IMG/VR virus record: IMGVR_UViG_2706795958_000001 | Span: 16,651 to 80,650 of that record | Source: a virus | Lineage: Duplodnaviria > Caudoviricetes | Strand: one strand, 5' to 3' | Length of the DNA stretch: 64,000 nt | Shown: positions 1-64,000 of the stretch, one piece after another | Layout of the letters: every line of letters begins with the position of its first letter | How positions within the stretch are numbered: position 1 is the first letter of the stretch | The notes under the pieces: model-generated | The model's input: the letters and a program-made list of their open reading frames with translations, nothing else | Told to the model about the DNA's origin: nothing | Database searches by the model: none | Translations under genes and position numbers: made by a program

Positions 1-3
1 GTT

Positions 4-501
4 ATGGATAATACCTCTCTGGTTGTGGGTACGAATATTACCCTGACTTATGACGGTGTTACCGTTCCCGCTAAGTCGTTCTCTTTCGATGTTAATAACA
101 ACATCACCGATGATAACTTCTTCTTGGGGTCGTTCTTCTTGGGCGATATGACTGCGCAGAACCGTGAGGTTACCGCGTCCATGACTGTCGAGCACACTAG
201 CGCGTCAATGATGCGTCAGGCGCTTCTTGGTACCCCTGGTGCAACTGCTGTTGGTGGACTTACCACGAAGAAGCCTCTCGTTATCACCTGTGAGGCATAC
301 GAGAACATTCCGGGAACTACCGCTAATGCGAAGTACAAGCTTGAGCTTGAACTTCCCAAGGTTATCTTCTCCCCGTTTGCTTTCGAGCCTTCGGGTGCCG
401 ATCCCCTGGAAAATGATGTCGAGATGACTGCGGTCCGTCCCGATATTGCTGCTCCGGTTGCAACCGCTGTCGTCTCGAATGAATTCGAGGAAGCAGCCTA
501 A
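4..501 (+). CDS. Major tail (tube) protein, C-terminal part; gene begins upstream of the window
   Basis: Beta-rich phage tail-tube-like sequence (SFSFDVNNN, REVTASMT, ELELPKV) immediately upstream of the chaperone/tape-measure pair, the canonical siphovirus order. Confidence 0.8.
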   Translation: MDNTSLVVGTNITLTYDGVTVPAKSFSFDVNNNITDDNFFLGSFFLGDMTAQNREVTASMTVEHTSASMMRQALLGTPGATAVGGLTTKKPLVITCEAYENIPGTTANAKYKLELELPKVIFSPFAFEPSGADPLENDVEMTAVRPDIAAPVATAVVSNEFEEAA

Positions 502-545
502 TTGAATACTTCTCTTTAGTGTTATGCCGAGGTCACTAAAGAGAA

Positions 546-587
546 TGGAATCCCCCTGGTGAACCGTGATGCACCAGGGGGATTCCA
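546..587 (+). other. 16-bp perfect stem-loop between tail tube and chaperone genes
   Basis: TGGAATCCCCCTGGTG (546-561) / CACCAGGGGGATTCCA (572-587), 10-nt loop, no U-tract. Confidence 0.7.
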
Positions 588-627
588 CCAATTAAATATG
601 TCACCCATGCCTAGAAAGGGCAATCAA

Positions 628-1218
628 ATGACGAATCCTTACCCCATCGACACCGCTGATCCGACGAGCCTTAATTACAACAAGACTCCTGAGCAGATTG
701 CAGCAGAGCAGGCCGCTGCTGCAAATGGTGTTCCCACTACCACGGTCATTCGCAAGGATTACTGGGCGAATGATGTAGATGAAAAGTGGTACCTTCCCGG
801 TCAGGATGACATTCCTGAGCATGAGCGTCAGTATATCTCGTTTAAGAAGATGAATGAGGGTATGCGCTCTAAGTATCAGAAGATGACCAATAAGGGTGTC
901 GTTATTGAGCGAGCCTCCAATAACGCTCGAATGGGTGTCGACCCCGCTGGTGACCGTCGCGCTCTTATTGAGGTCTCCCTTACCGGCTGGAAGCTTTTCC
1001 GCGATGGTAATGAGCTTAATTTCAATACTGCTACTCTTAACCTGTTCCTTACTAAGGCTGATCCGTATCTGATTGATCAGCTTGAAAAGGCAATCCGCAA
1101 GGTGAATAAGTGGATGTTTGCTGAGGCAACTTCCGCTGAAATCCAGGAACAGATTGACGAACTGGAAGAGCAAAAGCAGGCTGCGCTTGATCGAGAGGAA
1201 GAGGAAAAAAATTCGTAA
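628..1218 (+). CDS. Tail assembly chaperone (gpG-like); likely start ATG 628 rather than GTG 559
   Basis: Position between tail tube and tape measure; ends in slippery sequence GAG GAA AAA AAT TCG TAA; AGAAAGG RBS before 628. Confidence 0.8.
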   Translation: MTNPYPIDTADPTSLNYNKTPEQIAAEQAAAANGVPTTTVIRKDYWANDVDEKWYLPGQDDIPEHERQYISFKKMNEGMRSKYQKMTNKGVVIERASNNARMGVDPAGDRRALIEVSLTGWKLFRDGNELNFNTATLNLFLTKADPYLIDQLEKAIRKVNKWMFAEATSAEIQEQIDELEEQKQAALDREEEEKNS

Positions 1219-1475
1219 TCCAGGTTCGTTCATACGTTCGGAATGAGCCTGTAGAAAATCCTCATCCAGCATTACGAGCTTTCATGATAACAGAGTTGCT
1301 GAAAATGCAACTCCCTGTTGATGGCGGCTGGTATAACATGGACCCCATTCTTCTCGATAAATGGCTTATTATTTTCGAGGAACGGGGAAAGGCGCAAAAA
1401 GAAGAGGAACGTAAGCGGGAGAAAAAGCAAAAGATGCAAAATCCCGCGCGACCCACCCGCAGGCGTGGCCGGTAG
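1206..1475 (+). CDS. Tail assembly chaperone frameshift extension (gpGT-like), reached by -1 frameshift
   Basis: Heptamer A AAA AAT (1206-1212); the -1 frame stays open to the stop ending at 1475 (includes ORF 1284..1475). Confidence 0.8.
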   Translation, partial: KKFVIQVRSYVRNEPVENPHPALRAFMITELLKMQLPVDGGWYNMDPILLDKWLIIFEERGKAQKEEERKREKKQKMQNPARPTRRRGR

Positions 1476-1490
1476 ACTCCGGCCACGCCT
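1461..1490 (+). terminator. GC-rich 12-bp hairpin, possible terminator or attenuator before the tape measure gene
   Basis: AGGCGTGGCCGG-TAGACT-CCGGCCACGCCT over the stop codon; weak T tract. Confidence 0.45.
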
Positions 1491-1567
1491 TGCGTGTATG
1501 CTTGTCAACAGTCGTAATTAAAGGGTGCATTGCGAAACCCATGATGTGACCTAAAGGCCACGAATAA

Positions 1568-4500
1568 ATGACTCAGGCTCAGCTTAATATCCTTATTAAT
1601 GTCCGCGCAAAGCAAGCGCGTGACGCTCTTAATAAACTTACTGGCGCATTGCGTCAGCTTGAACGCGCAACTCTTATTGCCGATACTGGCCTGTCTACGC
1701 TTGTTGCGAAAATGTCTAATCTGGCTGTTCCGGCTAGCATGGCAAGCGCTTCTCTGTCGAACCTTTCTAAGAGTTTGGCATCTATTGGTAGATCTAAGGC
1801 CGCGAAGACTCTCGACACTATTGGTGTTAACGCTGCACAGGCTGCCGCTTCTATGCTCGAAGCTGGCGTAGCAGCGGAGATTCTTGAAAAGCAACTTATT
1901 GGTCTAAATCTTGCGGCGAATAGTACCGCCGCTGCAATGCGTTCGCTTGCTGGCGCGAGTGCCGCAATGACCGGATTGGGTACCGCTGGTGCCGTTGCCG
2001 GTGCTGGTGCTGCCGCTGCTGCTGCTGGCGCAACAAAGATGGCTAAATCCAATAAGGATGCTACTGACTCCATTAACAAGACCAGGACTGCACAGTCTAA
2101 TCTTGGTAAGGAATTAGTTCACTCTCCCGCTTGGCGTCATTATGGTGAGCGGACTCGTTCTACATCGAAAGAGATTGACCTCTTTCGCAATAAGCTTGGC
2201 GCTACCGAGCGAAACGTTACCAACTACACCACCAAAGTTGGTCAAACGGTTCCTGTTGTAAACAATGCGTCTAGGTCAACTACGCATTGGGGCGATAATC
2301 TTTCTGCCACCGGCGCTAAGATGACCAAGTTCGGCTCACAAATGCAGTGGGCCGGTCGCCAAATGGCATTGTACTTTACTGCACCAATGGCCCTTGCAAT
2401 TGGCATGGGCGTTAAGTGGCAGCTTGATCTTGAAAAGCAGCAGACCAATCTTAAGAAGGTTTATGACGCCGGTCTTGGGGACAGTATTAATGATGCTAAT
2501 TCCAAGACTGCCGCTCAGTTTAGAATCCTCACCGATGAATTGCGTAAGCTTTCAGATCAGACCGGTACCTCGCAAGAGGAAATTACCGAAATGGCTGCCG
2601 CATGGGCGCAGGCAGGTAAGTCGGGTCAGGAACTCTTAGAGTTTACCAAGCTTACTAATCAGGCGATGATTGTCGGCGATATGACCGCCGAAAAATCTTC
2701 TGAGGGTATGCAGGCACTTGCTTTGCAGTGGGGATTCACCGGTAAGAAGTCTGCTGAGGGTATTTCTGAAATTCAGGGCGCATTGCAGAAATTCAACCTT
2801 GCGTCGAATATCACTCAGGTTTCGATGGAAGACCTGTTTGACGGCATGTCACGAACTGGTGCCCAGGCTCGTGATGCTGGATTGTCTTTCGATGAGACGA
2901 CTGCAATTCTTACTGCATTAACTCGCGTTACCGGTACCGCTGCTACGGCTGGTAATGGTTTGAAGTCCATTTCGACTAACCTTAGGGCATCTTCTAGGTC
3001 CATGCCAGAGGTTGTTGAGAAGGTTGGCCTTATCACCAATGGGCTTCTCGATATGGACTCTGCTGCGTATCAGTCTCTTTCTACTATGGATAAGTTTAGA
3101 CACATATCCAATATTAGTAAGAAGCTTAATACGCAGCAATTGGCAGAACTTAACTTTGCGCTGTTTGGCAAGTATCAGTCATCTCGTGGTGCTCAGATTA
3201 ATAAAGACCTGCAAGACTGGGCAGGTAATATTGTCAAGGTTCAAGATGCACTGGAAAGCGGAACAGGAAAGAATTCCCGTAGCTTTAAACAGTGGCAAGA
3301 AGAGCTTACGACTTATTTCGAGTCGAATCCGCAGAAGTTTAAGATTGCAAGTACTGCAATCAAAAACTCTCTTATGGATATCGGCGTTATTGCGCTGCCC
3401 TATATTCTTTCTATCCTGCAAACCATTGCCAAGCTAGCTAAGGCATTTACCAATCTGCCAGAGGGTGTACAGCAGGCCGCACTTGCTTTTGGTGTATTCG
3501 TTGCACTTGCCGCACCAATTGCGGTCCTTTTGGGTGCTACGAATGTGCTTCTTGGCTCTATGGCAAAAACCTTGGGATGGTTTGGGAAGACCTTCACCAA
3601 GGCGGGTCGTGCAAGTAAAAAGGGTGGCGCTGATATTGGCGCTGCTGGCGCTACCACGGCTAAGTCTGGCAATATTATTACTCGTACTGCCGCAAAGGTT
3701 CGTAGTGCAGTAATGGGTGGCATTGCTGCACCATTTAGGGCTGCTGCTGGCGCAGTGCGTACCGGTTCTGCGCAAACTGCCGCTGCCGCTGCTACAGGTT
3801 CGCGCGCAACGTCAGCAGCATGGGCCGCAGGCATGGGTGGAATTCCCGGCTCGACCGCTGCCGCAGGAAATGCTGCTGCTGCTGCTCATGCGCAAGCCGG
3901 TCGTCGTATGCTTAATTCGACCAGGGGTATGACCCAGGCCGAAATTATGGCTTATTACCGTCGTGGAATGCTTACCACGGCGGCGATTAAAGAAGCCGGT
4001 ATTACCCAGACTGCTGCCGTCAGAACTAATGGACAATTGCAGCTTGCCGCAGTACAGCGTAATGAAGCCGCAATGACCGCTGCTGTTGTGCGTGGTAATC
4101 AGGCGCGTGTTGCTGCCACTGCTGCCGGTGCGCGTAGTCAGGCTGGCGCTGCTGCTGCTGGCGGTGCCGCTGCCGCCGCTGGTGCTAAAAATGGGGCCAA
4201 GAAGGGTATGCGTGGTGGCGGTATTGCTGGCACTATTCTTACCGCACTACTGTTTATTCCGCCAGGAATGTTTAAGTCTTGGGGAACCAAGATTAAGAAT
4301 TTCTTTACCACTGAGGGTAAGGGATTCCAGAAAATTCTAGAGCGCCTTGGTATGAATTCCATGAAGGGATTCGCACGAGGACTCTCTAAAATTCTTGTCC
4401 GTGGTGGACCAATTGCTGCCGCGTTCGGCGTTGCTGCTGCACTCGTTGGCAATGCAATGGATGAGATTAAGGAGATTGTAGCTAAGATTCGTGGGGATAA

Positions 4501-7500
4501 GAATATCCCCATGCTGGCTAAGCCCTTTGTTGCTATTGTTCGTGGAATTGGTGCAGCGCTTAGTAAGCTTCCGCAGCTTGTTGCAGATGTATTCAACGCT
4601 GTTGTCCGTACAATTGCCAAGGCCGCTAAGGCTGTATACAACTTCTTTAGCTACATTAATCCGTTTGCACGTCACTCGCCTTCATTGGTTGAAAATGTGC
4701 AGAACGGTATGGCTGTCGTTACTGGTGAATTTGCTGACGCTAGTAAGAAGATTCAGACTGATATCAGGTCTGCCTATGGTGCCATTTCTCAATTCGGTAG
4801 AGCTACATCGAATCTTAAGGTTCGTGCTACTACCATCGAGACAGAGGATCGTAATAAAGAGCTTAATCGTGCAGACCCATCTGGTGGCGCTGCACGGTCT
4901 TATGCTGCATTGGATGCACAGGCAAAGCGCCTTGAATCCACGATGCTCAGCCTTAATGCTACGGCACTTCGTCAGCAGCGTGTAATTGATGGTCTGGAAA
5001 ATCAGGTCAAGCAAGCCGATGCTGCTATCGAGGGTATGCAAAAGGGTCTTACTCTTTTGCAGAAAGCTGCCGATGCCACCGGTAAGGCTCTCGATGCTGC
5101 TAAGGAAAAGCTAGACTATTATGCAAGCGCACCCATTAAGGGTATGCGCGCGATGAGCGATGCCATTTTTGAAAATGAAATGGCACAGAAGCGACTTCGT
5201 CTGGAAATCCTTAAGCTTGAAGATGCTGGCGAAAGCATTGATAGCCTGGAAGATAAGTTCGCCCGTTTGCAGGGTCAGATTGAAACCCTGTCCGGAACTC
5301 GCATGGAATTGCAGTCTAAGGGTGCAGGTTCAGATGTTCTTGCTACCTATGACAAGATGATTGCTGATCTTAAGTCTCAGCAAAATGCCGCGCTTGAAGG
5401 TCCGTCCACCGAGGTCGAAAAACTTAATAAGCAACTAGATGAATTGGGCCGAAAGGGTGAGCGCCTCGACCTGGAAAACTCTCTTAAGTTTGATCCGCTT
5501 ACTCGTCAGATTGAGCAACTAGTCAACAACGAGAAGGAACTGGATTTCAGCACTATTGTTGCCGGTGTTACCACATACAAGTCTGCTGTTTCTGGTCTGA
5601 CTATTGCTAATGATTTTGCTACCGCTGCCGTTGAGGCTCAGCAGTTGGCAATTGATGCTGCAACTGAATCTCGTGATGCACTTAATTCTCGCCTTGATGT
5701 TGAGAAGAATAAGCTTGACCAAGTAAAGAGCGCTTATGACGCCACTTCCACTGCTGTCGATGATACTCGCGCAGCAATGGATGAAATCACTCAGGCTGCC
5801 AGTACAGTAAATGCACGCCTTGATGAGATTGAGCAGGCGCAAAAAGAGGCTGCCGATGCAGCTAAGGAACATGCGGATGCAATTGATGCTGCCGGTGACG
5901 CTCTCGGTGATATGGCTGAAATTGATACCGAGCTTCCTGAGGTTGATAGCGCTGCGCTAGAAAACAGTCTGGGTAACCTCTTCCCTGATGTTTCTAAGAA
6001 GCTGGAAGAGTTTGGAACCAAGATAAAGAATTGGTTCAAGGGTCTTCCGCAGAAGATTGTTGACGAACTTAAAGAGCTTGGCCCTAAGATCGGCACATTC
6101 CTTATGGGATTGCCTGGTGAAATTGCGGGCGCTCTTGCATTCCTTCTCGGTTATATTATCGGTCTTATTGGCCGGGGTATTGTCGAGAGTACCAAGCTTA
6201 TGCTTGGTGGACTCAAGCTGTTCTTCTACGATATTCCCAAGAATATCGGCGAGTGGCTTGCGGGAATTGACTGGGAATCGGTTCGTACTAATGTAGTTAA
6301 TTTCATTAAGGGTCTATTTACCGGTGAAAGCTGGGCTAAGGCTGGAGAATGGCTGCTTGACGTCGGTGGAGATATTATCGGTGGCCTGTTCAAGGGTATT
6401 GGTAATGTTCTGCTTAATGTCACAACCTGGATCAAAGAGAATATCGTTGATAGATTTATCAACGGTATTAAAGAGGGATTTGAAATTCAGTCCCCATCCA
6501 AGGTTATGGCACGCATTGGCGTTGACATTATTCTTGGCCTTCTTAATGGTATCGTTGAAAAAGCGCAAGACCTCTGGAATTGGATCACCGGCCTGGCCGG
6601 AACGGTCCGGGAGAAGCTTGGCAATGCGCGTGATTTCTTGTGGCAAAAGGGCAAGGATATCATTCAGGGCCTTAAAGACGCCGCCGTTGAAAAGTGGAAC
6701 GAATTCCTGGACTGGGTTAAGGGTCTACCAGGTCAGATTAAGGATAAGCTTGGTAATCTTAAGAATACCCTCTTTGAGGCAGGAAAGGATCTCATTCGAG
6801 GTCTGATTGATGGTGCTGGCGATCTTCTTAAGAATATCGCACAGATGTTTGCGGATAAAATTCCCAATAAGATAATCCGCGAAGGCTTTAAGCGTGCAAT
6901 GGGTATCGCTTCTCCGTCTAAGGTTTTCACCGAATTTGGTACAAATATTGGTGAAGGTCTCGTTATTGGCATGGAGAATCAGCTTGCTGATATCACTTCT
7001 GCGAGCAACGCATTGTCTGACGCGGCGTCTGCTGGAATAGATAATGCGGCCCCCCTATCCATCCCCGCTGTACAGGCTGCACCGGCTGCCCTTCCGGCTG
7101 CTCCGGCTGCTCCTGAGGCTGGCGCGGCCCCGGCTGCCGCTGGCCCTGATCCGGCTGCGCTCGCTGCTCAGGTGACCGCCGCCACTCAGGCCGCAACGCT
7201 GGTGTGGCAGGGTTATTACGCGAATCTGACTGTAATGCAGACTGAGCATAATGCTTTGGAATTGGTTGCTCAGAATACGCATGACCTTGCAAAGATGGCC
7301 GCATTGGTTGCGTACAATACTGCGGAATTGACTACGGTCACTTCTCAGTACACTGCTCTACTGACTGCACAGCAGACGTACTACACTACATTTACTGGAC
7401 TTTCTACCACGTTCCGTACTACTGAGCTTAATGCTCAGATTGCTTGGTACGCAAGTCAGATTACAGAGTTTAACAAGTTCTCTGCTAACTACCAGAGTGC

Positions 7501-10315
7501 TCTTACAACTCTGCTCAATGCTAGCAAGGACTTGTTCGATACCTTCCGTATTGACGTTACCGACATCTTCCAGAATCTTGCAACTAGTATGCAGGATACG
7601 GTTAACGGTCCTATTACGGACGTATTCACCTCTCTTGCTGGAATGCTGGACGAGGCTGTTACCAACTTCCAGACTGCTGTTACAAATATCCAATCTGCAT
7701 GGCTTGGAATTCAGGAGGGTACTGCTGCCCCGGTTCGCTTCACAATTGATAGGGTCTACAACAATGGCCTTATGGGTGTGTGGAATAATGTTGCTGAACT
7801 TATCGGCGCGAACAAGATGCAGCAATATCCAGTTAACTTTGCAACTGGTGGTCCAGTCAAGGGTCCAGGTACGGAAACTAGCGATTCTATTCCGGCCAGA
7901 TTGTCGCGCAATGAGTACGTACTTAGTGCCGACGCGGTTAGGCGCGCCGGTGGAGTAACTAACCTTAACCGGTTTAACTTCGGAAAGTCTACGCCGCAAG
8001 GCATGTTCGGAATTGGTGGCAATTACAAGGTTCAGAGTACCAATGGTACTGTTATGAAGCTTGCAACCGGCGGTCCCACCGACCCCGGTTCTCCGACGTG
8101 GAAAGCATTCCAGCGCGGTCACCTGTTTGCTAAGCGTATTTCTCCCGGACCATACATTCTCGGCGGTTCTTCGGGTGGATCACGTAACGGCGGTACTGAC
8201 TGTTCGGGATTCCAGTCCGAGGTTGCCGATGTAATTATGGGCGGTCCTGGTGGTTCTCGTAAGTGGGCTACCGGTTCATTCCCTGGTGGCGGTGGAGCGC
8301 AGGGTAATATCGTCCGAATTGGCAATCAGATTTGGGCCAAGGGTCTCGGTGCCGGTCATTCGATCGGTATTAGCGTTCCTCACGCTGCCGGTACATTGAG
8401 CGGCATTCCCGGACTGCCGAACGTCAATATCGAGTCCGGTGGTGGGACCGGTGGCGGTGCTACTTATGGTGGACCTGCTACTGGTGCAAACGATTCGCAA
8501 TTCCCGACTCGTTATCACTTGGCAATTACAGATGGAATGTTCGTTGCTGCAACTGCCGGTGGCGGCGCTTCCATGATGGAAATTCTTGGCTCGATGGTGG
8601 AGCCTGGTCTTAAGAAGATGATTGAGGATGCCAAGGCATTCCAAGGAAAGGGCCACGCTGGAACCGTACCACTGAAAACTGCTGAGGCTTGGGATAAGGG
8701 TACTCGCAAGAAGATTGAAGACGAAGCCAAGAAGCTGGACGCAATGGGTCCGGGTCTTGGTGGTGGTGACATTTCAGGCGTTGAACGTTGGCGTCCGATG
8801 GTTATCGCTGCGCTTAAGAAGCAGGGATTCGCTGGGACTAAGCGCGAGCAGGATGCAATGCTCGGTCAGATTTGGGATGAATCTAAGGGTGATCCCAATG
8901 CAGTGAATAACTGGGATATCAACGCGCAGAACGGTACTCCGTCCCGGGGTCTCTTGCAGACGATTCCGTCCACGTTCGAGACTTGGCGAGACCCGTCGAT
9001 TCCTGGCGGCATTACTGATCCGTGGGCGAATATGAATGCCGCGCTTCGGTATTACCGTGACAACTACGGCAACGATCTTACTACTCGTTGGGGTCGTGGT
9101 AAGGGTGGATATGATAAGGGCGGATGGTTGCCGCCTACGCCTGACGGTTTCAGCACCTATTACAATCACACTGGCAAGCCGGAAGCTGTTCTGGAAAACA
9201 GTGATTGGAAGGCTATTTACACGGCTGCAAGTAAGCCCGCAATCACTCCCGAGATTATCTCTACCGGATTCATCTCGGCCATGAAGACTCTGTTCGGTGC
9301 TAATACCGATCAAAAGATTCAGGATGCCACCGCTATTGCTACTGAGGTTGCACTAGAGGGTGAGAATAAGAAGTGGAACCCGCTGATTATTGGTGCAGCA
9401 GAAGAGACGGCAAAAGCCGCTGCTACAACGACTTCGGCGGTTACCGCTTCTGGCTCCAAGGTTGCCGGTGCGGTTGATGCTAATTCGCTCATCTCTGCCG
9501 ACCAGACGAAGATTCTTACGTCAATGCTCGGAGTGTTGCGCGCGGCTCAAAGTGCCGTTCCGACAGTGAAGTACACGCCCGGTAGTACCGATAAGGAAAC
9601 CGGTAAGGTTACTCCTGAGAATTTCGAGATTTCCAATTTCACGTTCAGCATGTTTGCTCCGCTGATCGAAGCTATGGGTGGTCTGATCGAAAATCTCCCC
9701 GATGCTGAGCCTACCTACGTTGACTGGGCTGGAACTAATCGACCGGTTACCGATCAGATGCGTCAGGAAAAGCGCCTGAATGACATGGCTAATGCCAGCA
9801 AGGGCATGTACATGGCGTTCAAAACCGTTGCGCCGTCTGTACTTAAGCATACTGCCAAGATCGGTTCTGCAATTGAAACACTGATCGCTCAGGATGGTGC
9901 AGCATGGACCGCTGCAATTGCTGGTATTGCTGCCGGTAACCCGATGGCTATTGCCGCTGCTGTTGCATTGGCATTCAAGGCTGTATTCACCTTGCTGCCT
10001 TTGATTCTGGAAGCCATTGTGGAAATCGTTCCGGCAATCTTCAAGGCTATCAAGATGTTCATCACCAGGTTCTCCCCGGACTCGGTGTACAGCTACGACT
10101 CATATGATGCCGCTAACCAAGCTGTGAATGATAACATCGACGCTATCCGAAAGGGTGCCTCTGGCCCGAACTTCAAGGTGCCAGAAGAGACAATCCAGAA
10201 CAACACGAATCAGACGACCGTACTCAATATTTATGGCGATATCTCACTCCCGAACGTTACCAATACTTCGGGTGCTCAGAATCTCGCTAATAATCTTGAA
10301 TCGCTTGCAGGGTAG
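1568..10315 (+). CDS. Tape measure protein with C-terminal NlpC/P60-like peptidase and lytic transglycosylase (SLT-like) domains
   Basis: 2915 aa, Ala/Gly-rich helical; TP901-like core; repeated SPS(K/L)V motifs; FATGG..GPGT.TSDSIPA.LS.NEYV motif; YILGG...DCSG...H; ES.GDPNAVNNWD.N..G.PS.GLLQ.I..TF. Confidence 0.97.
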   Translation: MTQAQLNILINVRAKQARDALNKLTGALRQLERATLIADTGLSTLVAKMSNLAVPASMASASLSNLSKSLASIGRSKAAKTLDTIGVNAAQAAASMLEAGVAAEILEKQLIGLNLAANSTAAAMRSLAGASAAMTGLGTAGAVAGAGAAAAAAGATKMAKSNKDATDSINKTRTAQSNLGKELVHSPAWRHYGERTRSTSKEIDLFRNKLGATERNVTNYTTKVGQTVPVVNNASRSTTHWGDNLSATGAKMTKFGSQMQWAGRQMALYFTAPMALAIGMGVKWQLDLEKQQTNLKKVYDAGLGDSINDANSKTAAQFRILTDELRKLSDQTGTSQEEITEMAAAWAQAGKSGQELLEFTKLTNQAMIVGDMTAEKSSEGMQALALQWGFTGKKSAEGISEIQGALQKFNLASNITQVSMEDLFDGMSRTGAQARDAGLSFDETTAILTALTRVTGTAATAGNGLKSISTNLRASSRSMPEVVEKVGLITNGLLDMDSAAYQSLSTMDKFRHISNISKKLNTQQLAELNFALFGKYQSSRGAQINKDLQDWAGNIVKVQDALESGTGKNSRSFKQWQEELTTYFESNPQKFKIASTAIKNSLMDIGVIALPYILSILQTIAKLAKAFTNLPEGVQQAALAFGVFVALAAPIAVLLGATNVLLGSMAKTLGWFGKTFTKAGRASKKGGADIGAAGATTAKSGNIITRTAAKVRSAVMGGIAAPFRAAAGAVRTGSAQTAAAAATGSRATSAAWAAGMGGIPGSTAAAGNAAAAAHAQAGRRMLNSTRGMTQAEIMAYYRRGMLTTAAIKEAGITQTAAVRTNGQLQLAAVQRNEAAMTAAVVRGNQARVAATAAGARSQAGAAAAGGAAAAAGAKNGAKKGMRGGGIAGTILTALLFIPPGMFKSWGTKIKNFFTTEGKGFQKILERLGMNSMKGFARGLSKILVRGGPIAAAFGVAAALVGNAMDEIKEIVAKIRGDKNIPMLAKPFVAIVRGIGAALSKLPQLVADVFNAVVRTIAKAAKAVYNFFSYINPFARHSPSLVENVQNGMAVVTGEFADASKKIQTDIRSAYGAISQFGRATSNLKVRATTIETEDRNKELNRADPSGGAARSYAALDAQAKRLESTMLSLNATALRQQRVIDGLENQVKQADAAIEGMQKGLTLLQKAADATGKALDAAKEKLDYYASAPIKGMRAMSDAIFENEMAQKRLRLEILKLEDAGESIDSLEDKFARLQGQIETLSGTRMELQSKGAGSDVLATYDKMIADLKSQQNAALEGPSTEVEKLNKQLDELGRKGERLDLENSLKFDPLTRQIEQLVNNEKELDFSTIVAGVTTYKSAVSGLTIANDFATAAVEAQQLAIDAATESRDALNSRLDVEKNKLDQVKSAYDATSTAVDDTRAAMDEITQAASTVNARLDEIEQAQKEAADAAKEHADAIDAAGDALGDMAEIDTELPEVDSAALENSLGNLFPDVSKKLEEFGTKIKNWFKGLPQKIVDELKELGPKIGTFLMGLPGEIAGALAFLLGYIIGLIGRGIVESTKLMLGGLKLFFYDIPKNIGEWLAGIDWESVRTNVVNFIKGLFTGESWAKAGEWLLDVGGDIIGGLFKGIGNVLLNVTTWIKENIVDRFINGIKEGFEIQSPSKVMARIGVDIILGLLNGIVEKAQDLWNWITGLAGTVREKLGNARDFLWQKGKDIIQGLKDAAVEKWNEFLDWVKGLPGQIKDKLGNLKNTLFEAGKDLIRGLIDGAGDLLKNIAQMFADKIPNKIIREGFKRAMGIASPSKVFTEFGTNIGEGLVIGMENQLADITSASNALSDAASAGIDNAAPLSIPAVQAAPAALPAAPAAPEAGAAPAAAGPDPAALAAQVTAATQAATLVWQGYYANLTVMQTEHNALELVAQNTHDLAKMAALVAYNTAELTTVTSQYTALLTAQQTYYTTFTGLSTTFRTTELNAQIAWYASQITEFNKFSANYQSALTTLLNASKDLFDTFRIDVTDIFQNLATSMQDTVNGPITDVFTSLAGMLDEAVTNFQTAVTNIQSAWLGIQEGTAAPVRFTIDRVYNNGLMGVWNNVAELIGANKMQQYPVNFATGGPVKGPGTETSDSIPARLSRNEYVLSADAVRRAGGVTNLNRFNFGKSTPQGMFGIGGNYKVQSTNGTVMKLATGGPTDPGSPTWKAFQRGHLFAKRISPGPYILGGSSGGSRNGGTDCSGFQSEVADVIMGGPGGSRKWATGSFPGGGGAQGNIVRIGNQIWAKGLGAGHSIGISVPHAAGTLSGIPGLPNVNIESGGGTGGGATYGGPATGANDSQFPTRYHLAITDGMFVAATAGGGASMMEILGSMVEPGLKKMIEDAKAFQGKGHAGTVPLKTAEAWDKGTRKKIEDEAKKLDAMGPGLGGGDISGVERWRPMVIAALKKQGFAGTKREQDAMLGQIWDESKGDPNAVNNWDINAQNGTPSRGLLQTIPSTFETWRDPSIPGGITDPWANMNAALRYYRDNYGNDLTTRWGRGKGGYDKGGWLPPTPDGFSTYYNHTGKPEAVLENSDWKAIYTAASKPAITPEIISTGFISAMKTLFGANTDQKIQDATAIATEVALEGENKKWNPLIIGAAEETAKAAATTTSAVTASGSKVAGAVDANSLISADQTKILTSMLGVLRAAQSAVPTVKYTPGSTDKETGKVTPENFEISNFTFSMFAPLIEAMGGLIENLPDAEPTYVDWAGTNRPVTDQMRQEKRLNDMANASKGMYMAFKTVAPSVLKHTAKIGSAIETLIAQDGAAWTAAIAGIAAGNPMAIAAAVALAFKAVFTLLPLILEAIVEIVPAIFKAIKMFITRFSPDSVYSYDSYDAANQAVNDNIDAIRKGASGPNFKVPEETIQNNTNQTTVLNIYGDISLPNVTNTSGAQNLANNLESLAG

Positions 10316-10320
10316 GGATA

Positions 10321-12951
10321 ATGGGGCGCTACATACATAGGCCGCTGTACTCCGTTGACTACGGTGAGGTTGAAACCGTAGGCAGCGGAGTGGTGTTGGG
10401 CGATAATAACGACAACACCTTCAAGCGTTACTTCCAGGATGCTGGCTCTATTCAGACCTACCCTGCATTTCCTACCGTGGGAGCCATCCCGGTCGGACGA
10501 GACATTATTGCCGTGAGAAATGCTCACCGCCAACGTAATACAGGTTTACTGGGCCTGTATAACGGGTGGGTTATGTCGTACCTGCGTGTTGGAGGAAAGA
10601 AAGAACCTAGCACCCGCACCTACGTGCAGGATGGTTACAACGACGACGCGCGCACCATTGAGGGGCCAGCGCTCTACAACAAGAATCTAGCGCCGTGGCT
10701 ACCCGCCGATATTACTGCTATGGGTAGCGAAACCGGTGCTGCCGTAGGCGAAATTGGTCCCAACAAGGGCAACCGTTGGTGTGTGTGCTCGGAATCGTTC
10801 ATCATCGCGGTCTACGACGATCCGGTGCCGGTTCCGACCACACCATATCCGGCGAACAATCAAACCATTGATACATCGTCGGTGAATTTCTCAGCGGTGA
10901 TGCCTGCGCCACAGCCAGAGCAGCCGGTACAGGCAATTTTTCAGGTTGCCCGAGATTCGGGATTTACCAACGACGTTCGCACGTTCGCCCCCGCCGCAAA
11001 TGAACTCGTGCAGTCCACTGCCGCTGGCACACGTAGCTACTACAACAGCGTGTTGCTCGATGATTCCAAGTGGACCAATCTTGGTCCGGGGCAATGGTAT
11101 TTGCGCATGAAGGGGCGCGACTATCGGGGCAAGGAAAGCGCGTGGGGTGCTGTTACCACGTTCAATATCGTCCACACTGCATTGCCGGTGCCGTCGCCCA
11201 CCGAACCTGCTGGATCATCCACTGTTGCAACACCGTACGCAAAACGCACCGCTACGCTTTCCACAACACCAAGCGGTGGTCGGAAAGTCGGTATTACGTA
11301 CCAGCTTTCAAAGCAGTCTGACTTTTCCGGCGCTGTCGTGCAGTGGACCAATACTGCTGACGGGGTAAAGGTCGTGTCTCCGAGCTTGCCTGCTGTGATC
11401 GGTTATGACCCGACCCCGAACCCCGCTGTAATTCCTGGAAAGCAAGGCAACACTGTATCGGTGGAAGACCCGAGTCAGTATACCTCGCAAGGGGTTTGGT
11501 ACTACCGTGTGCGCGCTACCGATACCTACGGTCAATCGGGTGCATGGTCAAGCTCGATCGCTTTCACGGTTTCCCATCGACCGATTCCGGCGAACGTATT
11601 CCCTTCTGGTGGAAAGAGTTTCGACCAGGATTTGCAGATGGTTACCTGGGACTTCACTGACCCTTGGAGCGGGGATACTCAATCTGCATACCAGATGCGC
11701 GTGCTAGATAATGCGAACACGGTTATTCAGGATACCGGTAAGCTGAATTCGTCTCTGGCGCGGGCAGATATGAATATCCCTACATCATGGCTACATCAGA
11801 TGATGAAGATTGGTGTTCGTATTTGGGACGCGGATGACGTTGCCTCACTTACTGAATACCAGTCTACATTCCGCCTGTCTGTGGCGCCGATTATTACGAT
11901 GCCATTTCCCGCAGCCGATAGCGCGATTATTACCGGCCAGCCGAACATCACATGGTCGTGTGTTTTTGCACGCCCTGAGCTGACTCAGAAATCTTTCCGT
12001 ATCAAGTTCACGAATCGACTGGATTCCAAGATTGCATTCGACAGTGGCACAATCGTTTCCACTGCTACCGCATACATGCCTCCGACGCCGATCTTGAAAA
12101 ACCTTAGCGGATATCAGATTTCACTTACCGTTACCGACAGTGAGGATTTGAGCCGCACACTTATCAGGAACTTCTCAACGAACTTTGAACGTCCTGAGTT
12201 TGTACCTGCAACCTCTGACGCATCGGATTACAACGCCAATGGCTTTGTGACGGTTAATTTTCCGAACGGTAACCCTGACCCTCAGTTCCTCGAATGGCGC
12301 ATCTATCATCGTAAGCACAGCGCCTACGATGAGAATGAATGGCAGCTTGCCGGTACTGTATCCGATCCTGACACAAGAGAATTTAGGGATTGGATGATCG
12401 CTGGTAACGGTGAGTTCGACCTAAGTGTTACACAGGCGGCGTACCGATTTGGCTCTATCGTGGAGTCTTCACAGGATGAATTCGTTCAGCCTGTGTATAT
12501 ATTCTCGGATAAGTACTGGCTCATCTCCCCCGAGGACTCGTCTTTGAATATCAAGCTGCACAATGTAAATGCCGATAAGTTCACTGATGAGCGCGAGTTT
12601 AATCAGTACACGATTATGAATGGTGGACGTCGAACCATCTTCGGTACAAAGATGGGAAAGACTGGCAATCTTACCTGCCAGATTAGGCACAATCAGCAGA
12701 AGGGCGCATCTGAACAGGTTGACGATCTAATGTCGCTGGCGGATCACAATTCTGTTGTGTTCCTTAAAGACCCGTTCGGCAATGTCACACCTGTTGCTCT
12801 GGGTAATATTGGCGTGGATCGTATTCCGGGTGTTGGAACTTCGGAGTTCGCCGACGTTGATATTCCCTACGCTGAGGTGATTGATACCACCGGTGGAAAG
12901 ATCGTCAATACTGTTGCTATCTACGGGATTATTGATGGTGGTGCGCCGTGA
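10321..12951 (+). CDS. Minor tail protein with Fn3/Ig-like repeats
   Basis: 876 aa directly after the TMP; WY.R(M/V)K/RA.D..G..SAW motifs twice (Fn3-like). Confidence 0.75.
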   Translation: MGRYIHRPLYSVDYGEVETVGSGVVLGDNNDNTFKRYFQDAGSIQTYPAFPTVGAIPVGRDIIAVRNAHRQRNTGLLGLYNGWVMSYLRVGGKKEPSTRTYVQDGYNDDARTIEGPALYNKNLAPWLPADITAMGSETGAAVGEIGPNKGNRWCVCSESFIIAVYDDPVPVPTTPYPANNQTIDTSSVNFSAVMPAPQPEQPVQAIFQVARDSGFTNDVRTFAPAANELVQSTAAGTRSYYNSVLLDDSKWTNLGPGQWYLRMKGRDYRGKESAWGAVTTFNIVHTALPVPSPTEPAGSSTVATPYAKRTATLSTTPSGGRKVGITYQLSKQSDFSGAVVQWTNTADGVKVVSPSLPAVIGYDPTPNPAVIPGKQGNTVSVEDPSQYTSQGVWYYRVRATDTYGQSGAWSSSIAFTVSHRPIPANVFPSGGKSFDQDLQMVTWDFTDPWSGDTQSAYQMRVLDNANTVIQDTGKLNSSLARADMNIPTSWLHQMMKIGVRIWDADDVASLTEYQSTFRLSVAPIITMPFPAADSAIITGQPNITWSCVFARPELTQKSFRIKFTNRLDSKIAFDSGTIVSTATAYMPPTPILKNLSGYQISLTVTDSEDLSRTLIRNFSTNFERPEFVPATSDASDYNANGFVTVNFPNGNPDPQFLEWRIYHRKHSAYDENEWQLAGTVSDPDTREFRDWMIAGNGEFDLSVTQAAYRFGSIVESSQDEFVQPVYIFSDKYWLISPEDSSLNIKLHNVNADKFTDEREFNQYTIMNGGRRTIFGTKMGKTGNLTCQIRHNQQKGASEQVDDLMSLADHNSVVFLKDPFGNVTPVALGNIGVDRIPGVGTSEFADVDIPYAEVIDTTGGKIVNTVAIYGIIDGGAP

Positions 12952-14705
12952 GTGTAGCTCCCAATAGATTTATTCAGGACGCTCTTAATGCTCCAACCTC
13001 TGAGCATGTGCGTCGTATTGAGCTATATGAATATGACGGCAAAACCCCGTGGAAACAAGAGCTTTGGGATTCTATTCTTGTAGAATGTTCCGTCAGTGCG
13101 GACTACGATCGGGACGAACGACGGAATGCCGATATAACTCTCGATAACTGGAACTTTGAACTTAATCCAGAAGCCGGTAACTTGTGGTATGACAAGGTGA
13201 TTAAGCTCTACTACGGTCTTATTACTCACCAGAATCAGCGTGATCCGGCAATCATGATCGTGGAAGAGTTCAATTCGCTTGGTCAGGCATTGGCCCTTAA
13301 ACGGCTATTGTCCGCTGCCGGAATCAAAGTCGTGCATTACAATCCACAGGTAACTACGCTTGCAGAGGTTCAGGATTTCGACATACTGATTTCAATTTCT
13401 GATACTTACACGCGCAAGTTGAGCCTACTTACCTCTGCATTCAATGCGGGTAAATCCATCCTCACTTTTGGCCTGGATGCCACGAGTGCTCAGCTGCCCT
13501 ACATTATCACCGGCGCTGCAACGTCTTTGGTGTCCGTTCCCGGTGAGCGAATGATGGAACAGAACCTTGAAGTAGAGGATGAAATTATCACCGGGTGGGA
13601 TTCGTGGAGAACCAATTCACCCGGCAGTATTCGTAGAATCCTTACCCCCGCAGCGGGTTCAGAGGTAATCGTCAACCACTACGACGACGCCAATGGATTC
13701 ACCCCAGGCTTCGTTATGCGCTCAGACCTTAACGGGCAGACGTGGATTCATGGCCTAGTCAACGATTTTGAAACTGACTCATTCCCCACGACGGCGGACT
13801 GGCAGGAGTACTCTAATTTTCTTGGTGCAGTGATTGATAGGCTCATCTATTATTCGGTTGAACCTGAATGGGAAACTCAGATGGGTGAATTCGTTATCGA
13901 CACTCTCGGTGGTAGCAGTGAAAGTCGTGGCATGGTCAATGTGACCTGTCGTGATTACACCAAGCGATGCTTGCAGTCTAAGCTTTCTAAAGCAACGATG
14001 TTTACTGCTACACAAAAGGTTTCAGACGTTATCAAGGCACTTGCCTACAATGCCGGTATCACCAAGGATAAGGTGCCGGATATGAATTATACTGTAGGCA
14101 AAGACACTACGTACGAACGCGATCAGCCTCGCTGGGAAATCATGAAGACTCTTGCTCAGGCAAATAACCTAAATATCTTCTTTGATTCTCAGGGATACCT
14201 TTGCCTGACAGAGCAATCCGATCCTATTACCTCACCACCGGTTCTGTCTCTGGAAGATGGTCCGCGCGGTAACCTGGTCAATATTGATCGGCGTACCAGT
14301 GACACGAGCATTTACAACCGAGTTACTGTTGTAGGCGAGTCGTCCGACCAGACCAAGCCTCTTGTCTATGGCGAGGCGGTTAATGAAAACCCTGATTCGC
14401 CAACGAGTATCGGCGCAATTGGTGAGCGTACGAATAACATCACAAATAGCATGGTGACCTCTAATCAGCAGGCGCAAGAGATTGCAACGACGCTGCTCAG
14501 TGTGTCATCATTGGAAGAGTTTGAAATGAATTTCACTGCATCTATGCTTCCTTGGATAGAGCCTGGTGAAATCGTTGAGCTTAATATTCAATACGGTATT
14601 GAGGCTGAGCAATGGGGACCAGCTAGATTCCTTATTACTTCGTTGACGTTTCCATTTGATCTTAGTCCCATGTCTGGCACAGGAAAGAGGATCACCAAGC
14701 TATGA
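12948..14705 (+). CDS. Minor tail protein (baseplate hub/Tal-like)
   Basis: GTGA overlap with the previous gene; CRDYTK, NIFFDSQG.L.L, YNRVTVVGE, PWIEPGEIV motifs typical of actinophage hub proteins. Confidence 0.75.
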   Translation: MSVAPNRFIQDALNAPTSEHVRRIELYEYDGKTPWKQELWDSILVECSVSADYDRDERRNADITLDNWNFELNPEAGNLWYDKVIKLYYGLITHQNQRDPAIMIVEEFNSLGQALALKRLLSAAGIKVVHYNPQVTTLAEVQDFDILISISDTYTRKLSLLTSAFNAGKSILTFGLDATSAQLPYIITGAATSLVSVPGERMMEQNLEVEDEIITGWDSWRTNSPGSIRRILTPAAGSEVIVNHYDDANGFTPGFVMRSDLNGQTWIHGLVNDFETDSFPTTADWQEYSNFLGAVIDRLIYYSVEPEWETQMGEFVIDTLGGSSESRGMVNVTCRDYTKRCLQSKLSKATMFTATQKVSDVIKALAYNAGITKDKVPDMNYTVGKDTTYERDQPRWEIMKTLAQANNLNIFFDSQGYLCLTEQSDPITSPPVLSLEDGPRGNLVNIDRRTSDTSIYNRVTVVGESSDQTKPLVYGEAVNENPDSPTSIGAIGERTNNITNSMVTSNQQAQEIATTLLSVSSLEEFEMNFTASMLPWIEPGEIVELNIQYGIEAEQWGPARFLITSLTFPFDLSPMSGTGKRITKL

Positions 14706-16387
14706 GTCTGGATTTTGCTGATCCCGAATTTGCCGCACAGCTTGACAGTATTATACGAAAGACTGTGCGTGCTGAGATTGACAAGAATCGTCCCGCGCCG
14801 CGATACGCCGTGGTCAATTCTATCAATCTTGCGCAGAAGTATTGCATGGTTACCTATACGGGTGAAACCGATTCCGTGCGTGTACCCTTCAATACGGTAA
14901 TCCCGAATGAGGTTGGGCAAGAGGTACGTATTGAGGGGACGCCAGGAGACCGTTATATCACGGCCATTCGAGGTACCTCAAAGCTAGAGCAGGACACTGA
15001 CAACGCCACAGGGGCCGCGCAGACGGCACAGGAGCAGGCTCAGTCAGCCAGCGAGGCAGCAGAAGCCGCGTCGAATCAGGCTAATAACGTTGAAGCGCAG
15101 CTTTTTACGCGCACAACTCGACCTTTGTATCGTGGCCTAAACCCCACCGGTGAATCATCTTTTGATTACCAGCTTCTTAGTGAGCCTGGATTACATAATC
15201 ATTCCGCTGGTTTTACTATGGAATCCGCTGGCTCTCATTCAGGTCATGATGGAACCCTTGGCACTAAGGGTTCCCATACCCATGAGATGATTATCACCGT
15301 TGGTGCTGGTGGTACGTCTGAAATTGCGGTAACGGCATCACTGTTGCACATGCCATTTATTAAGTGCGAGATGGCGTCTAGAAAAGATGTGCTGTACTTT
15401 AAGGCACGTCGAACCAATGATCTCACTACGTGTTATGCAGATATTTACATCATGGAAGACGATGGATCGTGGACGTGGAAAGCCACTACCGCCAACCTTG
15501 CTCTTGATATAACGACCAGCAAGGGCTGGATAGTTGTCAACACCGATGCGTATGTTTCTAGTCCCAAGGATATCATAGGCGTTCAATTTAGGCCGGTTGG
15601 TGCCGGAACACTCTATCTAGACGGTAGACGTTTTCCAATTGAAAACTATCCTAATACCGTTCGACCGCTGAACGTTTCAATGGCGCGAACTACAAATTCT
15701 GCACCGGCATCCATTGCTGCAAGCGAAGCTGATTCCAGGTATTCTTACCTGCTGGCATACGTGGAATATGGACAGTTAAGTATTCCTGCACCTGCACCCA
15801 GAGACTTCTTTGAGAACTTTAATAGCGTGCCAATTGGTACATCGTTTCCGTATGCGGCTAAAGATCAGGGTGAGCATCTTTCTATTTCTAATGGAGAGCT
15901 TGTTAATCCAAGCAATCAGCTTCTTACCCAGCGAGCTATGAGGTTCTATAAGAGTCCGGTCAATACAGATGTCTTCGAGGTTGAATGGACAGTCCGAGCT
16001 ATTGATGGTGATAGCATTGCAGCCGGTATAGTGCTGTTTGGTTCATCTACCATGCAGAGATTTGCTACCGTACAAATCAACAAGAATGAAGTTGAGATTA
16101 CTACCGCCGGATCGGGAATTGGCAACAGTCAAACTCAGCGAGCTATCACTTCAACAACCGGAAACAATGGTCGATGGCGAGCCACATTCGATATCAATGA
16201 CAATCGTACTCTGAAAATCTACAAGCCAGGATCACCAACTGTTCCCATTGTGCAGTGGTCCGATACAGGCAATTACCTGTTCATGGGTAAAGGTAACCGT
16301 CTGGCCGGATGCTACATTGAGCACGGTAGCTTTAAGAGTGCGGGTATTCTTGAAGACTTCGCCTACAGAGATTGGATTCAGTCATGA
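14702..16387 (+). CDS. Minor tail protein (candidate receptor-binding protein)
   Basis: N-terminal OB-like segment, coiled linker, His-rich GSHSGHDG/GSHTH fibre-type motif, beta-rich C-terminal domain. Confidence 0.6.
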   Translation: MSLDFADPEFAAQLDSIIRKTVRAEIDKNRPAPRYAVVNSINLAQKYCMVTYTGETDSVRVPFNTVIPNEVGQEVRIEGTPGDRYITAIRGTSKLEQDTDNATGAAQTAQEQAQSASEAAEAASNQANNVEAQLFTRTTRPLYRGLNPTGESSFDYQLLSEPGLHNHSAGFTMESAGSHSGHDGTLGTKGSHTHEMIITVGAGGTSEIAVTASLLHMPFIKCEMASRKDVLYFKARRTNDLTTCYADIYIMEDDGSWTWKATTANLALDITTSKGWIVVNTDAYVSSPKDIIGVQFRPVGAGTLYLDGRRFPIENYPNTVRPLNVSMARTTNSAPASIAASEADSRYSYLLAYVEYGQLSIPAPAPRDFFENFNSVPIGTSFPYAAKDQGEHLSISNGELVNPSNQLLTQRAMRFYKSPVNTDVFEVEWTVRAIDGDSIAAGIVLFGSSTMQRFATVQINKNEVEITTAGSGIGNSQTQRAITSTTGNNGRWRATFDINDNRTLKIYKPGSPTVPIVQWSDTGNYLFMGKGNRLAGCYIEHGSFKSAGILEDFAYRDWIQS

Positions 16388-16635
16388 TAGTAAATTTCAA
16401 CGGTATCGAGCTTGATATCGAAATTGACGAGAATGAAATGCTGTGCATCAAGCGAGATGGCTTGGCAAAGGGTGCGGTAAGCGTTCGTATGGAGGAACCT
16501 GAGACTCCTGAGCCTGAGATCGAACCCATCCGCCAGGAATTTGTACCCGATAATCCTATCCTGCCGGATGGGTTTAACATTGTCGGAGACGATGTTCTAG
16601 ACGAACAAGGTAACTCCGTGTTCGGAAAGAGTTAA
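16384..16635 (+). CDS. Hypothetical protein
   Basis: ATGA overlap with the previous stop; acidic 83 aa. Confidence 0.55.
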   Translation: MIVNFNGIELDIEIDENEMLCIKRDGLAKGAVSVRMEEPETPEPEIEPIRQEFVPDNPILPDGFNIVGDDVLDEQGNSVFGKS

Positions 16636-16653
16636 TGCGACCCAGTCGGTCGC

Positions 16654-16682
16654 GTGACTGTGAGCGCATCGGACACTATACT
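16654..16682 (+). promoter_or_regulatory. SigA-like promoter upstream of lysin A
   Basis: GTGACT-17 nt-TATACT. Confidence 0.45.
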
Positions 16683-16712
16683 GAGTAGTGCTAACAGACA
16701 GGAAAACATATT

Positions 16713-18488
16713 ATGGCTCACCTTATCGACTATTCGGGTGGATATCCCGGCGCGGCGGCGGTAGAAGCTGCTGGATTCGATGGTGCAATTCGGTACCTTT
16801 GTAATTCTCCCGATAGGGGATTGACAAAGAAAAAGATCACCAAGGCGGAAGCCGATGATTATAAAGCGCATGGCTTGCAGCTTGTTTCTAACTGGCAATT
16901 GGGCAAAGGTGCTAGTGCTGACTTTAAAGTTGGTGATCCATTCCGCACTGGCGCTAGCATGGGCCAGCGCGCTCTTGATGAGCACTTTGCTGTTGGAGGT
17001 TCTGGATTTACGCCGATCTATTTCTCGGTTGATGAAGATGTAAATCTTAATACCTGGAATAATCGAGTTCTCCCTTGGCTCAATGGAATTGCTTCTATAA
17101 TTGGCAAGGAATGGGTTGGGGTTTACGGCGGCCAGCGCTCTATGTGGTGGGCCAAAGAGGACGGGTTTACATGGCTTTGGCAGACTCTTGCGTGGAGCCG
17201 ATATGACGTTAACGGTAATTGGAACGCAAGCCTGCCCGTTCAGTGGGAAGACGTTCATATTCGCCAGTATGAGGTAGATAAGCAAAAGGTCAATGGAATT
17301 GGCATTGACCGAAATACTACCCATAAAACAGACTACGGTCAGTGGGGCATCAATCGTAAGCCCGCTCCTGTAGTTATCACTGAACCTCAGGAGAATGCAG
17401 CAGTGGCAAAGCCTAATTACACTCAGCTTGATATGTACGGCAGCGGTTACAGTAATCGCTGGGGTGCAAGGATTAGCAATATCCTGGGTCATACTCAGGA
17501 GGCTCCCGATAGCGCTACGCCGGAAAATCTTGCACGGTATTGCAATGGCGCTAACGGTGTGAGCTACCACGACATTATTGGTCATGGTCGTTTGGTTCGA
17601 GTGGTTAATCCCGACTGGGCGTCCTGGTCGGTTCTCGATGCTAATCCGTACACCTACAATATCTGTTTCTCCGGCTCTCGCGCGTCTATGACTCGTGCAG
17701 AGTGGCTTAAGCGTGAACTGGATATTCGCATCTTTGCCTGGCGCGCTATTGAGATTGCACGCCTAAAGGGTGTAGATACTACCGTTATTAAGCCTCCGTA
17801 TAAGAAGCGCGCCGGTATCTCCGACCATAACTACGTGACTCGTGCGCTTGGCATTGGTACGCATACCGACCTGGGTCCGAATTTCCCTTGGGATAAGTTG
17901 GAGCAGTTCGTGCGTGAATATCTTTCTGGTGCCGCACCCAAGCCTATCGTGAATGCTATTGATCAGGAGTACGGTCGTGCAAAGGCTTGGATTGGTAATC
18001 CCGTTGATCCTAAGGAACGTCCTACGGCTGATGGAAAAGGCCGGTTTCGCAAGTACGAATTCGGCTATATTTACTGGTCTCCACTTACGGGTGCTCACGC
18101 TATACCGGGGAGGCTCTTTGAAGTCTATGCACGTTTTGGATACGAAACAGGATTCCTCGGATATCCTATTGGTGATCATACCGTCCTCCACAAGGATAAT
18201 GATAAGTCCAAGGAAATCGTAGGTGGAGTCCAGGGATTCGAGCATGGCGCGATTTATCGTCAAGAGGGTGACGATTTAGGTTGGCCTGTCGGTGGCGATA
18301 TTCGTAACATGTGGAACCGTAGCGGTTTCGAGAATGGACCTTACGGATGGCCTGCCGGTAAGGAAATTGATATTGTTCCCGGCGTGAAGATTCAGGACTT
18401 CACTAAGGCACGTTTGCTGTGGGCACCGAATAAGGTTATGGCACTCAAGCCTACCGATGGTCACGATGAAGTTCTGCCAGTTTTCTAA
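16713..18488 (+). CDS. lysA: Lysin A: DUF1906/GH25-like glycoside hydrolase + amidase_2 + LGFP repeats
   Basis: IDYS..YP..AV.AAGF.GAIRYL, PIYFSVD (DUF1906); GHTQE, SYH.II, HTDLGPNFPWD (amidase_2); WIGNP, FLGYPIGD, YGWPAGKE (LGFP-like). Confidence 0.92.
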   Translation: MAHLIDYSGGYPGAAAVEAAGFDGAIRYLCNSPDRGLTKKKITKAEADDYKAHGLQLVSNWQLGKGASADFKVGDPFRTGASMGQRALDEHFAVGGSGFTPIYFSVDEDVNLNTWNNRVLPWLNGIASIIGKEWVGVYGGQRSMWWAKEDGFTWLWQTLAWSRYDVNGNWNASLPVQWEDVHIRQYEVDKQKVNGIGIDRNTTHKTDYGQWGINRKPAPVVITEPQENAAVAKPNYTQLDMYGSGYSNRWGARISNILGHTQEAPDSATPENLARYCNGANGVSYHDIIGHGRLVRVVNPDWASWSVLDANPYTYNICFSGSRASMTRAEWLKRELDIRIFAWRAIEIARLKGVDTTVIKPPYKKRAGISDHNYVTRALGIGTHTDLGPNFPWDKLEQFVREYLSGAAPKPIVNAIDQEYGRAKAWIGNPVDPKERPTADGKGRFRKYEFGYIYWSPLTGAHAIPGRLFEVYARFGYETGFLGYPIGDHTVLHKDNDKSKEIVGGVQGFEHGAIYRQEGDDLGWPVGGDIRNMWNRSGFENGPYGWPAGKEIDIVPGVKIQDFTKARLLWAPNKVMALKPTDGHDEVLPVF

Positions 18489-18501
18489 ATAAGGAGAAAC
18501 A

Positions 18502-18885
18502 ATGAACGTACCAGCAAATGTCTTCCAGATTAAGACCCTGGCAGACTGGCGTGTTTTTCTGGCTTACGTCGGTATCCCGGTTATTGTCACGCTTGCAGTG
18601 GCAAAGGGTTGGGCTACTGAAAGTGTTGCCACTCAGATTGGTGTAGCGGTTCTTGCTGCTATTCCTACCAGCCTCGCGGTATTCACTTCCACAGACAGTG
18701 TTCGTCGGTGGGCATACCTGGTCGTGGGTGCTGTCGCTCCGGTGTTTATTGCATTCGGTTGGGTGAGCGATTCCGAGTGGCAGCTTTGGCTGCCTATTAT
18801 CACCCTTTTCCTTGGAAACGGTACTGCTGCTCAGAATGCGCCGACTTCCACCCCCTACGGTGAAGTTCTCAACCGGGCAGCATGA
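18502..18885 (+). CDS. Holin
   Basis: Several TM helices directly after lysA; R.W.Y.V.A actinophage holin pattern; AAGGAG RBS. Confidence 0.75.
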   Translation: MNVPANVFQIKTLADWRVFLAYVGIPVIVTLAVAKGWATESVATQIGVAVLAAIPTSLAVFTSTDSVRRWAYLVVGAVAPVFIAFGWVSDSEWQLWLPIITLFLGNGTAAQNAPTSTPYGEVLNRAA

Positions 18886-19319
18886 TATCCCGAGGCAAAG
18901 GGATTCTAAGTAGGTCAGAGCGGGCTAGGATAGCGATATCTTACGCTAATGTAGCATTGATGCTTCTAGCCGCTCTGGCCTATTTAGTGCCCAATGAATT
19001 CGTCAGGTCTCCTGGTAGACCTGAAAGGTATAGTGGATCACTGCTGGTATTTATTGAAAATCTGACTAGATTTCCTATTTGGTCAACTCTTTTCTTTTCA
19101 TGCGCTGCTGTTCTGTTCGTCTGTCTTGTGTGGAATAAGCCGAACATCTGGAAAGCGCATTGGTATAATTGTGTTGTTGGCTTTGCCTATGCGGCTAGCC
19201 TTTGGTATGGGGGATTCGTTGCACCGGGGACATATGTCGTATTTGCATGTTTCGCCAGCTATGTAGTTTTCGTTAATTACTCGCTGGCTGTTTCTTACGC
19301 GGAAAGACCAGCAGAATGA
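18882..19319 (+). CDS. Membrane protein (lysis cassette)
   Basis: About four hydrophobic helices, ATGA overlap with the holin. Confidence 0.7.
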   Translation: MISRGKGILSRSERARIAISYANVALMLLAALAYLVPNEFVRSPGRPERYSGSLLVFIENLTRFPIWSTLFFSCAAVLFVCLVWNKPNIWKAHWYNCVVGFAYAASLWYGGFVAPGTYVVFACFASYVVFVNYSLAVSYAERPAE

Positions 19320-19834
19320 AGACTGATGCTCTAAATCAACTGCTGTGGGCTGAAAACACGGCAGTGGTTCAGAACTTTACTCATGAAACCCTGTACGGCA
19401 TCGGGACAATCGTAGTAGCGCTGGCAACGCTGGTCGGAGCCTTCGCAACGTATAAGTCCATTAAGGATCGTAGTCAGTTGCGGTCCTACGATGAGCTTGA
19501 AAAGGAACTGGAAGATACCAGAAAGGAGTTTCGGGAGAGGCTGAATAATAGGGATTTAGAGCATCAGGAGGAACGGGATAATATTGATGCTCGATGGCGT
19601 GAAGCTTTTGATAAAAATACGAATGAATTTCGCCAAGAGCTTGATACGGTAAGGGCTACCGCTCGCGCTACTGCAATTGAAGTCTCGGAGCTTAAGCGTG
19701 TTAGTATTGCGTCTATTAATCATATTGATAAGCAGAATCATCAGCTTCGTGAGGTTGGCATAAACCCTGCTCCTTTACCTATTGAGGTTGAGATTTTCAA
19801 GAATAAAGAGCTTGAACGCGGGGAGAATTCATAA
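19316..19834 (+). CDS. Membrane-anchored coiled-coil protein (lysis cassette)
   Basis: One TM segment followed by a heptad-rich region. Confidence 0.7.
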   Translation: MKTDALNQLLWAENTAVVQNFTHETLYGIGTIVVALATLVGAFATYKSIKDRSQLRSYDELEKELEDTRKEFRERLNNRDLEHQEERDNIDARWREAFDKNTNEFRQELDTVRATARATAIEVSELKRVSIASINHIDKQNHQLREVGINPAPLPIEVEIFKNKELERGENS

Positions 19835-20178
19835 TGGCTATCAGTGACTATGCTAATGTTGTTAAATTTCCCTCAGAAGAAAAGCTTGCGCTCTATCCTG
19901 AAATAGATTTCGCATACGAGTTTACGCCCCCAAATGATCACCAGGTCAGTAACACAGACCTGGTGATCATGAAGGTATCCGATCCATTATCATTGCAGGT
20001 TCTGTATTCATGGACAGCCACCAATGATGTAGACAATAATAAGCACCGATTCCGTGTTCCATACAGCGATATCATCTACCTCCCTCACGGTGCGCGATAT
20101 AGGATTTACTTGCAATATGGTCTTCCAGACACTAAGATTTTTCACCAGATGGGTCCAATGATTTGGATAGGACGGTGA
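19834..20178 (+). CDS. Hypothetical (beta-sandwich-like) protein
   Basis: TAATG coupling; beta-rich 114 aa. Confidence 0.6.
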   Translation: MAISDYANVVKFPSEEKLALYPEIDFAYEFTPPNDHQVSNTDLVIMKVSDPLSLQVLYSWTATNDVDNNKHRFRVPYSDIIYLPHGARYRIYLQYGLPDTKIFHQMGPMIWIGR

Positions 20179-20182
20179 ACTA

Positions 20183-20344
20183 GTGGCTGATAATGTGCCG
20201 GATACGGATGGAACACCGGCTAGTACGAATAAAGCACTAGAAGAACTTTACGAATCCCTCAGCGGAAACTCCGTAGGAACGGTGGCATGGGTTGAAGACC
20301 CAGAGGGTAGCGGCCTTTATAGGATGGTAAGCACTGATGGTTAA
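20183..20344 (+). CDS. Small protein (53 aa) with WVEDPEGSGLY motif; below the ORF-track cutoff
   Basis: GTG start, fills the gap and overlaps the next ATG; motif shared with ORF 21723. Confidence 0.55.
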   Translation: MADNVPDTDGTPASTNKALEELYESLSGNSVGTVAWVEDPEGSGLYRMVSTDG

Positions 20345-21722
20345 TCTTCGCACTGTAATGATTGACCTCGATAAGCCTGTTGATGAGAGATTGCCTCAGG
20401 GTCTTAAAGATGCTATTGATGCTGATGGAACATTTCTTAATGGAAATCAGGCTAGCAATCTATTTGCTCCAATTTCCATTAGGGACGAACTTTCTGCACC
20501 GGTTGCAAGATTTGGACGACAGAATTTAAAGGTTGTTACAAACTTTGAGGCTGGACATGGATTTACTATTCAGTCCGCTGGTGGTGGCACGTCCAATTTG
20601 AATGACACTAGTGACTTTGCGTTTGGAACACAGAGCATTCGGGTAACAACTGCCGGTGCTGGCGCATCTGTAATTGTACAAAAAACCGGATTAACACCTA
20701 TTCCTGTTGGAAGAATGTATCGCATTTGGGTTAAGGTTGACACTCCTGACACATTGGCGCGAATTAGGGTTCTTCTTTCTGATGCATCTGGATTTACCAA
20801 TTACTATACCCTAGAATCGGTATTTTCATCGTCTGGCATCCCAGAGGTTCAGAGACCATTCAAGGCTGGTGAATGGGTTCCTATTGCTTTGCCTTGGGCT
20901 ACCGCTGTTCCGACAGGGACTCCGCCCAATAGGTCTTCTCTGACATTCATGAGAATTCTTGTTAATGATCGCGGTACTGGTGCTGCAACCGTCCGTCTTG
21001 GGCGCATTGATACAATGAGCGATCCAGTTGAATTGTACCCTAATGGCGTGGTTACTCTTACATATGATGACAGTTTTGCAAGTCATTACAATGTAGCAAG
21101 ACCTCATCTAGATAAGTACGGATATCCTGGCGTTCTATTTCCGATCGTTAATCGCATTGATACTCCTGGATATCTTACTTCCCAACAGGTTGATAATCTG
21201 GCGTTTAAGTCATTGTGGGAAATTGGCGCTCACGCAAGTACATACGAAAAGCATGTGCAATCATTGCCGGGGATGACGCCACAAGAAAGAATTGCCGAAC
21301 TTAGCTATCTTAGGTCATGGAATCAGAGTAGGGGGTACGCAACCTCATCGTTTGCATATCCCAACGGAACGGTTGACCCAGCGTCTGAAATAGAACTGAG
21401 AAAGTTCTACGGAATAGGCAGACTTGCGCTTGGTAGGTTGTCTGGTGGTGGTGCAGATGAAATGCAGAATCCATCTTTGCCTACTAGACTTTATGGTCAA
21501 AATTGTGGCAATCTCTCATTGGCTCAAATTCAGGGAGAGATTGATAGAGCAAAGGCCAATAAGGCTTGGCTCATTCTTGTATTCCATGATCTACCTGAAA
21601 CCAAGGTAAGCGCAAATGATTTCACTTCTGCTAACCACATGTCTGTAGTTGACTACCTTGCATCTAGCAATGTCGATGTGGCAACTATGGACCAGGTTAG
21701 GCTAAAAGGATTGGCTTCATAA
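20337..21722 (+). CDS. Polysaccharide deacetylase (CE4/NodB homology) with N-terminal carbohydrate-binding-like domain
   Basis: TLTYDD, WEIGAH...H, SFAYPNG, LILVFHD motifs of the NodB family. Confidence 0.85.
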   Translation: MVNLRTVMIDLDKPVDERLPQGLKDAIDADGTFLNGNQASNLFAPISIRDELSAPVARFGRQNLKVVTNFEAGHGFTIQSAGGGTSNLNDTSDFAFGTQSIRVTTAGAGASVIVQKTGLTPIPVGRMYRIWVKVDTPDTLARIRVLLSDASGFTNYYTLESVFSSSGIPEVQRPFKAGEWVPIALPWATAVPTGTPPNRSSLTFMRILVNDRGTGAATVRLGRIDTMSDPVELYPNGVVTLTYDDSFASHYNVARPHLDKYGYPGVLFPIVNRIDTPGYLTSQQVDNLAFKSLWEIGAHASTYEKHVQSLPGMTPQERIAELSYLRSWNQSRGYATSSFAYPNGTVDPASEIELRKFYGIGRLALGRLSGGGADEMQNPSLPTRLYGQNCGNLSLAQIQGEIDRAKANKAWLILVFHDLPETKVSANDFTSANHMSVVDYLASSNVDVATMDQVRLKGLAS

Positions 21723-22076
21723 ATGGCTGATTACGAAGAAGACCCACCGGGTAGTGGACTCTATCGCCTAGTTTCTTCTGGCGGTAGTTCAGGTGGTTCT
21801 GGCAGTTATACTCCTGGTACCGGAATGAAGATCAGAGTTCGTCGCGGACTAGCTAGCGAATGGAATGAGAAGAATCCAATCCTAGCTTTCGGTGAGCCAG
21901 GATACGATGTCACTAATAACGTCTTTAAAATGGGCGACGGCATCCATAACTGGCAGGACTTGCCTCTGCTAAATTACCTAGGTGGTGGATTCACAAAGCT
22001 TACTCAGGCAGAATGGGACGCATTGCCACCCGAAGATCGAGATGAAAATCTCATGTACGTTATAGTGCAAGGATAG
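21723..22076 (+). CDS. Tail fibre-associated protein with Mtd_N/hyaluronidase-N-like domain
   Basis: KIRVRRG.ASEW..KNPILA.GEPG......FKMGDG...W.DLP; C-terminal LTQAEWDAL...D...MYVI. Confidence 0.75.
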   Translation: MADYEEDPPGSGLYRLVSSGGSSGGSGSYTPGTGMKIRVRRGLASEWNEKNPILAFGEPGYDVTNNVFKMGDGIHNWQDLPLLNYLGGGFTKLTQAEWDALPPEDRDENLMYVIVQG

Positions 22077-22085
22077 GATATTACA

Positions 22086-22523
22086 ATGGCTGTTACCGCC
22101 TACGCATATGGTCAGTTTGCCAAGAGTCTTATTAACAAAGAGATTGATCTGGATACAGACACTCTGAAACTGATGCTCTGCACTTCGGCATACACTCCGA
22201 ATAAGGATACCCATCAGTATAAGTCCAGCGTCACTAATGAAGTTGTGGGTACCGGATACACTGCCGGTGGCGCAACGCTTACCGGCGTGTCGGTTACTTA
22301 CGACACTGCTACCGATACTATTATCTTTGATGCCAATGATGTGTCGTGGCTTAACTCGACTATTACGGCTCGATGGGCAGTGCTTTACGATGCATCTCCG
22401 GCCACCGATGCAACGCGTCCACTGATTGCGCTCGTTGACCTGGATGGAGATAAGATTAGCTCCAATGCTGAGTTTAAGGTAACCTGGAATACTAGCGGAA
22501 TTCTCGGCTTCCAGGCTGCATAA
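22086..22523 (+). CDS. Virion structural protein (conserved 145-aa tail accessory family)
   Basis: IDLDTDTLKLML.TS.YTP, GTGYTAGG.TL, TITAR.AVLY motifs. Confidence 0.7.
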   Translation: MAVTAYAYGQFAKSLINKEIDLDTDTLKLMLCTSAYTPNKDTHQYKSSVTNEVVGTGYTAGGATLTGVSVTYDTATDTIIFDANDVSWLNSTITARWAVLYDASPATDATRPLIALVDLDGDKISSNAEFKVTWNTSGILGFQAA

Positions 22524-24170
22524 ATGGAGCTACGTACCGGTGACGGTGAGCGACCGGGAAGGATATTCTTACCCGGTAGCGAAGAGGCTATAGCTATATA
22601 TGCTGGCAATGAGCTAGTGTGGGCTAAATACCGGACCTCGAATGTAGTTGTACCGAGGTCCGGTATTGTCGTGCGCGCATACATGCCTTCTATTTACACC
22701 CAGTCTTCTGCGCTCATTTCGGTACCGTAAGCTCCATTAAAAATTATCGCTTATGCACCTACTGTTAGCGGTGATCTTGCATATAATGTAACGGTACCTA
22801 GGTCTTCTCTTATTGTGCGTGCATATACGCCTACAATTAGAGCGGATCGGGCGGTCGATACAGCTGCGCCGCGCGCTGGTCTAATTGTTAGTGCTTTCAA
22901 TCCCACTGTTCTTGACGCTATTGCTGTTAACGTGGCTGTACCATTTAGCCTAGTAAATATTGCTGCGCGAGTTCCTAGCATTGATACTAAGCGTGCAGTT
23001 GATATTCAGCCTCCGCGTGCAAACGTTATCCTGACTGCATCTACGCCTACAATTAGCGCTGACCGCAAGGTTAACGTTGATCCAATTAGGGCTTCAATTG
23101 TGGTGCGTGCTTATGCGCCGACGATTGAGATTAATGACCGGGTCAATATCGACGCCCCGCGCTCGAACGTGGTCATCACCGCGTACCCGCCGACCGTGGT
23201 CGCTCAGCGCGCCGTGGACGTTGCCGTGCCGCGTGCTAATGTATCCATCTTTGCTCAGGCACCAGCCGTTATAGGGGGGATTGGTGCATTTATTGACGCA
23301 CCAAGGGCTGCATTGAATATTGTGGCTTATCCGCCTACGGTTACGATTGTATCCCTTGTTAAACAGCAGATTAACAAGGTGGGCAGGTTCTCGTTTTCTA
23401 ATAGTGCGGCAATCCCCGTTACAGGATGGGCATCTGATGCCACTAATCCGGCCGTTCTCGTATCGGATAGTATTCTTGATGTTGTCGGCAACGGTGTTGG
23501 TACCGTTAAGGCATTTGTCCGAATGGGTAGAAACTCTACATCAGGAGTTCCCACTGCCCGACTGGTCATTAACGGCGTTACTGTTGATAGCGTTGACGTT
23601 AACCCTAGCTCCGCTCAATTCGGTAATACTGACCCATTACGGGGTAGACCATGCCTTTTGCAATGGACGGGAACACTTAACGCCGGTGACGATATTCGGC
23701 TAGATGGTATTCGTACAGTTTCCACCACTGGATACGTTAATGATGGTTCTACTATAACCGTAGAGCCGGGTAATACCGTTAAGACTATCCAGCGTATGTA
23801 TAAGAATACATCAGCATTCTCGTGCCCAAACAGCCGTTCATTGGTTACGGGCTGGACACTGGATGCAAAGTATTCGGGTGGAAGTATAGTAAGCGATAGG
23901 CTAAACACTACTTTGACCGGTGTTGGTACCGCTCGTGCATATGTCGTCGGTACTAGTAATAACTCACCGGCTGAGGTTTGGTTAGTCATGGATGGCGTAG
24001 ACATAGGAATGATTACAATCCCTGGGAGTGATCAGACTGGATATTGGATTGAGGTTCCCAATGTCACATTTACTGGCGCTAACGTACTCAGTATAGAAAC
24101 ACGACGCACAAACTCGGCTTCAACAAGATCGTTGGAAAATGATTCTATTGTTGTGGAAGCTTTGGTTTAG
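22524..24170 (+). CDS. Repeat-rich tail fibre-like protein (548 codons) interrupted by an in-frame TAA at 22728-22730
   Basis: ORFs 22524..22730 and 22815..24170 share a frame; the intervening sequence is open and continues the ~23-aa PR..(L/V).(I/V).AY.PT repeat. Confidence 0.65.
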
Positions 24171-24178
24171 GAGATATT

Positions 24179-24901
24179 ATGTCTGTTACATTACTTAAGG
24201 CTCGCGGTATTGGTGAACCTCTGAAAAATAACATGCTCACCGGCCTGGGTAATAGACTGCCAAAGGAAATTAAGCAAGAGGAAATTAATTACCCGGCATC
24301 ATACGGTGCAGTACCTAAGCCTGGCATGAGTTTTCTTGCTTCACTGGATATCTGCGCTAAGCTCACATTAGAGCGCATACAGAAAGCGCCCAAGGGCGAA
24401 TTCTTCGTGCTGGCTGGATTCTCGGCGGGAGCAGAAGCCATGGGCAATTTTATCGCCGCTGCCGATGCTGAAATCCTGCGCCGGATTCTAGGCATATATC
24501 TTGTTGCTGATCCGTCCATGCCACGATATGCGCTCAATACGCGCAAGTATGGTATCCGTGGAGAGCGTTATTTACCTCGTGGCGTAAAAGCTAAGTGGTC
24601 TGCCGATCCTAAGGATTGCATTCCTCTGTGTTCTCCTAAGCCTTCACCTCTGCGAGATATTGCAGATCGTAGCCCAAATATGGGAATAGGCTCCCGCCTT
24701 GATTGGCTGGGAGCCTATTCCCGGATTAATAATCGTGCTGTGCAGGGTGGCTTCGGTGTTCCTGATTTTAATGCTGCAATTCAGGAGGCTCTAGGATACC
24801 TCGTTCGCGGTGATCATACCGGCTACAATGTTCGTAGAGAGCCTAACGGTAAAGTGTACCTGCACAATGGGGCGGATTGGATTCAGTCTCTCGTCAAGTA
24901 A
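24179..24901 (+). CDS. lysB: Lysin B (cutinase-like serine esterase)
   Basis: VLAGFSAGA nucleophile elbow, LVADP, D.I, GDH.GY. Confidence 0.8.
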   Translation: MSVTLLKARGIGEPLKNNMLTGLGNRLPKEIKQEEINYPASYGAVPKPGMSFLASLDICAKLTLERIQKAPKGEFFVLAGFSAGAEAMGNFIAAADAEILRRILGIYLVADPSMPRYALNTRKYGIRGERYLPRGVKAKWSADPKDCIPLCSPKPSPLRDIADRSPNMGIGSRLDWLGAYSRINNRAVQGGFGVPDFNAAIQEALGYLVRGDHTGYNVRREPNGKVYLHNGADWIQSLVK

Positions 24902-25016
24902 ACCTTGGCGCTTGTGTTTGATTCAAGCAGTAACTTAAGCTCTGCGTATTCATCGACAGTGAGACCTATTTCTACACACCCATTGCCTTCTATGCTTACT
25001 TCACACATTGGCATGT

Positions 25017-25343
25017 CTAAAACCCCGCTGGTTCAATGACCGGTCGATTTAGCTTCTTGGTAAAAGGTGTAATAATATTCAATGCCCACAGTGGTGTAAA
25101 TATATGATTACCGGAAAATCCGGTAATCCCACCAATCATTGAGTCGCTTATTGGATCATACATTCTCCAACACCCACCCTGATACGATCCATAAGGACTG
25201 GTATTGTCAGTTTTAATAAAATAGGAATATGAACCCCTACTATCAGTATTATATACTACAGTGCCTATTGGTAACATATCCATGGAGTTTGATTCCAGGT
25301 CACCGCTGGTAATAATTCTTTCTCCTAATCCGTGCATATTCAT
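25017..25343 (-). CDS. Hypothetical protein
   Basis: TAATG coupling to the exonuclease gene. Confidence 0.6.
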   Translation of the reverse strand: MNMHGLGERIITSGDLESNSMDMLPIGTVVYNTDSRGSYSYFIKTDNTSPYGSYQGGCWRMYDPISDSMIGGITGFSGNHIFTPLWALNIITPFTKKLNRPVIEPAGF

Positions 25344-26572
25344 TATCGTGCCTCCGTAATTGCGCTAGCTGGGGTGACATTCACCGATAGTGCTCCGAAT
25401 TGCTTTTCAATAAGCGCCTTGACTCGCCGCTCTTGCGCCTCGTCAAGCTCACCGTTTTTAATAAGGCGATCCAGATCAGTCACATTAATTTTACCCTCGC
25501 GTGCCATCTTATCGGGACCGATAATCTTGGCTACGAGTTCCTGATCTAGAATCTTTCGAGTACCCTTAGAGGAAATTGTGATGGTATTTCCATACTCATC
25601 TTTCCACTCTAGAATGTCCTGTTTCTTAGCGTGCTCTAGAAGCTGAGCATCTAATTCCTTGGTAAGCTGAGCTAGTGCTTTTGCCTTGTTATCAATCTCA
25701 TTACGTAGACGTGCAATTTCACCGATATCTAGATCGGTAACAACACCAGTGCCGCCAAGATTGGTGCTCTTTTCAAGCTCAGGACACGTCGCCTTAATGG
25801 GGCAGAATCGGCAACCGGGGCCAATTTTATACTCAGCCTTTTCACGGTCGGTATCTAGAATCTTCTGTACAGTCTCACGCAAATACCGCCACGCAATCTT
25901 GCAATCTTCACGCGTGAACATAATTGCAAGAGATTGGTCATGGCGCAGAAGATCAATCTCAACCCAAATATCAGTTGGATTCCAGTCCTGATACTCGATC
26001 ATTGCTGCAACTGCGTAGATATGCATCTGAATTTTCTTACGCAAATCTTCATGAGTCCAGCGTAGGCGAACGCTCTTGTAGTCCACGACGCGGATTGACG
26101 TAGAGCCATCTTCATTAATCTCTGCCTGCACACGGTCAAAGATGTATGTGAGATCAATATCGGTGTCAACTCCACCAATAAAGATATCGTGGAATTTCTT
26201 TTCCTCTACCGCAAGAATCTGAACATCGGGATTGTTCACAACGGTATTAGCCATGCGCTTATGCCATTGCTTAATAAGCTTAGCGGATTCCTTGTAGCTA
26301 TCCTGATCCACAAGAGCGGTACCGAATGCTAGCTTGTATCCGTCTTCCAGGTGCTTTAGCAGACGTTTAACGTCCGACCACTGGTGGGTTTTGTCGATCA
26401 AGCATTCCTGTACGTGCATCTGGCACGCATGGTGCATGGCGGTACCTTCATTGGCCGCATCGGCACTACCGCTACCGGGGATATAGTCTACATACTTAAC
26501 CGCGAACTGCTGAGGACATTCCTCATAGGTCTGCAAGCTAGATGCAGATACCCGGTTATTCGCTGGTCTCAC
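25343..26572 (-). CDS. Cas4/RecB-family PD-(D/E)xK exonuclease with predicted 4Fe-4S cluster; start probably GTG 26572
   Basis: SASSL.TY.ECP, GT.MH, IDR...VVDYKS, Q..IYA, C-terminal CRFCP....C. Confidence 0.88.
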   Translation of the reverse strand: MRPANNRVSASSLQTYEECPQQFAVKYVDYIPGSGSADAANEGTAMHHACQMHVQECLIDKTHQWSDVKRLLKHLEDGYKLAFGTALVDQDSYKESAKLIKQWHKRMANTVVNNPDVQILAVEEKKFHDIFIGGVDTDIDLTYIFDRVQAEINEDGSTSIRVVDYKSVRLRWTHEDLRKKIQMHIYAVAAMIEYQDWNPTDIWVEIDLLRHDQSLAIMFTREDCKIAWRYLRETVQKILDTDREKAEYKIGPGCRFCPIKATCPELEKSTNLGGTGVVTDLDIGEIARLRNEIDNKAKALAQLTKELDAQLLEHAKKQDILEWKDEYGNTITISSKGTRKILDQELVAKIIGPDKMAREGKINVTDLDRLIKNGELDEAQERRVKALIEKQFGALSVNVTPASAITEAR

Positions 26573-26717
26573 GGAGCTTACCCGCTTTCTTATCCCAGAA
26601 GGTGTAGTGGTATGCGCACAGCCAAACCTTACTGCCGGTAATCGCGCGTACGCGGTGCATCTCACTGGCCGGATGCCACATAGTACACACGTTGCATTCT
26701 GCTACTGCTTTATTCAC
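26556..26717 (-). CDS. Small zinc-finger-like protein (53 aa), not in ORF track
   Basis: GTG start overlapping the upstream stop; CNVC...CAYH. Confidence 0.45.
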   Translation of the reverse strand: MNKAVAECNVCTMWHPASEMHRVRAITGSKVWLCAYHYTFWDKKAGKLRETSE

Positions 26718-26959
26718 AGGCTACTCCAAAACTTATACCAAGGGTCACCATTGACCAATGATTCGATAACACCGCATTCTGCATCTGGGTGCTTTTCCTT
26801 GTACTTAGCTATAGCGGCAAGACAATACGCTTCGCCACCGGATGCAATCATCTTTTGCTTTGGTTCATCAAAGACAATATGCTCTTTAGTTTCATTGCCA
26901 AAGGTGTCGTACTCAACCTTGGTGAATTCTTTCTTGAGAACGTAGGCTACATGTTTCAT
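26714..26959 (-). CDS. Hypothetical protein
   Basis: Coupled ORF in operon. Confidence 0.6.
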   Translation of the reverse strand: MKHVAYVLKKEFTKVEYDTFGNETKEHIVFDEPKQKMIASGGEAYCLAAIAKYKEKHPDAECGVIESLVNGDPWYKFWSSL

Positions 26960-27240
26960 CGTTTTTTAACCTCTCCTGCCCATATGCCATGATTTGAGCC
27001 AGTTGCTATCGAGTACTCTTTACATTCAGCAATGACTGGACACCTATTGCACATTTCCTTGGCTCTGCGAACTTTATCATGCTGGCCCTTAGATACGAAA
27101 AACGGATCATCGCTACCAGGTGTTACGCTGTCCCTGCATTCGGCTCGTAATTTCCAGCTTTCGTCTGCCTCATAGAAATTGGCAACTAATTCTGTTCGTC
27201 CAGTTTCTCTTCCCTCCCCGCATTTACATCGTCCTCCCAC
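26956..27240 (-). CDS. whiB: WhiB-family transcription factor (start uncertain)
   Basis: W..RAEC, PFF, AK.MC.RCPV..EC, GIWAG. Confidence 0.88.
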   Translation of the reverse strand: MGGRCKCGEGRETGRTELVANFYEADESWKLRAECRDSVTPGSDDPFFVSKGQHDKVRRAKEMCNRCPVIAECKEYSIATGSNHGIWAGEVKKR

Positions 27241-27476
27241 ACGTCCTGTAGGGAATTCTCTAGCTGGGAGGGGGATACCAGAGGGATAGAAGATTCCTCG
27301 ATATTCGTTGACTGACCCACCCTTGATAATGGGGTCTTCTCGGGCGGCGATTCGTTTACATATCCCAGTGCAAACGAGTCTTTTGGGTCAGGCTCCACCG
27401 CCTTGGGGCGAAAATCCATAACGGTTTCGTCAGGTTCATTACCACCAGTAAAAGTTACAGGCTGAATATTTTTCAT
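27186..27476 (-). CDS. Hypothetical protein
   Basis: ATGA overlap; DFRPKAVEP. Confidence 0.55.
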   Translation of the reverse strand: MKNIQPVTFTGGNEPDETVMDFRPKAVEPDPKDSFALGYVNESPPEKTPLSRVGQSTNIEESSIPLVSPSQLENSLQDVWEDDVNAGREEKLDEQN

Positions 27477-27661
27477 AGTGTTTTCATCCCAGTTGAGTAT
27501 GCTACAATTTCATATGCTTGGTGATCGGTAAACCCGGCGCGCAGAAACGAGTCCTTCATTTCGCGCGCCGGGGGTACCGCATCAATGAGCCGATGATAAG
27601 GATCTATGGTAAAGAAATCCCCTAGATACTCTTTCAACTTCTCAATGAGTTCTTCGGACAT
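27473..27661 (-). CDS. Small AGFT-motif protein
   Basis: FLRAGFTDHQAYEIVA. Confidence 0.6.
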   Translation of the reverse strand: MSEELIEKLKEYLGDFFTIDPYHRLIDAVPPAREMKDSFLRAGFTDHQAYEIVAYSTGMKTL

Positions 27662-27663
27662 TG

Positions 27664-27840
27664 TTACTCTTCGCCAGAATTCTTAATCATCTGTGCAACA
27701 AGTTTAATGGCCTGATTCTCAGTGAATCCAGCATCAATATAGGAGTCAAAAATTTCCTTCATTGCATTCATGCCCTCTTGCATAGGCGTAACATGCGGTA
27801 CAATGGAAGAGATATCGTCCTTCTTGTTTTCGTCGCTCAT
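27664..27840 (-). CDS. Small AGFT-motif protein (58 aa), paralog of 27473..27661; not in ORF track
   Basis: MSDENKK...YIDAGFTENQAIKLVAQMIK; ATGA overlap. Confidence 0.6.
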   Translation of the reverse strand: MSDENKKDDISSIVPHVTPMQEGMNAMKEIFDSYIDAGFTENQAIKLVAQMIKNSGEE

Positions 27841-28082
27841 TGCTTAAACCTAACCTGGTAGGGAATTCTACGCTCGTGAACGTATTTAATAGTTTTTTCT
27901 ACAAGCTCTAAGTCGGTTAGTACATTTATGGTTAGATCACTGCCATCATGAGATGTAACATAAATTGAATGTCCCGAATCTTTGTCACTTCCGATTGCAA
28001 AAGCAATGCTTCTGATTTTCTCCCATTTTAGACGATGTTCCCATGAGCTTGTAAGGATTACAAGTTCAGGTTCATTAGCCAT
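27837..28082 (-). CDS. Hypothetical protein
   Basis: Coupled ORF. Confidence 0.55.
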   Translation of the reverse strand: MANEPELVILTSSWEHRLKWEKIRSIAFAIGSDKDSGHSIYVTSHDGSDLTINVLTDLELVEKTIKYVHERRIPYQVRFKQ

Positions 28083-28504
28083 TAGATTACCTTTCCGCCG
28101 TGTCGGTACCCGCGTGTCGGGTTAAATCGTAGCTTAGCGAGCACTCCGTCCGCAACAGGAATCTTGCGATGCTTGGCTGCGTCTCCGATTCTAATAAAAA
28201 CATCAGCGAATTCAGACGGAATACCCTCAGGCTTATTCTTTTCGCCGCTTGTATATTGCTCGTCGTAGCCTTTACCGTTTCGGTATTCTTCGAGAGCTTC
28301 GGAGAGTTCTGAGTGCATCAGTGCAATTTCCTCACCAAACCCCCTATCCTGGGCGTTGTCGTACCACCCCAGAGAGAAAGCCTGCCGCCCTGACGCCTCA
28401 CACAGCACCGCGATGCCCTGCAACAGCACCGCTTCGCCAGCGGGAGTGAGCGTGCCCTGGTCGTCCATAAACTGCTCGAAACCGGGGGTATTGTTTTCAG
28501 CCAT
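28082..28504 (-). CDS. MazG-like nucleoside triphosphate pyrophosphohydrolase
   Basis: IALMHSELSEALEEYR...SEFADVFIRI.D, K.RFN.TR..RHGGK. Confidence 0.82.
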   Translation of the reverse strand: MAENNTPGFEQFMDDQGTLTPAGEAVLLQGIAVLCEASGRQAFSLGWYDNAQDRGFGEEIALMHSELSEALEEYRNGKGYDEQYTSGEKNKPEGIPSEFADVFIRIGDAAKHRKIPVADGVLAKLRFNPTRGYRHGGKVI

Positions 28505-28693
28505 TTATTTGCTCTCTTTCTTGTAAAATCGAATACCGCTTGTTGAGGCATAAAACAAAATTACTGCCATAATTGAGACAAAAACAGCAGTTTCTTTATC
28601 CATATCACTTTCTATGACATTACTAATGATGAGTATAGTGGCAACTAAACACGCACTTACATATAGAACATCATGGACATCCTTTTTATTCAC
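28505..28693 (-). CDS. Small 2-TM membrane protein
   Basis: Two hydrophobic helices; GTG start overlapping the upstream stop. Confidence 0.55.
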   Translation of the reverse strand: MNKKDVHDVLYVSACLVATILIISNVIESDMDKETAVFVSIMAVILFYASTSGIRFYKKESK

Positions 28694-29079
28694 TGCCCAT
28701 TCTCCACCTCTGCGCAAATGTAGTACACAAGAAAGTCAATCAATTCCTGTGCGCCATCTTCGTAATGATCACGGCCATTGCCTGTTGTAAGTGGCGTGCC
28801 GTACTTCTTAAGACCAAATTCCTTACGCTTAAGGATTTCCTCTTTGATGTCCTGTCCGCGAGACTTATACAGCGAATCCAGGTACACAAGCGCAAGGTCT
28901 TTAATCCCAAAATCCAAGAGCTTAAAGTCCACTGGCGGTGCCATAATTCCCTTGGAATCGAAGTACTCAATCAGCAAATCATGAGCACTAGGATTGCCCG
29001 TCTTCATCGGCGGTGGCTGGACGTTAATGCCCATAGATGCAGCAAGCTTATCGTGTTCTGGATTTACGGTATCGCTCAT
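28690..29079 (-). CDS. Hypothetical protein, possibly all-alpha NTP-pyrophosphatase-like
   Basis: R..FG.KKYGT.L...NGRD...D..QELID..VY motif common in phages; fold call is tentative. Confidence 0.5.
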   Translation of the reverse strand: MSDTVNPEHDKLAASMGINVQPPPMKTGNPSAHDLLIEYFDSKGIMAPPVDFKLLDFGIKDLALVYLDSLYKSRGQDIKEEILKRKEFGLKKYGTPLTTGNGRDHYEDGAQELIDFLVYYICAEVENGQ

Positions 29080-29447
29080 GATGCTTCTTTCTCTGTTTCT
29101 AGTAACGGTCTTTGCTGAGCTAATTCTTCTAGCTTAGCCCAACGACGCTTTTTTACTGCGTCTCGGTACTGATAGTTTTTGTCAGTCAAATGTGAATGAT
29201 CGTAGTAATCGTGGAGAGTTATGATTTCTCCACCCCATACTCCGACCATCATCTCCGTGGAGGTGCCTTGTTCGTTGTAATTCTCCCTAGCTTTTAATGC
29301 GGATCGAGCGCAATACCCAATTACCGGGCAACTAGATTTGCAAATAAATGTAAGCCATTTATCTTTCCTACTAAAATCTAGATCATCGACTCCGCGACAG
29401 GGTGCAAATAATCTCCAAGACTCTTCTTCTGGCTCTAGATCATACAT
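29076..29447 (-). CDS. Second WhiB-like protein
   Basis: SWR..APC, IC.SSCPV..YC, GVWGGE. Confidence 0.75.
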   Translation of the reverse strand: MYDLEPEEESWRLFAPCRGVDDLDFSRKDKWLTFICKSSCPVIGYCARSALKARENYNEQGTSTEMMVGVWGGEIITLHDYYDHSHLTDKNYQYRDAVKKRRWAKLEELAQQRPLLETEKEAS

Positions 29448-29450
29448 AAT

Positions 29451-29972
29451 TCACGGCCAAGTATTGTTGAGTTTAAATTCATCAAACGTGGTGCTGTACA
29501 CCCTGCCCTTGATTGAATTGTACATACGGTCCACCATTTCTAGCATACGGTCTGGAATCGAACGCCTGTACTTATATTCGCCTTCAATTTCAATAAGAAT
29601 CATTCCAGGAACATGTGCGCCCTGCTCGACAATATTAGAGGTAACTGACAGAACATTCCTGTCATTGTCGATAAGGAGACCCTGCAATGAATCCTCGGTG
29701 AGCTTCTGCATATTAGTCGCGTCAGCTTCTTTGGAATTAGGATCCATATTGCGCCAGAACCAAAACTCGATTCTATATGGTGCTGTTAGCATCTCAGCAC
29801 CTTGCGCTACTAGTTCCTCACGCACCGCTTCTTTGAAATCATGACCAGCTTCATCCCTGCCGGAATGCACCTTTAGCGCTCCGCTAGCAGACTTTCCAAC
29901 AGAATATGGTGGTGTCTTCCACGGCCTAGGGTTAACTGGAACTAAGTAATGCCTAACTTGCCTGACTGACAT
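29451..29972 (-). CDS. RusA-like Holliday junction resolvase
   Basis: DA.NMQK..EDSLQG...DND..V resembles the RusA D.DN..K...DAL....DD catalytic pattern. Confidence 0.7.
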   Translation of the reverse strand: MSVRQVRHYLVPVNPRPWKTPPYSVGKSASGALKVHSGRDEAGHDFKEAVREELVAQGAEMLTAPYRIEFWFWRNMDPNSKEADATNMQKLTEDSLQGLLIDNDRNVLSVTSNIVEQGAHVPGMILIEIEGEYKYRRSIPDRMLEMVDRMYNSIKGRVYSTTFDEFKLNNTWP

Positions 29973-30102
29973 TTACATACTCGATCCTGTTGCGGTTGAT
30001 ACGACTAGCCACACGAAAAAGATTACAATTATTAGTGCAACTATTACCGTGCCGATTGCGGTAAGTATCGCACAAAGCATTCCGAGAGCTTTAGACCAAG
30101 GT

Positions 30103-31212
30103 TTATCCATCACTGCTCCATCTTTGAGATACCCATGCCTGATACGGTTCACAGCTAATGTAATTGATTTTTGTATTCTCTTTATTGTAATGCAGCTTTC
30201 CTGTATGTCTAGGAGTATTGGTTACCGCTCTGAGTAGGTAATTGGGATCATAAGAAACAACACTAGCATAGTCATGAACAGCAAAGCCTGGTACCTCGAT
30301 AACATCTTGAGCAATGTCACCGGCCTTGCCCTTCATACTAATAAAAATACTCTCATTAAGCATCATAAGCTTAACAACAGGATTCTCTGTCTGACCAACA
30401 GAGTTAATCATTGTAGTCAAAGCGTTTGCCATGACCTCATTATTAAACTCTAGGTAATGATCATATTGCGTCTGCATTGTTCTGACCGCAACTGCCGGAC
30501 TCTGAGTGAATGCCCTAATGAATATCTGGGAATACTCATCAGGAATGATACCAATATTATTGTTGTCGATGATCACCGGTACGTCAGGAATTGCCTTAAT
30601 CATTGGTGTGATGATCTTGTGCGGGAATGTAATCGGCCTACCTTTTGCAGGCGGGAAGTCCAGAGGTAGCATTGCAGCCCTAAAGCTATTGGTTGCAATG
30701 ATGTAGTCTCCATCTAGGCAGACACCTTGGAATTCAGGTCTAACGCTTTCCGATCCCAATGCTGCGGCCCATTGCACCTGATCAATTTTGGAATAAAACT
30801 CAGGAATAATAGTTGCATCATCTTCGCTGAAAGGTTCCCAGTGCGGGTATTCCATACCCTCAATAAGTGAGACCTTGTGAACCTTCTTATTGTGGCGAAG
30901 TGTTAGCATACCATTATCATCGGAGAACGTGACATTCATTCCGCTACCGATAGGTAGACCTGAACACCATTTAGATATACGGTCGGTAAAATGCCATTCC
31001 CAACTACCACCAGAATACTCTAGTGAATTTGACCATTGAGTGTAGAAAATCTGTCCGTCGGTACTGCGGACAACAATACTCCCATCATCGAGAATCTGCA
31101 TGTAAATACCTGGCGTAAATGAATAAGCGCTAGTCCCCTCTTTGGGGGAAATTCGTGCAGCATTCTTAAGTACGTCGGCAATAGTGCTGTTCTCAAATAC
31201 GATGTGGCTCAT
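30103..31212 (-). CDS. dnaN: DNA polymerase III beta sliding clamp-like protein
   Basis: 369 aa; EYP.W, RPEFQGV....IATN.FR, YDPNYLLRA match beta-clamp motifs. Confidence 0.75.
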   Translation of the reverse strand: MSHIVFENSTIADVLKNAARISPKEGTSAYSFTPGIYMQILDDGSIVVRSTDGQIFYTQWSNSLEYSGGSWEWHFTDRISKWCSGLPIGSGMNVTFSDDNGMLTLRHNKKVHKVSLIEGMEYPHWEPFSEDDATIIPEFYSKIDQVQWAAALGSESVRPEFQGVCLDGDYIIATNSFRAAMLPLDFPPAKGRPITFPHKIITPMIKAIPDVPVIIDNNNIGIIPDEYSQIFIRAFTQSPAVAVRTMQTQYDHYLEFNNEVMANALTTMINSVGQTENPVVKLMMLNESIFISMKGKAGDIAQDVIEVPGFAVHDYASVVSYDPNYLLRAVTNTPRHTGKLHYNKENTKINYISCEPYQAWVSQRWSSDG

Positions 31213-31403
31213 GGGCAGGTTTCACGTCCCAGATATTACTAAAGTGGTCATAACCTGGATATTTTTCAGCCTCTACCTTAGGATGAGGCATACCCCTTGT
31301 TCCGTCAGCATTGATGATTGGATTTACGTGAGGATTGATTGCATCTTCATACGTTGCGTACAATCCTCTAAAGATATTATCCTCAAATAGCATGTACATA
31401 TAC

Positions 31404-32057
31404 TCACCAACCTCCCATAATAAAGTCCGCGTCAAAGAAAACATCCTTGTAGAAGCGCAATTCAGCCAGACTATCTCGGCAGTCATCGAGAACACGGTGA
31501 GATTTCTTAGGCGTAATCTCTTCGTCACGCTTAACCGTAGCCTCGGGCACCCACCAGGACGCTAGGGTCTTAACAGTAGAAATATCTACATTTCGGTAAT
31601 GGAAACATCCAGTGCTAAGCTCCGGCATCTTCAAGTCAATGAACTTGCGGTCGAAGTGGACGGAACTACCTACGGCTGGGCTGGATTGCTTACCCTTGCC
31701 GATATTGTAATCTTTAAGCCATGCAATAGCTTCTTGTTCAATCTGGGCCAGGTCTTTACGATAACCTTGCTCATGCCAGCTACGAATATGAGCAGCAAGA
31801 CCACTGGCTACATGCATGTCCCACACAATATGCTGATCCATATTCTTGCCCTGAGCCTCGGCCCAATTAGCCTTAATCCACGCTGCGGTCTGTTCCAGAT
31901 AATTCAGATGCTCAATAACTACATCATTAACCACGACGGCAGAAAAGTCGCTAACCTCTTCAAAGGTATCACGATCAAAGATAATCATTCCGACTTCTAG
32001 GACAACGTTCTCAATAGGGTTGAGTCCGGTGGTTTCGATATCAACCGCTAGTGCGTA
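31404..32057 (-). CDS. orn: Oligoribonuclease-like DEDDh 3'-5' exonuclease
   Basis: VDIETTGL, LEVG.I, GSSVHFDRKFI..MP, FHYR.VDIST, HR.LDD..DS..EL. Confidence 0.82.
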   Translation of the reverse strand, partial: YALAVDIETTGLNPIENVVLEVGMIIFDRDTFEEVSDFSAVVVNDVVIEHLNYLEQTAAWIKANWAEAQGKNMDQHIVWDMHVASGLAAHIRSWHEQGYRKDLAQIEQEAIAWLKDYNIGKGKQSSPAVGSSVHFDRKFIDLKMPELSTGCFHYRNVDISTVKTLASWWVPEATVKRDEEITPKKSHRVLDDCRDSLAELRFYKDVFFDADFIMGGW

Positions 32058-32067
32058 ATTAGGCATA

Positions 32068-32289
32068 TCAATCCTTCTTTCCATACATGCTATGTGCTAG
32101 TGCTAGGATGTTTTCTTTGGGAATCCGCCATCGTCCACCAATCTTAAAGGCTTCTGGTAACTGATTCTCTTTCAGCCATTTGAGCGCGGTCGGGCGAGTA
32201 ATACGGAAGAATTCCGCTAACTCATCTACCGTGCAAAGTTCTGGCATGGTCTCAACACTAAGACCTTCCGTGCCATTCTCTTTAGACAT
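32068..32289 (-). CDS. Helix-turn-helix (excisionase/MerR-like HTH_17) DNA-binding protein
   Basis: LCTVDELAEFFRI...T..KW....LP.AFKIGG.WRIP. Confidence 0.8.
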   Translation of the reverse strand: MSKENGTEGLSVETMPELCTVDELAEFFRITRPTALKWLKENQLPEAFKIGGRWRIPKENILALAHSMYGKKD

Positions 32290-33772
32290 ACTTGTTTTTC
32301 TCTTCTCTCAAAGCTTGCTTAATTGCGGCCTGCGTCAGTGAATCAAGCTCCGAATCAAGTTCAATCAGCTTGTTGCTGATCTTGGTTTTATTATCCAGGA
32401 TTTTCTCTACTCTCTCTTCTACAGTATCCCTTGCTAGATAGTCGATAATGGTAACTGGCTTTGTCTTATCCGCACCAATTCGATGTAGCCGGTCTACTGC
32501 CTGTTTATTTAGAGATGGATTCCACAGCTTGTCAATACGCTGACCATATCTACCTGCTGTCATATTCAGTCCAACACCGGCAACCTGGTACATGCAAATA
32601 ATGATCCCAGGTGTCTTATCGTTGGCCCATGCATCCACTACGCTTTGACGTTCATCAATATCAACGTCACCATTGAGCACGTATATCGGATACTTAAAGC
32701 TTCTACGATTAGTTAGGCGGTCAATGTATGCTTGCTGAACATCTCGGAACTGAGTAAAAGCTACAAGCCTCTCGCCACCGCTGCAAATATCCTCAGCATC
32801 CCATTCGGCCATATCCAACTTACCGGAATCATCCTTATTGCTGAACGCTGCCGTAGTTCCACAGACTTGTTTAAGCCTAAGAAACTTAGTAAGGTGATTC
32901 TGAATTTCCTCTACCTGTCCGTCGTCAGAGGTTAGTTGCATATTAGACACAACCTCTTTGTAAATCTTGATCTGAGAATTGATCAGGTCAACGGTACGGG
33001 TAGTGTATGTAACCTCTGGCAAATCCAGAACATCTTCTTTAAGCCTGCGCACCATTACATCTTGTAATCGTGCCCTAAGCTCAGCTTCATTCTTGATACC
33101 GGTAATTTGCTTGTCCATGTATCCGCCATATGTAGCATAGCGTTGCAGGAAAGCGTAGTAATTCTCAATTTCATTTGGGGCAATCCTTTTCAGGAGAGAC
33201 CACAAATCATTGACATGATTAAGGATAGGAGAACCGGTCAAAAGGATGGAGCGTCTAGTGGATAGTTTCAGTGCAGCTTGCGTACGCTTAGCTCTATGAT
33301 TCTTAATCATATGAGCCTCGTCAAAGATCACCATGTCCCAGCTAATATCACAGTAATCCTTACTCATTCCGACCAGTTGTTCGTAGTTGGTAATGAGCAC
33401 GCGCGGCCCGTCTGCTGCTGCAAAGTCCTGTAGATTCTTACGCTTAGCCTCTTTGGTAAGGGCTTTACCTGTGGTATCGGTGCGAATAACCATCACCTTA
33501 ATACCCCTGGTAAACTTAAGAATCTCGTTTTCCCAGTTTGTTTTCAGGCTCGCTGGGCAAACAATCAAGCACTTGCTGCTATATCCCCTAATAACATCTG
33601 CCGCGAACAGTGTAATAGCCTGCAATGATTTACCTAGACCCATATCATCTGCGAGCAATACCGAACGCATTTTAATCATGCGACGGATTCCCTCAATTTG
33701 ATGTGGATAGTAAGTCAGTTCATCGGGAATGTATGGCTCTAGAGACTTACGCGGAGGCAGTGCTAGTGTCAT
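32282..33772 (-). CDS. SNF2-family helicase/ATPase
   Basis: LADDMGLGKS, DEAH, LTGSP, QAVDRLHRIG. Confidence 0.93.
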   Translation of the reverse strand: MTLALPPRKSLEPYIPDELTYYPHQIEGIRRMIKMRSVLLADDMGLGKSLQAITLFAADVIRGYSSKCLIVCPASLKTNWENEILKFTRGIKVMVIRTDTTGKALTKEAKRKNLQDFAAADGPRVLITNYEQLVGMSKDYCDISWDMVIFDEAHMIKNHRAKRTQAALKLSTRRSILLTGSPILNHVNDLWSLLKRIAPNEIENYYAFLQRYATYGGYMDKQITGIKNEAELRARLQDVMVRRLKEDVLDLPEVTYTTRTVDLINSQIKIYKEVVSNMQLTSDDGQVEEIQNHLTKFLRLKQVCGTTAAFSNKDDSGKLDMAEWDAEDICSGGERLVAFTQFRDVQQAYIDRLTNRRSFKYPIYVLNGDVDIDERQSVVDAWANDKTPGIIICMYQVAGVGLNMTAGRYGQRIDKLWNPSLNKQAVDRLHRIGADKTKPVTIIDYLARDTVEERVEKILDNKTKISNKLIELDSELDSLTQAAIKQALREEKNKYV

Positions 33773-33971
33773 GTGCTGGATACTCCTGCGGCTTCTTAGC
33801 GAATTTCCTCAGACAGGTAGCTGAGCAGATATGGAATACTAGAGTATTCTTGGTCTCAATAATATACCATCCGTCTTCTTGTGCCTTGAAGTTGGCGTCT
33901 GCCGGGGAAATTCCAACAACTGAGTTCTTATTACATACGTCGCAGTAAATAGCGCTGACTTTTTGTTTCAC
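33747..33971 (-). CDS. Small zinc-binding protein
   Basis: CDVC...HICSATC. Confidence 0.55.
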   Translation of the reverse strand: MKQKVSAIYCDVCNKNSVVGISPADANFKAQEDGWYIIETKNTLVFHICSATCLRKFAKKPQEYPAHDTSTASA

Positions 33972-34678
33972 GGTGAAACCCTACCGTTGATACAGAATGT
34001 CGTATGCGTTAGTGGCATTTCTTCTGCAAAGATTTTTTCCATTTCCTTTGCTACTAATTCAATCTCATACTGTGGATAGCTTGGAAAGTGAGAGCCATTA
34101 TCCTTTGTCCGAAGACTTAGGAAATTCATTAGCCCGCGAGCATTCATGGTGACATAGAAGCTAGTGTAGATATTTACAGGCAATACCATGCGTGCAACTT
34201 CTTTAGCGACACCGAGATCCAGCATCCGCTGGTAGGAAGCGTAAGCTTGCTTGGAGCAATCTTCAATTTCCTCATTAACTGCAACTGTCTGAGGTCCGGT
34301 ACCAGGTTCAAAATGGTAGTGTCCCGGTTTACCTACCTGTTGCAAGGGCCGAACAATACTAGGCGTATAGAATACCGGCTGCAATTCCTTATACCGGCCT
34401 GACATTTCGTTATACGATGCCATGCGATGACGAATAAACTCACGCATAACAAAGATTGGACACTCAATATAGAACTTAAATACAGCTTGCTCAAACGGTG
34501 AGCCATGACGATTCTTCATAAGGAAATTAATAAACCCCGAACTAGCCTCAGTATCGGTTAGTGTTGGGTCGTTTTCACCAATTGTAGAAACCTTGGCAGC
34601 TTGAATAACCATGGCATCGTTAGCCATTTCATCAACAAGCTTTACGGTCATTTCTCGTCGAAAAATAATATCATTCAT
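33968..34678 (-). CDS. thyX: Flavin-dependent thymidylate synthase
   Basis: HGSPFE, REFIRHRMASYNEMSGRY, ARMVLP, NFL.LR, QYEI. Confidence 0.97.
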   Translation of the reverse strand: MNDIIFRREMTVKLVDEMANDAMVIQAAKVSTIGENDPTLTDTEASSGFINFLMKNRHGSPFEQAVFKFYIECPIFVMREFIRHRMASYNEMSGRYKELQPVFYTPSIVRPLQQVGKPGHYHFEPGTGPQTVAVNEEIEDCSKQAYASYQRMLDLGVAKEVARMVLPVNIYTSFYVTMNARGLMNFLSLRTKDNGSHFPSYPQYEIELVAKEMEKIFAEEMPLTHTTFCINGRVSP

Positions 34679-34864
34679 AGGTTATTTACCTTCTCTAGTT
34701 CTGAAAGCTTTAATACATACTTCGCAATCGGGTCGTTTACTAACATATTTAAATCGACCGTACTCTAGCCTTCGACCGCAATATGTTCGACCACCACCCG
34801 CTCTAGCGTGTAGCCTATTTCCTTTGTTGTATAGAACAGCCTCGGGCATCATGTCTCCTGTCTG

Positions 34865-35392
34865 TTAAGGATAATCTGGAAATGAATTGGGATACAGCTT
34901 GGTGACCTGTCCGCTACTTCGCCATGGCTTTATGCCCGGACCTTTTAATACACTAGGCTTTACGTTCACTGGCTCAGCCTTAATGTCTTTAAACAGCTCA
35001 TTAAGCGGTCTTGTGGGAATGGGGTCACGCTTTTTATATTCCCTACCCATTCTAATTATCCACTGCTGTTCGGATTCATCATACCAGCGGCCAATTTCCT
35101 TGGGGCCGACCCAAATGGTTTCTTCTGGAATTCTATTGCCTCTACGCCAATTACATCTAGAGTGTGCTGGTCTCCAGTTAACAGAATAATCTTGCAAATC
35201 CCATCCGAGAGATTTTGGAATGTAATGATCCAGTGACCATGCCCAAACGTCTTTTTTCTGCTTGGAGTGTACCGGTCTGTATTTGGATTTATAGTCTATT
35301 GGCTCATTACATATCCAGCATGGAAGATTCTGTTCCCTGCAAAAAGTATAGAATTCCTTTTTATTTAGGTCTCTAGGCCATTCGTCATACAA
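34865..35392 (-). CDS. HNH endonuclease
   Basis: CWIC...LDH.IP...N..PAH..CN..RG. Confidence 0.88.
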   Translation of the reverse strand: MYDEWPRDLNKKEFYTFCREQNLPCWICNEPIDYKSKYRPVHSKQKKDVWAWSLDHYIPKSLGWDLQDYSVNWRPAHSRCNWRRGNRIPEETIWVGPKEIGRWYDESEQQWIIRMGREYKKRDPIPTRPLNELFKDIKAEPVNVKPSVLKGPGIKPWRSSGQVTKLYPNSFPDYP

Positions 35393-35695
35393 TTACTCAT
35401 CCTCGGGTGCATCAACCTCAGGCTCAGTAGGCTCAGGAGTAACCGTCTCGGTTTCGGTCTCGGTAACCTTGACAGTCTCGGTAACAGTTTCCTCGGGTGC
35501 TGCATTACCGGGATCAACAGCCGGGTCGCCCCCGACCATCGGGATGAATGGCGGGCATGGTGCGGTACCACCTTCGATAACCATGACGCACGGCTTGGCC
35601 GGTGCGGGATCATCGCTAACAAGAGCGGTACCAACCGCTGCAAAAACAACGGAAGATGCGGCGGCAATCGGAACAACGAGCTTCTTAATATTCAT
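35393..35695 (-). CDS. Secreted or membrane-anchored small protein
   Basis: N-terminal signal-like hydrophobic stretch, two Cys, Thr/Glu/Pro-rich tail. Confidence 0.6.
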   Translation of the reverse strand: MNIKKLVVPIAAASSVVFAAVGTALVSDDPAPAKPCVMVIEGGTAPCPPFIPMVGGDPAVDPGNAAPEETVTETVKVTETETETVTPEPTEPEVDAPEDE

Positions 35696-35934
35696 AACGT
35701 TTCTCTTTTCTGCAATGTGTTAATAAAAGGGAGGGGTAGGTCATGTGTATCTCAACGAAATTCCGCGCCCAGTACTCGCCTAACGCGCAAATACACATCG
35801 TTACCGCAAGTTCGACCTACGCCCTTTTTAAACCGGGTTGGAATGCACTCCCATGAAAACACATGGATCGTGAACCAGCCTTACGAATACATTCCCATTA
35901 CCGGCATGGGACGACCCGGTTAGACGATTAATGC

Positions 35935-36705
35935 CTAGAAAGGCATGTCATCGTCATCTGCTGCTGCCGGTGCCGTAGCCGGGGCCGCTGGCGGTGCTGC
36001 CGGGGGAGCGCTCGGGGGCGCTACAGCGGCGGGCGGGGCTGACGGCGGGGCTGCGGGCGGGGCGGCAGGTGCAGCGGCAGGCGGGGCGCTTGGGGGCGCT
36101 GCCGGTGCCGATGCGGGAGGCGCGCTCGGCGGGGCGCTCGGGGGCGCTGCCGGGGGAGCCGATGCAGTCGGAGCGCTCGGGGGCGCACTCGGCTGCGTTG
36201 CAGGTACCTGCGAAACAGGGGGATTAGCCGCCGTATTGTTCATGGCAATACCGGTAAGCTTGGACCCACGAATTTCTTCGTAAGTCTTCATCTGACGGGT
36301 AACGCGCTCATCAACAAAAACGTTGGGCTGATTAGTAACCCACTGCTTTGCATAGTTGGCCCATTCGCCTTCAAGCTGGGAAAGATTCAGGTAGTCATTC
36401 CCAGTCTTAGACTTCTTCCAATCCATCTGAATTGCAACGGCCTTGCCGATATACCGGCTAAGGTTATCGACAACCTGCTTATTCATCCAGAGAACACTCA
36501 GGTACTTGTCCTGTGATTGCAGGTCAAGAATATCAAGAATCAGTCCCATTTCTCCCTCGGGAGACTTAGAATGCTGAGTCTTAATCGGACCAACCTCATC
36601 GACAACATAGACCAGCAAAGGACGAGTTGCCAAATCCTTTGCCTTAATACGGTCACCGTTTTCAACGAGTGCTGACCCTGAGAATTCTTCCAGTTCCATT
36701 GACAT
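35935..36705 (-). CDS. SSB-like protein with Pro/Ala linker and acidic SSB C-terminal tip
   Basis: OB-like N-terminus, long AAPPSAPP repeats, ends DDDDMPF (cf. bacterial SSB DDDIPF). Confidence 0.65.
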   Translation of the reverse strand: MSMELEEFSGSALVENGDRIKAKDLATRPLLVYVVDEVGPIKTQHSKSPEGEMGLILDILDLQSQDKYLSVLWMNKQVVDNLSRYIGKAVAIQMDWKKSKTGNDYLNLSQLEGEWANYAKQWVTNQPNVFVDERVTRQMKTYEEIRGSKLTGIAMNNTAANPPVSQVPATQPSAPPSAPTASAPPAAPPSAPPSAPPASAPAAPPSAPPAAAPAAPPAAPPSAPPAAVAPPSAPPAAPPAAPATAPAAADDDDMPF

Positions 36706-36829
36706 GGATTTCTTCTTTCTTTTTTCTTTTCCATACTGCACGTAATTACTTACGCGCTCCCCCCTATCCAGGTCGGGGTCGGGGAGGGGTCTGTGAGCAT
36801 GGTGTTAGCTGGTCTTACGACGCTGTTAG

Positions 36830-37537
36830 CTAGTCTCCCATGCTCATGGGAGTGAGCGTACCGGATCGCGGGGGCGCTGGCAAGGCCGCTGCCTCAAATT
36901 CATCCCGGACCTGGGTAAATAGCTCTTTGAAAACCGAAGACATGGTAGCGGTATTAGCGACAATACCGTGCTTGCCCAATGTTCCAAATGACGGCACAGA
37001 ATAGCGATTACCGTCATTTTCCTGTCCACGCAATTCCAAAACAGTCGAATAAATATAGGGTGGATTTACCTTACCCATCTTAGCAAAGACCTCACCCACA
37101 GGTTTCTTTGCAGAGCGGTTCAAGCGCAAGACCTGGACGGAATTACGCCATCCCGATTCGGTATGCCAGGGATTTACATCATGGACATTAATGAACGGTA
37201 GAATGAATACCTTACCGCATGGCTGTTTACGATCATGCCAATCACGGAATGAACATGTAGCACAGAGTCCAATTTCAGGCAGATTGGTAACCTGGGCACC
37301 ATACTGAGTGCGATATCCAATGATATTATTGGGAGACTTGCATACAGGAATCATTCTAGGCTTATTATTATCGCCCGGCTTTTCCATAGGCCACCCTATG
37401 CGCTGTTCAAATACACCCAACAGTACGATGGGCGCTTTATTGAACTCATTGGTGCCGTCGGTGAATACAGACTTCTTATGGTTAATTGTCCAAACAGGAT
37501 ATTCGGATTTATCAGGTGTAAACGACTCTAGTTCCAT
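36830..37537 (-). CDS. Hypothetical protein (CxxC...C), replication/recombination module
   Basis: CKS.N...G, CATC.F..W...PC; adjacent to the SSB-like gene. Confidence 0.6.
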   Translation of the reverse strand: MELESFTPDKSEYPVWTINHKKSVFTDGTNEFNKAPIVLLGVFEQRIGWPMEKPGDNNKPRMIPVCKSPNNIIGYRTQYGAQVTNLPEIGLCATCSFRDWHDRKQPCGKVFILPFINVHDVNPWHTESGWRNSVQVLRLNRSAKKPVGEVFAKMGKVNPPYIYSTVLELRGQENDGNRYSVPSFGTLGKHGIVANTATMSSVFKELFTQVRDEFEAAALPAPPRSGTLTPMSMGD

Positions 37538-37538
37538 G

Positions 37539-38036
37539 CTACCTCATACGCTTAATCTTATTCTTCACTGCTGCCTTGTTGAATGCACGAACATCGTCTT
37601 CGCGCTTAGCGCGCTTTTTGAGACGCTTATCCTCTTCATTAAGCTGACGCAATCCCTTTTTGAGACCATCGGCAGTAAGACAGATAAATCGGTGAGGCTT
37701 ATCCTCAGAGATATCAACGTATCCAATTGCCTGCATCTTTTTAAGACAGCGCCATACAGCATCGGAACTGGTAGAGCGTCCGTCCAGTTGCTCGGCGCGT
37801 CTTGCAATATGTTCGGCTGTACAGTCGGCAATAGACATTAGAGGGGAAAACATCTCATCATCGGATTCTCCAACAAGCCACTCTTTGATGATGTAGTCTA
37901 CTAAAATTTCAAGTTCACCCTTTCGCCTGCGTCCATCGGCGGTCTCGGGAAAGGTGGGAATCTCTGGCACATTCCAGTCCCACACTTCGGTGTAATCTGG
38001 TCTACCGTATTGGTCTGTCTTTTGAATAAGACTCAT
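37539..38036 (-). CDS. Hypothetical protein, possible winged helix
   Basis: SS.AV.RCLKKM..IGYV.I pattern. Confidence 0.55.
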   Translation of the reverse strand: MSLIQKTDQYGRPDYTEVWDWNVPEIPTFPETADGRRRKGELEILVDYIIKEWLVGESDDEMFSPLMSIADCTAEHIARRAEQLDGRSTSSDAVWRCLKKMQAIGYVDISEDKPHRFICLTADGLKKGLRQLNEEDKRLKKRAKREDDVRAFNKAAVKNKIKRMR

Positions 38037-38428
38037 AGCAATGACTCCATTCCGTGCGTATGCGGCCAGGGACCGTAATCAATTACCTGAATTCCAGCTT
38101 TTCTAGCGGCATTCATGCAATGTATAGTACCTCTTGAATCTTCAAGCGGAAAAGCTAAAACAATATCTGGCTTCATTTCTATCATGGCTAGGTTGCGAAT
38201 CATTCCAGCACGATTGCCGTACTTTTCCCATTCGGCCCGAACTCCAAGTACAGGAATTCCAAGTCCCCATGCGATGCCTCTAGCAATAATATCGGCGCCA
38301 CGCGGGTTTTCACCTTCAATAATGAGATAATCGAGAGGCTTTGATACATCAATACAGTCAGTAATTGCTGAGTAAATTAGAGTACTAGAGGTCCAATTAC
38401 GAGAACCTGTCACGAGAATCTTTTTCAT
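38033..38428 (-). CDS. SLOG-superfamily protein (DUF2493/YspA-like)
   Basis: ILVTGSRNW, G..RGAD..A, AEW..YG.RAG..RN..M, AFP...SRGT. Confidence 0.85.
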   Translation of the reverse strand: MKKILVTGSRNWTSSTLIYSAITDCIDVSKPLDYLIIEGENPRGADIIARGIAWGLGIPVLGVRAEWEKYGNRAGMIRNLAMIEMKPDIVLAFPLEDSRGTIHCMNAARKAGIQVIDYGPWPHTHGMESLL

Positions 38429-38796
38429 GACAGATGCAACCTTTCCAATAGTGTGGGTGCATATTTACGAGTGTAAGTATTATTGATAAAATCAATCAAA
38501 CCTTTATCGTCACCATCAATAATTAGACGCAGGAGTCTAACATCAATACCGGTCTTATAATTTTTACCGTCACTATGTCCATGAACCTCAAGCTTCTGCG
38601 TAACATGTGGACCGTACCTGATCAGACTATCTATACGTGCAGTAATGCCATCGCTTGCGGCAATACTATGATCGAATTCATGCTTTTCTATTGCCTGATC
38701 AAATAGGATGCCTTTATGCGTATCGGCGGAGATACAAAAATCGCAATCGGATTCTATACATTGATAGGTGGTTGTGTGCTTGGTGATACCTCTCAT
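38425..38796 (-). CDS. Hypothetical protein (C2H2-like N-terminus)
   Basis: CIESDC...H..H; coupled ORF. Confidence 0.55.
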   Translation of the reverse strand: MRGITKHTTTYQCIESDCDFCISADTHKGILFDQAIEKHEFDHSIAASDGITARIDSLIRYGPHVTQKLEVHGHSDGKNYKTGIDVRLLRLIIDGDDKGLIDFINNTYTRKYAPTLLERLHLS

Positions 38797-39179
38797 GATT
38801 TGCCTTCCATTTTGCGCAGCGCTGACTTCTGATAAATCTGTGCAATAAATGCTTCAATGGCTGCCGCCATAACCACAGCGGACTGTAGCAAAACCTTTTC
38901 GGTACAATCACACCCTTCAATCCAGAGGGTATCCGAACTGCTGTCCCAGGAAATTCCGTGATTAATATTGTCATCAATAGCTTTAATATCAACAATGTCA
39001 TCTGTTACAGTAACAGTGGAAATACTATTCAAATACTCCTTAGCAGCTTTATCGCCATTGATTGCAAAATCAATAAGCATACGGGTTAGGTGAATCTGAT
39101 TACTAGCTGTCAGCGGATCATTTTCATTTGTAAGCGCACCAATAAGATCAGTAACGTCTGCGTTCTTCTTATCGTTCAT
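38793..39179 (-). CDS. Hypothetical protein
   Basis: Coupled ORF. Confidence 0.55.
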   Translation of the reverse strand: MNDKKNADVTDLIGALTNENDPLTASNQIHLTRMLIDFAINGDKAAKEYLNSISTVTVTDDIVDIKAIDDNINHGISWDSSSDTLWIEGCDCTEKVLLQSAVVMAAAIEAFIAQIYQKSALRKMEGKS

Positions 39180-39499
39180 TTATTAATCTCCACCCACTTG
39201 TCGGTGTTCTTGACCTTACGCTGGAAAACTAGCTCAGGATTGCGGTGCTGTTCATAATACCGCTCAGCCGATTCTAGTGTCTTGAAGAATTTATACACAC
39301 CATCATTGGCGTCGACCTCTACGCCTACACGGTACTGATATTCGTCGCTGTCATCGTAATCACGGTGGCGCACCTTGTGCTGTCCGAAGTGTACGGAGCA
39401 CGGTACTCGCATCTTTCCGGTCTGATATCCGCCGTGATGATATAGACTCAGTTCTACTTCGCATCCGCATTCAAGTTTACAGTTACTTAGTGTTGTCAT
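39176..39499 (-). CDS. Hypothetical protein
   Basis: Coupled ORF with a Cys/His cluster. Confidence 0.55.
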   Translation of the reverse strand: MTTLSNCKLECGCEVELSLYHHGGYQTGKMRVPCSVHFGQHKVRHRDYDDSDEYQYRVGVEVDANDGVYKFFKTLESAERYYEQHRNPELVFQRKVKNTDKWVEINK

Positions 39500-39616
39500 T
39501 ACGCCTCTTTTCTTTTAACTTATCTTCACAATGCATTGCCCACAAGATAGGTCCAACACATAGCAAACCTACAATAAATCCATATATTGCGCAGATGGTT
39601 ATTGCAAGGAATGTGT

Positions 39617-40378
39617 TCACAAATTCACCGCCTCAACTAGTGCAGAATCATCCACACCCAAATACAGCTGAGTATGTGTAATCTGAGAATGCCCCAAAAG
39701 GATTTGGGTCAACCTAATGTCCTTGTGTTTGTTGTACACATGAGTTGCAAATGTAGCACGCAAGTCATGGCTCGATACCTGCTCACCGATGACATTGGTA
39801 ACACCTGCACGAGTGAATACCTTGGTAATTCCGCGCCGGGCAGATGCATTGCAAATCGGAACAAAACGCTCAGTCTCGATGCATTCCAGTTCCATTGCAA
39901 GCTCATCCGATATAGGAATACGGCGGAATTTACCACCCTTACCACGTACCATGAGCCTACCTAGAACAATATCACTTCGGGTTGCTGCAATCGTCTCGGC
40001 TACTCGCAGACCAGCGAGCGCCCCCAGAGCCACAGCCGCCCGATGAGCGCCCATCGGTGTGCTGGTCAGCACCGCGCGCACCGTCTCGATTCCTCCGGCC
40101 ACCGGGTGGGGCTGCGGCATAGGCAGTGGTGGTGCAGAATAATCGTTAATTTCCGAATTGATGATACCAGCGAATTTATTGTATGAACGGATAGCTGCAA
40201 GCATCATCTTGATATTAGATGCAGATGCGCCATACTCGCGCTCATCGGTAATCCATTCAGATTGTTCGTACCCGGAACGCTGCCATTCACTAACCTTAGT
40301 GACATACATGCGGATGGTATTACGTGACTTGCCTGTGCGGTTAAGCCATGCTTCAAACTCTTCAATCTGATTGGTCAT
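39617..40378 (-). CDS. XerC/D-like tyrosine recombinase (253 aa, no arm-binding domain)
   Basis: AGLRVAE (R), RGKGGK (K), HDLR (H..R), LLGH, TQLY (Y); RBS ACAGGAGG before ATG 40378. Confidence 0.92.
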   Translation of the reverse strand: MTNQIEEFEAWLNRTGKSRNTIRMYVTKVSEWQRSGYEQSEWITDEREYGASASNIKMMLAAIRSYNKFAGIINSEINDYSAPPLPMPQPHPVAGGIETVRAVLTSTPMGAHRAAVALGALAGLRVAETIAATRSDIVLGRLMVRGKGGKFRRIPISDELAMELECIETERFVPICNASARRGITKVFTRAGVTNVIGEQVSSHDLRATFATHVYNKHKDIRLTQILLGHSQITHTQLYLGVDDSALVEAVNL

Positions 40379-40430
40379 GGTTCCTCCTGTCTGCTCCGCG
40401 TGAGACTCACTGTATGTCATCAGTGTCGGG

Positions 40431-41129
40431 CTAGTCAACCCCCGAGAGGTTGACGAACTTGGTAGCATACGTATTATGGTATTTAACTAAATCGGTGTAG
40501 GTAATCGAATCACCATCACGCACGTACACATCTGCAAGCCAGCGGTTAAATAGGGTTGGTTTATCACCTGCATACCCATTAATGCCAATACGGTCTGTAA
40601 CGTTGGCAAGAAGTGAACGCATTGTCCAAGTATCAGAGTTCATAGTCCAGATAAAGTTATCATTATCACTATGATTTAGTGCCACGAAATCGCCTGCAAT
40701 ATCCACAGAAGGGAATGGTGTCATATTAAAGATGGTTCTACCTTCGGGAAGATTAGCCATCAAAATGGGAACGAATACACCCTTCTTTGGAATCACTGGC
40801 ATGAGAAAAGTGTAATCCTCATTGTTGTTCGTTGACAGCAATACCTTAATGCTGGATTCCACATAACCGCCGGGCTGGTACCCCTCTTCAATTCCTGGGT
40901 ACCAGATAACTTTTTCATCATCCACGCAAGAGAAGATGGATATCTCTTTAGGTGCATTATCTGAGTTCGTTTCATAGCTAACAGAACCGAATTCGCCATG
41001 ACCCATAGTCTCATTGGATAGAGTTAGTCCGAATAAGCTCATCAGTGGTCCGACGGTTGAAATCTTGTGACCGTGCTTATTAATCATCAACCATTCCTTG
41101 ATCTTTAAATACCTGCACTGCTGATTCAA
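40431..41129 (-). CDS. Hypothetical protein (start probably internal)
   Basis: Long ORF in the gene-dense strand. Confidence 0.55.
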   Translation of the reverse strand: MNQQCRYLKIKEWLMINKHGHKISTVGPLMSLFGLTLSNETMGHGEFGSVSYETNSDNAPKEISIFSCVDDEKVIWYPGIEEGYQPGGYVESSIKVLLSTNNNEDYTFLMPVIPKKGVFVPILMANLPEGRTIFNMTPFPSVDIAGDFVALNHSDNDNFIWTMNSDTWTMRSLLANVTDRIGINGYAGDKPTLFNRWLADVYVRDGDSITYTDLVKYHNTYATKFVNLSGVD

Positions 41130-41243
41130 GTTCCAATTCTGATGCAGACTTAGGGATCACCTTTTTGCTCGGCGCTGGCGGCTTGGTTTTCTTTCTGGAT
41201 TTACTCGGCTTTGACTCTGGCTTGCTCTCGAATAATTCAAACA

Positions 41244-41429
41244 CTAGCTTCCAATCTGCTTGTCGTCTGGCATTGGACCATGAGCCAAATAGGCGGTATT
41301 ATATGCATTGTATGCAGAAACTACAGCGGTATCTAGTTTCTCTTTCACGTCACTGGGTAGAAAATTGCAATCAATCTCAACCTCAGTCCTCAGACCCATT
41401 TCATTGTCAATAATAACCCGAACGTTCAT
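41244..41429 (-). CDS. Hypothetical protein
   Basis: ATGA overlap. Confidence 0.5.
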   Translation of the reverse strand: MNVRVIIDNEMGLRTEVEIDCNFLPSDVKEKLDTAVVSAYNAYNTAYLAHGPMPDDKQIGS

Positions 41430-42145
41430 GCCAGTGCCTTAATCTCGTCAATGCTCACGTTATACATCTCAGCAAAAGTCTCGGCATCGAATCCATTTGC
41501 GAGACCCTTTTTAATGGACGCAATAGCAGTCTCGTTAAGCTTAGACTTCTTTTTCTTAGGGCCAGGTTGGGTAGGAGCCGGGGTAGGTGATGGGGTTTCC
41601 GTGGAAACACTCGGTGCCACACCAGACTGAACATTCGCTTCCGTGCCCTGTCCCGCAAGTCGAAGAGAATCCCCGGTCTGTCCCGGTCCCATAAAACCCG
41701 GCGTATCTGGCAGTTCCTCTCCGGCAACTTTAGCCTTATAGCGCTTAACGGCCAGCCGCACCACCTGGTCGGAATTCTCAAATGCGGGCGTGCAAATAAT
41801 AACTAGAGCTTCGGCAAGGCCGCGACCGACAGAGGTTTTTCCCACATATTCAACCTTGTCATTAAGCCAATTCAATTCGTCCTCTGATGAATACCAAGGT
41901 CCAAGCTTCTCGATAGCCTTTTCCCTATTGAGAATTTTACCACCGCCATTCCAGTTCATGGCTTCGGACATTACCTCATCAAGCTTAAGCCAAATTTGTT
42001 GCACTAGAGTAGGTGCCATAACGTTTTTTCTCCTGTCGTGAAATAGCTTATAGTGTTCATCTAATTCGTCCCACTGGGACCGTGCTGATTGCGAATGGTC
42101 TGCCGGTTTATTGCAAACCTGACAGTTCATTGCTACTGCTGTCAT
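41426..42145 (-). CDS. Hypothetical protein with N-terminal Zn-finger and possible C-terminal HTH
   Basis: CQVC...H...H; C-terminal helical DNA-binding-like segment. Confidence 0.6.
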   Translation of the reverse strand: MTAVAMNCQVCNKPADHSQSARSQWDELDEHYKLFHDRRKNVMAPTLVQQIWLKLDEVMSEAMNWNGGGKILNREKAIEKLGPWYSSEDELNWLNDKVEYVGKTSVGRGLAEALVIICTPAFENSDQVVRLAVKRYKAKVAGEELPDTPGFMGPGQTGDSLRLAGQGTEANVQSGVAPSVSTETPSPTPAPTQPGPKKKKSKLNETAIASIKKGLANGFDAETFAEMYNVSIDEIKALA

Positions 42146-42363
42146 AGTAAATCAGCAAATCCGCTGCGCTTAAGACTCATTTTAAGACTAGTGCTAGCTT
42201 CATGGGTCCTTAGCCATTCTTTTATACCTTCAATTTGTTTATCAACCGGTGAATCTTCAAGCTTGAGTCTAGCTAATAGTTGTCCAACAAATGCAGGTTC
42301 GGGTAATTCTTCACCAGGGAGTACGAATACACTGTCATCCCAGAGTCGATGTGAAATACCCAT
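42142..42363 (-). CDS. Hypothetical protein
   Basis: Coupled ORF. Confidence 0.5.
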   Translation of the reverse strand: MGISHRLWDDSVFVLPGEELPEPAFVGQLLARLKLEDSPVDKQIEGIKEWLRTHEASTSLKMSLKRSGFADLL

Positions 42364-42608
42364 TAATCATTATCCTTGCCTAGCTTGTATTTTTGATCAA
42401 TTTTACGCTCATCTGCTGGATTAGCATCAGTTTCTTCACAAGATGAAACATTCCATTCTTCACCAAATTCATATGGATCGAATGCACCTGCATAAGGTTC
42501 ATTATCCAGGGCAATGGTTTCAGCTTCTTCTTTATTTGGTGCAACAATAGTATACGTAGCCGACACTTCGGTAGTGATAGTAACCTGATAAACCTTATTA
42601 TCGCTCAT
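42363..42608 (-). CDS. Hypothetical protein
   Basis: Y.VTI...V....VAPN.EEA.IA small phage family pattern. Confidence 0.55.
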   Translation of the reverse strand: MSDNKVYQVTITTEVSATYTIVAPNKEEAETIALDNEPYAGAFDPYEFGEEWNVSSCEETDANPADERKIDQKYKLGKDND

Positions 42609-42817
42609 TTCTTCAACCCCATCTGTACTAAGAATCCGTATACGGGTGCGCGTACCCACTCATTGTGACCGCGCAATAACACAACCTTCCAATACGTTTC
42701 GCATTCGTCACACTGCCATACGTCTCCTGGTTGTGCGTGATTTGCCTTCTGCTGAGGATCAGGCTTTTTACATTCATGAAACCCTGTGGCTTCACCCTTG
42801 CGTTTAATCCACCCCAT
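42605..42817 (-). CDS. Small zinc-ribbon protein
   Basis: HEC..P...GD.W.C.EC..YW. Confidence 0.55.
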   Translation of the reverse strand: MGWIKRKGEATGFHECKKPDPQQKANHAQPGDVWQCDECETYWKVVLLRGHNEWVRAPVYGFLVQMGLKK

Positions 42818-43026
42818 TACCGCCTCCGTCGTGGCTTAGCTCGAACGCTAGATGTTTTATGGTAATACCCACACCTGCATCTATAAGTACTAGTGGGTCC
42901 AAGACCTGTCTTTGCCCATTGACCGCTAATAGCCCTATTCGCCTCATACTTATTAGTAAATCGTTGCTTGTTAGGCGTAGGGCATTTCTTAGGCATTGCC
43001 TTTCTTTTCCGGGGGACGCCAATCAT
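42817..43026 (-). CDS. Small basic Zn-binding protein
   Basis: CP...K.RF...EA...YRCRCG.YH.TS. Confidence 0.6.
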   Translation of the reverse strand: MIGVPRKRKAMPKKCPTPNKQRFTNKYEANRAISGQWAKTGLGPTSTYRCRCGYYHKTSSVRAKPRRRR

Positions 43027-43246
43027 ATGTCATACCCAGAATAATAAGAGCACCGGCAGACATGCCACACACAAGGCGAACAAACTGAAATCCCCACCAC
43101 CACGGTTGCCACTGCTCCAAGTATACATTGCTCAGGAACGTAAATGATACCCACAAAAATACCATAAACGCCGACATAGTGTACAAAAAACGCTTGGTAA
43201 ACCTAGTTCGGCCAATTTTATTCAGGTGCTTATCAATAGGATTCAT
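42989..43246 (-). CDS. 2-TM membrane protein
   Basis: Two hydrophobic helices. Confidence 0.55.
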   Translation of the reverse strand: MNPIDKHLNKIGRTRFTKRFLYTMSAFMVFLWVSFTFLSNVYLEQWQPWWWGFQFVRLVCGMSAGALIILGMTYDWRPPEKKGNA

Positions 43247-43449
43247 TTCATCTCCAATGTTTCTAGTCCGAGGCTCATCATGCCAATCTTGGACTGCTTT
43301 TTTACTGCCTTACCGAAGGTGGCCGATGGTGATAATCCATGCTTACGAATATAGTCACCATAGTGTTCCATCCACTCAGCCTCGTCTACCTCTGCATCAA
43401 CAACAACCGATACCCTGAGTTTCCCCTTATCCTTCTCAGATGCCGACAT
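43243..43449 (-). CDS. Hypothetical protein
   Basis: Coupled ORF. Confidence 0.5.
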   Translation of the reverse strand: MSASEKDKGKLRVSVVVDAEVDEAEWMEHYGDYIRKHGLSPSATFGKAVKKQSKIGMMSLGLETLEMK

Positions 43450-45640
43450 TATTAATCCTCTTCTCGATTTCCTTAAGAACCGATTTAAGGTCAGTTGGAT
43501 CGGTAACTAGTACGGTATCCATTCCTACCTCATTCGGTGAATCGGTTTCAAGCCCTACGCCAAGCATTGCAATTCCAAGTCTGCGCAGAATCTTAATTTC
43601 TTTCTGAACAATAGGGATCTCTTCGTCGCGTAGAGTGGCAGGAATTTCGCCATCTGTAAAGTAGATGAGCAATTTCTTTCGTGCTCTCGACTTTTCTAGC
43701 ACCTTACGATACACCTGCAAGTTGTGTCCATCAAGGCTACCTGCTGCGGGAATTAATGAAAGGCACTTTTCTTTGGCTACATTATCCCACGGTTCGTTGA
43801 TAGTTTTGCAAGGCAATAGAACCTGATTAATTCGACCTGTAGCATGACCAGTGCGGTGACCATATAGTGAGAAATTAACGTCTACCTTTTGCAGAAGCTC
43901 GGCGGTAGAATATCCAATGTGAATAATGTTCTTGTATAGACCGTTAGAACTCGTGGAACTAGAAAGGTCTAGTCCAATGCATACCTCAAAGTCAACACCT
44001 TGTGCGCGGAGCTTCTTTTTAAAGATACGCTCATCATCTCCCCATGCACGCTTTCCCAGTATTGCCCCGTCAACCTTTCCCTTTGTAAGATTACGGTAGT
44101 TCTTGTCAAGCTTTGATTCAGAAAATACACGCCTAGCATGAATAACAGAAGAGGCAATACTCATCATGTTAGGCGGGTCAACTGGCTTGAATCTTTTTTG
44201 TCGAAGGTTCTCGATAGGATTTACATACACCAATTCACCGACGAGCTTGGTGTACTCATCATAATTCTCAACCTGAGAAATGATAGCAGTAAGATTTTCT
44301 TTACTTACTTCCAGATCATTGAAGTCAATTCGATCATCATTGGCTTCATTAGATTGAACTTCGGAAGTTTTTACATGAATTGTACACTGATGGGGTGAAC
44401 CTATTTGCTCGGGGGAAGGAGCTTGTTCACTAGGAACTGGTGAATTTTGTCCGCCGTTTCCGGTGCCATCGTCGGGAATATCGTCTTTATTAGACTCGGT
44501 AGTGCTATCGCCATCAGACTTATCGTTGCTATCGGACTGTGATAAATCCTGCCCTGATTGACGATCATCAGTATCGTCTGAATTCCCAGAACTATTGTCA
44601 TGCTCATTGTTACCAGTATTGCGTTTTGTCTGCTCACCCTCATCCCTAGAAGAATTCGAGCTATCAGCAGTACCCTGGTCGTCTGCATCCACGGCAGTTT
44701 CGTCTGCTCTATCAGAGCTTCCAGTTCCGTCTGTGGATTCTCCTGATTCACCTCCTGATTCGTTTCCGTCGTCTCTCCCTGGTTCCGATTGTTGTTCGTC
44801 ATCTTCTTCCTGAAAAAATCCGTGCTGCTTCATGAATCCAACAAAAGCCACACTCATGAGCACAGCGTGCATAGGATTTACAAATGGTATATTCTGAGAT
44901 TCTTCAATGAAATTGCGTACAGGAGCAACAACCTTAGGATCGAAATGTTTTTCAATCTCGTGGCCTTGCGCAGCAAACAGCCAGGCACTAAACGATTGAA
45001 TATCTACATGCCTGGACTTCCAGAACGTAATCTTGCCGTCTAGGTCTTCTATACCATTAACAAGAATATTCTCAGCGTCGTGCCATACCATAGTAGCAAA
45101 TCCGGGCTGAGCAATAGTTACCAATTCTTCCATTCGGTAATCTTCAAAGAAATTCCAGCCTTGGCCCACGTAAGGATTGAGCTTATTCGCTAGCTCAACA
45201 GCTTGCATGTAACGATTCTTTTCTCGAATTCGCTTTTGCAACTTAGAAGCATAAGAAATGCCACCGAACTCTACGGCAATGTCCGAGATTTCAGATTGAT
45301 ATTCAAGAGGATCAATCTGAAAATTCAGAGAGTTAAAAATAATATGCCCTAGTTCATGATGCAGATTGGTGTACAGTTCCTCGATCCTGCGGCACCCCGG
45401 GCACAGTTCACGATGATCATCGCCACGCTGATAGCACAGATTGCGTACATGCTCAGGCTTGTGGGCCAGGGTCAGCGGAGGCGTCAGGAAAATAGTCTTA
45501 CCATCAGTTTGTGTAACCGGACCGGCTTTAACTTCCACCCTTTTGCCAGCAAGAGAACTGGCGAAAGAAGAAAGGCTTGGCCTAATTCGATTGAATTCCT
45601 TGACTACCCGTACTGCACGTTCTTCTTTTGTTTCATTCAA
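43436..45640 (-). CDS. vWA-domain protein (CobT/NorD-like partner of the MoxR ATPase)
   Basis: N-terminal HHELGH and ED.R.E, acidic disordered linker, C-terminal MIDAS DLSSS...YFTDG. Confidence 0.87.
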   Translation of the reverse strand: MNETKEERAVRVVKEFNRIRPSLSSFASSLAGKRVEVKAGPVTQTDGKTIFLTPPLTLAHKPEHVRNLCYQRGDDHRELCPGCRRIEELYTNLHHELGHIIFNSLNFQIDPLEYQSEISDIAVEFGGISYASKLQKRIREKNRYMQAVELANKLNPYVGQGWNFFEDYRMEELVTIAQPGFATMVWHDAENILVNGIEDLDGKITFWKSRHVDIQSFSAWLFAAQGHEIEKHFDPKVVAPVRNFIEESQNIPFVNPMHAVLMSVAFVGFMKQHGFFQEEDDEQQSEPGRDDGNESGGESGESTDGTGSSDRADETAVDADDQGTADSSNSSRDEGEQTKRNTGNNEHDNSSGNSDDTDDRQSGQDLSQSDSNDKSDGDSTTESNKDDIPDDGTGNGGQNSPVPSEQAPSPEQIGSPHQCTIHVKTSEVQSNEANDDRIDFNDLEVSKENLTAIISQVENYDEYTKLVGELVYVNPIENLRQKRFKPVDPPNMMSIASSVIHARRVFSESKLDKNYRNLTKGKVDGAILGKRAWGDDERIFKKKLRAQGVDFEVCIGLDLSSSTSSNGLYKNIIHIGYSTAELLQKVDVNFSLYGHRTGHATGRINQVLLPCKTINEPWDNVAKEKCLSLIPAAGSLDGHNLQVYRKVLEKSRARKKLLIYFTDGEIPATLRDEEIPIVQKEIKILRRLGIAMLGVGLETDSPNEVGMDTVLVTDPTDLKSVLKEIEKRINNVGI

Positions 45641-45975
45641 TTGATACCTCCCATTGCCGACTTTTGGTGCTGAGCGAATGCACCAGTCACGATACCATTG
45701 ATTACCAGGTCCATACTACCTTCGGGAACCGAGGAAATAACTCGATCATTAACAATGATATCCCATTGATCGAACTGGTCTCGTCCGTCCACCAGGTGGG
45801 TGATATGGCGAACCTTGAACTTCAATCCGGTTTTAGCTTGTGCAACACCAATCTTGTAACGGATCGAATCAAGCAAGGTGGTAAATTCACCGGGGCCAGG
45901 AACGGTATAAAAACCGCCCACATCTTCTTTGATCTCTACATCAATGGCATCAAAAACAACCTGACGATTAGGCAT
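45637..45975 (-). CDS. Hypothetical protein
   Basis: Coupled ORF. Confidence 0.55.
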   Translation of the reverse strand: MPNRQVVFDAIDVEIKEDVGGFYTVPGPGEFTTLLDSIRYKIGVAQAKTGLKFKVRHITHLVDGRDQFDQWDIIVNDRVISSVPEGSMDLVINGIVTGAFAQHQKSAMGGIN

Positions 45976-46264
45976 TATTAACTCCTAGTACGATATGTCC
46001 GAAATCTGATACAACCTTATTGTACATCTTAATACGTTCTTCTAGATCGCTTGCCAGCTTTTCAACCCTCATCTTTTCTGGCGAGTTGTCGTTAACAATA
46101 GTCAGCGTATCCTTTACCTTTCTAGCCATAAGCAAAGCTTCATCGAGGATTATGACCGGAACAAACACAGACTCAGTGAGAATCATCTGCGTAAGAATAG
46201 CCACAATATCTTCAACACTTGGGTTGCTTAAATTGGGTACCTCTGGCATTGGAACATTACTCAT
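45968..46264 (-). CDS. Hypothetical protein
   Basis: Coupled ORF. Confidence 0.55.
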   Translation of the reverse strand: MSNVPMPEVPNLSNPSVEDIVAILTQMILTESVFVPVIILDEALLMARKVKDTLTIVNDNSPEKMRVEKLASDLEERIKMYNKVVSDFGHIVLGVNNA

Positions 46265-46433
46265 ATCTTTTCCTTAGCTCATCCGGTGAAAACGACCATT
46301 CCATCCCGTCAATCCAGTCATATTCAATAATTACTCTGTCGCCTTCTACTCTGACAATTTCGCCTTTGTTATTAGAAGGTGCTCTGGTTTTTACCTCCAC
46401 CTTAGTACCGGGTCTACAATTTTTAAGCTTCAT
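46257..46433 (-). CDS. Small SH3/KOW-like protein (58 aa), not in ORF track
   Basis: MKLKNCRPGTKVEV...KGEIVRVEGDRVIIEY; AAGGA RBS. Confidence 0.5.
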   Translation of the reverse strand: MKLKNCRPGTKVEVKTRAPSNNKGEIVRVEGDRVIIEYDWIDGMEWSFSPDELRKRYE

Positions 46434-46584
46434 GCTTTTTCCTTATATTGTTCACATTCACATTCAAAGCAATAGCTTGTTTGCATTCCGCATGGACAAC
46501 CTTCATGGTCTAAATGGGCGTGTCCACAAATACAATTAGGAAGTTTTTCATCTGGATCACTTGGATCACAATAGCAGATAGTCA

Positions 46585-47016
46585 TTAGAAATGCTGTCCA
46601 GCCTTGCGCTTTGTGGCTAAAACCTCGGAGTAGTGACGGTTCTCTTCCAGGAGTTCCTTCACGGAATTAAGAGCACCGAAAGACCGGTCATTAAAATCAT
46701 CATAGGTAGATGCAATATCTACCAAGGTTTTGAGCAGAGGCTCAGAAATGGCAACCTTGTCACTATCATGCAGTGCCGTGTACAGCATATCAGCCAGGAT
46801 GGCATAAGGGAAGGCTAGAAATGCATCAGGCAATCCAGTAACAGTAATTGGTTCACGCGGAATCTTGTCCAGATTATCGTAATCCGTAGCCTGAACCGAA
46901 TTAGCGGTATTATTCATTATCAATTGCAGATTAAAATGCTTACGCTCTCTTTCGCTCTGCTGATACATGCCATATGCAGACTGAATACCATGAGCAACAG
47001 CAACAAGAATACCTGT
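46585..47016 (-). CDS. Hypothetical protein
   Basis: GGAGG RBS before the ATG of MNFTGIL. Confidence 0.55.
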   Translation of the reverse strand, partial: TGILVAVAHGIQSAYGMYQQSERERKHFNLQLIMNNTANSVQATDYDNLDKIPREPITVTGLPDAFLAFPYAILADMLYTALHDSDKVAISEPLLKTLVDIASTYDDFNDRSFGALNSVKELLEENRHYSEVLATKRKAGQHF

Positions 47017-47075
47017 AAAGTTCATATTTCCTCCAAAAAGCCAGCTTTTATTTTGTCCGATATTTGAGAGACCTA

Positions 47076-48677
47076 TCACCGTGAATTACTCTTAACAATC
47101 CCCAATACAATTTCCCCTGAGTCTGGATCAATAAAGTCCACGATAGCTAGCCTAAAGCAATCAACGATATTGAAATACTGAGTAGCCAATGCCACCTTAA
47201 TTGTCTGTGCAGTTCCCCACCTAAATGGCAATGTGTCGCTAGCAGACTGAGCACGAATAACATTGACAATTCTACTGATAGTGTTGTACAGGGAAGTTGG
47301 CAGTGCATATCCATCGGTGAGGCAGCGTTCCATAATGATTTGCTTTTCAGTCGCTGCATCTGGTGGTGGTACATAAATGTGCATCAATCGACGTGCATCA
47401 GCATCTCCAATTTCATGAGTACCCACATTGAGAATGTCCCACACAGGATTCATTGCCATGCCGAAATAGCAATGCTCATTCTTCGGAATCTTCTGACCTT
47501 TATCCATATCCAATACAAGTTGCTTGGAATTGTCGGTGAGTGGTCGGAAGAATTGCCATACATCAGGCGGTCCAACGTTAGGCTCATCAATTACCAGAAC
47601 GCAGCGAGAATTCCAAGCCTTGGGAATAACACCCATTTGAAAATAGGTACCAATATCCTTGGCGTACTCAGTCTTTCCAGCCAGGTGGTCGATATCCGTG
47701 GAGTTATTAATAGACACACGGCGAAATGGTAGCTGCATCTGGTAAGCAATAAACCTAAATGCTTCTGTCTTTCCTACGCCTGCCGTACCGGAAAGGCTCG
47801 GAGTAAACCCCATCTTCCATAGTGCAAGCATTCTGTAGAGCAATCCAAGGTGGTCTAGATATAGCTCGGGGTGCTCATCATCGCCAGGACGTGGGATATT
47901 TTTCCTGTCCTCGTCATTGAATGACGACGGATTGAAGATGGGCATCATAATATAGCGTGTTCCATTAGGTTCGGTAACCTTACGCCACGCCTGAATGCCG
48001 TGAATCTTCTTATCTTCTTCGCTTACCAATTGATCAGTCTGGTAATCTAGCGGATCATCGAATTTCATATTCTCTGGCGCAATATCTAGAACCATGTCAG
48101 GAAAGATATCTACCGTTGCGATATTGTTGTCACTGTTTGGACCCTTAACACCCTTATGGCAAGTGCGAGCAATAGGGGCACCTTGTCCCGGAAGAATAAG
48201 GGTGCCGTACACAGTACAAGCGGGCAGGGTAGATTCCACACCAATTTCTGCGGACACCGCGTTAATAGGTGCTCGTCTAAATGCACAGAATGCACATGAT
48301 GCAGGCTTTTCTTGGTCGCTGTTTCGTGGCCCCGGATCAAATGTCGGAATACCTAGGGTAATCCACTTGTGGTTATACTCTGCTGGTTCTGAATTGATAG
48401 CGGGAGAAATTGCCGATGTTTCCCATTCATCGCAATTGCTAGCAATACTGTCCTGAATCTTTATAGTGTTTTCTGGACTATCATTAGTGTTGGAAATAAT
48501 TCTACCGAACTTAGCACATACGTCATTGCCAACAGTGTCATTAAAAAGCCGTGCTCCAACCTCAGGCTTTTTACCGTCGATAAAGTGAATGCATGTACGG
48601 CAGTTCTTTTGCAGCTTTGCTTGACCATCGGGCGCTGGTGCTACATTAGGCACACTAGGCATACTAGTCATCGTCAC
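47076..48677 (-). CDS. MoxR/CobS-family AAA+ ATPase with Cys-rich N-terminus
   Basis: Walker A GTAGVGKT, Walker B LVIDE, AMNP, DA.ARR; N-terminal C..C..., C..C repeats. Confidence 0.9.
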   Translation of the reverse strand: MTMTSMPSVPNVAPAPDGQAKLQKNCRTCIHFIDGKKPEVGARLFNDTVGNDVCAKFGRIISNTNDSPENTIKIQDSIASNCDEWETSAISPAINSEPAEYNHKWITLGIPTFDPGPRNSDQEKPASCAFCAFRRAPINAVSAEIGVESTLPACTVYGTLILPGQGAPIARTCHKGVKGPNSDNNIATVDIFPDMVLDIAPENMKFDDPLDYQTDQLVSEEDKKIHGIQAWRKVTEPNGTRYIMMPIFNPSSFNDEDRKNIPRPGDDEHPELYLDHLGLLYRMLALWKMGFTPSLSGTAGVGKTEAFRFIAYQMQLPFRRVSINNSTDIDHLAGKTEYAKDIGTYFQMGVIPKAWNSRCVLVIDEPNVGPPDVWQFFRPLTDNSKQLVLDMDKGQKIPKNEHCYFGMAMNPVWDILNVGTHEIGDADARRLMHIYVPPPDAATEKQIIMERCLTDGYALPTSLYNTISRIVNVIRAQSASDTLPFRWGTAQTIKVALATQYFNIVDCFRLAIVDFIDPDSGEIVLGIVKSNSR

Positions 48678-49554
48678 CGTCCTTATTACTTCTAGCTAGG
48701 GCTGTATCAATATCCATTCTTGTTAGTTTCTCTGCGCATACTGGCCCAATGCCACGTTTTACAGACTCCAATATTTCAATTTTTCTGCCGCAAACTGCAC
48801 AGAATTTATACTGCTCGCACAATGCTAGTACTTCATCTTGTGTCATCGGATTCTGATAGATGAGCTTTCTAAACATGGAAGATGGTGACTCCATGAATGT
48901 TACTTCATTACTACTCTCTGACATAAGAGAAACTTCTACCTTGCGAGATTTGCCGACACGGCGGATTCTGAATATAGAATCTTTATAGACATAGAACCCA
49001 GACTTAAACATGTCCGCATTAATAGCCCACTTGTAACGCTCGTCTACGTTTTCCAAAACCTTAAGAGCTTTGGTTATAAACTCTAGTCTCTCATTAGATG
49101 ATTTAAGTGCTTGGTGTACAAATTCTCTGTAGTTAGAAAAAATATTTTTTAGCCGGTTTGCATTATCCAGTGATGAATATGCACGATCATCGTAAATATA
49201 TGATGCATTTATATCTACTTGAAAATGGAATGCTTCAACAAGCTGGTTTAAATTTTTCCTATCTCTTTCTCTGGCTATTGCTGCGTCATCAAGTTTAGAC
49301 CTGTTCTTTTCAATATTCTGAAACAGGGTAGTGATTACCGCATGAGCTTGAGATTTATCAAAGTCCCAATGATATAGCTTAGAATTGTAGAGTTCGGTAG
49401 TGAACTGATTAAACAGTTTTTCTATACCCTCGTCTGATGTTTTATAATCCCTAACTATACTCATAAATCCCTCTATTTGCTCATCTACATCGGTAAATGC
49501 AACAATTTGCATACCCTTCTTGTCTTCTGGTATCTGTTCCAGCTTCTCTGTCAT
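48664..49554 (-). CDS. DUF6011-like protein
   Basis: C-terminal CAVCGR.I...ESV.RGIGPVC. Confidence 0.75.
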   Translation of the reverse strand: MTEKLEQIPEDKKGMQIVAFTDVDEQIEGFMSIVRDYKTSDEGIEKLFNQFTTELYNSKLYHWDFDKSQAHAVITTLFQNIEKNRSKLDDAAIARERDRKNLNQLVEAFHFQVDINASYIYDDRAYSSLDNANRLKNIFSNYREFVHQALKSSNERLEFITKALKVLENVDERYKWAINADMFKSGFYVYKDSIFRIRRVGKSRKVEVSLMSESSNEVTFMESPSSMFRKLIYQNPMTQDEVLALCEQYKFCAVCGRKIEILESVKRGIGPVCAEKLTRMDIDTALARSNKDGDDD

Positions 49555-49739
49555 GGGACGTATCCGATATCCGTTCCGTAGAGAGCGGTGGTATTACCAA
49601 ATTCATCGCTACATACAAACAGACCATTAAGATCGGCAATACGCTTTTGGTAACGAGAGTCATGGCGGGACGTGTCAATCTTAGAAATTACTTTCCATTG
49701 CTTGCCGTCAAATTCTACAGTTTTTCCGATCATGTCCAT
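49551..49739 (-). CDS. Hypothetical protein
   Basis: Coupled ORF. Confidence 0.5.
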   Translation of the reverse strand: MDMIGKTVEFDGKQWKVISKIDTSRHDSRYQKRIADLNGLFVCSDEFGNTTALYGTDIGYVP

Positions 49740-50215
49740 TACTTGCCTACCTCTCCCTGTGCATGGGTACCGTACTTATGCAGCCAATCGCCTACGGTGC
49801 GTGCCTTCATTTCAACGCTTTGAATTACGTTGTTCACGCCGACCTGAGATTTAAGCAAATCGTATAGTTGCCGCGCCGGGGCCGGGTGAATAAATTCCTG
49901 ATACCAATCGTTCTCGTGATATCCGGCACCATAGGTTACCACTACAAGATATTCAAATCCAGAAAAGTCATCCCTGTCTGAGTATTCTCCTGCCGGTTCC
50001 TCGGTCACACTATCTGGACGCTTAGGTGATGCTTGGGGAATCTGTACTGGTGCGTCGGGACGGTTCTCATCAAGCCATTTTCCGTATGCTTCTTTCTTGG
50101 CTCTGGCTTTACTCTTATCATTAGGTACTGGAATCTGAGGGGGCATCGGGGGAATAATCGGATTGTTCAATTCCTGTCCACCTTCCGGGTCGGAGTTCAA
50201 AGACGATATCACCAC
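49739..50215 (-). CDS. Hypothetical protein (start uncertain)
   Basis: Pro-rich N-terminus. Confidence 0.5.
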   Translation of the reverse strand: MVISSLNSDPEGGQELNNPIIPPMPPQIPVPNDKSKARAKKEAYGKWLDENRPDAPVQIPQASPKRPDSVTEEPAGEYSDRDDFSGFEYLVVVTYGAGYHENDWYQEFIHPAPARQLYDLLKSQVGVNNVIQSVEMKARTVGDWLHKYGTHAQGEVGK

Positions 50216-50708
50216 AGTAAGCCGGGATGACTGCCGGTGTCAAATGGTAATCTAGGCCGTAGCATAGGATTACTTCATTTAGATAAAGTACCGGCATGAA
50301 TAGGTCTCGTGATATTGGACCAGTAGCCGGGGTGAATACTGTCACCGGATATACCGGTTGACTGTATATATTTGAAGAATTAAACGCACCCTCGTATTGT
50401 TCAAACTCACCTATTTCATGCGGTCTACTTGGGCAGTTAGCAGCATCCATCCATTCTGCCGCTGGTGTGTTCATATACGGACCAATGAGGTCTGCGCCTG
50501 TACGACTACCCAGTAGACCGGAGTCCACCTCATATACCTGTGTAGGTGAATAAAATGAGATTGCGTTCTCGGAGTAGAACTGAATAAACCAATCGCCCAG
50601 TTCAATAGGCTTAGGTTCCTTGATCAGATCAATACCGTCAATAACCATCATGTGAATACGCGAAGGCGCATTCTCAGGATGAACGATAGTAATCTGATCA
50701 ATGGTAAT
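50121..50708 (-). CDS. Hypothetical protein (start uncertain)
   Basis: Long ORF in the coding strand. Confidence 0.5.
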   Translation of the reverse strand: MTIDQITIVHPENAPSRIHMMVIDGIDLIKEPKPIELGDWFIQFYSENAISFYSPTQVYEVDSGLLGSRTGADLIGPYMNTPAAEWMDAANCPSRPHEIGEFEQYEGAFNSSNIYSQPVYPVTVFTPATGPISRDLFMPVLYLNEVILCYGLDYHLTPAVIPAYCGDIVFELRPGRWTGIEQSDYSPDAPSDSST

Positions 50709-50712
50709 CATG

Positions 50713-50895
50713 TTAAAACTCGCAATCTTTCTTATGACTAATGTCGTGAATCCATACATACTCCATTATCAATATGTCCTCAAACTGAGTAATTGGCTCA
50801 TGACAATTACAGCAAACGGCTTTGGACCTGGACTCTCCATTCAGGGTCTGCTTCATGGAGCTTGGAACCGGGTGGGCGGTTGGATTCATAGACAT
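50713..50895 (-). CDS. Small Zn-binding protein
   Basis: C.NCH..I...WIH...C. Confidence 0.5.
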   Translation of the reverse strand: MSMNPTAHPVPSSMKQTLNGESRSKAVCCNCHEPITQFEDILIMEYVWIHDISHKKDCEF

Positions 50896-51021
50896 ATTGA
50901 CACCCTTTCTTAAAGCAGTCGTAGCACTTACGAATGAATCTAGGATTCAGTGATCGTTCCACTCCTACGTACATACCCATGCCGCATCGAGCACAGGTGA
51001 GACTGATTACAGGGTCTCGGT

Positions 51022-51429
51022 TCATGAGTAGATTTTCTCTAGAAGATGATCTACAAGTCTATCTCCCCATTTCTGGTACCAATGCTTTTTACCCTCATCT
51101 TCTCGTTCACTATTCCACCGTGCATCGTAGAGCTTATCATACACATGTGTACTGCACAGCTTACTAATTGAACCATCAGTATTTGAATAAATGTAATGGG
51201 CATTAAGCTTGCAGCGTGCCTTATCTCGTGCAGCCTGAACCTGTTCGTCTGTTTTGCTACCCTTCCGATCCTCATACATTGCATAGGACGGCAGCTTTCC
51301 AAATTTAAAATGCTCGCACTGCGATTCACCTAGAAACTCTGCCACACGCGGACAAGAAAGCATTACCTCTTGGCGAGTATTCAGGCGCAAGTAAAATGGT
51401 TCAGGAAACTTCTGCTTGAATTTAGTCAC
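51022..51429 (-). CDS. Hypothetical protein
   Basis: Coupled ORF with Cys/His residues. Confidence 0.55.
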   Translation of the reverse strand: MTKFKQKFPEPFYLRLNTRQEVMLSCPRVAEFLGESQCEHFKFGKLPSYAMYEDRKGSKTDEQVQAARDKARCKLNAHYIYSNTDGSISKLCSTHVYDKLYDARWNSEREDEGKKHWYQKWGDRLVDHLLEKIYS

Positions 51430-51623
51430 TATGGAATCTCCTTAATATAAATGACAGTCTTATCATCTTCGGAAGTAATAACCATGCCGGTAAACTGGTA
51501 TTCCTTATCGGTATCGGCATCACGGAATACTAAAGGATAAGTTGCAGTACCTTTCTTTCCCCAATGCTTTTGCAAATGGTCGACGAAATTGTGGCCGTGG
51601 CTCTTTAGTGTTTGGCGTCCCAT
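51429..51623 (-). CDS. Hypothetical protein
   Basis: Coupled ORF. Confidence 0.55.
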   Translation of the reverse strand: MGRQTLKSHGHNFVDHLQKHWGKKGTATYPLVFRDADTDKEYQFTGMVITSEDDKTVIYIKEIP

Positions 51624-51907
51624 TTATACATCATCCCCATTCCTCAGTTCCTCTAGTTCCATTTCAAGGTTCTGAACCTTTTCTTCCAGGTCTTCCACTT
51701 CTTTAGCCCATTCGTTATCTAGATCGGTAATCTTACCTGCAACATGATTAGCCCAGAAATTTAGGCCGTTATTTTCTTTGTCGATATTTGATACTGGTCT
51801 CAGTGGCCTAAAGTATTCCTGCCAGTTCTTTGCGTCGTCGGTGTCACAGCCTGCCGCCCGAATGCAGCACGGCCTAGCATCTCTAGTTCATCGTTTTGTT
51901 CAGGCAT
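51624..51907 (-). pseudogene. Frameshifted coiled-coil gene (one base missing near 51860)
   Basis: ATG 51907 overlaps the upstream stop; the other frame is open without a start and ends TAA adjacent to the next ATG. Confidence 0.5.
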
Positions 51908-52109
51908 CTTTACCACTCATTACGTCTTTAATTAGGTTCATGACCACAGTCTTGCCGTATATTCGATTCCAGGATACTGCATTCATTCCCCTAGAAAAGG
52001 CTGTAACAGCTTTCTTCTGGTGGTCGTCTAGTTCGATATCTCGCTTTTTAGCTAGAGCAAATACACTATCGGCTAGATCAAACTCTTCTGGATCGGGCAA
52101 TCTTCCCAT
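51900..52109 (-). CDS. Hypothetical protein
   Basis: Coupled ORF; D.HQK..V...R..GKT. Confidence 0.5.
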   Translation of the reverse strand: MGRLPDPEEFDLADSVFALAKKRDIELDDHQKKAVTAFSRGMNAVSWNRIYGKTVVMNLIKDVMSGKDA

Positions 52110-52556
52110 TTATTCCTCATCGGGGCAGTATGAATTAATTGACGCGGCGACAATATAGATAATCTCATCCTGAGTAAACAAATTGTCAGTATCACTAAGA
52201 TATAGATCAATCGCTGCCTCGGTACCGGTGGAATAAGTACCATCATTAAGATCGGTACAAATAGCTCGACCGAAATCAATCATCTCTGATTCAACACCGC
52301 CGTATTCAATGGTGACTTCACCGTCAGTAATCTCACCGGCATTATCCAGAAGCATAATAAAACGCTCATCGGGAGTGTCTACGCGGGTCTCTTCGGTGGC
52401 CGGAACGACATTCGTCGCCGGAGCTTGCGTCTGGGGGCCGCTACCGCTGCCCTGTGCATAGCCCTCGGAGAAGTCATCGCATCCGGTGAGCATAGCAACA
52501 CCGATAGCGCTAGTAAACAGCGTAGCGATAATTCGTGCTTTAATATTAGTAGCCAT
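52110..52556 (-). CDS. Lipoprotein, DUF732-like
   Basis: Signal peptide with lipobox LTGC; G.AIC..L..G...A...YCP. Confidence 0.78.
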   Translation of the reverse strand: MATNIKARIIATLFTSAIGVAMLTGCDDFSEGYAQGSGSGPQTQAPATNVVPATEETRVDTPDERFIMLLDNAGEITDGEVTIEYGGVESEMIDFGRAICTDLNDGTYSTGTEAAIDLYLSDTDNLFTQDEIIYIVAASINSYCPDEE

Positions 52557-52867
52557 TATACTTCATCTCCTATTTCAATCTCTTCATAAGTAGTTTCGCT
52601 AACTTCACGCCATTGTGTACGGCATTCACCATCATCGTTACGCTTGACGCAATCACGCAAGCGAATTTCCCAACTCTCGGGATTGGTCTGCCAGATTTGA
52701 TTCTGAGTACAGATGCCTTTTGCGTCACATACTGGCACAAGAATAAGACTAGTGCTTTCCTCGTTATAACGCTTCTCGATTACTTCGCCATGCTCTACTT
52801 CATCGCCACACGCCGTGACAATAAACAGGGACATGAATACTAGTGCAATAAGCTTTTTCATACTCAC
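52556..52867 (-). CDS. Lipoprotein
   Basis: MKK..signal, lipobox VTAC. Confidence 0.75.
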   Translation of the reverse strand: MSMKKLIALVFMSLFIVTACGDEVEHGEVIEKRYNEESTSLILVPVCDAKGICTQNQIWQTNPESWEIRLRDCVKRNDDGECRTQWREVSETTYEEIEIGDEV

Positions 52868-53106
52868 CCCTTCAACTTATTGTATTCAACAGAATGGCGC
52901 ATAGCCAATAGAGCAGCTTCATTGCTCTCGAATATAAACTTCTTCTTAGACTTATTTGCAATAATAACATTGCCGTATCGGTGCAGTGTGCCATCCTGAT
53001 TATCAGGAGCCGGTGCGGAATCATCCGGCAATCCCATGTCTACAACGCTCTGGGTTGCAGGTACAATAATGCACCGCTGTCCGCAGTAGTAACCACCAGT
53101 TTGCAT
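52864..53106 (-). CDS. Hypothetical protein
   Basis: Strong RBS CAGACAGGAGAA. Confidence 0.6.
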   Translation of the reverse strand: MQTGGYYCGQRCIIVPATQSVVDMGLPDDSAPAPDNQDGTLHRYGNVIIANKSKKKFIFESNEAALLAMRHSVEYNKLKG

Positions 53107-53142
53107 TTCGTTCTCCTGTCTGTGCGCCTTGCTGATAACTAG

Positions 53143-53171
53143 ACTCTAGACGGTAACCGACACCAATGCAA
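53143..53171 (-). promoter_or_regulatory. SigA-like promoter
   Basis: TTGCAT-17 nt-TAGAGT on the - strand. Confidence 0.55.
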
Positions 53172-53292
53172 GGGGGAATTTTTCGCACTGAATGCGACGC
53201 TGAGCAGATATGCGCGCCGGGTGGTGATCTTATATCCGGCCGGCGGCGGCGCTCTTGAGGATGCTAATGCTCTAGATAATACCGTGCAGAGA

Positions 53293-53338
53293 CAACAAAA
53301 GGTCGAATGCATATCCCCTATGCACCGACCTTTTGTTG
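53293..53338 (-). terminator. Intrinsic terminator downstream of the tmRNA
   Basis: CAACAAAAGGTCG...CGACCTTTTGTTG inverted repeat with T-run. Confidence 0.7.
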
Positions 53339-53401
53339 CTGCCTAATCAGATTGAAAATCACCCACACAACTAGGAGAACACCATAATCTGATTAGTCAA
53401 G

Positions 53402-53815
53402 TGGACCTGGGGTGAATCGAACACCCGTCCTGTCTTTCTTTGTAATAGCTTCTACGTGCGTAGTTAGTTTAAACGTGAGACTCAGGCTTGTTACTAACAA
53501 CCTACCTGAACATCTTTGCCAATTCTTTTTGCTTACACAGTAGTTGTATATTGGCGATAGCTACTGTGCCTGACTTTTCCTTCTGAGTATGTTATAGGCG
53601 CCGGAAAAGCGGAGTGCCTATAACCTGATTACGCCTTAGCGAGAACGCTGTCGGCGAGGAAAGCCTCGACGTCAGCGATGCCAGCGGCAACGTAATCAGC
53701 GTCAACATTATCGTCGGCGCTTAATTAGGTGATTCATTCGCTTATGGTGGAAATAGAATCAAACACCAGCACGCTTCCAATTACTCTGATCAAACAGTCG
53801 AAACCGATCAGGCCC
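53402..53815 (-). ncRNA. ssrA: tmRNA; resume codon GCC at 53718, tag ADDNVDADYVAAGIADVEAFLADSVLAKA*
   Basis: 5' GGGCCTGATCGGTTTCGAC; 3' GGGTGTTCGATTCACCCCAGGTCCA; G3.U70 alanine identity pair; ATTAAGC-GCC resume context; no encoded CCA. Confidence 0.93.
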
Positions 53816-53842
53816 TTGGTTTTTATTCAATTATAAACTGCG

Positions 53843-53928
53843 TACCCCTGACCGGACTTGAACCGATAAAGCCATAAAGGCTAGAAGATTTTAAGTCTCC
53901 CGCGTATTCCGAATTTCGCCACAGGGGC
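53843..53928 (-). tRNA. tRNA-Leu (anticodon UAA), long variable arm, no encoded CCA
   Basis: GCCCCTG/CAGGGGT acceptor, GGAGA-CTTAAAA-TCTTC anticodon arm, GGTTCAAGTCC T-arm. Confidence 0.93.
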
Positions 53929-53950
53929 TTGCTGTATTTAATTATAAGAG

Positions 53951-54033
53951 TGGAGGCAATAGGATTTGCACCTATCCTAGAGAAATTTGTTCTAGTACTA
54001 ATACCCACTCGCTAAGCGTGATGGTTAACCTCC
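53951..54033 (-). ncRNA. tRNA-like element (acceptor stem + T-arm, non-canonical D/anticodon arms)
   Basis: GGAGGT.../GCCTCCA; ATAGG-TGCAAAT-CCTAT; CTAGA/TCTAG stem. Confidence 0.55.
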
Positions 54034-54447
54034 CGTATCCCCTCTGTAAGAGAGAACACGCACCGGATATTCAGTTGTCATAAAAATCCTAAGTAATTAT
54101 TTACTACGGGGGAAACATAAATAACACCTAGGAACAATGCACGTGGCTAACTTCTTAACCACGAATCGGCGCTTGCCTGCCTATTTCGTCAGGGGCTACC
54201 ATTATTGCTGGCTTTCGTGCAGGATTGCATCTCCACGCTAGTCCTGTCTACTTACCAGGTTCCCGGTTTCTTTCCCACCGGTAAAGTCAGGTAATGCAGT
54301 CTATATCTCTTTGAACCTCGGAGATGTAGGTGTATATAAACCCATTACCACGACGGTGATGGTAGAGGCACCGATTCCAAAATACTCAATACCATCACCC
54401 GCACTGGACCTAACGCCTATTTATACACGTCCAGTCGTGTTGCCTAA

Positions 54448-55152
54448 TTACTCAGGCGAGTCTGCCTCGTTGTCATTATCGGTGTCAACAGCAGCCTCAG
54501 CATCACTAGCCTGAGTATTATCCTCATCCTTCTTGGGCTTACGGCCCTGTCCGCCGGGACCACGGCCCAACGAGACACGCGCGGCGCGCTTCAACTCGGG
54601 CGAAACGTCAGGCTCGTCACCCTCGTAATCGCTCTCGATCCACTGCACGTAGGTAAATGCCGGAGTAAGGTCGGTATCAGCCTCAGCCTGAACCGCAGCG
54701 AAATCGAGTTCGGCATTACCCTGCAACTTAGCAGCGGCAAGCTGGTATGCACGATGCAGCGTAATAAACGTTTCCTTAAGACGCTGCTCGGGCGTCTTCT
54801 TCGGCGCACCCGGACCGCGACCGGTCGTAGCCTTGGACGGAGCAACCGCAGCGTACTTACGGATCAGAATAAGTCGCTTGGATTCGGCGAACTCATCATC
54901 GAGCATTGCCTTTTCGGACTCATCCTTAAGCCACTTACGCGCGGCGCGCTTAGACTTGGGATTAAGGTCACCGTAAGCAACCTTAGCGGCCTTAACAGCA
55001 TCCGACTTGTCATCCTTGGCGGATTCACTGTCGATGGCCGCAACGGCGGTCTCAAATGCCGAATAATCAACCGGCTCGTTATCCTCGGTCTCAGCCTCAG
55101 GATTGACGGTCTCGTTGGTGACGGTCTCGTTCTCGACAACAGCAGTAGTCAT
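54448..55152 (-). CDS. Hypothetical protein, strongly GC3-biased (probably highly expressed)
   Basis: 234 aa with acidic termini, own promoter and structured leader. Confidence 0.8.
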   Translation of the reverse strand: MTTAVVENETVTNETVNPEAETEDNEPVDYSAFETAVAAIDSESAKDDKSDAVKAAKVAYGDLNPKSKRAARKWLKDESEKAMLDDEFAESKRLILIRKYAAVAPSKATTGRGPGAPKKTPEQRLKETFITLHRAYQLAAAKLQGNAELDFAAVQAEADTDLTPAFTYVQWIESDYEGDEPDVSPELKRAARVSLGRGPGGQGRKPKKDEDNTQASDAEAAVDTDNDNEADSPE

Positions 55153-55313
55153 GATGTTCTCTCTTTCGTTGGGAACCTTGTGGTTCGGTTGTTTGGGTCT
55201 TCAATTATGTGAAGCTTGTGCGGCAGAGTCGAGAGTACTTGTTGGTGTCCCGGTGAGTCAAGTTCATCTGAACTTCCGTCTCGACCCTGCCGCCGTTGTT
55301 TTGTTGTGACTAC

Positions 55314-55343
55314 AACCTAGCACGCGGGTTTTCGACTGCGCAA
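55314..55343 (-). promoter_or_regulatory. SigA-like promoter
   Basis: TTGCGC-18 nt-TAGGTT on the - strand. Confidence 0.55.
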
Positions 55344-55381
55344 CCCTTTGCCCTAACTTTTTTCTCCTGTCGGGTGCCTAC

Positions 55382-55624
55382 CTAGGTTTTCCTGCTGAAA
55401 TGCTTCTCATCCACCATGACCGGGCTACCAGGATTGCATCGTCCGGCCATGATACGGGCGTGTCTGGCCTTAGTGTAACTCTCAGACGACACGGACAGAG
55501 TTAGGTGGTTACCGGCCTTGCGTGCCCACCGCCATTCATTATTCAATTCACTTTTATAGACAATAACGTAATCGTTAGCTGCCACGGTTATCATCTTATA
55601 AAGCGCTCGTGCTTGTTTACTCAT
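55382..55624 (-). CDS. Hypothetical protein (YegP/DUF1508-like pattern)
   Basis: VYKS...EWRW..KA.N...L..SSESYTK. Confidence 0.6.
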   Translation of the reverse strand: MSKQARALYKMITVAANDYVIVYKSELNNEWRWARKAGNHLTLSVSSESYTKARHARIMAGRCNPGSPVMVDEKHFSRKT

Positions 55625-55679
55625 TATATTTCTCCATTGCTTTTTGTGTCTGCTTTTCTAGGTATTTAATCTGAATTGC

Positions 55680-55940
55680 TTACTCCCAATCCAGTTCAAA
55701 TTCAAATGGCTGAACAGCGCCTGCACCAAACCTATCAAAAGCTTTAATAAAGCTCGTTACTTTGTCATCTGGTGGATTTGTTACATGCAGGTTTCTACCT
55801 TCATTTGTCTTTCCAACTAATGCCAGGGGGGACACACCAGGGTCTTCGATGCCCGCATCCGACATTGCCAGGGCAATAGGGCAACTATGCGGTTCACTAA
55901 TGCCTTCACTAATATTTTCTTGAGTTACTGTGATCTTCAT
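55680..55940 (-). CDS. Small protein, paralog of 56303..56569
   Basis: MKITVTQE.I..G...CPIALA...FIKAFD...VQPFEFE; AGAAAGGA RBS. Confidence 0.7.
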   Translation of the reverse strand: MKITVTQENISEGISEPHSCPIALAMSDAGIEDPGVSPLALVGKTNEGRNLHVTNPPDDKVTSFIKAFDRFGAGAVQPFEFELDWE

Positions 55941-56010
55941 ACCATTCCTTTCTAAAAAACCAGCTTTTATTCGCGCCAATATTTGAAAGAGCCATAATTT
56001 TTAAGCTCTG

Positions 56011-56313
56011 TTATTTGAACAGGTACGGTACAATTTCTTTTGGGTTTGCATCAAATTGTAGTTCATGTCCTTCACGGAATGAACCGGGAGCCTTAACAAA
56101 CTTGCCATATTGAAAATAGTACACAGCCTTTGCTAATGCTTTATCTTTCTGGGCAATATCAAACAATAGTCCGGGATTTAGTTCCGACCACTCCGCTAGA
56201 GTTTCGATATCAATACTGACACCTTTAGTTGCGCCTGTAATCCATCGAAACAGTCTCATGTACCGTTGGTCCGTGGAAGGAAATCCGGCGTAATTACGTA
56301 GACTAATTCTCAT
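56011..56313 (-). CDS. Hypothetical protein
   Basis: ATG overlaps the upstream stop. Confidence 0.6.
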   Translation of the reverse strand: MRISLRNYAGFPSTDQRYMRLFRWITGATKGVSIDIETLAEWSELNPGLLFDIAQKDKALAKAVYYFQYGKFVKAPGSFREGHELQFDANPKEIVPYLFK

Positions 56314-56569
56314 CTTTGTACTTTCTCGCTTCAAAAGTAAATGGCTCAACAGGGTGACCGTCGTCAAATGATTTAATAAATCGCTTTGCAACAGAAGGCA
56401 CCCTATAATGATTAATCATTAGATCATTATGCTTGCTTGCTGATATTTCAAATGTAGAAACTTCTACATTATTAAATCCTTTTTCTTTTAATGCCAATGC
56501 AATAGGACAGTTGCATATTTCCCACCGTTTGCCCTTATCAATGTGTTCCTGGGTTACTGTTACTTTCAT
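56303..56569 (-). CDS. Small protein, paralog of 55680..55940
   Basis: MKVTVTQE.I..G...CPIALA...FIKSFDDG..VEPFTFE. Confidence 0.7.
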   Translation of the reverse strand: MKVTVTQEHIDKGKRWEICNCPIALALKEKGFNNVEVSTFEISASKHNDLMINHYRVPSVAKRFIKSFDDGHPVEPFTFEARKYKDEN

Positions 56570-56671
56570 TATTTTCTCCCTCGAATGGATTAGGCAATGG
56601 GTTAAACGCTTGCATTAATTTCAGCGCTACTTGCGTTGGTACAAATAGCACAGCTTTTATCAAAAAAGCCA

Positions 56672-56869
56672 CTACGGTCTCCTTTTATTCTTCTTAATTT
56701 GGGGGGCTTTTTTCTCTGTAACTATTTGAACGAGACATTCCGGCGAACAAACAGTTTCGCTTGGCCCAAGGATAGGATGCATTTCGAGGTTATCCTCAAT
56801 CTTTATTTTAATTGTGAATTCCCATTGCACTTCTTTTCCGCAATTGTCGCAAAAGAATTTTATTGCCAT
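56672..56869 (-). CDS. Small zinc-finger protein
   Basis: CDNC...CSPEC. Confidence 0.6.
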   Translation of the reverse strand: MAIKFFCDNCGKEVQWEFTIKIKIEDNLEMHPILGPSETVCSPECLVQIVTEKKAPQIKKNKRRP

Positions 56870-56884
56870 AATTTCTCACTTTCT

Positions 56885-57044
56885 AAAAAAGCCATAATTT
56901 TAAAACTCCAATATTTGAACAGGCAAAAAAGCCAGCTTTTATTTGCGCCGATATTTGAACAGGCAAAAAAGCCATAATTTTAAAACTCCAATATTTGAAC
57001 AGGCAAAAAAGCCATAATTTTCAAGCGCCAATATTTGAAAGAGG
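56885..57044. repeat. Four tandem 40-bp repeats (iteron-like)
   Basis: AAAAAAGCCA(TAA/GCT)TTT...CCRATATTTGAA(C/A)...; units 1 and 3 identical; dispersed copies near 55960-56005 and 47036-47070. Confidence 0.9.
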
Positions 57045-57110
57045 AAAAACACGGAATCCTGAAAATTCCTGAAATCAAAATATGCACAAATTTTCTGAAT
57101 AATTCCGTGT

Positions 57111-57170
57111 CACCTAATACAAACATTGGTACAAAATGCATTTTCACCTAATACAAACATTGGTACAAAA
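57111..57170. repeat. Two 26-bp direct repeats, 34-bp period
   Basis: CACCTAATACAAACATTGGTACAAAA x2. Confidence 0.9.
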
Positions 57171-57171
57171 A

Positions 57172-57330
57172 TTATTCATGCTTCCATCGTGGACGTAGGC
57201 ACTTGTCCCCTGACGTTCCAACTACAAATAAGCCTAGGCTAATTTGCACAGAATTTTGATAGCCACACAACCTCGAATTAGGCACAGGCACAAATTCATG
57301 GTCTGATACTTTGTCTTTATTCTTAGGCAT
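57172..57330 (-). CDS. Small hypothetical protein
   Basis: ATG overlaps the upstream stop, AAGGAAGG RBS. Confidence 0.5.
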   Translation of the reverse strand: MPKNKDKVSDHEFVPVPNSRLCGYQNSVQISLGLFVVGTSGDKCLRPRWKHE

Positions 57331-57643
57331 AATTGTTTCTCGCCTTCCTTTTAATTCCACCCTTAGGTCCAATTGTGTACATGTATTTACAGACGTATTC
57401 CGATTGTGTTTCATTCAATACATAGACATACATAACGGGTTTAGTAATAGAATCACGATTGAATCCGGTAACCAAATAGGAAACACTTTTCCATTTAAAG
57501 TAATCTACCAATTCTTTAAGTGTTTGACTGGTATTAGTATGTGCATAATTCTTTTTATTAGCAATGCACTTTGAATAACAAACGATTCCAAGATACTTAG
57601 GCAATACGGCATTATATTTTGGTTCTAATCTGGCTTTAGACAT
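57323..57643 (-). CDS. Hypothetical protein with C-terminal IGPKGGIK motif
   Basis: GATAGGTG RBS; motif shared with 59404..59688. Confidence 0.6.
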   Translation of the reverse strand: MSKARLEPKYNAVLPKYLGIVCYSKCIANKKNYAHTNTSQTLKELVDYFKWKSVSYLVTGFNRDSITKPVMYVYVLNETQSEYVCKYMYTIGPKGGIKRKARNNYA

Positions 57644-58133
57644 AGTTCACCTATCTTTCCATTTTAAATGATTGTGTTAATGATCGGTGTCGGTCAACGT
57701 GAATTGATTCAGTGTGACCCGTTAACCGACAGGAATGCAAGCGCGCGATAACTGAGCGCTATTAGTTCTCTCGATTGTTTTTCGTCTCCTGTCTGCCGTG
57801 TGTCCGCGCGTAGGTTCTACGTGACCAGGGTAAACGTCGATAGAGCTGCCTAGCGTCGATTCTGAGAGACTTTCTGTGCCTAGCCATGTCCTAACCCTAG
57901 GTAGGTACCGTTAGCGCCTGTGTGCTGATCTGAGCGCTTGCCTTGTGCGTCTCTAGCGCTCACGCTCACCTGTGACCAGCACTTGTCTGTGTCGGCATGG
58001 GTGCCCTGTGTGCCCTGTGCCCTGTGCGAGAACACAGGGCAGGAATACTCAGGCGAGAAACGTCACTGTGACGTTATCTATTCGTTATCTAGATAATAAG
58101 CGCAGCTAACTATCGGATTAAATAAAAAACGGG

Positions 58134-58195
58134 CACAAACCACACAAGGCGTTATTACCTAGAAAATTAGGTAATAACGCCTTGTGTGGTTTGTG
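58134..58195. repeat. Perfect 28-bp inverted repeat, 6-nt loop
   Basis: CACAAACCACACAAGGCGTTATTACCTA-GAAAAT-TAGGTAATAACGCCTTGTGTGGTTTGTG. Confidence 0.95.
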
Positions 58196-58216
58196 GTGAG
58201 TGATCCGGTCTAGGTT

Positions 58217-58369
58217 CTAGTCTGTGTCTTCGGTATCGAAACGCTCACTCATGTACTGAGAGAATTCACGTTGCCATGCTGAGCGCTCAGTATGACGTTC
58301 CGTTCTCCTGTCTGTGCGCGTACGCCTAGGAATGAAAACAGTATCGTCGGTGCGCTTAGTCTGTGCCAT
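58217..58369 (-). CDS. Small Arg-rich protein (50 aa), not in ORF track
   Basis: MAQTKRTDD...; follows the stop of 58381 ORF. Confidence 0.45.
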   Translation of the reverse strand: MAQTKRTDDTVFIPRRTRTDRRTERHTERSAWQREFSQYMSERFDTEDTD

Positions 58370-58380
58370 TGTCTTTAATC

Positions 58381-58749
58381 CTATCGGGTAATAGTGCCAT
58401 TGCGATTAATGAAAATTCCGCCGGGATACACAGGCGATTCTGCCCATCCGTTGTCTCTGTCACGGATAACCATACTGCCCTGCGTAATACCCACGGAATA
58501 CCTAGGGCAGTATGCCCTAACGATATGGTCTAGCCGATTGGCGGTAGTGCGCGTTTCGTATCCGCAATTACTAATGAAAATGTATTCATCGCGCAATACC
58601 GCAATAAGGTTACCGTGATGCGTGATATTAACCCTATCGCTAGTAACCATGCATTCCGTTTTATAGGCAATGTGATGGTAGTTACCGTCACCCTTTACGA
58701 TCCCACGCAACGCATGGGCGGACATATCAGGCAGATTCAAGTTAGACAT
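58381..58749 (-). CDS. Hypothetical early protein
   Basis: HG.LIA...G..T.TT..RL small phage family pattern. Confidence 0.65.
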   Translation of the reverse strand: MSNLNLPDMSAHALRGIVKGDGNYHHIAYKTECMVTSDRVNITHHGNLIAVLRDEYIFISNCGYETRTTANRLDHIVRAYCPRYSVGITQGSMVIRDRDNGWAESPVYPGGIFINRNGTITR

Positions 58750-58751
58750 GA

Positions 58752-59089
58752 TTAGTTTTCCTCATTCCATGATTCATAAGCAATTTGCAACTTATTGAAT
58801 TGTTCGCGCGCTAGTGTATCGTTAGGGAATTCAACGATAGTGATAATTCCGTCGCTATTAATGCTTGCCACGAAACTACCAATCAATTCATCATGCTTGG
58901 GCCAACCATACGCGCCGATAGTCTCACCAAAAAAACTCATAAACTCACCATTAGTGGCAGTGAGATTATCGCGCTCAGTATTGGTCACATAACCAAAATA
59001 TCCGGTAGGTGAGTCTACGTGACCATCGCTAGCGGTAAACCAATCATTGTTAAGCATTGCCTTAAACAGTGCTTCTTGTGCGGTATCCA
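58752..59089 (-). CDS. Hypothetical early protein
   Basis: CACACAGGAGAA RBS before ATG 59089. Confidence 0.65.
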
Positions 59090-59185
59090 TTGTGATTGTT
59101 CTCCTGTGTGTTGTGTGAGTGAGGTTTATATCCCTCACTGATTACACAGTGATTAGCTCACTGTGTAATCAGAGTCGATATAACC

Positions 59186-59401
59186 CTATGGTTTCCACCA
59201 ACTATTACCGTCGGTAATCCAACCATCTGAGAAGTAGGCAAGCCCATCCGAGTACGCGCGCAACGGTGCGCCACAAGGTGAGCCATAAGGCGATTCATCT
59301 TCCAATAGCTCACCTGTGCCACTTAGACGCGTCGGTGCGTCTAAGTGGCAATGGTTGGTTGGTACGCCTAGCAGAATTGTTAGTGCAACAAGAATATCCA
59401 T
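59186..59401 (-). CDS. Hypothetical early protein
   Basis: Coupled ORF. Confidence 0.55.
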   Translation of the reverse strand: MDILVALTILLGVPTNHCHLDAPTRLSGTGELLEDESPYGSPCGAPLRAYSDGLAYFSDGWITDGNSWWKP

Positions 59402-59403
59402 TG

Positions 59404-59688
59404 TTAAACGCTCACATTCTTAATTCCGCCCCGGGCACCGATAACAATTCTGCCCATTGGGTAGTCATGGAAATTCATTGCACTGTCACACTCATCACAT
59501 TGTGGGTAGTAGTCAATGCACGCGGTGTGATATTGCTCGTAATCGTTCGGGTAATACTTACTCCCCTCATCTACCAATCCGTGACGATGGTAAGCGTCAT
59601 ATAGATATTGCTTTGCCTCATTCACAGAATCGAAACGCTTATGATCATGGTCATAAGGGGACAGATTGATATGTGCGCAAATTTTCAT
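59404..59688 (-). CDS. Hypothetical early protein with C-terminal IGARGGIK motif
   Basis: Coupled ORF. Confidence 0.6.
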   Translation of the reverse strand: MKICAHINLSPYDHDHKRFDSVNEAKQYLYDAYHRHGLVDEGSKYYPNDYEQYHTACIDYYPQCDECDSAMNFHDYPMGRIVIGARGGIKNVSV

Positions 59689-59690
59689 GA

Positions 59691-59942
59691 CTAATCCTTG
59701 TTTGCTTGATTGATTACATGACTAGGCAGTTTTCGATATATATCGCTACCCATTTTCGTATATCCCTCTAGTTGCAAGTGTGGCCTACGTTTACGCAATT
59801 GCTTAGCCTTATCGACTACCTTTTGATCTGCATTTTCCTGTGAGATTCTTCCATCTACCCACATTAAACAATCTGTACCAACAACTGTGTTGAATTCAAG
59901 TGCTATTGGACGTTCACCATTGTAATAACTATTGCGTGCCAT
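59691..59942 (-). CDS. Hypothetical early protein
   Basis: Coupled ORF. Confidence 0.6.
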   Translation of the reverse strand: MARNSYYNGERPIALEFNTVVGTDCLMWVDGRISQENADQKVVDKAKQLRKRRPHLQLEGYTKMGSDIYRKLPSHVINQANKD

Positions 59943-60219
59943 GACTTTTTATTCTCCTGACTTGGATACTTCAAATGAAACAACTACGTCGGTAGCTACG
60001 GATATCAATAGTTCTGTAATTACCTGACCAATTCTTTCGACCGAATAAGTACCTGACATAGGGTCTACGTACTTACCGTTACCGTCGTCGCAATACACTG
60101 TGAGCGCATACATGTGTGTTTCTCCTGTCTGTGTTGCCCTGTGTGGACATGGCAGACTCTAGGGTAGGTCTGTCTACCCTAGAGCCGCTAAACCCTCACA
60201 GAATCGAACTGAGCGCTTC

Positions 60220-61281
60220 TCAGGCGATAGCTACCTGTACCATCTTCCACAATTCTTCATCCAAAGCGTCAAACTTGCCCTTAATGCGTGCTTCAGAATT
60301 GCGCTCGTAACGCGATGCTTCCCCACGAATTTCGGACGCATGATGAGCGAACGTGTTTCCTGTCTGGACAAGTCCAAGGGCAGTACCGGACCAATCTGCA
60401 CACATTGCATCATGACGGTACATATCAAGGAATTTGTCGCGCTTGTTTTCCGTGCGCGTGTATCCTTTGCCTTTTTCATCCGGCAACGGTGCCCAAGCAT
60501 CGAGAAACGCGAACAATTGCGCGTCGTCAATCTCAATATCGCTCAGCATGTGAATCTGGTCTGTGTACAGTTCGATACCGTTTTCAACCAATCCCAATGC
60601 TTCGCGTGCCTGGTCAATTTTTGCGTTGGAATGCTTAGTGTGCTTGATCTTAAAGAAACGTCCATCCCTTTTCATCTCACCAAGCGCTACCGCGCGAGTA
60701 TTGTCACAGACAGTTTGAGTAATGGTTAGTCCGTGGGTAGTGGCGCATGAACCATCGAGAGCGGTAGTGGCAAGGTAATTGCTACGGAATGCCATACCGG
60801 TTTTAGCGTCGTGAATTGTCTCAGGAATGGAGAACTCTACCCAAGCAACGGCACCGCCCTTGAGAAGTCCGGCCGACGATGGTTGCAGAGTTTCACCGAT
60901 AACGTTGCTTGCAAGTCCAATGAGCCAATCGCGGTAATCATGCACTGCGTAAGAATCACTGTGCAGACCAATTGTGCGGTAATTGTCCGATCGAACAATT
61001 GCCATTTTTCCCGGTACTAGAACGTTAACTACAGGATTACCGTATGAGTCAATGCCGGTAGCGTGTTCTGCATTATCGGTCGGGACTTCTGCATGAATGG
61101 GGACCTGCAACGGTTCCCAATTAAACAAGCGACGATTGATATCGGCGACCGGGATAGCCCCGGAGTAATGGTTAGACTCTGCACCCTGATATGCGGCGTC
61201 ATAATGCCATGCGTGACCACGCTGGTCGGTGAATCCGACCAGGACGTTCGTGTTCAATGTTTCAATGCTCTCAGAGGACAT
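60220..61281 (-). CDS. DUF932/DUF945 (TIGR03299-like) phage/plasmid protein
   Basis: SAG.LKGG.VAW, YL.TT.LDGS, R.VC.NT-like TVCDNT, KHT, GTA.GL.Q. Confidence 0.85.
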   Translation of the reverse strand: MSSESIETLNTNVLVGFTDQRGHAWHYDAAYQGAESNHYSGAIPVADINRRLFNWEPLQVPIHAEVPTDNAEHATGIDSYGNPVVNVLVPGKMAIVRSDNYRTIGLHSDSYAVHDYRDWLIGLASNVIGETLQPSSAGLLKGGAVAWVEFSIPETIHDAKTGMAFRSNYLATTALDGSCATTHGLTITQTVCDNTRAVALGEMKRDGRFFKIKHTKHSNAKIDQAREALGLVENGIELYTDQIHMLSDIEIDDAQLFAFLDAWAPLPDEKGKGYTRTENKRDKFLDMYRHDAMCADWSGTALGLVQTGNTFAHHASEIRGEASRYERNSEARIKGKFDALDEELWKMVQVAIA

Positions 61282-61315
61282 AATTGTTTCTCCTGTGTGT
61301 TGTGTGGTGATGGTT

Positions 61316-61368
61316 TGAATCCATCGCTAGCTATTGGGTTGGTTATCCCAATAGCTAGGGTTGATTCA
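61316..61368 (-). repeat. Conserved hairpin element copy 1
   Basis: TGAATCAACCCTAG-stem-CTAGCGATGGATTCA. Confidence 0.85.
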
Positions 61369-61449
61369 GTCCGGTAATGCGTACTCGCACCAAATGAACA
61401 ATGGTGCGAGTATGACCAGTGCGAGAACTAACGCGTATTGCCAACTCAT
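61366..61449 (-). CDS. 27-aa hydrophobic peptide
   Basis: MSWQYALVLALVILAPLFIWCEYALPD; ATGA overlap; its stop is the TGA of the hairpin element. Confidence 0.5.
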   Translation of the reverse strand: MSWQYALVLALVILAPLFIWCEYALPD

Positions 61450-61751
61450 GACGCATTCCATGCCGGTCGTCGATGCTTGCCATTGTCGGAATAAGGTTCA
61501 TCGCCTAACAATTCACCGTTAGTTCCGATACTGTCTAGCATCCCCTCGAATTCAACGATATTGGGAGTCAGTTCTCTGTCATTGCCCATAATCGCGAAAC
61601 TATGTCGTGGTCGCTTTTCGTAATTGTCTGCCCTACGTCCACGCTCAGGATCAATACCCAAACAACGGTTAAGCTTTTCGTGATAGCCCATTGTGCGCCC
61701 TGTGTTGGTCTGTGAGCGCTTGACGAGGTTGACTTGGTACTTGGTAGCCAT
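61446..61751 (-). CDS. Hypothetical early protein
   Basis: CAGACAGGAGAA RBS. Confidence 0.65.
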   Translation of the reverse strand: MATKYQVNLVKRSQTNTGRTMGYHEKLNRCLGIDPERGRRADNYEKRPRHSFAIMGNDRELTPNIVEFEGMLDSIGTNGELLGDEPYSDNGKHRRPAWNAS

Positions 61752-61809
61752 GATGGTTTGTTCTCCTGTCTGCGACGCTGTGAGCGTCTTCTGTGTGAGT
61801 GATAGACCT

Positions 61810-61864
61810 TGAATCCATCGCTAGGCGCATGTTTCACGTGAAACATGCGCCTAAGGTTGATTCA
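61810..61864 (-). repeat. Conserved hairpin element copy 2, containing a parS site
   Basis: TGAATCAACCTTAG-GCGCATGTTTCACGTGAAACATGCGC-CTAGCGATGGATTCA. Confidence 0.85.
61830..61845. promoter_or_regulatory. parS: parS (ParB-binding site), consensus match
   Basis: TGTTTCACGTGAAACA. Confidence 0.85.
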
Positions 61865-62161
61865 CGGTTCGGCGCGCAAAATTCCTTCTACCGCTCCGCG
61901 TGCCTTGTATCCGCTAATGGTGTGAGTCATGAAACTCACGTGAGCCGCACGGACTGTGCCACCGACGTACTCGACTTTCATGGTGTCTGTGTCGCCCTGT
62001 GAATCCGTGCGACTGTAAACCATCGTGACCAGAGGGAAGTCTGCACGCTTAAATGTGAATTCCTCACACTCAATGATCCAACTGTTTTCGTCGGCCAGAC
62101 GATTGATACCGCGCACGACAGGATGGAAGGAAATACCGTCAAGTTCCTGTGTAAATGCCAT
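61862..62161 (-). CDS. Hypothetical early protein
   Basis: CACAGGAGAA RBS; stop inside hairpin element. Confidence 0.65.
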   Translation of the reverse strand: MAFTQELDGISFHPVVRGINRLADENSWIIECEEFTFKRADFPLVTMVYSRTDSQGDTDTMKVEYVGGTVRAAHVSFMTHTISGYKARGAVEGILRAEP

Positions 62162-62193
62162 TGTCTTTTCTCCTGTGTTGTGTGAATTCCGAT

Positions 62194-62250
62194 TGAATCC
62201 ATCGCTAGGTCACAGGGTTAAGGGATAACCCTGTGCCTAAGGTTGATTCA
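62194..62250 (-). repeat. Conserved hairpin element copy 3
   Basis: TGAATCAACCTTAG-stem-CTAGCGATGGATTCA. Confidence 0.85.
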
Positions 62251-62463
62251 GTCTGTGAGTACCAGTCGAACATGTGAGTATCGAATTGAATCGGTATCGA
62301 CGATTACTCCATTGGCTAGTACCAAGTCGATACGCAGTGAATCATTGTTCGGGTACTTAATGTCCACTACCTTATCGGCGCGCTTATTCCTGTGATCAAA
62401 AACGATTACGTCCCCACGACGAATGCGATTGTTCGGGACCATTACCGTATTGAGCTTTCCCAT
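62248..62463 (-). CDS. Hypothetical early protein (first gene of the leftward early operon)
   Basis: CACACAGGAGAA RBS before ATG 62463. Confidence 0.65.
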   Translation of the reverse strand: MGKLNTVMVPNNRIRRGDVIVFDHRNKRADKVVDIKYPNNDSLRIDLVLANGVIVDTDSIRYSHVRLVLTD

Positions 62464-62728
62464 TGTTTCTTCTCCTGTGTGGGTTGAATGGTTCGCAGGT
62501 AATGCGGATATCGGTTGCCTTGGTACGGCACGCCTACCCGCATTACCTAGGTACATTCAAACCTGTGACAGACCATTAAACGGATGATGCATCATGTGCA
62601 GCGCATACGCTGGACTGTCCTCGCCGGATCACTCTGTTGACTTTTCAAGGTTCACGCGTGAGTCGGGACTTGCGCGCACATGGCTCGCGCCGCGTGCCCT
62701 GCCCTACTCACTAACAACTCATATCACC

Positions 62729-62757
62729 TTTATACACACCGACTGACATGCGTGCAA
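62729..62757 (-). promoter_or_regulatory. Candidate early promoter
   Basis: TTGCAC-17 nt-TATAAA with TG extension; -7 base is non-consensus. Confidence 0.4.
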
Positions 62758-62794
62758 TACCTAGCTAGAAAATTCTCGCACAAGTGCTGCGCAG

Positions 62795-62810
62795 TGTTTC
62801 ACGTGAAACA
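62795..62810. promoter_or_regulatory. parS: parS (ParB-binding site), consensus match
   Basis: TGTTTCACGTGAAACA. Confidence 0.85.
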
Positions 62811-63179
62811 TCGTGCGCTTGTCGGTGCCACGTGAGCACAGGTCAAGGTCCGTGCGTGGATAGAAGGAAGGCGCGCGATATCATGACTTACGCGAAAACA
62901 CAAGGACTTTTTGAGACCAAAATTAGGGCTGGCTATTGAGTGTAGTCGCACTACACCGAATTGTCGGCGGCGCGGTCGGGTAGCAAGTTTCGTAGAACCA
63001 TCTGTTAAACGGCCTGAGTTGCCTTCTAACAGAGTTTTTACCCACATGGTCACAGGGACATTCCTTGCCCTGTTTTCGTCCGCTAGCGTTGAAGCCTTTT
63101 TCGACGGTAACAAGCGTAAACCCTTGTGTTGCAAGGCTTTACGTACGCTTGTCGGTAGCACGGTAACTTAGCCCTTTTT

Positions 63180-64000
63180 AGGGTGCCCTATCTACGTAGG
63201 TATGTGCATATACGTAGGGCACTGTGTATACACACGTACCTACGTATGCGCAGTGCCCTACGTATGGTTATGTATCAAGCATTGTATTAGGTGAACAGTG
63301 AATGGGTTATGTATCAAGCATTGTATTAAGTGTGTAATGATTAGGCTTTGTATTAACCATTGTATTAAGTGAATGTATTATGCACGTAATTAAACACTGT
63401 GATTATTAGTGTCCTACCAGTGTGGTCAGCGACTGCCCTTAAAGTGGTGGGTATTAAAGGGAGTGGCTTTAAATAGGTGGGTATTAAAAGGGGACGCATT
63501 AAAGGGCATGATTAAAGGAAAGGCTTAAGTAATGTGTGAGCATGAAACGTCAGCGAGAAGATCACAAGGGTGATAATTCGGTTCGGTGAATTGGGATTAA
63601 CTGAAAGTAATCGGTATTGCTATGTTTGTTCGGTTAATTGGGATTAATTGAAGTGTCACGTTCTTTTGATTAATGGGTAATTGTTGAATCGGTGTATTAA
63701 GGGGATTACGAAATATGGGCAAAGAAATAGGGGATATGAAAACGGGGGATTACTCGAATTTCTCGCATTTACTTTTGTTTTGAATTCGCGCGAAATTCGA
63801 TCAGCATTCCGTGAATTCTTGCCGAATTCATGGGAATGGTGGGTAATGGCATTTCTCGAATTCCATAAATGATACCGGGATATCGAATTCTGGCCCATTT
63901 ATCTATTCCGTCGACCATGCTCGATAACGTCGGTTATCGCGCAGGGCATTCGATATGGGATTAATTTTTTGGAAAGGGGAGAGGTCGAAAAGCGGCGCTC
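63180..64000. repeat. Non-coding repeat-rich region, probably near the genome end
   Basis: 28-bp direct repeat x2 (63266, 63305), ATTAAAG-like runs, five GAATTC in 109 bp. Confidence 0.7.

Follow-up and report, generated by a model that had tools for sequence, protein, structure and literature searches.

Six two-storey hairpins punctuate what we infer to be a single leftward early operon of ∼4.6 kb, running from ∼62.7 kb to 58.13 kb of the 64,000-nt stretch of phage DNA analyzed here (the window). We put at roughly 50% the probability that these elements serve as processing and 3′-stabilizing sites for an RNase III-type enzyme of the host, a reading modeled on the early transcripts of other phages. 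Four of the hairpins (E1–E4) are homologous in sequence, and two more (E5 and H6) have the same geometry. All six occupy gaps between ORFs of one strand, ahead of the only canonical terminator, and all are retained in a related phage, where one of them has kept its pairing through replacement of much of its sequence. The initial annotation had proposed processing or stabilizing sites; strand, position and geometry fit that proposal, and the mechanism is one that we infer. Hairpins of this type are known from phages T7 and SP82. The unexpected part is a perfect parS in the tip of E2.

The window comprises the last 64 kb of an 80,650-bp genome that has a G+C content of 47% and ends with a 249-bp direct terminal repeat. 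Gordonia phage Orchid, a member of cluster CX, also has 47% G+C and a 249-bp terminal repeat (PMC5559632). The phage studied here matches an Orchid-type Gordonia phage of that cluster, and we refer to it as Orchid. Gordonia phage Gibbles, ∼95% identical to Orchid across the last 4 kb, was the sole close relative compared, and conservation of the elements is judged below on these two lineages. The Gibbles annotation describes a siphovirus with leftward genes starting from the right end; it includes a 253-aa tyrosine recombinase and lists no phage RNA polymerase, ribonuclease, ParA or ParB.

The early genes and hairpins described below, and the promoter proposed for them, are on the minus strand. 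A candidate early promoter, TTGCAC-17-TATAAA, was read by eye at 62729–62757. It differs from its Gibbles counterpart at two positions, both within the spacer, and is missing from the listing of a consensus promoter scan. The first early gene (62248–62463, 71 aa) and the second (61862–62161, 99 aa) encode orphan proteins, and the third (61446–61751, 101 aa) carries internal insertions and deletions relative to Gibbles. The stop codon of this third gene overlaps, as ATGA, the start of a 27-aa hydrophobic ORF (61366–61449) that ends in the TGA of E3. This ORF is in frame in Gibbles despite ∼27% nucleotide divergence, is unannotated there, and probably encodes a small membrane protein. Downstream of E3 is a DUF932 gene (60220–61281, 353 aa) whose product has no relative in IMG/VR. 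The genes flanking the elements are orphans; the one extra contig that matched is Gibbles-like.

An intrinsic terminator at 58122–58196 (z-score –14) would close the operon. Its hairpin part (58196–58133) has a 28-bp perfect stem, which is followed by a T-run, and it is the only canonical terminator on the minus strand in this stretch. Comparison with Gibbles shows two compensatory base-pair changes in the stem, at 58178/58151 and 58177/58152. None of E1–E5 or H6 has such a T-run, the operon-end hairpin being the only one that does, and a U-tract is reported to be needed for termination by mycobacterial RNA polymerase (PMC3993855). On this count, E1–E5 and H6 do not qualify as intrinsic terminators of the kind found at the operon end.

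Three of the hairpins, at 61316–61368 (E3), 61810–61864 (E2) and 62194–62250 (E1), had been reported in the initial annotation, and their positions and boxes are exactly as described there. They share the minus-strand consensus TGAATC-AACC-YTAG-(stem-loop)-CTAG-CGATG-GATTCA, where Y stands for C in E3 and for T in the other two. The two base boxes, of 14 and 15 nt, are identical in all three, and each is present in the window as three exact copies and nowhere else. When folded as RNA, the three elements show a lower stem of 6 bp, an internal loop of 4/5 nt and an upper stem of 12–16 bp, interrupted in E1 by one bulged A. Fold z-scores range from –7.3 to –7.7 (–7.67, –7.29 and –7.60 for E1, E2 and E3), and none of 200 shuffled sequences folded as well. 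The earlier observation that the first TGA is the stop codon of the upstream gene holds for all three, the ORFs concerned being 62463–62248 (71 aa) for E1, 62161–61862 (99 aa) for E2 and 61449–61366 (the 27-aa ORF) for E3. So does the description of a strong ribosome-binding site for the next gene, in the form of GGAGA and a CA-rich leader behind the elements. The tips had been called unrelated and covarying. Those of E1–E3 are indeed unrelated and fully paired, but that of E2 is parS rather than an anonymous palindrome.

The count of three needs to be extended. A fourth homologous two-storey hairpin, E4 (62485–62559; z-score –5.85), belongs to the first early gene, in whose 5′ leader it lies 22 nt ahead of the Shine–Dalgarno sequence. 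It reads TGAATG-TACC-TAGG..CCTG-CGAAC-CATTCA and folds into a lower stem of 7 bp (TGAATG/CATTCA plus one U-A pair), a 4/5 loop and an upper stem of 15 bp with a branched tip. The order of parts and the loop core, ACC..CGA, are common to E4 and E1–E3, and the sixth pair of the outer stem is C-G in E1–E3 and G-C in E4, a compensatory change. The bulge in E1 and the shorter stem of E4 shift the alignment register among the elements. Two further hairpins are unrelated to E1–E4 in sequence and alike in geometry. E5 (60138–60202; z-score –5.22), between the DUF932 gene and the next gene, has a lower stem of 6+3 bp, an internal loop of 4/4 and an upper stem of 15 bp with one bulge. H6 (59123–59185; z-score –7.05) directly follows a TAG stop codon at 59188–59186 and has a lower stem of ∼9 bp, an internal loop of 4/5 and an upper stem of 15 bp. 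Across the six, then, the lower stem measures 6–9 bp and the upper stem 12–16 bp, and the internal loop between them has 4 nt on one side and 4–5 nt on the other, being asymmetric (4/5) in all but E5. A scan of the whole minus strand for this geometry recovered five of the six hairpins and, over the remaining 76 kb, ∼8 weaker matches, so that the geometry is ∼12-fold enriched in the early operon; E4 is missed because of its branched tip. Another hairpin, with 14 perfect bp, was seen within a 71-aa gene at 59317–59350. Of its changes relative to Gibbles, one is compensatory, two give wobble pairs and two are disruptive, and a conserved structure is not established in this case.

A common CA-rich leader with a GGAGA Shine–Dalgarno sequence follows E4, E1, E3 and H6 and directly precedes the start codons at 62463, 62161, 61281 and 59090. 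Elsewhere in the genome, only one weaker match to this leader was found, at 49739. Mycobacteriophages of cluster K carry start-associated sequences, which are short, conserved and situated directly before some start codons, and the Orchid leader is reminiscent of these. Both the leader sequence and the phage cluster differ from the cluster K case, however, and in Orchid the hairpins are upstream of the leader and separate from it. Upstream of the early operon, between it and the terminal repeat, are nested large palindromes (with arms that contain TACGTAGGGCACTG) and AT-rich direct repeats, at 63193–63265 and 63280–63560. This may be a regulatory or origin region; in Gibbles, a 79-bp insertion at its edge corresponds to one extra repeat unit.

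Conservation in relatives, one of the expectations raised earlier, is evident in Gibbles, where all six hairpins are retained and the homologous set consists of the same four, with no others. Five of the six can be described as identical: E2 and E4 are so, E5 and H6 are unchanged, and E1 differs at one loop base. The exception is E3, which falls within a mosaic patch where 34% of the aligned positions outside the boxes differ between the two phages. In its tip, 14 of 24 positions have been replaced and pairing is kept. In its base boxes only 1 of 29 positions has changed (binomial P about 1e-4), and that change, at Y, converts a C-G pair to U.G. Because the E3 tip of Gibbles is similar to that of E1, gene conversion between element copies is likely, and such conversion may help to keep the base boxes identical. 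The upper stems of the elements all differ yet all are paired. With five of the six hairpins identical in the two lineages, this covariation is mostly among paralogues, where gene conversion or a palindromic origin could mimic selection.

Are these elements read as RNA? The initial annotation argued that variation of the Y:G pair favors an RNA structure on the transcribed strand. Consistent with this, Y varies as C in E3 and T in E1/E2, and all five of the wobble pairs found are G-U or U-G on the minus strand and would be A-C mismatches on the plus strand. Minimum free energy does not separate the strands, however. E1–E3 fold as well or slightly better on the plus strand because the internal loop can close there, and folding energy is therefore no proof of the RNA strand. 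The case for RNA rests on context, namely the transcribed strand, the intercistronic site, the stop codon at the foot and the ribosome-binding site behind. As for double-stranded DNA, element length ranges from 51 to 75 nt and the distance from box to box varies accordingly. Only the folded form would therefore bring the boxes together; a dimer on duplex DNA cannot read both, which rules out an operator of that kind. We also searched for known RNA motifs. An Rfam scan of 57–64 kb at a permissive E-value returned only chance microRNA-like matches, and K-turns, loop E and known self-cleaving ribozymes were rejected on the basis of loop sequence and Rfam.

By analogy with T7, the elements would be cis-acting RNA structures on a polycistronic early transcript made by host RNA polymerase. 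Each hairpin would form a helix that is quasi-continuous over at least about two turns, broken by the 4 / 4–5-nt internal loop. The predicted folds amount to 22–29 steps in all, with the loop counted as 4 steps, and thus to the helix of about two turns expected of an RNase III substrate; substrates of the E. coli enzyme are usually two helical turns long (PMC1540722). The host double-strand-specific RNase III would recognize the hairpin by its shape and make a single cut in the internal loop, its mode of action at the early sites of T7. Internal loops limit RNase III to a single cut, and the 3′ hairpin left by the enzyme protects against 3′–5′ exonucleases (PMC1540722). In Orchid, cleavage would provide the upstream cistron with a protective 3′ hairpin, and the downstream cistron would be released with a strong Shine–Dalgarno sequence and a CA-rich leader that is short and unstructured. 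For the first gene, the long 5′ leader would be trimmed at E4, much as happens at R0.3 in T7. The tip would be free to vary, and in E2 it carries a DNA-level site, the host parS. Since neither a phage RNA polymerase nor a ribonuclease is found in the Gibbles annotation, a host enzyme is the simplest candidate agent.

For comparison, we took the five intergenic regions of the early genes from the T7 reference record and folded them with the same tool as was used for the elements. R0.3 folds into a lower stem of 5 bp, a 4/5 loop and an upper stem of 9 bp; the corresponding values for R0.5 are 8 bp, 4/5 and 10 bp. A likeness of the Orchid loop to that of the T7 RNase III site R1.1 had been remarked on before; here it is seen with R0.3 and R0.5. 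The folded T7 sites have a common loop region and differing tips, and one of them is ahead of the first gene. In both phages, a series of intercistronic hairpins (R0.3, R0.5, R1, R1.1 and R1.3 in T7) occupies the first operon transcribed by the host, close to the end of a genome that carries a short direct terminal repeat. In T7 as in Orchid, one of the sites lies ahead of the first gene, and the sites stack an upper stem on a 4/5 loop and a lower stem, the loop region being conserved and the tips variable. A stop codon inside or beside the lower stem is also common to the two: the UGA of T7 gene 0.4 is within the lower stem of R0.5, and that of gene 0.7 is 1–2 nt before R1. There are differences as well. 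Upper stems are longer in Orchid (12–16 versus 9–10 bp) and lower stems somewhat shorter, the Orchid host is an actinobacterium, and cleavage in Orchid is a prediction only. Because the conserved T7 box is unrelated in sequence to the Orchid boxes and no Rfam family corresponds to the Orchid elements, we regard the resemblance as analogy, not homology.

A Gram-positive precedent also exists. The early mRNA of phage SP82 contains conserved hairpins that are cut by the RNase III of its Gram-positive host (PMC4838370); we liken the Orchid elements to these by description, and the two hosts belong to different phyla. Our literature search found no description of host RNase III processing of early phage mRNA in any actinobacteriophage, a group in which post-transcriptional control is largely unexplored. 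The Orchid operon offers six compact, bounded candidate sites that could define the substrate rules of an actinobacterial RNase III, and the hairpins could serve as insulator or stabilizer parts for expression in Gordonia and Mycobacterium.

One feature goes against processing by RNase III. Box identity of 100% is more than a purely shape-reading enzyme needs, and concerted evolution or a sequence-specific binder may lie behind it. In the latter case, the elements could be RNA structures read by a sequence-specific RNA-binding protein instead of RNase III, either an orphan early phage protein or another host factor. Docked on the invariant lower stem and loop (the ACC / CGA core), such a protein would govern stability, antitermination, or how the neighboring cistrons are translated. 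The boxes are identical in E1–E3, the ACC..CGA core recurs in E4, and 28 of the 29 box positions are kept in a patch that is 34% divergent, beyond the needs of a nuclease that reads shape; the operon also encodes several orphan proteins without a family match. Yet no RNA-binding family is recognizable among the early proteins, E5 and H6 have the geometry but not the sequence, which argues for recognition of shape, and the identity of the boxes could stem from gene conversion, as suggested by the E1-like tip of E3 in Gibbles. On balance, we consider a dedicated binder rather unlikely. With four sites that share sequence and two that share shape only, the operon has a built-in test of shape versus sequence.

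Another view is that the hairpins are passive: exonuclease barriers, translational insulators or partial terminators without dedicated recognition, with boxes that are alike only through duplication and gene conversion. Hairpins straight after stop codons are common mRNA stabilizers, the tip of E3 in Gibbles has the look of a copy converted from E1, and the example of E5 and H6 shows that a particular sequence can be dispensed with. What makes this view doubtful is the internal loop, which recurs with 4 / 4–5 nt at the same height in all six hairpins, two of them of unrelated sequence. A barrier has no need of such a loop, which weakens the helix. Moreover, the tips have fully diverged and the boxes have not, and the U-tract that termination would call for (PMC3993855) is missing.

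Judged by its sequence, the tip of E2 certainly carries a DNA-level site. Positions 61830–61845 match exactly the 16-bp chromosomal parS of Mycobacteriales, the site at which ParB nucleates in the host clade (PMC2346475, PMC3527565). A second perfect parS palindrome is present at 62795–62810, ∼40 bp upstream of the candidate promoter, and its flanks, GCGCA/TGCGC, are similar to those of the E2 tip. These are the only two copies in the 80.65-kb genome, which has no further site with 1–3 mismatches, and both are kept in Gibbles. The distant relatives Trogglehumper, Camerico, Jumbo and GMA3 have no parS. For the other tips (E1, E3, E4, E5 and H6), a search for further copies gave chance 10-mers only. 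Unlike chromosomal parS, these copies are phage-borne, the Gibbles annotation contains neither ParA nor ParB, and one Orchid copy forms part of an RNA-type hairpin, at its tip; binding by host ParB is putative. Since any palindrome will do as the tip of an RNA hairpin, a DNA-level signal is conveniently accommodated there. Taken further, the elements could be dual-layer modules, with a base that acts in RNA as a processing or docking site and a tip that acts as a slot for DNA palindromes. The two parS copies would load host ParB clamps on the early region and tie the centromere machinery (through positioning, silencing or ParB titration) to early-gene expression. We consider this extended scheme improbable. 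A parS in a hairpin tip raises the separate question whether a phage without partition genes recruits host ParB.

The last reading to be weighed places the function of the elements in DNA. They would be sites for recombination of a folded single strand or cruciform (attC-like, or Xer-type as in CTX phage), for replication priming, or for a mobile palindromic repeat, and would mark module boundaries among the early genes. The attC sites of integrons are imperfect palindromes in which an unpaired spacer separates conserved outer boxes from an inner stem that is topped by a variable structure, and the left box often holds the stop codon of the cassette. The Orchid elements resemble them in all these respects, down to the stop codon in the left box. 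Also in favor of this reading are the tyrosine recombinase of the phage, the DNA-level site in the E2 tip, and the fact that E3 is where the one sequence mosaic between Orchid and Gibbles in this stretch comes to an end. The consensus of the attC R box is RYYYAAC/GTTRRRY, however, to which the outer boxes TGAATC/GATTCA are unrelated, and instead of forming an array behind a Pc promoter, the elements belong to a transcribed early operon that has ribosome-binding sites. The recombinase (39617–40378) is Xer-like. It matched the integron-integrase model TIGR02249 over the catalytic C-terminus only, with 51 bits against a cut-off of 265, and its best matches, to Xer models, are also below their cut-offs. 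A lower stem of 6 bp is too short for an 11-bp Xer arm, and all wobble pairs favor the transcribed strand. Gene order at the four homologous elements is the same in Orchid and Gibbles, with no cassette gained or lost. The attC-like alternative of the initial annotation, and the cassette-like gain or loss that went with it, find no support in these results from two lineages, and we consider any DNA-level function of the elements as a whole very unlikely.

Searches for further copies are in line with this. The 15-mer box gave 38 single matches in IMG/VR, about the number estimated for chance. A gapped 21-base pattern of the boxes gave no match in IMG/VR, 28 in metagenomes and 10 in GTDB genomes, and those 28 and 10 matches were traced to one conserved Acidobacteria-type sequence (in two Acidobacteria MAGs) and to chance. 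One match, at 3975–4023 of an uncultured Clostridiales MAG, is a GC-rich terminator hairpin that follows the stop codon of a 658-aa gene and is flanked by the same two boxes. These are opposite in orientation to the gene, and we dismissed it as a chance match. The element has no copies elsewhere in the genome, in the four distant relatives or in the three public collections, which speaks against a mobile repeat.

The four distant relatives, Trogglehumper, Camerico, Jumbo and GMA3, lack the element family and have other intergenic hairpins or leaders. In Rhodococcus phage Trogglehumper, early genes at 3501–10011 share a different conserved leader, CACTCACCGAATC..GGGAGACA, ahead of at least eight start codons, and this leader resembles the start-associated sequences of cluster K mycobacteriophages. 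In Gordonia phage Jumbo, the region 3956–5075 contains three near-identical terminator hairpins with T-runs, each within an outer stem of CACAGA type, and thus constitutes a repeated two-storey terminator module.

Follow-up and report, generated by a model that had tools for sequence, protein, structure and literature searches.

Candidate host-type parS sites near the right genome end of Gordonia phage Orchid, a phage without recognisable partition genes

ParB proteins nucleate at parS, close into CTP-dependent clamps and recruit ParA and SMC. According to PMC2731898, which refers to Meijer et al. 2005, the virulent Bacillus phage phi29 has five host-type parS sites that are bound by the host protein Spo0J, Spo0J is involved in segregating the phi29 genome into the prespore, and host-type parS sites have also been mapped in the phi29 relative Nf. 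Phi29, without a ParA or ParB, carries several copies of the host chromosomal parS and thereby exploits a host protein of the ParB family. Orchid, the Gordonia phage described here, resembles it in combining multiple host-consensus parS sites with an absence of partition genes. Nevertheless, phi29 is a protein-primed podophage of a spore-former, whereas Orchid is an 80-kb siphovirus with terminal repeats and a non-sporulating actinobacterial host; furthermore, its two sites lie within 1 kb of each other at one genome end, and one of them is built into an RNA-type hairpin. The purpose documented for the phi29 sites is prespore segregation, whereas those of Orchid are putative ParB loading sites.

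Temperate actinophages of Subclusters A6 and A15 harbour parABS cassettes, with their own ParA and ParB and their own parS (Pope et al. 2017, PMC5559632). Like these phages and the plasmid prophages of the P1/N15 type, Orchid has centromere-like sites on its genome; unlike them, it has neither partition gene, and its sites display the sequence of the host. In N15, the centromere sites are dispersed near regulatory regions. As for the chromosomal parS of actinobacteria (Mycobacterium, Corynebacterium, Streptomyces and G. terrae), the Orchid sites share with them an identical 16-bp consensus and the arrangement as a small cluster within about 1 kb, but they belong to a phage genome, unlinked to oriC and without parAB in cis, and their copy number would rise with phage replication. 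We found no description of host-type parS on actinophages in the literature searched. The principle of host-type parS on a phage is already published for phi29 (PMC2731898), and the Orchid case is not a new principle; the novelty implied by an earlier, sequence-only reading of this DNA was thus overstated.

The stretch of DNA analysed in this work, hereafter the window, is 64,000 nucleotides long and corresponds to positions 16,651-80,650 of a virus record that has 80,650 bp and direct terminal repeats and matches Gordonia phage Orchid. Orchid belongs to Cluster CX, and its host is G. terrae 3612 (Pope et al. 2017, PMC5559632). Its genome has a G+C content of 47% and a 249-bp terminal repeat, whose right copy occupies positions 63752..64000 of the window. 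A scan of the window identified TGTTTCACGTGAAACA as an exact match at 61830-61845 (parS-1) and 62795-62810 (parS-2), and the same two sites were the sole matches when up to two mismatches were allowed. The sequence-only reading had reported two perfect sites at these positions; both are indeed exact, and they are the only ones in the whole 80,650-bp Orchid genome, even with two mismatches. Both match the chromosomal parS consensus TGTTNCACGTGAAACA, the string used as consensus in the literature, at 16/16 positions. With dinucleotide-preserving shuffles the expected number of matches was 0.02 and 0/100 shuffles yielded two, which rules out a chance origin of the two exact sites. The interval that they delimit (61830-62810) corresponds to Orchid positions 78,480-79,460, and the distances to the right genome end are 2,170 bp for parS-1 and 1,205 bp for parS-2. 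Apart from the parS sites, the genome has a single perfect 16-bp palindrome, TAATGATTAATCATTA, at window positions 56406-56421. Both parS sites are identical in Gibbles, a Gordonia phage of the genus Orchidvirus that shares 94.8% identity with Orchid over the right end. As identity rises to 99% across the parS region, this conservation within Cluster CX is uninformative; of the close relatives of Orchid, which also include Kampe and PatrickStar, our comparison within the cluster covers Gibbles.

The sites are set at the start of a block of leftward genes. Minus-strand genes run from about 62,560 leftwards, beginning with three small ORFs of 71, 99 and 101 aa (61446..62463, genes 119-117 in Gibbles), which are bracketed or interrupted by both sites. 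These three genes have no Pfam match and only one PHROG, of unknown function. They are followed directly downstream by a gene for a DUF932 protein (60220-61281, minus strand), homologues of which, with 37-51% identity, are found in about 280 records of actinophages and other phages, often at the same right-arm position. parS-1 tips an intergenic hairpin, as the earlier reading had noticed, in the gap that separates the 99-aa gene from the 101-aa gene. The hairpin module is 56 nt long (61809..61864, minus strand; direct-repeat families D6 and D11), has the base TTGAATCCATCGCTAGG ... CCTAAGGTTGATTCA and is predicted to fold as RNA with -34.6 kcal/mol (z -8.2); parS-1 is the centre of a 32-bp perfect palindrome within it, with arms at 61822-61837 and 61838-61853. 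Two sister hairpins on the same strand, at 62193..62253 (z -5.8) and 61315..61371 (z -7.8), have the same base but other tips, without parS, and the tips of the three modules are unrelated. A fourth long hairpin with a different base (62482..62563, minus strand; inverted repeat I2; -39.2 kcal/mol, z -5.5) is found directly upstream of the ribosome-binding site of the first gene. All four modules fold far better than shuffled sequences (z -5.5 to -8.2). This arrangement of four strong hairpin modules between the first genes (window 61315-62563) has the same design in the Woes-type phages described below, with another base, and it suggests that the modules act at the RNA level, independently of parS, in processing, stability or attenuation.

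The context of parS-2 is different. Located in the 1.5-kb non-coding right end, with 332 bp separating it from the first leftward gene downstream, it is part of no significant RNA fold (z -0.7). It had been proposed to lie about 38 bp upstream of a putative first early promoter. Promoter-like boxes can indeed be read by eye (TTGCAC, 17 nt, TATAAA; 62757-62729, minus strand), although this candidate leftward promoter was not called by a consensus promoter scan. A terminator-like stem followed by a T-run (62777..62793, minus strand) is located between parS-2 and the candidate promoter. The region between parS-2 and the terminal repeat (window 63190-63720) contains a large composite palindrome (63193-63265) and short direct-repeat arrays, namely 39-nt units at 63266-63382, GGTGGGTATTAAAGGG-type units at 63439-63506 and GTTCGGTGAATTGGGATTAA units at 63581-63652. 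Analogous tandem arrays are found at the same relative place in Woes (L210, about 6290-6500). These right-end arrays may be replication origin or packaging signals.

Which protein might read the sites depends first on what the phage itself encodes. Searches with ParB_N, AAA_31 and CbiA in six frames of the whole Orchid genome gave no match at E<=10, with positive controls, and the same searches found none in Gibbles or Woes either. The absence of parAB first noted for the window thus extends to the entire genome, left arm included, and a phage ParA or ParB hidden in the left arm outside the window is ruled out, as it is in Gibbles and Woes. The annotations of Gibbles include no repressor, ParA or ParB. 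Orchid has no parABS cassette, with neither a parA or parB of its own nor an element-specific parS beside parB; its sites are of the host consensus and are set among small genes without known family. When all Orchid ORFs of at least 45 aa were compared with 11 genomes by tblastn, none was restricted to parS-bearing phages. Similarly, no Woes gene was found to co-vary with parS when the Woes ORFs were compared with four Gordonia phages without perfect parS and with Orchid. As no phage gene co-varies with the sites, a host reader, ParB, is favoured over a phage reader.

The host chromosome offers the matching sequence. In the complete chromosome of G. terrae B62, a stretch of 1.4 kb, some 4 kb from the record end, contains four sites in which the 14-bp core is intact. 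A single site is the perfect 16-mer, the other three deviating only at an outer base; by position, one is inside parA and three are found between gidB and jag, in a parB-parA-gidB-jag-yidC neighbourhood. More broadly, parS is present in 24/26 Gordonia genomes, with one to five sites at up to one mismatch, and multiple sites are mostly clustered within 1-2 kb. A host parS of another sequence would have spoken against the sequence-only reading, but G. terrae has the same 16-mer. The phage sequence and the host origin region resemble each other over no more than 15-19 nt, those of the site itself. The phage sites are therefore not captured host DNA, and an origin of this kind from the parAB-gidB-jag region is ruled out.

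We scanned 24 related phage genomes for parS, allowing two mismatches, and a second lineage with such sites emerged, made up of lytic phages that are only distant relatives of Orchid. Woes, a Gordonia phage of Cluster CS3 (genus Woesvirus) with a genome of 73,752 bp, 59% G+C and a 184-bp terminal repeat, has two perfect parS sites at 71,019 and 71,440, i.e. 2.3-2.7 kb from its right end. Its core genes share about 30-45% amino acid identity with those of Orchid, and we found no homology between the proteins encoded next to parS in the two phages. Both Woes sites are the tips of intergenic hairpins that flank gene 90, among the first leftward genes. The stems adjacent to parS differ between the two Woes sites and from that of Orchid, and the hairpin base is unrelated to the Orchid base, whereas the 16-mer is identical. 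Of the four phage sites examined, parS-1 of Orchid and both sites of Woes tip strongly folding modules (z -4.8 to -8.8). Woes thus resembles Orchid in having two host-type sites near the right end, at hairpin tips, among the first leftward genes and without ParAB; it differs in that both sites are inside the operon, on other hairpin bases and with non-homologous neighbours, and in that it has no tyrosine recombinase (integrase). The same end of the genome bears the sites in both lineages, within its first 1-3 kb. Such recurrence with unrelated flanks supports recruitment of host ParB.

The trait is polymorphic in the Woes genus. Hairpin A is unchanged in 17 distinct Woes-type isolates; for hairpin B, ten isolates show no change and nine a single mismatch. 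Both sites are perfect in Shelley. In Teal (MK878903, position 71,396) and Bianmat (ON970588, position 71,621), site B has a central G-to-A change inside parS, giving TGTTTCACATGAAACA. One Gordonia genome (G031) has this same variant among its clustered chromosomal parS sites, and the variant may therefore still bind ParB. Lahirium and Anamika, of the same genus, have the same hairpin base with another tip and no parS at up to two mismatches. Woes and Lahirium are collinear, with 94.6-99.1% identity over most of the genome and 89% in the last 0.8 kb. The exceptions in the right arm are a short interruption near 62.6 kb and the block made of parS, gene 90 and parS (L210, 4500-4960; Woes 71,001-71,457), which has no counterpart in Lahirium, where a single hairpin with another tip is found instead. 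The difference fits a cassette exchange at the hairpin modules. Since relatives keep the hairpin with other tips, parS behaves as an exchangeable accessory cassette that is gained and lost and is not essential. No parS was found at up to two mismatches in the Cluster DF phages GMA3, Jumbo, GordTnk2, Gmala1, GordDuk1 and Camerico, nor in three Rhodococcus phages, Demosthenesvirus, Montyvirus and Getseptimavirus. Among related phages, which the sequence-only reading had suggested scanning, the right-end placement recurs in the Woes lineage, and the other relatives just named have no site.

We consider that the two palindromes are probably genuine loading sites for the host chromosomal ParB, on the genome of a phage that itself lacks partition genes. 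The earlier interpretation is partly supported; its core, the recruitment of host ParB through host-type parS, is backed in silico by the match to the host consensus, the lack of a phage ParAB, the end of host similarity at the site itself and the recurrence with unrelated flanks, and segregation, protection and ParB titration, which it listed, are possible purposes. In such a scheme, once the right genome end enters the cell, host ParB dimers would nucleate on both sites, close into CTP clamps and slide onto the neighbouring DNA. A small assembly resembling a partition complex would form over the region of the first genes, and it could engage ParA and SMC. By analogy with phi29, the purpose that we prefer is that this complex might tie the phage genome to the origin-segregation and polar machinery of the host, so that the genome would be positioned and inherited during delayed lytic growth, as in pseudolysogeny or a carrier state. 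Early transcription and the pool of free ParB might be affected in addition. The location at a hairpin tip is best explained by compatibility, a palindromic site replacing the tip while the stem is kept; in these tightly packed operons, the short non-coding stretches that separate the first genes consist mostly of hairpin modules.

Several points limit how far the comparison with phi29 can be taken. Gordonia is non-sporulating, and the purpose documented for phi29 is therefore not simply transferable. What a lytic phage would gain from parS is not obvious. In vitro, ParB clamps slide off DNA whose ends are free; with only 1.2-2.2 kb between the sites and a linear end, accumulation of ParB may need circularised, concatemeric or end-blocked DNA. 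As for lifestyle, Orchid has a tyrosine recombinase and no annotated repressor, and the Woes-type phages belong to Cluster CS, which Pope et al. 2017 (PMC5559632) count among the clusters without temperate features. The framing of the trait as one of temperate phages, adopted in the earlier reading, is thus weak, since its bearers in Cluster CS have neither temperate features nor an integrase.

Alternatively, host ParB might serve as a borrowed transcription factor or roadblock that represses, insulates or times the first operon instead of positioning DNA, a possible though unlikely role that overlaps with our preferred explanation because it still requires ParB binding. parS-2 is directly upstream of the candidate promoter and the terminator-like stem, and parS-1 as well as both Woes sites are inside the first transcription unit. 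There are parallels elsewhere, inasmuch as ParB at a high-affinity parS represses adjacent promoters in Pseudomonas (10.1101/151340), and phi29 uses the host protein Spo0A in this manner (PMC2731898). Nevertheless, the promoter in question is the one that the scan did not call, and neither Woes site is at the upstream end of the operon. That chromosomal ParB usually affects transcription only mildly also counts against such a role.

The same binding could be directed at the host rather than at the phage. Acting as a sink, the sites of the replicating phage would drain ParB from the host origin and disturb chromosome segregation, SMC loading or division. The numbers are compatible with it: the host has four sites, and Gordonia one to five, so a few dozen phage copies would outnumber them, and all 16 bp of the consensus are present in the phage sites, against a deviation at an outer base in three of the four sites of the host. 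We nonetheless regard a sink as improbable. Loss of ParB function within one lytic cycle would bring no evident gain for the phage, titration leaves the placement in the first 1-3 kb of the same end in two lineages unexplained, and the trait is dispensable among close relatives.

It might also be proposed that the sites, the recombinase and the right-end repeat arrays together partition an extrachromosomal prophage by means of host ParAB. Orchid and Gibbles do encode a tyrosine recombinase without an arm-binding region. The compact Orchid protein (283-aa ORF, 39617-40468, minus strand) matches Pfam over the catalytic domain only, and its Gibbles homologue, of 253 aa, is annotated as a tyrosine integrase. 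The arrays between parS-2 and the terminal repeat are iteron-like, and in B. subtilis a chromosomal parS placed on an unstable plasmid suffices for Spo0J/Soj-dependent stabilisation. However, the presence of the recombinase does not follow that of parS: it is found, at about 40% identity, in the DF phages Jumbo, Camerico and GMA3, which have no parS, whereas Woes has parS and no recombinase. This distribution rules out a linkage between parS and the tyrosine recombinase and weakens the view of recombinase, parS and repeat arrays as one plasmid-maintenance module. With no temperate features in Cluster CS and no annotated repressor in Gibbles, plasmid-prophage maintenance is very doubtful. Finally, that the 16-mer is in practice no ParB site but an interchangeable RNA-level hairpin tip (for processing, stability or attenuation) or an operator for a phage protein that has escaped recognition is highly improbable, in spite of the three of four sites that tip strongly folding modules and of the unrelated tips of sister modules and relatives, given that an arbitrary tip would not equal the exact host consensus four times, in two lineages and on different stems, that parS-2 is outside significant structure and probably outside the early transcript, that no phage gene co-varies with the sites and that a ParB-type domain is absent.

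The occurrence of such sites may not be restricted to these two lineages. Among the IMG/VR matches listed (L004-L122), with at least 119 contigs having a perfect site, 26 have two to five copies; also among the matches listed, ParB_N is absent from 17/19 contigs longer than 30 kb that were tested and from six of the seven contigs that are at least 90% complete. This census is only a lead, because single-site matches may be due to chance and contigs may be misclassified. Orphan host-type parS may thus be common in uncultured phages. One could go further and speculate, along lines that we hold to be distinctly unlikely, that host-type parS is a mobile accessory cassette of lytic actinophages that labels incoming DNA as chromosome-like. 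ParB loading on the first-entering DNA would then keep unreplicated genomes inherited through divisions of slow or stressed cells, as a non-sporulating counterpart of the spore entrapment of phi29, or would shield them from SMC-family anti-plasmid or anti-phage surveillance. If so, the many IMG/VR contigs with at least two perfect sites and no ParB would represent a general, unrecognised phage strategy.

The system is easily testable, with the host G. terrae 3612 and dozens of isolates in the SEA-PHAGES collection. The Woes-type phages provide natural near-isogenic controls, with two perfect sites in Woes and Shelley, one mutated site in Teal and none in Lahirium. If host ParB does load on these sites, they would represent a simple cis element to position or stabilise DNA in Gordonia and related mycolic-acid bacteria. 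Furthermore, the borrowing of a host centromere protein would then extend beyond phi29 to lytic phages of non-sporulating actinobacteria, where it would serve another purpose.
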